Below are positions 1 to 32,000 of a stretch of DNA of 32,000 nt, piece after piece. The stretch's first letter is position 1. Every line of letters starts with the position of its first letter. A program made the position numbers and the translations under genes. Source of the DNA: Alkanindiges illinoisensis DSM 15370 (GTDB taxonomy: Bacteria > Pseudomonadota > Gammaproteobacteria > Pseudomonadales > Moraxellaceae); NCBI RefSeq assembly GCF_000619845.1, contig NZ_JHUX01000003.1:1300064-1332063 (forward strand). Direction: 5' to 3'. The notes beneath the pieces are model-generated. The model did not search any database, was not told the DNA's origin, and saw only the letters and a program-made list of their open reading frames with translations.

Positions 1-751
<751 letters not shown>

Positions 752-958
752 TTAACCTAAATGAATCCAGCGAAGAAACAGTTCACCGATTTTTAAACGA
801 CTTTCAAAATCAGGCGTCTATTGTCGTTGATTATACAAAGAAGTGCTAGCACCTCTATTTTAGGATAGGCAATATTAATATGGTTTAGGCATTTAAAAAT
901 CAGTATGCCTTTATCAAACTAATAGTATTTTATTGCATATTCAGGTGAATTATTAAAT

Positions 959-2116
959 ATGTCCCAAAACGATGAAAAGATTGGCAATAAGAATGATGCT
1001 GATCCCACTATTATTATTTCTGATAATCCGGAGCAGGATAAATATGAAATATTAAAAGAGAAATTGCGCTATAAGCAGGCCAAACGTGAAAATAATAAAA
1101 AGGTAGATCACAAACAAGTACGGCTGAACATTCAGGCCAATGCCCTGCCCAGCAAAACTTTCTTTATTATGAATACGCTGGCAGGCATCATTGCAGGCTA
1201 TGGCTTACTCGCCAACTCGCCAGCAGTAGTCATTGGTGCCATGCTGGTGGCAATGATGACCGGGCCAATTTCCGGTATTACCCTAGCTCTGATTGATAAT
1301 CGCTTGATCCTGCTGGGTACATCCCTAAAAACCCTGTTTGGCGGAATTGGCCTGCTGGCAGCGGTAGGTATCTTGCTGGGTATTATTCACTATAACATGC
1401 CCATCAGTGCGGAAATACTGGCGCGTACCAGCCCAAATTTTATGGATTTAATGGTTGCACTGGCTGGCGGCGCTGCCGGGGCATTTGCATCAATTTCAAC
1501 ACGCTTGTCGGTTGCGGTTGTGGGAGTTGCGGTGGCTACTGCACTTGTGCCACCTTTGGTAGCGATGGGTATTTTGCTGGCTCATTATGAATGGAAACTG
1601 GCGCTGGGGGCGTTTATTCTGGTTTTTACCAATATGGTGGCCATCCAGTTTAGCTCATCATTGGTATTATGGATTGCAGGTTTTCGCCGGGTAACTGATG
1701 AAGAAGCTGATAAAAGTGCGCTGGCTTTTATCAAACGCAATTTCATTAGCCTGATCATGCTCGGGTTCTTGGCAATTTATCTCAGCTTAAATTTACTGGG
1801 CACGATTGAAAAGCAACATTATCAGGCATCTACGACCAAGCATCTTAAAGTTTTATTTTCCAAGCAGAACAACGTCATTGAGCAAGTACAATATATTCCC
1901 TATAACAATTTCATGCTCATCCGGGTCATGCTACAAGGCGATATTGCCCCCAGCAAGCAGGAAGTACTTGCAGCCCAAAAAAGCATTTCACCCGGTAAGG
2001 ATGGCCTGCCCGTTAAGCTTCAAGTACGCTTTTCATCGGTAACCATTGTGCAGCCTGACTTGCTGGATAATTTATCACTCACTTCTACTGAGGCTGATTC
2101 ACTGGCACAACAATAG
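959..2116 (+). CDS. DUF389/TIGR00341-like integral membrane protein with a hydrophilic K/N/E-rich N-terminus
   Basis: 385-aa ORF. About 65 hydrophilic residues are followed by several Gly/Ala-rich hydrophobic helices (SPAVVIGAMLVAMMTGPI, VGVAVATALVPPLVAMG), a pattern I associate with DUF389. The family assignment is from memory, not from a search. Confidence 0.75.
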   Translation: MSQNDEKIGNKNDADPTIIISDNPEQDKYEILKEKLRYKQAKRENNKKVDHKQVRLNIQANALPSKTFFIMNTLAGIIAGYGLLANSPAVVIGAMLVAMMTGPISGITLALIDNRLILLGTSLKTLFGGIGLLAAVGILLGIIHYNMPISAEILARTSPNFMDLMVALAGGAAGAFASISTRLSVAVVGVAVATALVPPLVAMGILLAHYEWKLALGAFILVFTNMVAIQFSSSLVLWIAGFRRVTDEEADKSALAFIKRNFISLIMLGFLAIYLSLNLLGTIEKQHYQASTTKHLKVLFSKQNNVIEQVQYIPYNNFMLIRVMLQGDIAPSKQEVLAAQKSISPGKDGLPVKLQVRFSSVTIVQPDLLDNLSLTSTEADSLAQQ

Positions 2117-2160
2117 CTGAGTTAGCGCTGTAGTAAAACCAGTGAATAGGATTGTAAAGC

Positions 2161-3195
2161 CTAGATTTTTTTATCAATCAACATCGCATCGCCATAGCTA
2201 AAGAAACGGTATTTTTCTTGAATGGCATGTGCATAGGCTTGAAGCATTGGCTCACGGCCAGCCAGCGCTGACACCAGCATCAACAACGTAGATTCTGGTA
2301 AATGAAAGTTAGTCAGCAAGCGATCAATCACCTTAAAATGATAGCCGGGATAAATAAAAATATCCGTTTCGCCAGACCATGCCTTGAGTTCACCATTATT
2401 GGCTTTGGCGGCACTTTCCAGCGCACGGGTTGCAGTAGTACCCACAGCAATAATTTTGCCGCTACTTGCTTTGGTTTTTTCAATCAGCTCAACAGTAGCC
2501 TGTGGTACTTCGCCCCATTCACTATGCATGATGTGCTCAGCAATATTGTCAGTTCGCACAGGCTGAAAGGTTCCTGCACCCACATGCAAAGTCACAAAAG
2601 CCTTGTGAATACCTTTTTGCTGCAGTGCTGCCAGCAACTCATCATCAAAATGCAGACTGGCTGTTGGGGCTGCTACACTGGCGGCTTTATCTGGATTATG
2701 AAATACAGTTTGATAGCGCTCGTCATCGGTTTCATCCGCTGCACGGTTAAAATAAGGCGGAATCGGTAAGGCACCAAACTGCTCTAGCGCTGGCAATACA
2801 GACTGGTTAAAGCGTAACTCATACAGGTTATTTTGCCGCCCTTCAACTTGCGCTTCCAACTGACCATCTGCCAGATACAAAGTTGCTCCAGCTTTGGGCG
2901 AATTACTGGCTTTGACATGCGCCAGTGCTGTATCCGTACCCGTAATGCGTTCTACCAGCACTTCAACTGCACCACCACTGGCTCGCTTGCCATGCAGGCG
3001 CGCTTTGATTACCCGTGTATCATTGAGCACCAGCAAATCACCTGCCTGCAATAACTCGGGCAGCTGAGCAATAGTGCAATCTTTGGTCTGACCCTGTGCG
3101 TTGAGATGTAACAGACGTGATGCACTACGTTTGGCCAAGGGATAACGGGCAATTAGCTCGTCCGGAAGGTCATAGGAAAAATCAGATAATTGCAT
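2161..3195 (-). CDS. queA: S-adenosylmethionine:tRNA ribosyltransferase-isomerase
   Basis: 344 aa, [20 protein letters not shown]...[11 protein letters not shown]...[18 protein letters not shown]..., full-length colinear with QueA. Confidence 0.95.
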
Positions 3196-3285
3196 GGACG
3201 CAGCATGACAGCCAAAAGAGCGGGAATTATAACGAATTGAAAAGTCAAAAACTAATCAAACAGCTTAAAAGCCAACCCGTTGTGC

Positions 3286-3313
3286 TTGACAATAATTTTG
3301 AGGCCGCTAAGAT
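3286..3313 (+). promoter_or_regulatory. candidate sigma70 promoter for tRNA-Leu
   Basis: TTGACA (3286-3291), 16-nt spacer, TAAGAT (3308-3313), about 20 nt upstream of the tRNA 5' end. Confidence 0.45.
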
Positions 3314-3334
3314 AGCAACCCATAACTACTCCTG

Positions 3335-3421
3335 CCCGGGGTGGTGAAATTGGTAGACGCGGTGGACTCAAAATCCACTGTCAGAGATGACGTGTCGGTT
3401 CGAGTCCGACCCCCGGGACCA
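3335..3421 (+). tRNA. tRNA-Leu, anticodon CAA, class II (long variable arm), CCA encoded
   Basis: Hand-folded cloverleaf. Acceptor is CCCGGGG / CCCCGGG. U8, A14, G18G19 and A21 are in register. Anticodon stem is GTGGA/TCCAC with loop CTCAAAA. Variable arm is GTCA-GAGA-TGAC. T arm is GTCGG-TTCGAGT-CCGAC. Discriminator A then CCA ends at 3421. It closely resembles E. coli leuX as recalled. The 5' end could be 3334 if the extra G is retained. Confidence 0.9.
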
Positions 3422-3595
3422 TAATTTTAGATAATAAAATCAATAAGTTGCTTCTTCAATTACTTAATCCAAATATCTCATTAGTGTAAATTAACCAGCT
3501 TTTGTAGCTTATTTTCTTTAAACTTATTTTTCTTTCATGACATAGAGTTAATAATAAATCTGTAAAGATGAATTTAATGAACAAATTTTACTCAT

Positions 3596-3621
3596 AAAAA
3601 AAGCCCATCTTAACGATGAGC
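3596..3621 (-). terminator. rho-independent terminator (minus strand)
   Basis: On the minus strand: GCTCATC-GTTAA-GATGGGC (7-bp stem with one G:U pair) followed by T7. It lies 19 nt downstream of the stop of the 3640-3801 ORF. Confidence 0.6.
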
Positions 3622-3639
3622 TTTTAGTTTTATGCTGTA

Positions 3640-3801
3640 TTAATAGCCCATTCTTTTCTTACGATTAATTGTGATTTTGTCACCACTCTGACACACCCGG
3701 TGATTTGGATTAATCTGGTGTGTACGGTGATTCATTGAGCCTGTGTTTCTTGTAGTATTCGGATTAAAGCTGTAACTACCATGATTAGCAAACTGGGACA
3801 T
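3640..3801 (-). CDS. hypothetical small basic N/H/R-rich protein (53 aa), not in ORF track
   Basis: ATG (complement 3799-3801) to TAA (3640-3642). Product is MSQFANHGSYSFNPNTTRNTGSMNHRTHQINPNHRVCQSGDKITINRKKRMGY. A terminator follows directly, but the SD is weak (TGGAAA). No family recognised. Confidence 0.35.
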   Translation of the reverse strand: MSQFANHGSYSFNPNTTRNTGSMNHRTHQINPNHRVCQSGDKITINRKKRMGY

Positions 3802-4140
3802 TTTCCATAGCACTTAAAAACTTTGTTAATGCTAGATTAGCAAGGTGCTATGTTACTGACAAAGCGAGTTGTGTATTGCTTATTTATCCAGCAAAATTTA
3901 TTTACTGAAGCTGTCTTATTAAGTCATTAATTCTATTTGGTTCGCATTTTATCTACTGATATAAAACTTTACCTTTCAGGTTAAAAAAAAATTAAATTGT
4001 ATAAACAATCAAAGTTCAAAACTAAATTTTTATAAAAAACTTTAAGAAAAATATTAAATGATGATTCTTCTACTGATTTAATAAATTAACCCGCTTTATA
4101 GTTTAAATCGTTTTGTTTAAATGCGCTGGATTTTTTCTTC

Positions 4141-4341
4141 CTACCGTGCAATTTCAGGGTCATTAGCTTGGTCTTGCTTTTCCTCGCCTAGCAACATATG
4201 CAAATCTGTTCCGTATTCATCAACAAACTGCTGCGCTGCATCAGCATAGGCATCGGGTTCAATGGTTTTGGTTAGCGTGGTTTTTTCCAGAGCTTGGCGG
4301 ATTTCCTCAACTGTATGACTATCTGCCATATCATTGTTCAT
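4141..4341 (-). CDS. hypothetical small acidic protein (66 aa)
   Basis: ORF-track ORF with an SD-like GAGGA 9-10 nt upstream of the ATG. 16 D/E versus 5 K/R by my count. No family recognised. Confidence 0.5.
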   Translation of the reverse strand: MNNDMADSHTVEEIRQALEKTTLTKTIEPDAYADAAQQFVDEYGTDLHMLLGEEKQDQANDPEIAR

Positions 4342-4541
4342 TATTGGCTATCCTCACTGTGATATCTGGACAAGGGATTAGTAGGATGTATTAGGCCTAA
4401 TTTACAAGGTATTTCTACCTATACTATTTGCCATAATAACTTCCTGCCCCGCCACCCTTAATATCTGGAATATTTTAAGCGAGCAAGGCGGAGTTCTTTT
4501 GGACTAAAACTCGGATTAGGCTGTCACACCCCAGCATTAAA

Positions 4542-4769
4542 TTAGTTGTCTGTATTGCCAATTTCCTTATGTTCCGGTTCGTTATCGGTATGCTGATCCG
4601 GTAACTTCACCTTTGCATCCTGATTTTCCAGATGCGCGTTTTGCAATTGCTGTTGACGCTCTCCTTCAGTTTGGGGTTGATTAGGCTGTGGATGCTCAGG
4701 CAAGTTATTATCAGCGGTATTGCTATCAACAAGATTGTTATCGACGCTGCCGCTATTACTGGTGCTCAT
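4542..4769 (-). CDS. hypothetical low-complexity N/Q/D/E-rich protein (75 aa), probably disordered
   Basis: ORF-track ORF with SD GAGG about 7 nt upstream of the ATG. 21 N+Q, 14 D/E, 4 K/R, and no aromatic or Cys residues by my count. DNNL occurs twice. Confidence 0.5.
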   Translation of the reverse strand: MSTSNSGSVDNNLVDSNTADNNLPEHPQPNQPQTEGERQQQLQNAHLENQDAKVKLPDQHTDNEPEHKEIGNTDN

Positions 4770-5203
4770 TGTGAACCTCTATGATTTATAAAGTTAATTA
4801 ATTGAATCGAATCAACATAACTTAAAAATCAGTCTTTCTGTGTTGCACAAACACTTCAAAGCACACGTTTTTTATAATGCTCGGTCACTTCATGTAAAAG
4901 ACGTAACTTTTTATCAATTTCCAAGTATTTTAATGGACTATTTTTTGCACGCGTCACAAAATGACGTTCGTAAAGTATGTATTATAAATTTATAAATATA
5001 ACTACTTGAATTATAATCTTATTTTTTAATTATAGATTCCCCTTGAACTACCTAAAATTCATTGAAATTGATGAAATAAACACCATTAATTAGGTTCATG
5101 GCGGCAAATATTTATTCTGGACTATGAAGAAATAAAACTGTTTTTTTACCAGAACGGTAGCCGTATTTGAAGTATTTAAGCCTGAGTCTGAGGAGTACCA
5201 GAA

Positions 5204-6133
5204 ATGGCATTAAGAATCGTCACTGCTGCAGAACCAATGCGCGTGGACAACCTGATCGTGTTTATTTATGGCGATCCGGGTATTGGTAAAACCTCACTGG
5301 CCTTTAGTGCCAAAAACCCGATTTTGTTCGACTTTGACCGGGGTGCGCACCGTGCTGGCAAGTTCCGTAAAGATACCGTGCCCGTAAGTAACTGGTCTGA
5401 TGTAGCCGCTATCAATGCAGAAGATCTAGAAGGTTATGATTCCATCATTATTGATACCGCTGGCCGGATGCTGGATGTGATTATTGCGGATTTGGTTAAA
5501 GACCAGAAGAACTGCCGCAAAAATAGCAAGGAGCTGTCTATTCAGGGCTATGGGGCACTAAACAAACGCTTTAGTAGCTGGCTTAACCTGATTCGCTCAT
5601 TTGGCAAAGATGTAATTTTGCTGGCGCATGCGGCTGAGGACAAAAAAGGCGATGAGCTGATTATCCGCCCGGATATGGTTGGTGGTAGCAAGAAAGAAGC
5701 TTATAAGGTAGCCGACATGATGGGTTATATGACCACTGTGCAGGGTGAACAGGGTGCTGAAATTTCTCTGAACTTTTCACCATCCACTTCACATCATGCC
5801 AAGGATTCCGGTGCCATCGGCAATATGATTCTGCCCGGTCTGGATAAAAACCCGGCTGCACTGGCGGATATTATCCAGCAGGCCAAGGATCATATTAATA
5901 GCTTGAGTGAGTTTCAGGCTGCTGCCTTGCAGGAACTGGAAAGCTACCGCAATGAGTGCATGGCTGCAGAACATGCCGATGACTTGAATGACCTGCGCGA
6001 ACAGTTAAAGCCTGAGCATTTGTATCTCAAGGAAATGCGGCAAGCGCTGGATCTGGCCTTTAAGGGTTTAAGCCATAAAGTGATCTTTGTGGAAGGCGAG
6101 TTTGTTGATGATATGCATGACGAGGTGGCCTAA
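5204..6133 (+). CDS. Sak4-like / AAA_24 family RecA-fold ATPase with ~90-aa helical acidic C-terminal extension
   Basis: 309 aa. Walker A is GDPGIGKTS at residues ~23-31 and Walker B-like is SIIIDTAG. The N-terminal ~215 aa have the layout I recall for phage Sak4/PF13479 proteins. Strong SD GAGGAG lies 8 nt upstream. Confidence 0.75.
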   Translation: MALRIVTAAEPMRVDNLIVFIYGDPGIGKTSLAFSAKNPILFDFDRGAHRAGKFRKDTVPVSNWSDVAAINAEDLEGYDSIIIDTAGRMLDVIIADLVKDQKNCRKNSKELSIQGYGALNKRFSSWLNLIRSFGKDVILLAHAAEDKKGDELIIRPDMVGGSKKEAYKVADMMGYMTTVQGEQGAEISLNFSPSTSHHAKDSGAIGNMILPGLDKNPAALADIIQQAKDHINSLSEFQAAALQELESYRNECMAAEHADDLNDLREQLKPEHLYLKEMRQALDLAFKGLSHKVIFVEGEFVDDMHDEVA

Positions 6134-6135
6134 GC

Positions 6136-6807
6136 ATGTCTTCCCGCGCCTTGCACAACACGCCACTACGTTTGTCAGTAACCATGCTGGACACTTATGT
6201 GCATGGCATGGCCAATGAGGACATGAGTAGCGAGCAATTAGCGCATGAATTGTTTGCCCGCAAAAAGCCCAGTCAGGCCATGCGGGTGGGCACGTCATTT
6301 CACCGTTTTCTGGAAAAAGGTCAGCTAGAACCACAACTGCTGGCCAAACCGGACAAATATGGCTTTCACTTTATTTTGCCGGATGACCTCAGCGGCACCA
6401 TTGAGCTGGGCGTTATGCGGGAGCAGATTTATGAATGGCCTGTATTTGACAACGTGGTGCTGGTAGGCAAGATTGATGCCGAAACACCTGCCAAGCTGAT
6501 TGATCACAAGCTGACTGCCCGCTTCGACCATGAGCGCTATATGGACAGCCTGCAGTGGCGTGCTTATCTGGCCATGCGTGGCAAAACCCATTTTACCTAT
6601 CAGGTGTTTGAGCATAGCGGCCTGCCCACCGAGCCGGATGCATTGGGACATTATCCGGTGTTTATCAAGGATTATCACCGTCTGGATCAGTATGCCTATG
6701 CCGGCATGCAGGATGAAATCAGGGATGTTGCCCGTGATCTGTCCGAGTTTGCGCGGGTCTGGATGGCTGAATTTCGAGATTCTGAAATAAGAGGAAAAGT
6801 GGCATGA
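6136..6807 (+). CDS. PD-(D/E)XK (RecB/Cas4-like, no Cys cluster) phage-type exonuclease
   Basis: 223 aa. Motif order is LVGKID (motif II Asp), LIDHKLT (D-x-K), then LQWRAYL (QxxxY), characteristic of RecB-family nucleases. The start is 2 nt after the upstream stop. Confidence 0.7.
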   Translation: MSSRALHNTPLRLSVTMLDTYVHGMANEDMSSEQLAHELFARKKPSQAMRVGTSFHRFLEKGQLEPQLLAKPDKYGFHFILPDDLSGTIELGVMREQIYEWPVFDNVVLVGKIDAETPAKLIDHKLTARFDHERYMDSLQWRAYLAMRGKTHFTYQVFEHSGLPTEPDALGHYPVFIKDYHRLDQYAYAGMQDEIRDVARDLSEFARVWMAEFRDSEIRGKVA

Positions 6808-7421
6808 GCGTAGATATGATGATGGTGTGCAATGGCCGCGCGCTGGTTCCAGCAACCGAGCACGACTATGCCATCATGCGACAAACCTACCGGATTGGTC
6901 AGGTGATCAAAACGGAAACCAAACGTCAGGCAGATCGCAGCCTGCAACACCATCGGCTGTATTTTGGTGGATTGATTGGACTGGTCAAGGACTATTGGGA
7001 ACCCCAAACTGGGCTGGTACATCCGGCTGAAGTGAGGACGGCAGCATCGTTTTGCCATTATTTGCAAAGCAAAGGTATTGCATTATCGCCTGAGCAAAGT
7101 CAGGCGCTCCAGCAGGATTACCTGCAAAGGCTAACGCAAAAGCGTGCCGCCAAGCTGATTAATCCAATGCCGGCCAGCACGGCTGAGATTCATCGCTGGA
7201 TCAAGATTGAATGCGGCTATTATGATGTGGTACGCCTGCCGGATGGCACGATTGAAAAAAAGGCCAAATCCATTAGTTTCGCCAAAATGACCCAGGCCGA
7301 GTTTAATGAGTTTTATAAGGCAGCATTTGGTGTGTGCTGGCGCTTTGTGCTTAGCCGCCACTTTGAATGTGAAAGCGATGCAGAAAATGCAATTAATCGC
7401 ATGCTGGACATGGCAGCCTAG
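6804..7421 (+). CDS. phage protein, tentatively NinB(Orf)/DUF1367-like recombination accessory protein
   Basis: 205 aa with an ATGA start/stop overlap with the nuclease gene and SD GAGGA upstream. DRSLQHHRLYFGGL and SISFAKMTQAEFNEFY resemble the RSLDQNRKLWACL and STSRMRVGEFAELL segments of lambda NinB as I recall them. This is a weak, memory-based assignment. Confidence 0.6.
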   Translation: MSVDMMMVCNGRALVPATEHDYAIMRQTYRIGQVIKTETKRQADRSLQHHRLYFGGLIGLVKDYWEPQTGLVHPAEVRTAASFCHYLQSKGIALSPEQSQALQQDYLQRLTQKRAAKLINPMPASTAEIHRWIKIECGYYDVVRLPDGTIEKKAKSISFAKMTQAEFNEFYKAAFGVCWRFVLSRHFECESDAENAINRMLDMAA

Positions 7422-7442
7422 CTGTCCAGCGTGAGCCTTTTT
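7403..7442 (+). terminator. hairpin overlapping the stop codon of the 6804-7421 ORF; possible weak terminator
   Basis: GCTGGACA (7403-7410) pairs with TGTCCAGC (7423-7430): perfect 8-bp stem, 12-nt loop. The T5 run (7438-7442) is displaced 7 nt from the stem, so it is non-canonical. Confidence 0.3.
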
Positions 7443-7686
7443 CAAGTTTGCCTACTGCCCTGACCGCCGATAATTTGTTCAAATTAATTCAACAGCGTCT
7501 ATTTTATACAATCCAACCCATGGCGACATCTTATGTCGCACACCCGCTGCAATCACTTGGATTCCTATGTTTTAATCCCATCTAAGCTGTAGATAGAGCA
7601 CATCATCAAGGCTGAGATTTCAGGGTGGCGTGCATTTAAACATCACGTTTACAGGCATGTGATTACAGAGGTTAATCCAGATCACT

Positions 7687-7866
7687 ATGAAAATGATGAA
7701 TGTAAATACGCTGGCGTGGCTGGATGAGCTGACCAAACCTGTGCCAGAACATCAGCAGTCCCAGCGATTAAAGCGGGCACCCAATGCGCGCTGGCTCCAG
7801 CGTAAAAATGCCGAGCAGCGGGCCATATCCGATATTGGTTTTATGAGAATAAAGGTGAACAAATGA
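7687..7866 (+). CDS. hypothetical small basic protein (59 aa), below the ORF-track size cut-off
   Basis: ATG 7687 to TGA 7864-7866. Product is MKMMNVNTLAWLDELTKPVPEHQQSQRLKRAPNARWLQRKNAEQRAISDIGFMRIKVNK. The stop overlaps the ERF start in an ATGA junction. Its own SD is poor (AGAGG about 15 nt upstream). Confidence 0.4.
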   Translation: MKMMNVNTLAWLDELTKPVPEHQQSQRLKRAPNARWLQRKNAEQRAISDIGFMRIKVNK

Positions 7867-8540
7867 AAGTTTATCAAGCAATCAATGCAGTGCAGCGCGC
7901 GCTGTCAAAAGAAGGGATTTCCAAGGACAGAATGGCCAGCGGTTTTGGTGCGGGCTATGCATTCCGCGGTATTGATGATGTGTACAATACTTTAAGCCCG
8001 TTATTGTCTGAACATGGCCTGGTGATTATTCCCCGCTGTGTGGAGCGGCATGAATCCCAGCGCCAGAGTGGGCCAAAAACCCTGTACTTTGTGGTGGTCA
8101 AAATGGAATTTGACTTTGTTTGCGCCGAAGATGGCAGCAAACACACCGCCTGTACCTATGGCGAAGCGATGGATTCAGGCGACAAGGCCACCAACAAGGC
8201 CATGTCGATTGCCTATAAATATGCCTGTTTCCAGACCTTTGCCATTCCAACCGAAGGCGATAACGACCCGGATGCCACTATCCATGAGCCAGCACCAGCC
8301 AGAAAGCCTAGCCAGAAGCCGGTCAAGCAGAATATGCAAGGTAGTGATCTGAACAACAATGGTAGCAATGCCAAATCACTGCCCAGCATTCTGGCCGATA
8401 TCCAGAAAGCAGCTGATGTGACTGCGCTTGCTGCTATCCGTGATTATGTGGCGGCACGGCAGTATAGCGAGGTTGATGTTGGCGAAATCAAGAATGCGCT
8501 GAAATCACGCCATGATAACCTGATGCACAAAAAGGTCTGA
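7863..8540 (+). CDS. ERF-family single-strand annealing protein
   Basis: 225 aa. YAFRGIDDVYNTLSPLLSEHGL and GEAMDSGDKATNKAMSIAYKYACFQTFAIPTEGDNDPDA match the conserved blocks of P22 Erf (YKYRSCEDILEGVKPLL..., KGMDAAQVTGATSSYARKYCLNGLFGIDD) as recalled. SD AAGGTG lies 6 nt upstream. Confidence 0.75.
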   Translation: MKVYQAINAVQRALSKEGISKDRMASGFGAGYAFRGIDDVYNTLSPLLSEHGLVIIPRCVERHESQRQSGPKTLYFVVVKMEFDFVCAEDGSKHTACTYGEAMDSGDKATNKAMSIAYKYACFQTFAIPTEGDNDPDATIHEPAPARKPSQKPVKQNMQGSDLNNNGSNAKSLPSILADIQKAADVTALAAIRDYVAARQYSEVDVGEIKNALKSRHDNLMHKKV

Positions 8541-8575
8541 TCCGGTCTTTTTTGTTGAGGGAAGTTCCTGTTTTA

Positions 8576-8609
8576 AGCGGCCTGAAGCCCTGGTTTTTAG
8601 GCCGCTTTG
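8576..8609 (+). terminator. weak terminator-like hairpin after the ERF gene
   Basis: AGCGGCCT (8576-8583) pairs with AGGCCGCT (8599-8606) with a 15-nt loop. Only a short T run follows. Confidence 0.35.
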
Positions 8610-8847
8610 ACAATAGTTTTGGTAGGCATTTTATTAACCAGTTCCAGCTACCGCCAAGCCGAAAAATTTGTAGTGTTGCGTAATTTAATTCTGACTAAAA
8701 TCCTTGGTTTTACAGGGTATTAAAGAATTAATGAGCTAAAATATGAACACTACTACATGATTTTTCAGGAAAAGCACTTGTTTTTTTCTCAAAATGCATC
8801 ACTAATGACATATGACAAAATCATTTGTCACTCAGTAGGAGTGCCCT

Positions 8848-11271
8848 ATGTCCGAGACAACAATTCAAAATCCAACTCTTCCAGTGGAAGGTAGCCTGCC
8901 TTTACTGGCATTACGCGATGTGGTGGTTTATCCCCACATGCAGATTGCTTTATTTGTGGGTCGTCCAAAATCAATCAATGCCGTTGAAGTCGCCCGTGAA
9001 AATGACAATCTGGTATTTGTCGTTGCGCAAAAGGACTCACTGGCCGAAGAGATTGACAATGAAAACCTGTATCACTACGGAACAGTGTGCCGTATTGTTC
9101 AGGTCGTAAATCATGAAAATGATGACAACTGCATCAAGGTGCTCATTGAAGGCCTGTATCGTGCCCGTCTGGATACGATTGTTGAGCTAAATGACTATAT
9201 GCGTGCAGAAACCACAGCTGAGCCTGTGCCTGTGGCATTAAGCCCTGAGCAGCAAAAACAGCAACGTGAAACCCTGCAAGCGTTATTTGGCCAGTATGCT
9301 GAAGCCAAGTTACGCAATGCGCGTGAACTGAGTGCAGCCAGCGATAAAATTGAGGATTTGCTGGAACTGGTTTATTTCATCGCCACCCGTGCGCCATTGG
9401 CGATTGATGTGAAACAGAAGTTTCTGGAAGAAGCCAATATCACTGCGCATGTTAAAGAACTGATGGAATATTTAACCCAGCAGTCTGAAGAACAGCAGAT
9501 TGAGCAGAACCTGCACGAAAACGTGAAACGCCAGATGGAAAAAAATCAGCGTGAATACTTTCTGAATGAAAAAATGAAAGTGATTCAGCGTGAACTATCT
9601 GACATGAATGGCGGTGGTGATGATGACATTTCAGAAATTGAAAAACGTCTGGAAGAAGCCGACCTGCCAGAAGATGTACGCAAAAAGGCAGATGCAGAAT
9701 TCCGCAAGCTGAAATCCATGCAGGCTGCATCCAGTGAAGCCGCAGTTGTGCGCAACTATCTTGACTGGATTTTGAACACGCCGTGGAAAAAAGCCAGCAA
9801 GGTGAGTATCAAACTGGATAAAGCCCAGCAGATTCTGGATTCCGATCACTATGGTCTGGAAGAAGTTAAGGAACGCATTATTGAGTTTCTGGCAGTACAG
9901 TCCCGGGTGAAACAGTTGAAAGGCCCGGTATTGTGTCTGGTTGGCCCTCCAGGTGTGGGTAAAACCAGTCTGGGTGAATCGATTGCCAAGGCAACAGGTC
10001 GTGAGTTTGTACGTATGGCTTTGGGTGGCGTGCGTGACGAAGCCGAGATTCGTGGTCATCGTCGTACCTATATTGGTGCGATGCCCGGCAAGATTGTGCA
10101 GCACTTGTCAAAAGTGGGTGTAAAAAATCCGCTGTTCCTGCTGGATGAAATTGACAAGATGGCACAGGATTACCGTGGTGATCCAGCGTCCGCCCTGCTG
10201 GAAGTGCTTGATCCATCACAAAACCACAAGTTCAATGATCACTATTTAGATATGGATCTGGACTTGTCTGAAGTGATGTTCATCTGTACTGCCAACAGCA
10301 TGGATATTCCTGCACCGTTACTGGACCGTATGGAAGTCATCCGCCTGCCCGGCTATACCGAGGAAGAAAAGGTAAACATTGCAGAGCGCTACCTGATTCC
10401 AAAAGCCATTAAAGCCAATGGCTTGAAGGAAAAAGAGCTGACTGTAGAAGAAGACGCAGTCCGCGACCTGATTCGCCGTTATACCCGTGAAGCTGGTGTT
10501 CGTAACCTTGAGCGTGAAATCTCCAAGATTTGCCGCAAAGTGGTTAAGGAAGCTGTAACCAGTCGTTCAAAAAACATACACATTGATATCAATGTAAATA
10601 ATTTGAACGAGTACTCTGGGGTATATAAGTTTGACTATGGTCAGGCTGAAGATGACGCCCAGATTGGCCGCGTAACTGGCCTGGCATGGACCTCAGTGGG
10701 TGGTGAGTTACTGACCATTGAAGCTGCTGCTGTAAAAGGCAAAGGTATTTATACTGCAACCGGTTCGCTGGGTGATGTGATGCAGGAATCTATCAAGGCA
10801 GCAATGACTGTGGTACGTACCCGTGGTGACCAGTTGGGTATTCCACATGAACGCTTCAGTGATACTGACGTGCATGTGCATATGCCTGAAGGTGCAACAC
10901 CCAAGGATGGCCCTTCTGCAGGTCTGGCATTGACCACAGCTCTGGTGTCTGCCTTTACCGGTATTCCGATTCGTGCTGATGTGGCAATGACAGGTGAAGT
11001 AACCTTGCGTGGCCGTGCACTGCGGATTGGCGGGCTAAAAGAGAAACTGCTGGCAGCTCACCGTGGTGGAATCAAGCTGGTATTGATTCCGGAAGAAAAT
11101 ATTCGTGATTTGGCCGAAGTGCCGGATAACGTGAAAGAAGGTCTTGAAATCAGGGCCGTAAAAACGATTGATGACGTATTGCCAGCAGCTTTGGTACATA
11201 TGCCAGAGCCACTTGCAAAAGCGCCTATTGTTTCAACAACAGTTGAAAGCGATAAAGCTGCACGTCATTAA
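8848..11271 (+). CDS. lon: ATP-dependent Lon protease
   Basis: 807 aa with the N-terminal LON domain (LPLLALRDVVVYPHM), Walker A GPPGVGKTS, and the protease motif PKDGPSAGLALTTALVS with catalytic Ser. SD AGGAG is upstream. Confidence 0.97.
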   Translation: MSETTIQNPTLPVEGSLPLLALRDVVVYPHMQIALFVGRPKSINAVEVARENDNLVFVVAQKDSLAEEIDNENLYHYGTVCRIVQVVNHENDDNCIKVLIEGLYRARLDTIVELNDYMRAETTAEPVPVALSPEQQKQQRETLQALFGQYAEAKLRNARELSAASDKIEDLLELVYFIATRAPLAIDVKQKFLEEANITAHVKELMEYLTQQSEEQQIEQNLHENVKRQMEKNQREYFLNEKMKVIQRELSDMNGGGDDDISEIEKRLEEADLPEDVRKKADAEFRKLKSMQAASSEAAVVRNYLDWILNTPWKKASKVSIKLDKAQQILDSDHYGLEEVKERIIEFLAVQSRVKQLKGPVLCLVGPPGVGKTSLGESIAKATGREFVRMALGGVRDEAEIRGHRRTYIGAMPGKIVQHLSKVGVKNPLFLLDEIDKMAQDYRGDPASALLEVLDPSQNHKFNDHYLDMDLDLSEVMFICTANSMDIPAPLLDRMEVIRLPGYTEEEKVNIAERYLIPKAIKANGLKEKELTVEEDAVRDLIRRYTREAGVRNLEREISKICRKVVKEAVTSRSKNIHIDINVNNLNEYSGVYKFDYGQAEDDAQIGRVTGLAWTSVGGELLTIEAAAVKGKGIYTATGSLGDVMQESIKAAMTVVRTRGDQLGIPHERFSDTDVHVHMPEGATPKDGPSAGLALTTALVSAFTGIPIRADVAMTGEVTLRGRALRIGGLKEKLLAAHRGGIKLVLIPEENIRDLAEVPDNVKEGLEIRAVKTIDDVLPAALVHMPEPLAKAPIVSTTVESDKAARH

Positions 11272-11365
11272 CAGTTTAGACTGAGTCTTAATGACGTATG
11301 GTTGATACCTAAGCTTCTCGCTTATCGGTCGCCCATCTGTGATCTCCAGGCAGATGGGCTTGGTT

Positions 11366-11401
11366 GGCAGTCCAACACCCCTTTTGGACTGCCTTTTTTT
11401 T
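11366..11401 (+). terminator. rho-independent terminator of lon
   Basis: GGCAGTCC (11366-11373) pairs with GGACTGCC (11386-11393), 12-nt loop, followed by T8 (11394-11401). Confidence 0.8.
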
Positions 11402-11545
11402 ACCTGCTGTTTTTGCTAATTTTTCCTGATTTTGATCAATATTAAAAATTGCTAAATTCTTTTGCTTAAACCAGATCATTTCTGTTAGAACTGGATCACT
11501 AGGGCTGTGCTACCATATCTTTTTATTGCTGTTATTTTTCTTATT

Positions 11546-12025
11546 ATGAAAATCAGAATTTTAACCATTGGCCAGAAGATGCCAGACTGGGTGCAAACCG
11601 GCTTTGATGATTATTTCAAACGCATTCAACCATTTGTGCAAACCCAGATTATTGAACTGCCAATGGCCAAACGCGGCAAAAATGATTCTGATACTGATAT
11701 CCAGAAGTACTGTATTCAGGAAGGCAGCAGTATTCTGCAAACACTTAAACCACAGGAGCAACTGATTGCCCTTGAGGTCAATGGCCGCCATTTAACTACC
11801 GAAAAACTGGCTAACACCATGCAACACTGGATGCAGGATGGTCAGGACATTGCACTGGCAATTGGCGGGCCGGATGGCTTGTCGGATGAAGTCCGGCAGA
11901 AGGCCAAGTGGCACTGGTCTTTATCTGATCTTACCCTGCCACACCCACTGGTACGTATTGTATTAATTGAACAACTTTATCGTGCCATGACGGTGATTCA
12001 TAACCATCCCTACCATCGTGCTTGA
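11546..12025 (+). CDS. rlmH: 23S rRNA (pseudouridine1915-N3)-methyltransferase
   Basis: MKIRILTIGQKMPDWVQTGFDDYFKRI...LTLPHPLVRIVLIEQLYRAMTVIHNHPYHRA is colinear with E. coli RlmH. The start is moved to the ATG at 11546; the 13-codon upstream extension in the ORF track has no homologous counterpart. Confidence 0.9.
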   Translation: MKIRILTIGQKMPDWVQTGFDDYFKRIQPFVQTQIIELPMAKRGKNDSDTDIQKYCIQEGSSILQTLKPQEQLIALEVNGRHLTTEKLANTMQHWMQDGQDIALAIGGPDGLSDEVRQKAKWHWSLSDLTLPHPLVRIVLIEQLYRAMTVIHNHPYHRA

Positions 12026-12323
12026 TAGATCAACTCTTGTGATAATAGTTAGTTAAAAGCTAAAGCCCGGTCATTAACTTTGAGCTTTTAAGACATTAAT
12101 TTTCCCATCGTTGCAGCATTGATAACAATCTGTTGCATCCGCAAGTCTTTAAATCTGTAACTCTGCCCCGCATTATTATCTTCTGAACAGTATTTCTAAA
12201 GCTGGATTTCAAAACTGGATTTACTGTTTTATGTTTGGGTAAGGCTATTGAACGGTTTGCCTATACCCTACTTCTTGCTCACCCCGCTTTATTAATTTTT
12301 ATCTAGAGATTTTTGAGTACATT

Positions 12324-13100
12324 ATGAGTATATCCACCTTGCCCGGCCTGTTTATTTCCCATGGCTCGCCCATGCTGGCGATTGAGCCTGAGCAAGTGGG
12401 GCCAGCCCTGCATCGCCTATCCATTAACCTGCCCAGGCCACGCGCCATTGTGGTGATGTCAGCACATTGGGAAAGTCAGGCGCTGGAAGTCAGCACTAGC
12501 AGCCGTCCGGAAACCTGGCATGACTTTGGCGGTTTTCCACGTGAGCTATATCAGCTTCGTTACCCAGCGCCGGGTGATGCAATACTGGCCGAACGCATGA
12601 TTCAAATGCTGACGCATAACGGTATGCCAGCACATGCCAATAGTATACGGCCCCGTGATCACGGTGTCTGGATGCCCTTGCTGCACATGTACCCGGAAGC
12701 TGATATTCCAGTGATCCAGATATCGCTACCTGTTCATTTCAGTGCAGCACAGATTTATCAGGTGGGCCAGATTTTAGCACCTTTACGCCATGAACAGATT
12801 TTGCTCATTGGTTCTGGCAGTATTACCCATAATCTGGCTGAATTAAGCTGGACCGAAGAACAGGCCAGCACACCGGAATGGGCTTCGGGCTTTCGCAACT
12901 GGGTGGTGCATCAACTGAATAATGATGATTTTGCAGCGGTACTAGACTGGCAGCAGGCACCGCATGTACGGCGCAATCATCCAACCCTTGAGCATTTGTC
13001 ACCGCTATTTTTTGCAATGGGTACTGGCTCGCGCTTTAGTCTGGTTCATTCCAGTTTTAGTCTGGGTGCACTGGGCATGGATTTATACCGGTTTGATTAA
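12324..13100 (+). CDS. class III extradiol dioxygenase, YgiD / 4,5-DOPA dioxygenase-like
   Basis: 258 aa. LFISHGSPMLA, VVMSAHWES, GSGSITHNL and EHLSPLFF are the conserved blocks of the LigB/YgiD family as recalled. Confidence 0.8.
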   Translation: MSISTLPGLFISHGSPMLAIEPEQVGPALHRLSINLPRPRAIVVMSAHWESQALEVSTSSRPETWHDFGGFPRELYQLRYPAPGDAILAERMIQMLTHNGMPAHANSIRPRDHGVWMPLLHMYPEADIPVIQISLPVHFSAAQIYQVGQILAPLRHEQILLIGSGSITHNLAELSWTEEQASTPEWASGFRNWVVHQLNNDDFAAVLDWQQAPHVRRNHPTLEHLSPLFFAMGTGSRFSLVHSSFSLGALGMDLYRFD

Positions 13101-13121
13101 AAAATAGCAGCGCGTTAACCA

Positions 13122-13152
13122 AAGCCATGCAATACATTTGTGTGGCTTTTTT
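13122..13152 (+). terminator. candidate terminator after the dioxygenase gene
   Basis: AAGCCAT pairs with GTGGCTT (7 bp with one G:U), 13-nt loop, followed by a T run. Confidence 0.4.
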
Positions 13153-13187
13153 ATAATGAGCTATTAAGAAACTGGTGAAACCCAACG

Positions 13188-13985
13188 ATGAAAAATTCTT
13201 TACTGCTGGCAATGAGCCTGTCACTGATGGCCTGTACCCAATCTGGCTTGCATCCTAATCAAACCAGTATATCAGACACTGCAACCACATCATCTTTAAG
13301 CAATTCCACGTTAAGCAGCTATAGCTGGCAGCTGGTGCAGGCAACCAATAAGCAAGGCCAAGCCATCAATAACCTGTTTGTACGTCCGGACCAGCCTGTT
13401 GGCCTTCAATTTAAGGACAACAACATTGGTATTTTAAACACCTGTAACCACATGGGCGGTACATACAAGCTCAAGGGTAACGTGTTAAGCGTTGGTAATC
13501 TGGCTTCGACCATGATGGCTTGCGATGCTCCAATCAACCAGCTGGACAGCCTGATGAGCAAGGTTATCGAAGGCAACTCCACGCTAAAGATTACCACGGT
13601 CAATGCTCAGCCTCGGTTAACGCTAGTGAGTACATCTGGTGATACACTGGTATTTAAAGGCATTGCCACGCCAGAAACCAAATATGGGGCGCAGGCTGAA
13701 ACCATTTTTCTGGAAATTTCACCCAAAACTCAAAACTGTGATGCAGGTGTGCGCCAGATGCAGTGCTTGCAGGTGCGCGAGGTTAAATACAATGATCAGG
13801 GCTTAAAAAGCTACGCGTCTACAAGCTGGGAAAACTTTTATGATTCCATTGAAGGCTATACGCACAATACCAATGAGCGTGTGATTATCCGGGCGAAAAA
13901 ATATCCCGTTAAAAACCCACCGGCAGATGCATCCAGCGCTGCCTATGTACTAGATATGATTGTTGAGCGTGAACAGGTGAAATAA
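13188..13985 (+). CDS. lipoprotein with HslJ-like META domain and a DUF4377-like C-terminal domain
   Basis: 265 aa. Signal peptide with lipobox LMAC at residues 13-16. A META-type segment (NTCNHMGGTYKLKGNVLSVGNLASTMMAC) is followed by a Cys-containing C-terminal domain. The domain names are from memory. Confidence 0.75.
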   Translation: MKNSLLLAMSLSLMACTQSGLHPNQTSISDTATTSSLSNSTLSSYSWQLVQATNKQGQAINNLFVRPDQPVGLQFKDNNIGILNTCNHMGGTYKLKGNVLSVGNLASTMMACDAPINQLDSLMSKVIEGNSTLKITTVNAQPRLTLVSTSGDTLVFKGIATPETKYGAQAETIFLEISPKTQNCDAGVRQMQCLQVREVKYNDQGLKSYASTSWENFYDSIEGYTHNTNERVIIRAKKYPVKNPPADASSAAYVLDMIVEREQVK

Positions 13986-14018
13986 ATCCTTAATTGATCT
14001 AATCCTGTAAAACAAGAA

Positions 14019-14055
14019 ATGGCGTATTCTTAATTTTCTGAATACGCCATTTTTT
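14019..14055. terminator. bidirectional rho-independent terminator between convergent genes
   Basis: ATGGCGTATTC (14019-14029) pairs with GAATACGCCAT (14040-14050): perfect 11-bp stem, 10-nt loop. T5 follows on the plus strand and an A-rich run precedes. Confidence 0.8.
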
Positions 14056-14099
14056 ATGATAAGTTTTGAATTGGTTTATTGTCTAAAAACAACTTAAAG

Positions 14100-15464
14100 C
14101 TACCAGACACCTTGCGCCAGCATGGCATCAGCCACTTTAACGAACCCGGCAATATTTGCACCGTTCACATAATTCACAGTGCCATCCTCAGCCTTGCCGT
14201 AAAACACGCAGCTTTGATGAATCTGCTGCATGATGTGATGCAAACGGCTGTCTACATCAGCATGCGGCCAGCTTAAACGCATGGCATTTTGCGTCATTTC
14301 CAGCCCTGAGGTGGTTACCCCGCCTGCATTACTGGCCTTGCCCGGCGCATACAGAATTTTGGCATTTAAAAAACAGTTCACTGCATCCAGAGTACAGGGC
14401 ATATTTGCCCCTTCTGCCACACACATCACGCCATTTTTAACCAGTATTTCGGCATCCTGCTGATTAAGCTCGTTCTGTGTGGCACATGGCAAGGCAATAT
14501 CCACTGGAATATGCCAGGGCCGCTGATCCGGGTAATAGGTCAGCTTCTGCTCGGTGGCAAACTCTGATAGACGCTTGCGCTGGATAGTTTTATGCAGCTT
14601 GATTTGTTCCAGCAGTTCAAGATCAAGCCCTTGCTCAATATGCAGGGTGCCGTTTGAATCTGATAAGGTGACCACTTTGGCACCCAGCTCAATGGCTTTT
14701 TCTGCCGCATGCAAGGCCACATTGCCAGACCCGGAAATGGCAATTTTTTTGTTGTCCAGCGTTTCACCCCGGGTGTGCAGCATTTGCTCGGTAAAATACA
14801 CACAGCCATAACCTGTGGCTTCAGGCCGCATCAGGCTGCCGCCATAAGACAAGCCCTTGCCGGTAAAAACACAGGCCGTATCATTGCTGATCTTTTTCAT
14901 CATGCCTGTCATATAACCTATCTCACGCGCACCTACACCAATATCACCGGCCGGGATATCAGTATTGGGGCCAAGATGACGATACAGTTCCAGCATCAGT
15001 GCCTGACAAAACCGCATAACTTCACTGTTACTTTTACCTTTGGGATCAAAATCAGAACCGCCCTTGCCACCACCCATGGGTAAAGTGGTCAGGGCATTTT
15101 TAAAGGTTTGCTCAAAACCCAGAAATTTCAGGATGGATACATTGACCGAAGGGTGAAAGCGCATGCCACCCTTATATGGCCCAATAGCTGAATTAAACTG
15201 CACCCGCCATGCCCGGTTAACCTGCACTTCATTGCGGTCATCCACCCAGGCCACCCGAAACTGGATAATACGCTCCGGCTCAACCAGACGTTCCAGCAAG
15301 CCCTGCTCGGCATAAAAAGAATTTTTTTCAATAAAGGGCCACAAACTGGTAATTACTTCTTCCACCGCCTGCATGAACTCCGGTTCACTCTGATTGCGAC
15401 GGCTTACTGTATTTAAAAAATCATTGACTGAACTATATTTCAAAATTAACTCTCTCTTATCCAT
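14100..15464 (-). CDS. gdhA: NADP-specific glutamate dehydrogenase
   Basis: From MDKRELILKYSSVNDFLNTV... the 454-aa product is colinear with E. coli GdhA (VEPERIIQFRVAWVDDRNEVQVNRAWRVQFNSAIGPYKGGMRFHPSVN, GGGKGGSDFDPKGKS). The 44-codon upstream extension in the ORF track (to 15596) is not part of the family. Confidence 0.95.
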   Translation of the reverse strand: MDKRELILKYSSVNDFLNTVSRRNQSEPEFMQAVEEVITSLWPFIEKNSFYAEQGLLERLVEPERIIQFRVAWVDDRNEVQVNRAWRVQFNSAIGPYKGGMRFHPSVNVSILKFLGFEQTFKNALTTLPMGGGKGGSDFDPKGKSNSEVMRFCQALMLELYRHLGPNTDIPAGDIGVGAREIGYMTGMMKKISNDTACVFTGKGLSYGGSLMRPEATGYGCVYFTEQMLHTRGETLDNKKIAISGSGNVALHAAEKAIELGAKVVTLSDSNGTLHIEQGLDLELLEQIKLHKTIQRKRLSEFATEQKLTYYPDQRPWHIPVDIALPCATQNELNQQDAEILVKNGVMCVAEGANMPCTLDAVNCFLNAKILYAPGKASNAGGVTTSGLEMTQNAMRLSWPHADVDSRLHHIMQQIHQSCVFYGKAEDGTVNYVNGANIAGFVKVADAMLAQGVW

Positions 15465-15560
15465 AAAAATAAACAGGATGAGGCAAAACAGGGTCATTGC
15501 AGAATTCAGTTTCTGGCAGGGATTATCTGTTGCAATTGCAGCGTTTTTGACAAGTTTTAT

Positions 15561-15589
15561 TTGACCTTGTGTCAGGATTCTCGCATTAT
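15561..15589 (+). promoter_or_regulatory. candidate sigma70 promoter for the rnfB-like/nth pair
   Basis: TTGACC (15561-15566), 17-nt spacer, CATTAT (15584-15589), about 35 nt upstream of the start codon. Confidence 0.3.
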
Positions 15590-15622
15590 TTGCCACTTTA
15601 TTTGTTTTAGTTTAGTGCCCTA

Positions 15623-16420
15623 TTGTTCATGTCAACTGCCGAACTGATTCGCTTACTTGACGCGACCCTGCCGCAAACCCAGTGCGGTCTTTGCGGACAT
15701 CCCGCAGGCTGCCTGCCGTATGCCACTGCCATGGCTGAAGGTGCCAGTGCAGATGGCTGTGTGCCCGGTGGCCAGCCTGTTGCAAACCGATTGGCAGAGA
15801 TCCTGGGACGAGCACCATTGCCTGCCAAACCCAGCCAGTGGCCCATCGTGGCAGACGGCCGTCCGCAGCGCATCAAAGCAGTCATTCGTGAGGATGAATG
15901 CATTGGCTGCACCAAGTGCATTAGTGCCTGCCCTGTCGATGCCATTATGGGCAGTGGCAAGCTCATGCACAGTATTCTGACTGACCTGTGTACTGGCTGT
16001 GAATTATGTATTCCGCCTTGTCCAGTCGATTGCATTGATCTGGTTGCAGACCCGGCCCCGCCACCGAGTGATATGGAACGAGTTGCTGAACAAGATGACC
16101 TGCGCCAGCGCTATCAGGCGCATGTACTGCGTGAACAGCAACGGATACTCACTAGAAAAGCCCGAAAGCCCGTGGTTTCAGCAGCAATCAGCACTGAGCA
16201 GGCAGCAGCCATTACTGGTGTAGACTTGCATCAGCTCGTGGCTCCAGTGGTAGATGCCAAACCTGCGGCGGCTGTTTCGGCGGCGCAAACCATCAAACTG
16301 GCATCATTACGTAGCCAGATTAAAAAACTGGAACGCCAGCTTAACGTTAAACCTGATGATCTGGCCAAGCAGCAACAGTTAGAATTATTAAAAACAGCGC
16401 TGCAACGCAGCATGGATTAG
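15623..16420 (+). CDS. RnfB/RsxB-related 4Fe-4S ferredoxin-type protein, stand-alone
   Basis: 265 aa. An N-terminal Cys cluster (CGLCGHPAGC...C) is followed by two CxxCxxCxxxCP ferredoxin motifs (CIGCTKCISACP, CTGCELCIPPCP), then an Ala/Gln-rich tail. The start could instead be Met3 (15629). Confidence 0.85.
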   Translation: MFMSTAELIRLLDATLPQTQCGLCGHPAGCLPYATAMAEGASADGCVPGGQPVANRLAEILGRAPLPAKPSQWPIVADGRPQRIKAVIREDECIGCTKCISACPVDAIMGSGKLMHSILTDLCTGCELCIPPCPVDCIDLVADPAPPPSDMERVAEQDDLRQRYQAHVLREQQRILTRKARKPVVSAAISTEQAAAITGVDLHQLVAPVVDAKPAAAVSAAQTIKLASLRSQIKKLERQLNVKPDDLAKQQQLELLKTALQRSMD

Positions 16421-16422
16421 CC

Positions 16423-17106
16423 ATGAAGCCAGAACACGTCGAAGAATTTTTCAAACGCTTGCAAGCCCAACGGCCCAATCCCACCACCGAACTGGTCTAT
16501 CACTCACCGTTTGAGTTACTCATTGCAGTAATTTTGTCGGCACAAATGACTGATGTGGGCGTCAATAAAGCCACAGCCAAACTGTTTGCAGTGGCTAACA
16601 CGCCTGAAAGTATTCTGGCGCTGGGGGTAGAAGGGCTTAAGGAATACATCAGCAACGTTAATTTTTATACGGCCAAAGCCAACAATATTATTAGGACCTG
16701 CCAGATGCTGATTGACCTGCACGGTAGTCAGGTGCCAGATGACCGTAAAGCGCTGGAAGCACTAGCCGGTGTCGGGCGCAAAACAGCCAATGTGGTATTA
16801 AATACGGCATTCGGCCATCCCACCATGGCAGTGGATACTCATATCTTCCGGGTGAGCAATCGCACCGGCCTAGCCCCAGCCAAAACCGTGGAAGGGGTCG
16901 AAAAAAGGTTACTTGAAGTAGTGCCTGAACCGTACCTGACTAACGCCCATCACTGGATATTATTGCATGGCCGTTATACCTGTAAGGCACGGGTTCCGCT
17001 GTGCGCACAATGTATTGTGGCGGATTTATGCCAATGGCCGGACAAATATGAGTTCGGTGCTGCTGAAGGTATTGCGCATCTAAAAAGCCTAAATTTAAAA
17101 ACCTAG
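16423..17106 (+). CDS. nth: endonuclease III (DNA glycosylase/AP lyase)
   Basis: 227 aa with the HhH-GPD region LAGVGRKTANVVL and the C-terminal cluster CKARVPLCAQCIVADLC. It starts 2 nt after the upstream stop. Confidence 0.95.
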   Translation: MKPEHVEEFFKRLQAQRPNPTTELVYHSPFELLIAVILSAQMTDVGVNKATAKLFAVANTPESILALGVEGLKEYISNVNFYTAKANNIIRTCQMLIDLHGSQVPDDRKALEALAGVGRKTANVVLNTAFGHPTMAVDTHIFRVSNRTGLAPAKTVEGVEKRLLEVVPEPYLTNAHHWILLHGRYTCKARVPLCAQCIVADLCQWPDKYEFGAAEGIAHLKSLNLKT

Positions 17107-17184
17107 CTTTAAAAACCTGGGCGCATAAATCTGGCAATAAAAAGCCTGCTCAATCTAAACGCTAAACGCGATTTGAAAAGCCAT

Positions 17185-17214
17185 AAAAAAACGGGGTCTT
17201 TGCCCCGTTTTTTA
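17185..17214. terminator. bidirectional terminator between nth and adk
   Basis: AAAAAAACGGGG-TCTTTG-CCCCGTTTTTT: a GC-rich stem flanked by A and T runs. Confidence 0.8.
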
Positions 17215-17226
17215 ATTGAAGCCCTG

Positions 17227-17889
<663 letters not shown>

Positions 17890-18163
17890 TCAATAACAAT
17901 AAAAAAATTACAAATTAAAACTTAAAAGATTGGCGTAACAATACATTCACAGCTGGCTGGACTCAAGTTTTTTTCAACGTTATCCGGTTACTTTCAGTAA
18001 GCATTTCTATCAGCGCTGGCAGCAATATAGCCTGCATTGATCGATTACTTCCTACTGAACTATCCCTATCATTCCCAACTGGGCCGCCAAATACCATAAG
18101 ACCTAAGTGGTAACTGCCCTCACCACATTTGGGTTAAGGCAGCCTTCTTGCAAAACTGGGCTA

Positions 18164-19480
18164 TTAACGGATAAAGGCCACAAATAAATGGATGGTCCCA
18201 GCAATAAATCCGGTTACACCACCCAGCACAATCAAAATCCACTCATCTTCCTGAAAGGCAGGCCGCAGCAGGTTCTGGAATTCTTTGGGTGACAAAGCAA
18301 GAATGCGCTCACGGAACATATGGTAGATCTTTTGCGCACGGCTCTGGTTCAACACAGGATCAGAAATAGGCACCATCGTAATCTGGATTGAGCGATCAAT
18401 CAGGTCAGTTTTTAATCGTGCATATTCTTTCATGCCAATACTGACCTGCAAGCTGGTGCGTACAACTGGCGTTTCCATGATTTTATTGATATGCCGTTTA
18501 AGAATGCGTCGGGTTTTTTCCTTGCGTGAGCCATACATCATTTCAGTCATGATACTTTTGAGAGTAATTAGCTCTTCTGTTACCACTGAGGCAAACACAT
18601 CGGACACTTCATGCTGGCGCTTCATAAAAGCACCTTGCCAGTTATAGGTGGCGATATGCGGCAACACCGGCGTAATAAATGGAATTCTGGTGTTGGTACG
18701 TCTAAATAACTTGAGATAGCGAAACGGATGTGGCTCCACCGGATTGAACACCATCCAGATTGCAATCCAGTTGGTCAAAAAGCCCCAGACTGCGGCCCAG
18801 AATGGCACTGTCCAGTGCCACGGCACAAAAAACCAGACCAGCATCTGGAAAAAGCCAAAGAACATACCAATCAGCGCACTGATATGCCAGATAAAATTAA
18901 TTTCCTTCTGACCGACTTTAAGGAACATGCGTACCATTAAACGGCGATCACCTTCCATCTGGCGCACCACCATTTCGCGCATGTCGACCAGATTTTCCAC
19001 ATTGAAGGTCAATTCATTAACCAGATCACGTAGCACAGTAGGAATCTGTTTTTGCGCCTGGCTGTAGATACGACGCTTGATGGAAAAAGGCAGGTTTTCC
19101 CACAATACCGGGTTACGCTCCAGCATCACCTCATCAATCAGGTGCTCAAGGTCATAGCCGACCTGATCACCAATGATCTTGGCCATTTCGTCAGGCTCCA
19201 TGGCCTGAAGAAACTCCTGCAGTGACCCCAGCTTGGACAGAGTGTTGTCGGTAATAATGCCAGAAATACGGCCTGCCTTGCGCGGTACGATTCCCTGCCA
19301 GCCCACAGGCAACGAACCAATATGAAAGCCCCAGAAATTAATGGGGTAAAATACCATTTTTAGCGCCATCCAGACGTGCGCCCAAGTCACAAAGGCCGTT
19401 ACTGGCACAATACTTAAAATTGCCCAAAAATCGGGGCGATTTGCAAAGACCTGCCAATAATGACTAATAAACTCCAGCAT
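18164..19480 (-). CDS. DUF445-like membrane protein
   Basis: 438 aa with N-terminal, central and C-terminal hydrophobic segments. GWQGIVPRKA and LRPAFQEDEWILIVLGGVTGFIAG are motifs I associate with DUF445. Confidence 0.75.
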   Translation of the reverse strand: MLEFISHYWQVFANRPDFWAILSIVPVTAFVTWAHVWMALKMVFYPINFWGFHIGSLPVGWQGIVPRKAGRISGIITDNTLSKLGSLQEFLQAMEPDEMAKIIGDQVGYDLEHLIDEVMLERNPVLWENLPFSIKRRIYSQAQKQIPTVLRDLVNELTFNVENLVDMREMVVRQMEGDRRLMVRMFLKVGQKEINFIWHISALIGMFFGFFQMLVWFFVPWHWTVPFWAAVWGFLTNWIAIWMVFNPVEPHPFRYLKLFRRTNTRIPFITPVLPHIATYNWQGAFMKRQHEVSDVFASVVTEELITLKSIMTEMMYGSRKEKTRRILKRHINKIMETPVVRTSLQVSIGMKEYARLKTDLIDRSIQITMVPISDPVLNQSRAQKIYHMFRERILALSPKEFQNLLRPAFQEDEWILIVLGGVTGFIAGTIHLFVAFIR

Positions 19481-19562
19481 GCAACACTCTCAAATGACGC
19501 CTAAACACTGTAAATTGGATAAATACCCTATCTACTTTTAATGTTGATGGTTTAGCAACCTA

Positions 19563-20090
19563 TCAATAAATGCCAAAACTAAAACTATAGCCAAACATAA
19601 TCATCGGGGTAGCATCTTCCTTGCTGCCATCACGTCCTTTCTTGCGCTCACCCACGCCAATTCCGATACTGGCCGCACTAACACGTGATCTGTTCATCCA
19701 GACATAGGACAGCTCGCCACCAGCACCGAGGCGATTGTACTTTTTGCTATCCTGAGTTTTGGTTTCAATGTGGCCCACAAAGCCACCAAAGTAATAACCG
19801 TTTTTATCGGTTCCTGTCAGGAAATACGGATAGCGAAAGCCAATCTGACCGGCAGGTTCATTCGGGCCATCAATAAAACCGCCCGCCTTGACATAAATAT
19901 TGCCATAGCCTGTTGGCATTTCGGCATTCAGGTGATACAGCTCATTGGTAATCCCCACACCCGCGTATACTTTTTTTAGCCCTGTGGTGTCTGTTGCAGG
20001 CTTTGGAAACCAGTCCTTGACTGCTGCCTGTGCCGACACACTTGTCATTAACCCCACTGTCAACAGCGCTGTAATCCACTGTTTATTCAT
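19563..20090 (-). CDS. small outer-membrane beta-barrel protein (175 aa)
   Basis: Start moved to MNKQWITALLTVGLMTSVSAQA|AV (clear signal peptide, SD AGGAG upstream). The sequence alternates Gly/aromatic-rich strands and ends in ...FSFGIY. The 33-codon upstream extension in the ORF track is rejected. Confidence 0.7.
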   Translation of the reverse strand: MNKQWITALLTVGLMTSVSAQAAVKDWFPKPATDTTGLKKVYAGVGITNELYHLNAEMPTGYGNIYVKAGGFIDGPNEPAGQIGFRYPYFLTGTDKNGYYFGGFVGHIETKTQDSKKYNRLGAGGELSYVWMNRSRVSAASIGIGVGERKKGRDGSKEDATPMIMFGYSFSFGIY

Positions 20091-20215
20091 TACTAACCAC
20101 TCCTGCTGGTTTTTTGGTCTACAACACCCTCTATGGCGTCGTTTGGTTAAGCCAAGGCAGACTTTATCAGAAAAAATCTGCCTGACCACTATTATTCGCC
20201 ATTAAACACAAGTTT

Positions 20216-21748
20216 TTATTGTGCATTAAGCATGGTTTCATCTGCGATTTTTTCATCATCAGGCTGTGGCATGCCCTTGCGATTGGGCCAGATCAGGCTG
20301 CCCAGCAGCATGCCAATGACTGAAGCAATAAAGCCAGCCAGTTGCGGTGGACATACAGCTGCCAAATGTTGCAAGCCAATCATCGACCAGCCAGTACCAT
20401 TACTCCAGCTATAATCCAGTGCTTCAAATATAAGCCAGACCCCCACACCAAACGCAATGGACACCCGGGCACCATTCTGACTGGCCCGCTTCCAGTACAA
20501 CCCAAAAGCCAGCGGGGCAAAAGCGCCAACCAGCACCACTTTATAGGCATTTTCTACCATTTCAAAAATGGATTTATCGGTTGCCAGTGCATAGGTGGTC
20601 ACACAAATCGCAAATACCAGTACGGTGGCACGAATAAACCAGACGCGCTGGCGGCTATCCAGACGGTAATAAACTTTTGATAGCAGGTTTTCACTGATGA
20701 CCCCTGATGGTGCCAGCAATGTTGCAGATGCCGTACTCATAATGGCTGATAACAGCGCGCCAAAGAAAATAACCTGCACAAAAACCGGTGTGTTTTGCAT
20801 AATCAGGTTGGGTAGCACCATTTGTGAATCGCCACCTTCACCCAATGCGGCATTCACCATATCCGGACTAACAATAAATGCAGTATAGGCCAGATAAATG
20901 GGCATCATGGCAAACAGGAAATAGCAGATTCCGCCAATGACTGCACCATTACGGGCGTTGTTGGCCGTATTGGCCGCCAGTACGCGCTGGTAAATATCCT
21001 GTTGTGGAATTGAACCAAAACCCAGAGTAATCAGTGCGCCAAAAAAGCCCAGCCAACCGGCCAGATTATGTTCAGGGAGCATATTCAGCTTACCTGCTTC
21101 ACGCGCGTGGCTGATTACTGTGCTTGCACCGCCATCTACCATCCCGGTGATCAACCAGGTGATGTATGCCAGACCAGCAACCAGCAAAATATTATGAATA
21201 AAGTCGGTTAAGGCCACCGACCACATGCCACCCAAAATAGTATAGGTAACCACGATGGTAACGCCAATAAGCACCCCGCCCGTCACACTGATCAGGTCAT
21301 GCGTAATGATATTGAACACCAGCCCCATTGCTGACAGCTGTGCAGCAACCCAGCCCAGATACGATAGGGCAATAACCACTGAAGTAATGACTTCAATATC
21401 ACGGCCATAGCGCTTGCGGTAAAAATCCCCAATGGTCAGCAGTTTGAGGCGGTATAAGGGCACGGCAAAAAACAAACCGACCAGAATCAGGCACAAGGCA
21501 GCGCCAAACGGGTCAGCAACAATACCGCCCAGTCCTTCCTGAATAAATGTCGATGACGTCCCTAGAATGGTTTCTGAGCCAAACCATGTGGCAAATGTTG
21601 TGGTAACCACCATAAATAATGGCAGACGGTGACCGGCCACCAGATAATCAGAACTGTTCTTGACCCGGCGCGCAGCATACAAGCCCACACCAATGTTAAG
21701 GGCTAAATAAGCCACCAATGCAATTGCCAACAAATATTGATTTGCCAC
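20216..21748 (-). CDS. sodium:solute symporter family (SSF) transporter
   Basis: 510 aa, about 13 hydrophobic helices. The N-terminal RRVKNSSDYLVAGHRLPLFMVVTTTFATWFGSETILG is typical of SSF members. The substrate cannot be read from the sequence. Confidence 0.85.
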   Translation of the reverse strand: MANQYLLAIALVAYLALNIGVGLYAARRVKNSSDYLVAGHRLPLFMVVTTTFATWFGSETILGTSSTFIQEGLGGIVADPFGAALCLILVGLFFAVPLYRLKLLTIGDFYRKRYGRDIEVITSVVIALSYLGWVAAQLSAMGLVFNIITHDLISVTGGVLIGVTIVVTYTILGGMWSVALTDFIHNILLVAGLAYITWLITGMVDGGASTVISHAREAGKLNMLPEHNLAGWLGFFGALITLGFGSIPQQDIYQRVLAANTANNARNGAVIGGICYFLFAMMPIYLAYTAFIVSPDMVNAALGEGGDSQMVLPNLIMQNTPVFVQVIFFGALLSAIMSTASATLLAPSGVISENLLSKVYYRLDSRQRVWFIRATVLVFAICVTTYALATDKSIFEMVENAYKVVLVGAFAPLAFGLYWKRASQNGARVSIAFGVGVWLIFEALDYSWSNGTGWSMIGLQHLAAVCPPQLAGFIASVIGMLLGSLIWPNRKGMPQPDDEKIADETMLNAQ

Positions 21749-22038
21749 AGCTCACCCTTCTTATGTTTAGGGTTAAACTTTATTCCGCAGCACTGGTGCT
21801 GGCGGTGCCAACTGTACGTCCCCAAGTTCTGGGTAGACGGCGCGAAAGTTTAGACAAAAGTAGAACATCTGTCGCGTTTTTTTTAACGAAACCGACAAGA
21901 AAACCTAAATGCTAAAATTCCAATGGTAAAAACCAGAAATCCGCTCTCCTGCCATCTTTTACATCTCAATGTGGCAGAAGATTGGCATCCATCGGCAAAT
22001 ATAGCTAAAATTGTGCCAATCTTATTGCTGCTGCCTGT

Positions 22039-24018
22039 ATGAAGAGCCCGCTTCCCCTTAAAAACCCCCATCAGGACCAGCAAATCTTTCGTCATCGCGT
22101 CTGGTTTGCCGTGGCTTTTGTAGTCTTTTGCTTTCTATGTTTGCTGGCTCGCTATACCTATCTGCAGATTTTTCAGTACGGACAGTACAATAGCGCAGCT
22201 GACAAGAACCGTATCCGCCTACAGGCTATTCCCCCAGCACGCGGCTATATTTATGACCGCAATGGGGTCTTGCTGGCCGACAACTATCCGGTATTTACCG
22301 CCGTCATTAACCGGGCAGACATTGAAAATCTCGAAGATACCCTGAAACGGCTGGTGCCAGTGCTGGACCTGACGCTGGATGACCTGAACAAATTCAGGCA
22401 TCGGGCCAAGTCTACGCGCAAAACCGAACCGCTGGCCATTAAACTCAACTTGAATGAGCAGCAAATTGCCCGGTTTAGTGAGCTGAAATACACTTTTCCC
22501 GGGGTAAATATTGAAACCAAGATGACCCGGTTTTATCCGCATGCCGAGCTATTTGCGCATGTGATTGGCTATGTGGGGCGTATCAATGAAAAAGAACTGG
22601 GCGAACTCGACAAGAATGCCTATGCCGGCACCGACCTGATTGGCAAGATTGGTGTTGAAAAATTCTATGAAGACCTGTTGCATGGCAAGCCCGGCTATCA
22701 GTATGTTGAAGCCGATGCGCATGGACAAGTCTTGCGTCATTTGGGACAGACGCCTGCAATCCGGGGCAATGACCTGTACCTGTCACTGGATTACGGCCTG
22801 CAAAGTATTGCCAATGCCCAGTTGTCTGGGCGACGTGGTGCCATCGTGGCCATGAATCCGCACACAGGTGAGATCCTAGCATTTGTGAGTAACCCCAGTT
22901 TTAACCCGAACCTGTTTGTTACCGGGATCGGTCATACTGATTATAATAATTTGCGGGATAATCCGGATCAGCCGCTCTATAACCGCGCACTGCAAGGGGC
23001 TTATCCTCCTGGCTCGACCATCAAGCCCATGGAAGGACTGGGCGGTATTCATTACAATCTGGTCAACTGGGGCACACAGATTTACGATCCGGGTTATTTT
23101 CACCTGCCGGGCGATGCGCATCGTTTCCGTGACTGGAAAAAATCCGGCCACGGTACGGTTGACCTGAACAAAGCTATTACCTGGTCATGCGATACGTTTT
23201 TTTATGTGCTGGCTTATCGCATGGGCATCGACAATATGCATGACTGGATGACCCAGTTTGGCTTTGGTGCAAAAACTGGCATTGACCTGCCCAATGAAAG
23301 TTCAGGCCTATATCCCTCACCCAAATGGAAAATGCAAAAGCGTAAAAGCAAATGGCTACCCGGTGAAACCATTTCAGTCAGTATTGGTCAGGGTGCCTTT
23401 ACTGCCACACCCATTCAGTTGGCAATGGCAACCGCCATCACGGCTAACCACGGGCATCATGTAACGCCGCATGTGCTGCGTGAAAGCAAAGGCCCCAAGC
23501 CCTACCATGTATTAAACGCACCAGACGGCAAGGTTCAGTTTAATGGCACTGAACAGGACTGGAATAACATGCGTGATGCCATGGTGAATGTAATTCGCTC
23601 CGGTACAGGCGGCCGCCTGAAAATTGGCCTAAAAGGTTATGAAATTGCCGGTAAAACCGGAACAGCGCAGGTTAAGAGTATTGCACAGGGCAAGCGTTAT
23701 AACGAAGCGGCGCTAGATGAACGTCATTACGACCACGGCCTTTTTGTAGGATTTGCCCCAGCCGATAGTCCAAAAATTGCCGTGGCAGTGATTCTGGAAA
23801 ATGGTAAACATGGTGCTGCGGCTGCTGCCCTGGCCCGCCCCATGTTTGATTATGTGGTGCACCAGATGGAAAAAAACCCAATTAAACCAGCACAAAGCAG
23901 CATTACCGGCGGCCTGATGACCGCTGGCATGAAGCCGCAGGAAATTTCCGAACAAGCTAGCCAGATCAATCGCCCAGCGGCAAGCCCAACGCCTTCACTA
24001 GCAAGTGGCGAAGAGTAA
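22039..24018 (+). CDS. mrdA: penicillin-binding protein 2 (elongasome transpeptidase)
   Basis: 659 aa with an N-terminal TM anchor, RGYIYDRNGVLLADN, active-site STIKP, the SCDTFF region and KTGTAQ. Confidence 0.93.
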   Translation: MKSPLPLKNPHQDQQIFRHRVWFAVAFVVFCFLCLLARYTYLQIFQYGQYNSAADKNRIRLQAIPPARGYIYDRNGVLLADNYPVFTAVINRADIENLEDTLKRLVPVLDLTLDDLNKFRHRAKSTRKTEPLAIKLNLNEQQIARFSELKYTFPGVNIETKMTRFYPHAELFAHVIGYVGRINEKELGELDKNAYAGTDLIGKIGVEKFYEDLLHGKPGYQYVEADAHGQVLRHLGQTPAIRGNDLYLSLDYGLQSIANAQLSGRRGAIVAMNPHTGEILAFVSNPSFNPNLFVTGIGHTDYNNLRDNPDQPLYNRALQGAYPPGSTIKPMEGLGGIHYNLVNWGTQIYDPGYFHLPGDAHRFRDWKKSGHGTVDLNKAITWSCDTFFYVLAYRMGIDNMHDWMTQFGFGAKTGIDLPNESSGLYPSPKWKMQKRKSKWLPGETISVSIGQGAFTATPIQLAMATAITANHGHHVTPHVLRESKGPKPYHVLNAPDGKVQFNGTEQDWNNMRDAMVNVIRSGTGGRLKIGLKGYEIAGKTGTAQVKSIAQGKRYNEAALDERHYDHGLFVGFAPADSPKIAVAVILENGKHGAAAAALARPMFDYVVHQMEKNPIKPAQSSITGGLMTAGMKPQEISEQASQINRPAASPTPSLASGEE

Positions 24019-24035
24019 GCAATGAGGACTACAGC

Positions 24036-24602
24036 ATGAATCAGGTTCGCATTATTGGCGGTGAATGGAAGCGTCGGCTAATCCGTTTTGAAGCGGTCAA
24101 TGGCTTGCGTCCTACGCCAGACCGGGTACGCGAAACCCTGTTTAACTGGCTCATGTGGGATGTTGCAGGGTCACGTGTGCTGGATACTTGTGCGGGTTCA
24201 GGCGCTTTGGGGATTGAAGCCCTATCCCGCGGTGCGCGTCATTGTGTATTTATTGAAGCAGACCGCAAGCAAGCTGAACAAATCAAAGCCAACCTTTTGC
24301 AATTACACTGCACCACGGGTCAGGTTATTTATGCCAAGGCGGAGCAAGCATTAACGCAATTACCGGAATCAGTGCGTTCAGTAGGTTTTGATCTGGTCTT
24401 TCTTGATCCACCTTATAGCCTGAATTTATGGACTTCCCTGGCAAGCCTGATTGACCCATTGCTCAATCCAGCTGCCAAAATCTATATTGAAGCTGACCGT
24501 CCTTTGCAGCAACTCGCCTTACCAACCCATTGGCACTTACTCAAGGAAACCCGTGCTGGCCAAGTGCATGCCGGGCTTTATGAAAATCAGAAGCTAAACT
24601 GA
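24036..24602 (+). CDS. rsmD: 16S rRNA (guanine966-N2)-methyltransferase
   Basis: 188 aa, RIIGGEWKRRLI...RPTPDRVRETLFNWL...LDTCAGSGALGIEALSRGA...FLDPPY. Confidence 0.9.
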   Translation: MNQVRIIGGEWKRRLIRFEAVNGLRPTPDRVRETLFNWLMWDVAGSRVLDTCAGSGALGIEALSRGARHCVFIEADRKQAEQIKANLLQLHCTTGQVIYAKAEQALTQLPESVRSVGFDLVFLDPPYSLNLWTSLASLIDPLLNPAAKIYIEADRPLQQLALPTHWHLLKETRAGQVHAGLYENQKLN

Positions 24603-24640
24603 AATCCCACCATAAATTTATAAAAATTAAAAAGCAGCTA

Positions 24641-24662
24641 TTAAGCTGCTTTCTAATTGATG
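24641..24662. terminator. terminator between rsmD and the convergent porin gene
   Basis: AAAGCAGCT-ATTA-AGCTGCTTT: perfect stem with flanking A/T runs. Confidence 0.65.
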
Positions 24663-24682
24663 TACCCAGTATAGTGAATGCG

Positions 24683-25399
24683 TTAAAAATGGTATTTCAC
24701 CAGCGCACTCACATTCTTTTCATCAACATTCTTGATGCCAAACTTATTGATCCAGTAAGAATATTCAATCCCCAGATACAGGCGCGTATTTGGGCTAATC
24801 AGCTTGCCAGCATTCCATTTCCACTGTGATGTCCAGTTTAGTTCAGCATCATGGTCAGATTCTTTGCTGGACCAGTCGGCAAACCCATCAAATAAAAAGT
24901 CCTGCCCGGCTATAGTCAATGGCACACCATAAGTGACGGTGGTCATCCAGTCGTCCTTGGTGGTTTCATTGTTAGCACGATACAGGTTAATATCCGCATA
25001 TTTAAAATACGGAATATTCAGGCCAAAACCAATTCCATAAACATAGTTATCAAAATCACTGCCGGATTCCCAGGTGGACGCCAGATAAACATCCTTGATT
25101 GGCCCATAAGACAGTTTCTGGCCAGTCAAATACGACAGGCTCAGGCGAGGTGCAAGCTCAAAGTAATTATCTTTTTCATCAGTCTGGCTATAGCGACTAT
25201 GGTCAATAAAAAAGAAAGCATCGCCCCAGGTTAGGCCAGCTGCATATTCCAGTGTCACGACATCGCGCTTTTCAGGGCCAACTTTATAGTCATCGCCGTG
25301 AAGGCCAGTAATGCTAAAGTCCTGCCATAAGGGTTGAGCACAGGCGGCAGACATTGCGACACTACACATTGCCGCAACCATAATGGTTTGAAATTTCAT
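24683..25399 (-). CDS. Tsx/OmpK-family nucleoside-specific channel-like outer membrane protein
   Basis: 238 aa. Signal peptide ending ACA|QP, then WQDFSITGLHGDDYK...TLEYAAGLTWGDAFFFID, and C-terminal ...LVKYHF. The pattern matches the Tsx family as recalled. Confidence 0.8.
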   Translation of the reverse strand: MKFQTIMVAAMCSVAMSAACAQPLWQDFSITGLHGDDYKVGPEKRDVVTLEYAAGLTWGDAFFFIDHSRYSQTDEKDNYFELAPRLSLSYLTGQKLSYGPIKDVYLASTWESGSDFDNYVYGIGFGLNIPYFKYADINLYRANNETTKDDWMTTVTYGVPLTIAGQDFLFDGFADWSSKESDHDAELNWTSQWKWNAGKLISPNTRLYLGIEYSYWINKFGIKNVDEKNVSALVKYHF

Positions 25400-25591
25400 A
25401 TGACCTCTACTGTTTAGTCAGATAAACAAACTAAACTGCTTGCTACAGTAAACTGGCAAATACTCCTGCACTGGCAGAAATATTCAAAAACCGAATTTTA
25501 ATATAGAATGTTACAGGAATGTAATATAAGTTTATAAATTGTTAATAGTAGAGGTTTTAATATTTTTATCGTTTTTTAAGTTTTGACCAAT

Positions 25592-25622
25592 AAAAAAGAC
25601 AGCACACAGGCTGCCTTTTTCT
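25592..25622 (-). terminator. terminator after yaaA (minus strand)
   Basis: On the minus strand: GGCAGC-CTGTGT-GCTGTC followed by T6. Confidence 0.55.
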
Positions 25623-25665
25623 TAAACCATTTTTTCCAACCATGACTATTCAGTCAAAGCCAGTT

Positions 25666-26457
25666 TCAATCAACCGGGATGGCATCCTGCTGGGCACGCA
25701 TAAATACCAGTTCATCTTCACTGGAATGCTCGGCAGAATAAATATAGCCTTCAAGATTAAAGTCCTTAAGCTGTTCGGCCTGCGTTAACTGGTTTTTAAT
25801 GATAAAACGGCTCATCAAGCCGCGGGCCTTTTTGGCATAAAAACTGATTACCTTAAACTGACCATTTTTCTCATCCAGAAATACGGGCTTGATCAGTCTG
25901 CCCTGCAACTGATTCACCTTAATCGCCTTAAAGTATTCATCGGATGCTAGATTAACCACTACAGCATCACCTTGCGCCTGCAAAGCCTGATTGACATGGT
26001 CAGTAATGGTTTCGCCCCAGAAGCCGTACAAATCCTTGCCTGCCGGATTATTCAGCCGGGTGCCCATTTCCAGCCGGTAGGGCTGCATTAAATCCAGCGG
26101 ACGCAACAGACCATATAAACCCGACAACATGCGCAAATGTTTCTGGGCAAACTCAAAATCCTTTTTGGTAAAATCCTGTGCCTGCAAGCCTGCGTACACA
26201 TCACCTTTAAAAGCCAAAATCGCCTGCCGCGCATTTTCCAGATTAAAAATGGGTTCCCAGTTGCAAAAACGCTGTTTGTTGAGTTCGGCAAGCTTGGGAC
26301 TAATGTCCATAAGGTCAGACAAATCCTGCGTGGTAAGCTCCCGGCAAACATCTACCAGTTCCTGACTTTTATCCAAAAGTTGCGGCTGGGTATGCTCCGT
26401 CGTTGCCAGCGGACTTTCATAATCCAGTGTCTTGGCTGGTGAGATCAGTATTAGCAT
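25666..26457 (-). CDS. yaaA: peroxide stress protein YaaA (UPF0246/DUF328)
   Basis: 263 aa, [16 protein letters not shown]...[13 protein letters not shown]...[16 protein letters not shown]. Characteristic YaaA blocks. Confidence 0.9.
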
Positions 26458-26532
26458 TGTGAATCCTTTCCTCCCTTAAACCGATAATCAACAGGCTGAA
26501 TATACTATGTTTACCTTAAAAAAGTGTGTATA

Positions 26533-26570
26533 AAAAAACCCTTGCACAGTTTTAAGGCAAGGGTTTTTAA
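26533..26570 (-). terminator. terminator of the cysI-DUF934 operon
   Basis: AACCCTTGC pairs with GCAAGGGTT (9 bp), flanked by A7 and T5 runs, about 50 nt downstream of the DUF934 stop. Confidence 0.75.
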
Positions 26571-26616
26571 GCGAGTACCAGCAATAGCCAGAAATGGCCA
26601 AACGGTTCTGGCGAAT

Positions 26617-27093
26617 TTACTGGCCAGTCTGGTAGCTGGCTTTTTGTACCGCAACGGAAGCCTGATAAGGCACTGTGAAGTCATTCAGGCCCGCAGCAGC
26701 TTCGTTAACGTCCTTACCTTCCTTTAAAATAAAGGAGTCAAAGCTCACACGCTTCATGTAGTTTAAAGTGTCTTTAAACACATCGCCTAACGCGCGTAGC
26801 TCACCCACAAAGCCCTGGCGACGCAGCAATGCCGCAAACGAATACCCACGGCCATCATTGAAACCGGCAAACTCAATGGCAATCAGGTCTAGCTGGTTAA
26901 CCGGGAATGAATAATCTTCCGGTGAATTGGCAACAGTAATCAGCAGGCCTTTTTTGCCCTGCACTTCAGCCAGACGATCCAGCTCAGTGGCACGCAACAA
27001 TACATTGCCAGTTGGCATTACACCGTCTTCACCAATCATCTGGTATTCATCTTCGCAGATGCTGCCATCTTTAAACAACACAGTATTAGGCAT
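26617..27093 (-). CDS. DUF934 protein (sulfite-reduction associated)
   Basis: Start moved to MPNTVLFKDG (ATG complement 27091-27093), which overlaps the cysI stop by 8 nt. FAGFNDGRGYSFAALLR is the conserved DUF934 block as recalled. The cysI-DUF934 pairing is standard in Pseudomonas and Acinetobacter. Confidence 0.85.
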   Translation of the reverse strand: MPNTVLFKDGSICEDEYQMIGEDGVMPTGNVLLRATELDRLAEVQGKKGLLITVANSPEDYSFPVNQLDLIAIEFAGFNDGRGYSFAALLRRQGFVGELRALGDVFKDTLNYMKRVSFDSFILKEGKDVNEAAAGLNDFTVPYQASVAVQKASYQTGQ

Positions 27094-28729
27094 AAACGCG
27101 CTCCTTGAATGGGGTGATGCCAACGCGGCGATAGGTATCAAGGAAACGCTCATTCTCTACGCGCAAATCCAGATAGGTGTTAAGGACTTCTTCCACGATA
27201 TCGGCCATGTCTTCTGCGGCAAAGGATGGCCCCAGAATATCGCCAATGCTGGCATCATGGTCGCTATTACCACCCAGAGTCACCTGATAAAACTCGGCAC
27301 CCTTTTTGTCCACGCCCAGAATCCCAATGTGTCCCACATGGTGATGACCACAGGCATTCATACAACCGGAAATATTCAGGTCAATCTTGCCCAATTCATA
27401 CACACTGTCCAGATCATCAAAGCGGCGGCTAATAGCTTCGGCAATCGGAATAGATTTGGCATTGGCCAGTGAGCAGTAATCACCGCCGGGACAGCACACG
27501 ATATCAGTCACAAAACCAATATGCGCACGCGCCATGTTGTGCTGGTTTAAGATCTGATACAGGTCGTACAGGTCTTTTTGTGGCACATCCGCCAGCACCA
27601 TGTTTTGCTCATGGGTATTACGGATTTCACCAAAGCTATAGCGATCCGCCAGATCAGCCACCATGTCCAGCTCATCATCGGTCAGGTCACCCGGTGCAAC
27701 CCCTACACGCTTGAGTGAAATGGTCACAATGCGATAACCCGGCACTTTATGCGCATGGGTGTTATGGCGATACCAGTTGGCAAATGCGGGTTCAGCCTGA
27801 AACTGTGCCGTCCAGTCGATATCCTGCAGGTTTTCATAGGCTGGTGGCGCAAACACAGCATCCATTCTGGCCATTAGCTCAGCATCAACCTTGCGTTGTT
27901 CACGAATTTGCGCAAACTCGGCTTCTACCTTTTGGGCAAATACTGGCGGAGTTAAAGCTTTAACCAGAATCTTGATACGTGCCTTGTACTTGTTATCACG
28001 ACGGCCATGCAGGTTATACACCCGCAGTACAGCTTCCAGATAGGCAATCAGGTCTTCACGCGGCAGGTAATCACGAATTACGCTACCAATAATCGGGGTA
28101 CGACCCAGACCGCCGCCCACCAGAATTTTATAGCCCAGTTCACCGGCAGCATTTTTTACCAGATACACGCCAATATCATGCAAGGCAGTTGCTGCACGAT
28201 CGGTTTCTTCCAGCGCGGACACGGCAATCTTGAACTTGCGTGGCAGGAAGGCAAACTCCGGATGGAATGTGCTCCACTGGCGGATCAGCTCACAGGTAGG
28301 ACGCGGGTCTTCAATTTCACCGGCCACCACGCCAGCAAACTGGTCGGTGGTAGTGTTACGGATACAGTTACCGCTGGTTTGAATGGCATGCATTTGCACC
28401 GTGGCCAGTTCAGCCAGAATATCCGGTACATTTTCCAGTGCAGGCCAGTTCAGCTGAATGTTCTGGCGGGTGGAAATATGCGCGTAGCCACGGTCATACT
28501 GACGGGTAATGTCCGCAATCTTGCGTAACTGTTTGCTATTTAACAGGCCATAAGGCACAGCAATCCGCAGCATGGGCGCATAGCGCTGCACATACAGGCC
28601 GTTTTGCAGGCGTAAGGGACGATATTCGTCTTCAGACAGGGTTCCTGCGAGGTAACGCTGGGTTTGATCGCGGAATTGAGCAACGCGCTCGTTAACCAGT
28701 TGCTGGTCAAGATCGGTGTATAAATACAT
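27086..28729 (-). CDS. cysI: assimilatory sulfite reductase hemoprotein (nitrite/sulfite reductase family)
   Basis: 547 aa with two NIR_SIR ferredoxin-like repeats and the siroheme/4Fe-4S Cys cluster (CPGGDYC ... SGCMNACGHH). Confidence 0.92.
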   Translation of the reverse strand: MYLYTDLDQQLVNERVAQFRDQTQRYLAGTLSEDEYRPLRLQNGLYVQRYAPMLRIAVPYGLLNSKQLRKIADITRQYDRGYAHISTRQNIQLNWPALENVPDILAELATVQMHAIQTSGNCIRNTTTDQFAGVVAGEIEDPRPTCELIRQWSTFHPEFAFLPRKFKIAVSALEETDRAATALHDIGVYLVKNAAGELGYKILVGGGLGRTPIIGSVIRDYLPREDLIAYLEAVLRVYNLHGRRDNKYKARIKILVKALTPPVFAQKVEAEFAQIREQRKVDAELMARMDAVFAPPAYENLQDIDWTAQFQAEPAFANWYRHNTHAHKVPGYRIVTISLKRVGVAPGDLTDDELDMVADLADRYSFGEIRNTHEQNMVLADVPQKDLYDLYQILNQHNMARAHIGFVTDIVCCPGGDYCSLANAKSIPIAEAISRRFDDLDSVYELGKIDLNISGCMNACGHHHVGHIGILGVDKKGAEFYQVTLGGNSDHDASIGDILGPSFAAEDMADIVEEVLNTYLDLRVENERFLDTYRRVGITPFKERVYA

Positions 28730-28923
28730 GGCGTATGGCTAGATTCATTGTATAAGTTTAGGTGCAAAGCATACCTAGGTTTGCTTCATCAATAAAACGT
28801 TTTTTTTGCATAATTCATAACGGTTTTATTGATAAACCCTTAACCCGGCCTTATTGTTTTAAATGACCTGCGATTTAAAATGCCTGTTAATTTAAAATCC
28901 CTAGGGTGTAAACATTGAGATAT

Positions 28924-28960
28924 AAAAAAGCCCGACAATATTCATCCTGAATGGCCGGGC
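28924..28960 (-). terminator. rho-independent terminator of an orphan minus-strand transcript
   Basis: On the minus strand: GCCCGGC (complement of 28954-28960) pairs with GTCGGGC (complement of 28930-28936) in a 7-bp stem with one G:U pair and a 17-nt loop. T6 follows. Confidence 0.6.
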
Positions 28961-29103
28961 ATTTCTTTAGCATCCTGCTGTACATCCTGTTCTCGATATA
29001 TCCCATCGAGCCTTGCGATTGTTGCCAACCTCTCAGTTAGCGCTATCCTTATGGCTAATCCGTGCCATGTCATCCTTGATTCGCTAAACACATCATCTCG
29101 CAT
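28942..29103 (-). CDS. candidate small protein (53 aa) or non-coding RNA; no family recognised
   Basis: ATG (complement 29101-29103) is preceded by GGAAAGG 4 nt upstream. Product is MRDDVFSESRMTWHGLAIRIALTERLATIARLDGIYREQDVQQDAKEMPGHSG. The stop lies inside the terminator loop. The ORF-track version (to 29169) relies on a TTG start. Confidence 0.3.
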   Translation of the reverse strand: MRDDVFSESRMTWHGLAIRIALTERLATIARLDGIYREQDVQQDAKEMPGHSG

Positions 29104-29161
29104 CTGGCCTTTCCAAAACAGTCGCCACAACCCCAATCTCTGTACGCCATGGCTTACAAAA

Positions 29162-29177
29162 GTTAACAATTGTTAAC
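29162..29177. promoter_or_regulatory. perfect 16-bp palindrome GTTAACAATTGTTAAC (candidate operator)
   Basis: The reverse complement is identical to the forward sequence. It sits just upstream (minus-strand sense) of the orphan unit that ends at the 28924-28960 terminator. Confidence 0.35.
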
Positions 29178-29472
29178 CAAGTGTTCGCTAATCGCTCTAC
29201 AATGATTTGACCATAGTTTAGGAATCAAAATTAAGCCTTTGGTTTTAAACATTAAAATAATAAAGTATTAGGCCTACATTTATGCATTAACGCTAACTGC
29301 AAAGATTTAACTGGTCGATGAATAGGCTTACATAAAAGAAAGTTCTATTAGACTTTTTTCATAACCCTCTCTTGTGCTTCGCTCACTTGAGCAAAAAATA
29401 CGGCTAAAGCATTTTACAGCGCAAGAAGGGGAATTTAGCAAAACATCATAAACCAGTCATATTTGGCACTGC

Positions 29473-30666
29473 TTATAAATCTTCCCAGCCAGTTTCACCT
29501 AGTTGCTGGCCTGCATAGTCATAGCGCGCCTGGCTTCTAGAAAACTTGATTGGGCAAGCCAGTTGTTTTTGACTAGCTGCCTGTTCAGCGGTCAAGGGTA
29601 CATCAACCACCCAGCCGCGTTCCTGCGCCAGTGGTGAATCTGCTGCTTCTTTGAGGGTTAAAACAGGTTCAACACACACATCCAGTGCTGCAAACACCTG
29701 CTGCCAGTGGCTAAATGGCTGTGCTGCAATCGCCTCACTGACTGCCTGCTTAACCGCCTGACGATCCTCATTAAACATGGATGCGCCTTTTTGCGCTAGA
29801 ACAGGCAGGTTTAAGGCAGCACTTAAGCCCATCATGAATTGTGGCTCCAGGCTACCCACAGAAATATAACGGCCATCCGAGGTTTTAAAATAATCGTAAT
29901 AACTGCCGCCATTTAAGGTTGCTGCTTCCGGTGCCTGATCTTCCCCACCTGCAATCTGCGCTGAAGCTGCCATGTTGTTTAAGGTAAATACGCAGTCGGT
30001 CATCGAGATATCAATATGCTGGCCCTGCCCGCTCTGGTTACGCTCAATCACGGCTGCCAATACACCAATTACTGCATGCAATGAACCACCTGCCACATCA
30101 GCAACCTGAATGCCCAGCGCTGGTGGGCCACTGTCCTGCCGCCCGCTATGACCGGAAACGCCAGCCAGCGACATATAGTTAATGTCATGACCTGCACGAT
30201 CCTTATAGGAACCGGTTTGGCCATAACCGGTAATGGAGCAATAAATCAGGCGTGGGTTAATGGCTTTTAAATCATCATAACCCAGTCCCAACCGTTGCAT
30301 GACGCCAGGACGAAACTGCTCAACCACAATATCAAACTCGGCCAGCAGGCCTTTTATTTTTTCAATGTTTTCGGGGTTTTTAAGGTCAACTGCCAGTGAT
30401 TTTTTATTACGGTTTAAATAGGCATGCGCTGTGGCCTGGCCATCCGCATACGGTGGCATCACACGCACCAGATCAACCCGTGTGGGTGATTCTACATGAA
30501 TCACTTCAGCGCCCAGATCAGCCAGCATCAAGGTTGCAAATGGCCCCGGCAGCAAGGTTGAAAAATCCAGTACTTTCAAACCAGCCAGCGGTGTGCTTGA
30601 ACCAGTTGATGGTGAAGGTGCTGATGAAGCAGATGGCGCATTGGATTGAGTCGTATTTTGTGTCAT
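29473..30666 (-). CDS. family III (CaiB/BaiF) CoA-transferase / acyl-CoA racemase-like
   Basis: 397 aa. LAGLKVLDFSTLLPGPFATLMLADLGAEVIHVE and the catalytic-Asp region (GHDINYM) are typical of the family. Confidence 0.88.
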   Translation of the reverse strand: MTQNTTQSNAPSASSAPSPSTGSSTPLAGLKVLDFSTLLPGPFATLMLADLGAEVIHVESPTRVDLVRVMPPYADGQATAHAYLNRNKKSLAVDLKNPENIEKIKGLLAEFDIVVEQFRPGVMQRLGLGYDDLKAINPRLIYCSITGYGQTGSYKDRAGHDINYMSLAGVSGHSGRQDSGPPALGIQVADVAGGSLHAVIGVLAAVIERNQSGQGQHIDISMTDCVFTLNNMAASAQIAGGEDQAPEAATLNGGSYYDYFKTSDGRYISVGSLEPQFMMGLSAALNLPVLAQKGASMFNEDRQAVKQAVSEAIAAQPFSHWQQVFAALDVCVEPVLTLKEAADSPLAQERGWVVDVPLTAEQAASQKQLACPIKFSRSQARYDYAGQQLGETGWEDL

Positions 30667-30951
30667 GGAATTTCCAGTTAAACGGCCAATACAATAATGG
30701 CCAAAGTCGGTTTAAATCATCAGCGAGCCTAGAATGTGCCAAGGCCTGTGAGCAATGACGATAGTTGCCAGTTTGGCTGAGCAAACTTGTCAGTTCGTAT
30801 TTTGTCCTGAAATGAACTCAAATTAATCAGCCAGATATGCTATGGTAAAGTAGTGATATCAGTTCGTTATATCTGGATTTTTGCATTCTGGTTTTAGCCC
30901 AAATGACATTGATTGATATCACATTTAGGCGTTTTATAGTTCCCGAGGTCG

Positions 30952-31962
30952 ATGATGAACCGTGACACCATTAGCATTCACTTTGTCAACGCAGCCCTGA
31001 CAGGCGTTCGCCGGATGGGTCTTGATGTCAATGCTTTATTGTCCCGTGTGGGAATTGAGCCAGAATTGCTCAGCCAGCCAAAGGCCCGTGTTTCGCCAGA
31101 CCAGTACACCCGTCTGGCGCAAACCCTGTGGCTGGTGACGCAGGATGAACACCTGGGGTTTGATGCCCAGCCACGTAGATTGGGCACGTTTTCTATCATG
31201 TGCCAGCTGATTATTCATGCCGGAACACTGGGTAAAGCACTGGATTTAAGCGCGCAATTTTACCGCCTGTTTGGTGATGACTGGGCCGTGAGCATTGAAC
31301 GCGACACCCATGAAGCCCGCATGGTAACTCAGATTCCCCCTGAACATGACCCGGATCATTTTATTACCGAAAGCATGCTGATGATCTGGCATGGTTTAGC
31401 CTCGTGGCTGATTGAACGGCGTATTCCACTGGAACGCGTGCAGTTTGCCTATCCGCAGCCCAATCATGTTGATGAATACGATGCACTATTTTTCTCACCG
31501 GTCATCAAGTTTGATGCACAGCGCACCGAAGTGACCTTTGCAGCGGATTATCTGGATTTGCCGATTCGCCAAACCGAAGCCAGCCTGCAGGAATTCTTAA
31601 AGAGTGCGCCTGCGCAGTTATTGGTCAAATTCAAGAATGCCAGCTCACTCACCTCGCGTATTCGTGAAGTGCTGAAAAGTCATATTGGCGAAGAAATGCC
31701 AACCCTGAATGAAGTGGCTTCCATGCTGTACCTGTCCCCGCAAACCCTGCGCCGTCGTCTTGCTGCCGAAGGTAAAAGCTATCAGGGTGTAAAAGACAAC
31801 CTGCGCCGTGACACTGCCATTCACCTGCTGCTCAAGCCAGAACTATCTTTAGAGGACGTGGCACAACAGGTGGGTTTTAGCGAAACCAGTACTTTTCACC
31901 GTGCCTTCAAGAAATGGACGGGTGTAACGCCGGGCCTGTATCGACAGCTTCATGCCAGCTAA
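30952..31962 (+). CDS. AraC-family transcriptional regulator (Arabinose_bd-type N-domain plus C-terminal HTH_18)
   Basis: 336 aa. The C-terminal LNEVASMLYLSPQTLRRRL...VAQQVGFSETSTFHRAFKKWTGVTPGLYR carries the two AraC HTH units. It is divergent from the CoA-transferase gene. Confidence 0.9.
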   Translation: MMNRDTISIHFVNAALTGVRRMGLDVNALLSRVGIEPELLSQPKARVSPDQYTRLAQTLWLVTQDEHLGFDAQPRRLGTFSIMCQLIIHAGTLGKALDLSAQFYRLFGDDWAVSIERDTHEARMVTQIPPEHDPDHFITESMLMIWHGLASWLIERRIPLERVQFAYPQPNHVDEYDALFFSPVIKFDAQRTEVTFAADYLDLPIRQTEASLQEFLKSAPAQLLVKFKNASSLTSRIREVLKSHIGEEMPTLNEVASMLYLSPQTLRRRLAAEGKSYQGVKDNLRRDTAIHLLLKPELSLEDVAQQVGFSETSTFHRAFKKWTGVTPGLYRQLHAS

Positions 31963-32000
31963 GCGGATGCGGAATAATAAACTGTTGCAAGTGGCCTGAG

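What the first reader, a model, noticed from the sequence alone, without database searches (positions are those of the whole stretch)
3422..8847. About 5.4-kb accessory segment between tRNA-Leu(CAA) and lon with no integrase and no att repeat
Everything left of 3421 (tgt, queA, tRNA-Leu) and right of 8848 (lon onward) is core housekeeping. The interval between is different: about 1.8 kb of strikingly AT-rich DNA with only three tiny ORFs, then a phage-type gene cluster. tRNA-Leu(CAA) (leuX in E. coli) is a classic island integration site. However, I found no tyrosine or serine recombinase here, and no copy of the tRNA 3' end (GGTTCGAGTCCGACCCCCGGGACCA or sub-strings of at least 10 nt) when reading 3422-8847. 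The segment is therefore either an old, decayed insertion whose borders have eroded, or an element mobilised in trans.
Basis: partly seen in the sequence, partly recalled or inferred. Interest (0 to 1): 0.6.

Follow-up and report, generated by a model that had tools for sequence, protein, structure and literature searches.

The report
Genus-wide fixed phage recombination gene remnant
The DNA between tRNA-Leu and lon is not a strain-variable island: it is an old prophage leftover, a four-gene phage DNA-recombination kit, found intact at this spot in all five Alkanindiges genomes compared and kept under strong purifying selection.

Summary
Positions 3422-5203 are AT-rich (33.7% GC against 46.3% for the genome, 1.5th percentile) and carry three small ORFs. 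Positions 5204-8540 carry a phage-type cluster. I found no recombinase and no tRNA-derived repeat.

The cluster is a phage early-left recombination module: a Sak4-like ATPase/annealase, a PD-(D/E)xK exonuclease with a lambda-Exo/RecE/Cas4-type fold, a NinB/Orf-like DUF1367 protein and an Erf annealase.

All five Alkanindiges genomes compared (Moraxellaceae) carry it in the same order next to lon.
- dN/dS is 0.03-0.12, close to queA at 0.04-0.09.
- No gene has an internal stop.
- Codon usage matches the host.
- The module tree and the flanking-gene tree have the same topology.

Four other genera whose loci were fetched have a different neighbour upstream of lon. The exonuclease family was found in 5 of 397 family genomes searched.

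A diverged paralogous Sak4-exonuclease-NinB set sits in a real prophage elsewhere in this genome, behind a cI-like repressor. That shows where the module came from.

So this is an ancient, immobilised and selectively retained prophage remnant. It is comparable to Rac recET, but genus-wide and with two annealases. What it does for the host is inferred, not shown. Interest is moderate.

The parts
3335..3421 (+). tRNA-Leu(CAA), the left landmark. It is not part of the element.
   Evidence: ARAGORN and Rfam tRNA at 52.9 bits. No repeat of its 3' end occurs downstream.
3422..4541 (.). Variable AT-rich stretch next to the tRNA, holding two small minus-strand ORFs (57 aa at 3640-3813, 66 aa at 4141-4341). 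This is the only part that differs between species.
   Evidence: GC profile. orf57 is absent from G003, and orf66 is absent from G002 and G003. The rearrangement breakpoint in G001 falls between 3440 and 3641. Where present, the ORFs are conserved as proteins. No Pfam, PHROG, NCBIfam or PADLOC hit.
4542..4769 (-). 75-aa acidic small protein, divergent from the module, conserved in all five genomes and restricted to Alkanindiges-like sequences.
   Evidence: Orthologues are 68-80% identical with a conserved core, and pairwise dN/dS is mostly 0.03-0.19. Only 8 clusters were found among 5.8 billion proteins; the named ones are all Alkanindiges and the rest are unnamed.
4770..5203 (.). Non-coding control region upstream of the module, with sequence blocks conserved in all five genomes.
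   Evidence: Five-genome alignment shows four conserved blocks: 4883-4917, promoter-like (TTCATG, 17 nt, TAtnAa); 4951-4966, an inverted repeat (CGTCA-N5-TGACG); 5074-5087; and the ribosome-binding region at 5180-5203. A second consensus promoter match lies at 4989-5017, but the scan as a whole is not above chance.
5204..6133 (+). Sak4-like RecA-core ATPase / single-strand annealing protein (309 aa).
   Evidence: Pfam AAA_24 at 6.7e-37. PHROG_124 Sak4-like at 3e-54. Walker A (GDPGIGKT) and Walker B (IIIDTAG) can be read in the sequence. Orthologues are 83-94% identical with dN/dS 0.035-0.059. Nearest phage relatives are Acinetobacter temperate phages at 45%.
6136..6807 (+). PD-(D/E)xK exonuclease of the lambda-Exo / RecE / Cas4 fold class (223 aa). 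It has no Pfam family.
   Evidence: AlphaFold2 model with pLDDT 88. Foldseek top hits are LHK-Exo 3sz4, RecE 3h4r, Cas4 SSO0001 4ic1, MGME1 and lambda Exo, with probabilities 0.99-1.0 but TM-scores only 0.40-0.47. E60, D114, D123, K125, Q140 and Y144 are invariant, matching the D...(D/E)xK...QxxxY pattern. UniRef labels the orthologue PD-(D/E)XK endonuclease-like. dN/dS is 0.05-0.12.
6804..7421 (+). NinB/Orf-like recombination mediator (DUF1367, 205 aa). Its start overlaps the exonuclease stop codon.
   Evidence: Pfam DUF1367 at 5.4e-42. PHROG_319 NinB/Orf at 3.8e-41. AlphaFold2 model with pLDDT 94.9. Best structural match is lambda NinB 1pc6 at Z 7.6 with 94 residues aligned; the next hit is Z 5.1 and covers only an inserted helical hairpin. 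dN/dS is 0.03-0.09.
7422..7866 (+). Spacer plus a 59-aa basic ORF (7687-7866) whose stop overlaps the Erf start. The ORF is present only in this genome and in A. hydrocarboniclasticus.
   Evidence: ORF list. tblastn finds it only in L021. In the other three genomes the NinB-Erf spacer is 197-297 bp (coordinates). Positions 7650-8150 are 98-100% identical between the two species while the flanks are 85-90%.
7863..8540 (+). Erf-family single-strand annealing protein (225 aa), the second annealase of the module.
   Evidence: Pfam ERF at 2.8e-20. PHROG_155 Erf-like at 1.4e-37. Orthologues are 84-95% identical with dN/dS 0.026-0.109. The five lon-linked copies sit on short branches apart from the prophage copies.
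8575..8607 (+). Hairpin just after the Erf stop, possibly a terminator. It lies in the variable 8541-8662 junction.
   Evidence: Inverted repeat I20, 12-nt arms with a 9-nt loop. This region is not conserved between species, and G002 and G003 carry about 300 bp more here with a small Cys-rich ORF.
8663..8847 (+). lon promoter/leader, conserved in all five genomes. It marks the right-hand limit of the element.
   Evidence: Five-genome alignment.

Best explanation
The segment is what is left of a temperate phage's early-left operon. It entered the chromosome of an Alkanindiges ancestor, lost its integrase, repressor, replication, lysis and structural genes, and has been inherited vertically ever since. 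What survives is a recombination module encoding four activities. A PD-(D/E)xK exonuclease would resect DNA ends to single strands. Two annealing proteins, the Sak4-like RecA-core ATPase and Erf, would pair complementary single strands. A NinB/Orf-like mediator would load them on SSB-coated DNA. The module has its own conserved upstream control region. It is maintained by selection, so it most likely works as an accessory single-strand-annealing recombination pathway, RecA-independent or RecA-assisting. That pathway could serve the host (repair, recombination of incoming DNA) or its dealings with phages. Shown: the identity of the genes, genus-wide synteny, intact reading frames, strong purifying selection, host-like codon usage, congruent phylogeny and a prophage homologue in the same genome. 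Inferred: the biochemical activities, that the module is expressed, and which cellular process selection acts on.
For: Gene identities come from Pfam and PHROG hits, the exonuclease fold and motifs and the NinB fold. The order orf75 / Sak4 / exonuclease / NinB / Erf / lon is the same in G001, G002, G003 and A. hydrocarboniclasticus H1. dN/dS is 0.026-0.12 on all four genes, against 0.043-0.086 for queA and 0.02-0.037 for lon. This holds for the unsaturated closest pair too (dS 0.24-0.72), and there are no internal stops. Cluster GC is 49.2% against 46.3% for the genome, and codon-usage scores fall in the 67th-92nd percentile of long host ORFs. Module and flanking-gene concatenates give the same topology, ((G000,Ahyd),G001),(G002,G003). 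In four other Moraxellaceae genera lon has other upstream neighbours, and queA/tRNA-Leu lie elsewhere in the three of them where that locus was also fetched. Six shorter lon loci show no module either. The exonuclease family was found in 5 of 397 family genomes: all 4 Alkanindiges and 1 other. For origin: the same genome holds a prophage with cI-like repressor, Sak4, exonuclease, HNH, NinB and RusA in that order, at 60-76% protein identity. Phages S1249 and Ab105-1phi carry Sak4 (S1249 also the exonuclease) in an operon that ends at int. Non-coding blocks upstream of Sak4 are conserved in all five genomes.
Against: There is no expression data: no RNA run was listed. No biochemical test exists for any of these proteins. 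Only five genomes were aligned, two of them MAGs; a sixth species, A. illinoisensis, is known only from protein records. dS is saturated for the deeper pairs, so those dN/dS values are rough. The host keeps RecC, RecO and RecF, so there is no obvious gap for the module to fill. Purifying selection alone does not say whether the benefit goes to the host or is tied to phage interactions. Foldseek TM-scores for the exonuclease are modest (0.40-0.47), and the NinB match (Z 7.6) is below the level at which fold matches are safe on their own.
Confidence: 0.75

Rival explanations
1. One reading: a decayed tRNA-Leu(CAA)-targeted genomic island, that is, accessory DNA on its way to being lost, whose integrase and att repeats have eroded.
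For: It lies next to a tRNA gene in four of five genomes. The adjoining 1.8 kb is AT-rich. The side flanking the tRNA is a synteny breakpoint in three other genera and the site of a rearrangement in G001. The tRNA-proximal 1.1 kb does vary between species.
Against: The gene cluster is present, collinear and intact in every genome compared, with dN/dS 0.03-0.12. Its composition is host-like. There is no att fragment even at chance-level stringency. The operon's polarity puts the lost int/att end on the lon side. In G001 the module stays with lon, not with the tRNA.
Confidence: 0.08
2. An integrase-less satellite or element mobilised in trans by a helper phage or a resident integrase.
For: It has no recombinase of its own. 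Related prophages with integrases live in the same genome. A 500-bp tract (7650-8150) is nearly identical to A. hydrocarboniclasticus, which shows recent DNA exchange.
Against: It occupies a single fixed site in all genomes, and its divergence tracks that of the flanking core genes. There are no terminal repeats. It has no replication, packaging-redirection or repressor genes. No near-identical second copy exists anywhere in the genome. The 500-bp tract is an ordinary homologous-recombination patch inside the locus, not a moved element.
Confidence: 0.03
3. The module is retained for a role in phage-host conflict rather than host DNA repair. Examples: helping or interfering with resident or incoming temperate phages, or acting as a recombination partner from which phages pick up genes.
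For: The genome carries prophages with homologous Sak4/exonuclease/NinB and Erf genes. The host's own RecBCD and RecFOR genes are present, so repair is already covered. Phage annealases are known to drive exchange between phages and defective prophages (De Paepe et al. 2014, as cited in PMC4619438; my own knowledge of its content).
Against: None of the eight proteins matches a known defence system in PADLOC. At 60-76% protein identity to the resident prophage copies, DNA homology for exchange is limited. No direct evidence exists either way.
Confidence: 0.14

Closest known systems
Rac defective prophage recE-recT of Escherichia coli K-12
   Same: Both are an exonuclease plus annealase recombination pair left in the chromosome by a defective lambdoid prophage. 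[quoted passage not shown] The 223-aa protein here matches the RecE nuclease fold.
   Different: According to that review, Rac is confined to E. coli and is absent from close relatives. Here the module is fixed across a whole genus, with synonymous divergence above 1. The protein families differ: Sak4 and Erf instead of RecT, and a short Cas4-like nuclease instead of RecE. This remnant keeps no other prophage genes.
Rec modules of lambdoid phages (lambda Red, P22 Erf/Abc, HK620 Sak4/SSB), as catalogued in Genome Res 2025, PMC12315714
   Same: Both are contiguous clusters in the early-left operon that combine a nuclease and strand-annealing proteins. The same families (Erf, Sak4) are involved, and the orientation towards int is the same in the related phages.
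   Different: Among 246 enterobacterial lambdoid phages with Rec modules, only three have two genes for one function, and none of those three cases is a pair of annealases (PMC12315714). This module has two annealases, Sak4 and Erf. In 50,697 phage records the organism names of the 36 Sak4 hits and the 300 Erf hits do not overlap, apart from generic 'Bacteriophage sp.' records with different accessions; one of the 300 Erf records was not shown, so at most one record could carry both. There is no SSB or anti-RecBCD gene, and NinB sits inside the module rather than in a nin region.
Sak4 plus exonuclease pair of Aggregatibacter phages S1249 / Aaphi23, and of the resident Alkanindiges prophage at G000:C3:~282-285 kb
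   Same: Same two families, adjacent and in the same order. These are the only sequenced phages with a relative of the 223-aa exonuclease.
   Different: Those copies lie in complete or near-complete prophages with a repressor and an integrase. Identity is only 32-62% for the exonuclease and 44-76% for Sak4. They have no Erf next to them.
Vertically inherited, domesticated defective prophages (Bobay, Touchon and Rocha, PNAS 2014; not held in the library, cited from the reference list of PMC4619438 and from my own knowledge)
   Same: An orthologous prophage remnant at one site in several species, under purifying selection.
   Different: As I recall, that survey covered E. coli and Salmonella. 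I could not check which functions it found retained, so whether a pure recombination module is typical of such remnants is untested here.

Membership tests
tRNA-targeted genomic island / integrative element | Tyrosine or serine recombinase at one end | tested here: not met
   No PF00589 match in the window; the nearest are more than 140 kb away. No recombinase domain in any ORF of 3422-8847. No recombinase pseudogene signal in the non-coding parts. Serine recombinase families were not searched genome-wide.
tRNA-targeted genomic island / integrative element | Direct repeat of the tRNA 3' end at the far border | tested here: not met
   Zero matches with up to 3 mismatches in 25 nt. Zero 10-, 12- or 14-mers with 0, 1 or 2 mismatches, where shuffles give 1-3.
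tRNA-targeted genomic island / integrative element | Variable presence among close relatives (an empty site exists) | tested here: not met
   The cluster is present and collinear in all five Alkanindiges genomes. No empty site was seen.
tRNA-targeted genomic island / integrative element | Composition and codon usage unlike the host | tested here: not met
   The genes are 49.2% GC against 46.3% for the genome, with codon scores in the 67th-92nd percentile. Only the mostly non-coding 3422-5203 stretch is deviant, at the 1.5th percentile.
Defective (grounded) prophage remnant | Genes homologous to phage genes, arranged as in a phage operon | tested here: met
   PHROG hits. Sak4, exonuclease and NinB occur in the same order in a resident prophage behind a cI-like repressor, and Sak4 plus exonuclease in phage S1249.
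Defective (grounded) prophage remnant | Lacks genes needed for an autonomous phage life cycle | tested here: met
   No integrase, repressor, replication, lysis or structural genes between 3422 and 8847. The flanks are ordinary chromosomal genes.
Domesticated / exapted prophage genes | Orthologous at one site in several species and under purifying selection | tested here: met
   Synteny. dN/dS of 0.026-0.12. Congruent trees.
Domesticated / exapted prophage genes | Demonstrated benefit or function for the host | not testable with these tools
   No RNA run was listed. This needs genetics.
Exonuclease + annealase recombination system (Red / RecET type) | 5'-3' exonuclease of the PD-(D/E)xK class next to a single-strand annealing protein | tested here: met
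   Fold and motifs of the 223-aa protein. Sak4 and Erf family hits. Activity and polarity of the nuclease are inferred, not tested.
Phage satellite (PICI-like) | Own integrase, repressor, replication initiator and packaging-redirection genes | tested here: not met
   None of these are among the ORFs.
Known anti-phage defence systems | Match to a PADLOC defence-protein model | tested here: not met
   No hit for any of the eight proteins at E up to 0.01.

The most novel reading that the evidence does not exclude
Alkanindiges has turned a phage Rec module into a core, genus-defining recombination pathway. The module's make-up was not seen in the phage collection searched: two different annealases (a RecA-core Sak4 and an Erf) work with one Cas4-like exonuclease and a NinB-type mediator, under a conserved host-side control region. 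For example, the two annealases might serve different substrates, such as incoming transforming DNA and broken replication forks.
Probability: 0.25. Interest if true: 0.55.

Novelty: new member of a known kind. Interest (0 to 1): 0.35.

Why it matters
The result turns a suspected mobile island into a dated, vertically inherited prophage remnant. It is a clean example of phage recombination genes being kept by selection across a whole genus, not just one species as with Rac. It also assigns a function to a protein family that has no Pfam model: a short PD-(D/E)xK exonuclease that travels with Sak4. And it points to a compact four-gene set (exonuclease, two annealases, mediator) that could be tried as a recombineering tool in Moraxellaceae. 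Beyond that it is an ordinary kind of object.

Tried and rejected
1. A '49-kb island at tRNA-Leu' in G001. The extra DNA between tRNA-Leu and the module is orthologous to G000:C3:145.9-197.3 kb, which is core DNA at 74-85% nucleotide identity. It is therefore a rearrangement or a MAG mis-join, not an island. No integrase lies on that contig.
2. The module compensating for lost host recombination genes. RecC, RecO and RecF are present in all four Alkanindiges genomes searched and in an outgroup.
3. An integrase, repressor or other prophage pseudogene in the AT-rich DNA. Only noise-level matches were found.
4. The 15-nt repeat TTGACAATA(A/G)TTTTG at 3286 and 8607 as a border repeat. It lies upstream of the tRNA, is at chance level for a 6-kb region, and is not conserved in relatives.
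5. Non-coding RNA families. Only the tRNA was found.
6. Defence systems. No PADLOC hit.
7. The small ORFs. No Pfam, PHROG or NCBIfam hit. The protein atlas gave only sub-threshold or no hits.
8. Expression. No RNA holder was listed, and read laying was not used.
9. The promoter/terminator scan was not above its shuffled expectation.
10. PDB sequence searches with the single proteins and with profiles gave nothing. Only fold comparison did.
12. PMC4143005 (Bobay et al. 2014) is not held in the library.

Full report
WHAT IS THERE. The window is G000:C3:1300064-1332063 of a 3.3-Mb genome. Record titles of the closest loci place it in Alkanindiges, Moraxellaceae. The layout is as follows:
- tgt (2-748, minus strand; runs off the window's start, so its 3' end is not seen)
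- a DUF389 membrane-protein gene (959-2116, plus)
- queA (2161-3195, minus)
- tRNA-Leu(CAA) (3335-3421, plus)
- 1.78 kb of AT-rich DNA with three small minus-strand ORFs of 57, 66 and 75 aa
- a plus-strand cluster from 5204 to 8540
- lon (8848-11271), followed by rlmH, a LigB-family gene, a META/DUF4377 gene, gdh, an rnfB-like gene, nth, adk and further ordinary genes

OBSERVATION CHECK. Positions 3422-5203 have 33.7% GC against a genome mean of 46.3%, the 1.5th percentile of equal-sized genome windows. The window holds no tyrosine recombinase; the twelve PF00589 matches in the genome all lie more than 140 kb away. Translated searches with the ORFs of the genome's integrase neighbourhoods and prophage regions found nothing above noise in the non-coding parts. 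The tRNA 3' end has no second copy with up to 3 mismatches in 25 nt. Not even 10- to 14-mers from the tRNA tail occur in 3441-9200, although shuffled sequence gives one to three by chance. Two corrections apply. A DUF389 gene separates tgt from queA. The compositional anomaly is confined to the mostly non-coding stretch: the gene cluster is 49.2% GC (81st percentile) and its codon usage scores in the 67th-92nd percentile of long host ORFs.

WHAT THE GENES ARE.
- Gene 1 (5204-6133) is a Sak4-like RecA-core ATPase. It hits Pfam AAA_24 at 7e-37 and PHROG_124 at 3e-54, and has readable Walker A and B motifs.
- Gene 2 (6136-6807) has no Pfam, NCBIfam or PDB sequence match, and only 29 relatives were found among 5.8 billion proteins. 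An AlphaFold2 model built on those relatives (pLDDT 88) matches LHK-Exo, RecE, Cas4 SSO0001, MGME1 and lambda exonuclease at probabilities of 0.99-1.0. The invariant residues E60, D114, D123-x-K125 and Q140-x3-Y144 are the signature of that nuclease class, as I know it from the RecB/Cas4/lambda-Exo literature. UniRef labels the orthologue PD-(D/E)XK endonuclease-like.
- Gene 3 (6804-7421) is a DUF1367 protein (5e-42) that PHROG files under NinB/Orf. Its model (pLDDT 94.9) has lambda NinB 1pc6 as best structural match, at Z 7.6 with 94 residues aligned. That is 2.5 Z units above unrelated hits covering only an inserted helical hairpin. I take this as moderate support.
- A 59-aa ORF (7687-7866) overlaps the start of gene 4.
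- Gene 4 (7863-8540) is an Erf-family annealase (Pfam 3e-20, PHROG_155 1e-37).

Together these are the parts of a phage single-strand-annealing recombination system: a nuclease, two annealases and a mediator.

COMPARATIVE GENOMICS: THE DECISIVE EVIDENCE. The three other genomes of the genus held in the genome set (G001-G003) carry the same genes in the same order directly upstream of lon. A fourth relative, A. hydrocarboniclasticus H1, is collinear from DUF389 through rlmH. Protein identities to the window across these four genomes are:

| Protein | Identity |
|---|---|
| Sak4-like | 83-94% |
| Exonuclease | 70-89% |
| NinB-like | 75-95% |
| Erf | 84-95% |
| queA (flank) | 83-91% |
| lon (flank) | 93-98% |

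No copy has an internal stop. Pairwise Nei-Gojobori dN/dS values are:

| Gene | dN/dS |
|---|---|
| Sak4-like | 0.035-0.059 |
| Exonuclease | 0.047-0.12 |
| NinB-like | 0.033-0.088 |
| Erf | 0.026-0.109 |
| queA (flank) | 0.043-0.086 |
| lon (flank) | 0.020-0.037 |

For the closest pair dS is 0.24-0.72, which is not saturated, and it lies in the same range as the flanking genes at 0.46-0.95. Concatenated module proteins and concatenated flanking proteins give the same unrooted topology, ((G000,Ahyd),G001),(G002,G003). So the module has been in place since before these species split, has diverged along with the chromosome, and is kept by purifying selection.

OUTSIDE THE GENUS. In four other Moraxellaceae genera lon has other upstream neighbours; in two of them this is a homologue of a gene that lies at C3:~25.5 kb in this genome. 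In the three of these genera where the queA locus was also fetched, queA lies elsewhere, and tgt was seen beside it in two. Shorter lon loci from six more genera show no module genes: four have the same ~25.5-kb-gene homologue upstream, G018 (the closest outgroup by lon identity) has rnfB/nth, and one showed no recognisable neighbour. The exonuclease family was found in 5 of 397 family genomes searched: the four Alkanindiges, and one other genome at 42% identity where it again follows a Sak4 gene.

ORIGIN. The same genome holds a diverged paralogous set at C3:~282-285 kb (Sak4 76%, exonuclease 60%, NinB 74% protein identity). It sits inside a real prophage early-left operon: cI-like repressor, two small genes, Sak4, exonuclease, HNH, NinB, RusA, then 7-deazaguanine-type genes. 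A separate Erf at 73% identity lies 2 kb from an integrase at C3:~221-224 kb. In Acinetobacter phage Ab105-1phi and Aggregatibacter phage S1249 the Sak4 gene lies in an operon that runs from the repressor side towards int; S1249 also has the exonuclease. By analogy, the lost int/att end of the ancestral prophage lay on the lon side, and the lost repressor, replication and structural part lay on the tRNA side. The adjacency to tRNA-Leu is therefore probably not the trace of a tRNA-targeted integration.

G001 supports this. There, tRNA-Leu/queA are separated from the module by 48.9 kb. That DNA is orthologous to core DNA found 1.1 Mb away in this genome, so it is a rearrangement or MAG mis-join, with its breakpoint between window positions 3440 and 3641. 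The module stays with lon.

WHAT VARIES.
- The tRNA-proximal 1.1 kb varies. orf57 is missing from G003, and orf66 from G002 and G003.
- The NinB-Erf spacer varies: 441 bp with the 59-aa ORF here and in A. hydrocarboniclasticus, and 197-297 bp without it elsewhere.
- The Erf-lon junction at 8541-8662 varies. G002 and G003 have about 300 bp more there, with a small Cys-rich ORF.

WHAT IS CONSTANT.
- The 75-aa acidic ORF is present in all five genomes. Its family was seen only in Alkanindiges-like sequences.
- Several non-coding blocks upstream of Sak4 are conserved.
- The 185-bp lon leader is conserved.

TWO ANNEALASES. Having both Sak4 and Erf in one module is unusual. Among 246 enterobacterial lambdoid phages with Rec modules, only three have two genes for one function, and none of those cases is a pair of annealases (PMC12315714, read). 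In 50,697 phage records the 36 records with a relative of this Sak4 and the 300 with a relative of this Erf come from different host groups. At most one unlisted record could overlap. In the prophages of this genus the two are also separate. The module may therefore be a fusion of two remnants or derive from a rare mosaic phage. Either way the combination predates the radiation of the genus.

MECHANISM: WHAT IS INFERRED. By analogy with Red and RecET (review PMC8987985; PMC2896510; PMC5928155), the nuclease would resect double-strand ends. Sak4 and/or Erf would anneal the exposed strands to complementary single-stranded DNA. The NinB-like protein would help load them on SSB-coated DNA. No SSB or anti-RecBCD gene is present. 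The host keeps RecC, RecO and RecF, so the module adds a pathway rather than replacing one. Whether selection acts through repair, uptake of foreign DNA or phage interactions cannot be decided here.

VERDICT. This is a real feature that was correctly seen but partly misread. It is an ancient, immobilised and selectively maintained prophage Rec-module remnant that is part of the Alkanindiges core genome. It is not a strain-variable island, nor an element awaiting mobilisation. The kind is known (Rac recET, domesticated defective prophages). The genus-wide fixation, the double annealase and the unnamed exonuclease family give it moderate interest. The scan's first readers had already noted the stand-alone two-recombinase toolkit on this same stretch.

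Noticed in passing
window 7650-8150: This 500-bp tract (the 59-aa ORF plus the 5' half of Erf) is 98-100% identical to A. hydrocarboniclasticus, while the DNA on either side is 85-90% identical. dS is 0 for the ORF and 0.24 for Erf. This looks like a recent homologous-recombination patch between two species.
   Followed up: partly
window 4883-4917, 4951-4966, 5074-5087, 5180-5203: Non-coding blocks upstream of the Sak4 gene are conserved in all five genomes. They include a promoter-like TTCATG-17-TAtnAa and a CGTCA-N5-TGACG inverted repeat. They are candidate promoter and operator sites, with no regulator gene nearby.
   Followed up: partly
window 8663-8847: The lon leader is conserved in all five genomes. 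It includes the TGACAAA-N4-TTTGTCA palindrome just before the ribosome-binding site and a CTTG...CATCACTA stretch that may be a heat-shock-type promoter.
   Followed up: partly
L014:~3900-4300 and L015:~3500-3950 (between Erf and lon in G003 and G002): These two species carry about 300 bp more than the window. The extra DNA holds a small ORF with two Cys-x2-Cys pairs followed by a hydrophobic tail, possibly a zinc-ribbon membrane peptide. It is absent from the window.
   Followed up: no
window 3640-3813, 4141-4341, 4542-4769 (minus strand): Three small hydrophilic ORFs (57, 66 and 75 aa) are conserved as proteins among Alkanindiges species but have no family assignment. The 75-aa ORF has only 8 clusters of relatives in 5.8 billion proteins.
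   Followed up: partly
L016:8250 to L018:18112 (G001:C17:49249-98112): In MAG G001, 48.9 kb of DNA orthologous to G000:C3:145.9-197.3 kb lies between tRNA-Leu and the module. This is either a large rearrangement with a breakpoint 19 bp past the tRNA, or a MAG mis-join.
   Followed up: partly
window 959-2116: A plus-strand DUF389 membrane-protein gene separates tgt from queA. In two other Moraxellaceae genera examined tgt and queA are adjacent.
   Followed up: partly
window 18164-19480 and 19563-20189 (minus strand): Two adjacent ORFs of 438 and 208 aa have no Pfam hit at E up to 1e-5.
   Followed up: no
L019:5799-9976 (G000:C3:~275.8-280.0 kb): The resident prophage that holds the paralogous Sak4/exonuclease/NinB set also carries GTP cyclohydrolase and glutamine amidotransferase-type genes. 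That is typical of phage 7-deazaguanine DNA-modification clusters.
   Followed up: no
L069:7050-8051 (Acinetobacter phage Ab105-1phi): The gene after Sak4 shares a 38-aa C-terminal stretch with residues 162-199 of the window's Erf (39% identity, E 3e-4). This may be a shared partner-binding tail on otherwise unrelated proteins.
   Followed up: no

Follow-up and report, generated by a model that had tools for sequence, protein, structure and literature searches.

Recombineering is powered by phage annealases, which also shape the exchange of DNA between phage and bacterial genomes. In surveys the recombinase types appear as alternatives, each phage having one. In phage lambda, the Red system (Exo and Beta) together with Orf (NinB) provides a 5′–3′ exonuclease, an annealase and a mediator, and P22 Erf and Pseudomonas Ssr/Rec2 represent the annealases of the ERF family, part of the Rad52-like superfamily (PMC2896510). 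Annealing by Sak4 depends on ATP, the representative from HK620 requires its cognate SSB for good activity, and an ssb gene adjoins about 80% of sak4 genes (PMC5928155).

Phage recombination genes are also found in domesticated defective prophages, including Rac recET of Escherichia coli, as chromosomal genes that have lost the virion and integration functions around them and are under purifying selection, as Bobay et al. reportedly described in PNAS in 2014. RecET is silent and strain-variable. Domesticated prophages of this kind have been reviewed (PMC6379469).

The block described here occupies positions 5204–8540 of a 32,000-nt stretch of Alkanindiges illinoisensis DNA (the window), with all of its ORFs on the + strand, and it is very probably the result of host adoption of a phage recombination operon that has stayed intact at a single chromosomal position while at least five or six Alkanindiges species diverged. 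With a probability of roughly 0.8, an ancient prophage-like element between tRNA-Leu(CAA)/queA and lon has left its recombination module behind as this block, which was fixed in the ancestor that the sampled Alkanindiges share and has since then been a vertically inherited host operon under strong purifying selection. The five ORFs listed in the earlier note (5204–6133, 6136–6807, 6804–7421, 7687–7866 and 7863–8540; 309, 223, 205, 59 and 225 aa) are placed exactly, and reading of the sequence confirmed the 2-nt gap (TAA gc ATG) and both ATGA overlaps; the tight packing it described holds for these junctions but not for the third and fourth ORFs, which are separated by a 265-nt non-coding stretch (7422–7686). 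The window was compared with five GTDB species representatives, namely A. illinoisensis NFYY 23406, A. hydrocarboniclasticus H1, Alkanindiges sp. WGS2144 and two MAGs, giving six genomes in all.

Profile searches bore out the family proposed for the first gene (5204..6133, + strand), a Sak4-like RecA-core ATPase (AAA_24) matching PF13479 (E 6.7e-37, 127.7 bits against a cutoff of 27) and the Sak4-like family phrog_124 (E 3e-54). Its Walker A (GDPGIGKT, residues 23–30) and Walker B (IIIDT, 81–85) motifs are recognizable, with P25, G26, G28, K29, D84 and T85 invariant in the homologue alignment, and it shares 45% identity with the Sak4 of Acinetobacter phage Vieuvirus B1251. The 309-aa protein lies above the criterion of Lopes et al. 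(2010), which describes Sak4 as a short core-only protein of <290 aa (PMC2896510). Because phrog_124 proteins of Acinetobacter, Aggregatibacter and Faecalibacterium phages are likewise 297–373 aa long, it is a long sub-type of the Sak4 family and not a separate family. The helical C-terminal region with its acidic tail, once thought distinctive, is common to these phage homologues, and the phrog_124 profile itself spans 382 positions.

The second gene (6136..6807, +) encodes a PD-(D/E)XK nuclease of the lambda-Exo/RecE/Cas4 kind (phrog_34697), an assignment backed by motifs and predicted fold. No Pfam model matched above threshold (the best was Exo5, E 0.027, 14.4 bits against a cutoff of 25), and a search of its profile against PDB sequences found nothing. 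Residues D114, D123-x-K125 and Q140xxxY144 are invariant in 28 homologues, and the AlphaFold model (pLDDT 88, pTM 0.83) was matched by Foldseek to LHK-Exo (3sz4), RecE (3h4r), the Cas4 protein SSO0001 (4ic1) and lambda exonuclease (1avq), with probabilities of 0.98–1.0 and moderate TM-scores of 0.41–0.47. The third gene (6804..7421, +) encodes a DUF1367 protein, agreeing with the NinB/DUF1367-like label first given to it (PF07105, E 5.4e-42; phrog_319, NinB/Orf, E 3.8e-41). It matches PF07105 and not the Pfam NinB model; lambda NinB (1pc6) was not recovered by its profile among PDB sequences and appeared in Foldseek as a weak match at ranks 5 and 8 (probability 0.38–0.47, TMt 0.42–0.47). The PHROG grouping and this weak fold match suggest a possible NinB-like role. 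The last gene (7863..8540, +) encodes an ERF-family, Rad52-like single-strand annealing protein, as predicted, with matches to PF04404 (E 2.8e-20, 73.3 bits against a cutoff of 25, profile positions 1–148 of 153) and phrog_155 (E 1.4e-37); its N-terminal ~150 aa are near-invariant in the alignment of the six species.

The 59-aa basic ORF (7687..7866, +), which overlaps the ERF start, had been counted as a member of the block, and it proved non-core: three of the six genomes (L009–L011) lack it, and it is 98% identical in L008, occurs as a divergent 71-aa variant in L007/L002 and matched no family in Pfam or PHROGs. The spacer between DUF1367 and ERF varies from 200 to 490 nt and carries its own palindrome (CGACA-N5-TGTCG, 7524..7538), the second copy of a pattern also found some 250 nt 5′ of the start of Sak4 (CGTCA-N5-TGACG, 4952..4966). 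Two occurrences in 32 kb compare with 0.01 expected, and the background is six matches in 2.76 Mb of other loci. The position of the first copy is kept in all six genomes, and the second is exact in five of the six species, L011 having one arm mismatch. Both are candidate operators or hairpins, and their conservation before Sak4 and before ERF suggests, at the level of sequence, that the two halves may be co-regulated. Downstream, a GC-rich inverted repeat found by repeat search and in the sequence (AAGCGGCCTGAA / TTTAGGCCGCTT, then TTTG; 8575..8607, +) lies 5′ of lon and is kept in the closer genomes; it is a possible operon terminator, which the terminator scan did not pick up.

The order queA / tRNA-Leu / o75 / Sak4 / nuclease / DUF1367 / ERF / lon / SPOUT / LigB is identical in the six genomes, and all four core genes are free of internal stops in every copy, which extends to the other genomes the intactness first noticed in the window. 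Pairwise dN/dS is 0.02–0.065 for Sak4, 0.04–0.15 for the nuclease, 0.03–0.09 for DUF1367 and 0.01–0.11 for ERF, compared with 0.05–0.09 for QueA, 0.02–0.04 for Lon and 0.03–0.07 for LigB in the flanks. The dS of the cluster genes follows that of the flanks up to saturation, with values reaching past 1, and the GC and GC3 of the block are inside the host range. Each of the four gene trees groups the chromosomal copies in one clade apart from the prophage copies, with a topology, ((((WIN,L007),L008),L009),(L010,L011)), that equals the Lon and LigB trees except for the root placement of L010 and L011. Because of this synteny, the intact genes, the flank-like dN/dS and dS and the host-like gene trees, the data point to a single ancient acquisition, probably followed by vertical inheritance under purifying selection, and not to recent prophage decay. 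No outgroup in which queA adjoins lon came to light, and hence no example of the empty site.

It is scarcely credible that the block is a neutral, slowly decaying prophage remnant, intact by chance or after a recent deletion. The missing integrase and other phage genes and the adjoining low-GC spacer would suit such a history, but dN/dS of 0.01–0.15 at dS up to and beyond 1, intactness in six species and host-like trees do not, and recent transfers of one element into six loci are argued against by the flank-matched dS. At this divergence, neutral remnants would be expected near a dN/dS of 1 and with frameshifts; neutral decay is contradicted by the data. The earlier note had named a recently deleted prophage with pseudogenised copies elsewhere as the case that would overturn its reading; that case is contradicted, and domestication is strongly supported by six-genome synteny, low dN/dS and host co-phylogeny.

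The closest relatives of the block genes belong to prophages that also encode repressor and integrase. A temperate-phage module of Sak4, nuclease and NinB-like protein, seen in FP_Taranis of Faecalibacterium (gp10–gp12) and in Moraxellaceae prophages (L134/L135), has the same first three families in the same order, and Aggregatibacter phage S1249 carries Sak4 and phrog_34697 as do the first genes of the block, the nuclease homologue lying directly 3′ of Sak4 there and in many Acinetobacter prophage loci. Identity between the window and prophage copies from the same bacterial group is 75% for Sak4, 60% for the nuclease and 71–74% for DUF1367. In complete phage genomes, however, the Sak4 modules lie between repressor and integrase, whereas the block is chromosomal, isolated and vertically inherited, and at the position of ERF they have SSB, MazG or clamp-like genes and never ERF. 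The second half of the block resembles the ERF/DUF1367 modules of Moraxellaceae-type prophages (L216/L217), which also pair an ERF annealase with DUF1367, and the clear Pfam match places its ERF in the same family as P22 Erf and Ssr/Rec2. In L216, though, ERF comes before DUF1367, there is neither Sak4 nor nuclease, an integrase and tRNA-Arg are adjacent, and the ERF is too divergent for tblastn to link it to that of the window. The block shares its proposed logic with lambda Red and Orf, and its nuclease fold resembles lambda Exo, but it has no sequence-level homology to Beta, no Gam and two annealases instead of one.

This coexistence of two recombinase types, already called unusual in the earlier note, proved so in the samples of Sak4 and ERF loci that we built: ERF occurred in none of about 125 Sak4-bearing phage loci and, conversely, Sak4 in none of the 160 phage or metagenome loci with ERF, and related Moraxellaceae prophages have Sak4, nuclease and DUF1367 or ERF and DUF1367, never both. 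One might suppose that only one annealase matters and that the block fuses remnants of two prophages, the second recombinase being carried along, for example by co-transcription. The alternative modules of the prophages, the variable DUF1367–ERF spacer with its palindrome and the descent of the phage relatives of ERF and of Sak4 from different phage sets would fit this, yet Sak4 and ERF are both constrained like housekeeping genes, the N-terminal domain of ERF hardly varies, and hitch-hiking gives a coding sequence no shield against non-synonymous change over dS > 1; we regard the idea as very improbable. Adoption of the whole module by the host also differs from domesticated defective prophages such as Rac recET, in that conservation is genus-wide at saturated dS and not among strains of one species, and in that a Rad51-like and a Rad52-like protein are combined.

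On its left, the block is bounded by tRNA-Leu(CAA) (3335..3421, +; ARAGORN and Rfam), which is divergent to queA across Moraxellaceae, the pair also occurring in A. baumannii, Aquirhabdus and one MAG. In A. baumannii, an integrase-bearing island lies at the 3′ end of this tRNA gene, which is thus an integration site there. Between tRNA and operon, composition and ORF analysis delimit a low-GC spacer (3422..5203, about 37%) that contains the upstream control region of the operon, with conserved non-coding blocks in the alignment and, on the − strand, a pair of small acidic ORFs, o66 (4141–4341) and o75 (4542–4769). The latter is present in six of six genomes with dN/dS of about 0.04–0.21 and had no match in NCBIfam or PADLOC searches. 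No integrase remnant was found in this spacer. On the right, lon (8848..11271, +; Pfam domains), syntenic in all six genomes, forms the housekeeping boundary, and the flanks and remainder of the window consist of housekeeping genes. The isolation described earlier is real, as integrase, repressor, SSB, replication, lysis and virion genes are all missing from the window, and a profile search gave no SSB family match in the cluster or its flanks. The operon is oriented away from the tRNA, whereas the modules of related prophages face integrase and tRNA, so the simple picture of an attL remnant is incomplete.

Adjacency to a tRNA gene used as an att site in a relative could also indicate a mobile integrative element or phage satellite inserted repeatedly at tRNA-Leu in different Alkanindiges species, but this is highly unlikely. 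The locus has none of the hallmarks of a satellite or integrative island (integrase, excisionase, att repeats, replication or packaging-hijack genes), a repeat search found no direct repeat of the tRNA-Leu(CAA) 3′ end, the cluster genes have the same dS as the flanks, their trees agree with the host tree and no copy of the block was found in 2.9 million viral contigs. A satellite-like element or anti-phage activity was raised at the outset; neither a satellite nor a known defence system finds backing, with no integrase present and no PADLOC match for the seven proteins tested.

Rather unlikely, though less so than the preceding alternatives, is that the block is kept for anti-phage action or interplay with phages and not for general host DNA repair, whether by interfering with recombination-dependent phage replication, by acting as a decoy or trigger of recombinase-sensing immunity or by recombining with superinfecting phages, forms that share this one estimate between them. 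Phage recombinases are recurrent targets or triggers in phage–host conflict, for instance with AbiK and SaPI2 Stl2 (PMC8093625, PMC11846896), which speaks for such a role. So do the tRNA integration hotspot, where the A. baumannii island contains Abi_alpha, and, in the same sample, a contig of prophage type whose nuclease/DUF1367 module is paralogous. Against it, conservation and evolutionary pace resemble those of housekeeping genes, and no toxin-like or effector gene is present. Rapid turnover is expected of defence loci.

As judged from comparative sequence data, the phage origin of the adopted operon, its age, its integrity and the selection on it appear established. Purifying selection implies that the operon is important and is silent on its purpose, for which end resection and strand annealing is the likeliest candidate. 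The nuclease would resect double-strand ends 5′→3′, leaving 3′ single strands that the RecA-core ATPase Sak4 and a Rad52-like ERF ring would bind and anneal to complementary ssDNA, and the DUF1367/NinB-like protein may act as a mediator on SSB-coated DNA, like lambda Orf. The net effect would be a single-strand-annealing route, independent of RecA/RecFOR, for the repair of breaks or forks or the uptake of foreign or transforming DNA. The block is without an SSB gene, which counts against the mechanism given the usual SSB partner of Sak4. A more specific and still doubtful version envisages a core-genome pathway in Alkanindiges in which Sak4 (Rad51-paralogue-like) and ERF (Rad52-like) cooperate with a NinB-like mediator and a dedicated exonuclease, a host regulator acting on both palindromes. 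If true, Rad51-paralogue/Rad52 cooperation would have a counterpart in bacteria, in which ERF replaces the usual SSB partner of Sak4.

The block locks two recombinase types together, kept by the host across genus-level divergence under constraint as tight as that on lon or queA, and so offers a clean case of deep prophage-gene domestication. It raises the testable questions of whether RecA-core and Rad52-like annealases cooperate or divide their labour, what a bacterium may gain from a RecA-independent annealing pathway and whether such host-adapted modules would serve as ready-made recombineering tools for Moraxellaceae.

The block at 5204-8540 (+ strand) lies between tRNA-Leu(CAA)/queA and lon, and the earlier note's description of a stand-alone phage recombination toolkit was confirmed overall, with its interpretation upheld in its core. 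The sequence evidence supports, in that core, a reading of the block as a domesticated prophage recombination module. The five ORFs occupy exactly the positions proposed, and direct reading of the sequence bore out the two ATGA overlaps and the 2 nt that separate ORF1 from ORF2. The note passes over a longer non-coding gap, of 265 nt, which lies between the end of ORF3 and o59, the 59-aa ORF. The block comes without any gene for an integrase, a repressor, an SSB, replication, lysis or virion proteins, and the rest of the window is housekeeping.

The proposed identities of ORF1 as a Sak4-like ATPase (AAA_24, E 6.7e-37; also phrog_124, 'Sak4-like') and of ORF5 as an ERF protein (ERF, E 2.8e-20; also phrog_155) held. 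The assignment of ORF2 as a PD-(D/E)XK nuclease is backed by motif alignment and an AlphaFold fold match rather than by a curated profile, of which none matched, the sole near match being Exo5 (E 0.027). In an alignment of 28 homologues, D114, D123-x-K125 and Q140xxxY144 are invariant, giving the PD-(D/E)XK plus QxxxY signature, and the confident model (pLDDT 88) has its best PDB matches in LHK-Exo, RecE, Cas4 and lambda exonuclease (TM 0.41-0.47). For ORF3, described as NinB/DUF1367-like, the DUF1367 part stood in the profile search (E 5.4e-42; also phrog_319, 'NinB/Orf'), whereas the link to lambda NinB is weaker, 1pc6 having the top probability among the best fold matches but reaching only 0.38-0.47. 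PDB sequence-profile searches with the nuclease and with DUF1367 returned chance matches only, a pattern-method query of viral contigs with DUF1367 gave no match, and o59 matched no family.

Two sub-claims of the note did not hold. Phage homologues of 297-373 aa align with the ATPase along its helical C-terminal region, and the phrog_124 profile itself spans 382 positions; the region belongs to this Sak4 sub-type. Among orthologues, only the acidic final residues are loosely conserved. The 59-aa ORF (7687-7866) is not a constant member of the block, being present in the window and in A. hydrocarboniclasticus H1 (L008), altered in A. illinoisensis NFYY 23406 (L007) and in L002, and absent from the remaining orthologous loci (L009-L011). 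Across the segment from o59 to ERF (7687-8540), the window is nearer A. hydrocarboniclasticus (ERF dS 0.24, o59 98% identical) than the otherwise closer NFYY 23406 (ERF dS 0.38, o59 67%), a pattern that may reflect an exchange of alleles between lineages in this segment.

A DUF1367 protein with 100% identity, and QueA, carry the species name Alkanindiges illinoisensis. When genomes were scanned, one for each species, five contained Sak4 at 83-98% identity (A. illinoisensis NFYY 23406, A. hydrocarboniclasticus H1, Alkanindiges sp. WGS2144 and two MAGs), and all five share the identical order queA, o75, Sak4, nuclease, DUF1367, ERF, lon, SPOUT and LigB. As the note had claimed for the window, the ORFs are intact, with internal stops in no copy. 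Pairwise Nei-Gojobori dN/dS is 0.02-0.065 for Sak4, 0.04-0.15 for the nuclease, 0.03-0.09 for DUF1367 and 0.01-0.11 for ERF, next to 0.05-0.09, 0.02-0.04 and 0.03-0.07 for the flanking QueA, Lon and LigB, and the dS of the cluster genes tracks that of the flanks until saturation. Neighbour-joining trees were built for all four genes, and in each the chromosomal copies group together as a clade to the exclusion of the prophage copies; the topology within this clade is that of Lon and LigB except for the placement of L010/L011, the most divergent loci, at the root; GC and GC3 of the block fall inside the host range. Together, these sequence comparisons indicate that the block was acquired once, long ago, and has since been inherited vertically under purifying selection. 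The scenario that the note itself had set against its reading, in which the cluster is the surviving end of a recently deleted prophage, is contradicted by the low dN/dS, the flank-matched dS, the host-like trees and composition and the absence of internal stops, and the same selection, dS, tree and composition results contradict a mobile island.

Direct repeats of the tRNA 3' end gave no convincing att site, Rfam matched only the tRNA over 3200-9000, and outgroup look-ups found no empty site because queA and lon are not adjacent outside Alkanindiges. In an A. baumannii locus (L221 8509-9819, GCA_040602535.1), a tyrosine integrase lies directly at the 3' end of the same tRNA-Leu(CAA), divergent from queA, and beyond it is an island that encodes Abi_alpha, a Toprim primase and a pRha-domain protein; this marks the tRNA as an integration hotspot within Moraxellaceae. 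The operon points away from the tRNA and towards lon, whereas in related prophages (L135, L216) the recombination genes face the integrase and the att/tRNA end, an orientation that is unexplained by a simple history as a remnant at the tRNA. At the other end, L010 and L011 carry ~300 extra bases between ERF and lon that the window lacks, with a 57-aa ORF bearing a CPxCG-type zinc-ribbon motif (L215 11802-11975).

Upstream of the block, a 1.8-kb low-GC (37%) stretch carries two small, acidic, low-complexity ORFs on the - strand, o66 (4141-4341) and o75 (4542-4769). The latter is present in all six genomes (dN/dS ~0.04-0.21) and shares a common divergent control region with Sak4; it had no match in NCBIfam or PADLOC and no homologue among the prophage loci. 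Scanning for promoters and terminators gave site numbers that did not exceed those from shuffled sequence. Exactly two copies of the palindrome CGWCA-N5-TGWCG lie in the 32-kb window against 0.01 expected, ~250 nt upstream of Sak4 (4952-4966) and in the DUF1367-ERF spacer upstream of ERF (7524-7538). Both positions are kept across orthologous loci, where substitutions in the arms (T..A to A..T) are symmetric; elsewhere the motif is rare, with 6 matches in 2.76 Mb, and it is absent from related prophage modules. It may serve as a shared operator or form a small hairpin. Within a conserved non-coding block at 4886-4925 (CACTTCATGTAAAAGACGTAACTTTTTATCAA), positions ~4900-4921 contain GTAAC-TTTTTA-TCAA, which loosely resembles the core of the Acinetobacter UmuDAb site, TTGA-N4-GTAAC-N4-TCAA (PMC11332147); a UmuDAb operator here was rejected, as the match has a different spacing, lacks the left arm and does not retain its core in L010/L011.

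Among phages, the Sak4-nuclease pair is shared by many Acinetobacter prophages and Aggregatibacter phage S1249, Gordonia phages pair Sak4 with a Cas4-like exonuclease, and Faecalibacterium phage Taranis is annotated with Sak4, PD-(D/E)XK and NinB, then an SSB. Within the window's own bacterial group, genuine prophages run either from a repressor through Sak4, nuclease and DUF1367, with an intervening gene after each of the first two, to the integrase (L135, also L134), or from ERF and DUF1367 to the integrase with tRNA-Arg alongside (L216/L217), so that DUF1367 is the constant partner and Sak4 plus nuclease or ERF are alternatives. L134 (contig SRR3313971_300) comes from the sequencing run that also gave L001, the exact match to the window, and carries a second, prophage-type module with a nuclease (60% identity), an HNH protein, DUF1367 (74%) and a sliding-clamp/RusA-like 193-aa protein; one strain therefore seems to contain both the domesticated copy and a mobile one. 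The Moraxellaceae prophage L135 carries an inserted IS605 OrfB/TnpB gene (Cas12f-like; 7896-9014) that separates its integrase from the recombination module. In Yersinia phage vB_YenM_30.14 (OM046629.1), a 57% identical ERF homologue is labelled 'single-stranded DNA-binding protein', apparently in error.

The note's view that two recombinase types in one block are unusual is borne out by HMM and jackhmmer searches. With flanks of up to 10 kb, no ERF lay near Sak4 in ~125 Sak4-bearing phage loci (26-75% identity), and no Sak4 near ERF in 80 IMG/VR and 80 metagenome ERF loci; the loci sampled are those of relatives of the proteins studied here, and an ERF of very high divergence may escape detection. 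For 118 clusters of genes neighbouring Sak4, a Pfam scan covered the best 25 of 58 families, so that a weak ERF is not excludable by that scan alone, a gap that the HMM and jackhmmer searches fill. The closest ERF outside Alkanindiges (L054, 70% identity) is flanked by a repressor and an integrase, with no Sak4 at the locus, and among the loci searched the four-gene combination occurs only at the Alkanindiges locus. No statement on Sak4-ERF co-occurrence was found in the published surveys consulted.

By analogy with lambda Red/Orf and the characterised Sak4 of HK620 (PMC5928155), the nuclease would resect ends, Sak4 and ERF would bind and anneal ssDNA, and DUF1367 would act as a mediator on SSB-coated DNA. 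An SSB gene normally neighbours Sak4 (PMC5928155); in the Alkanindiges block ERF occupies the SSB's place, which invites the idea of a putative Sak4-ERF cooperation. A defence-related role of the block is possible, but nothing positive speaks for it. Domesticated prophage recombination modules are already known; what is distinct here is the genus-deep conservation and the joining of a Rad51-like protein with a Rad52-like annealase.
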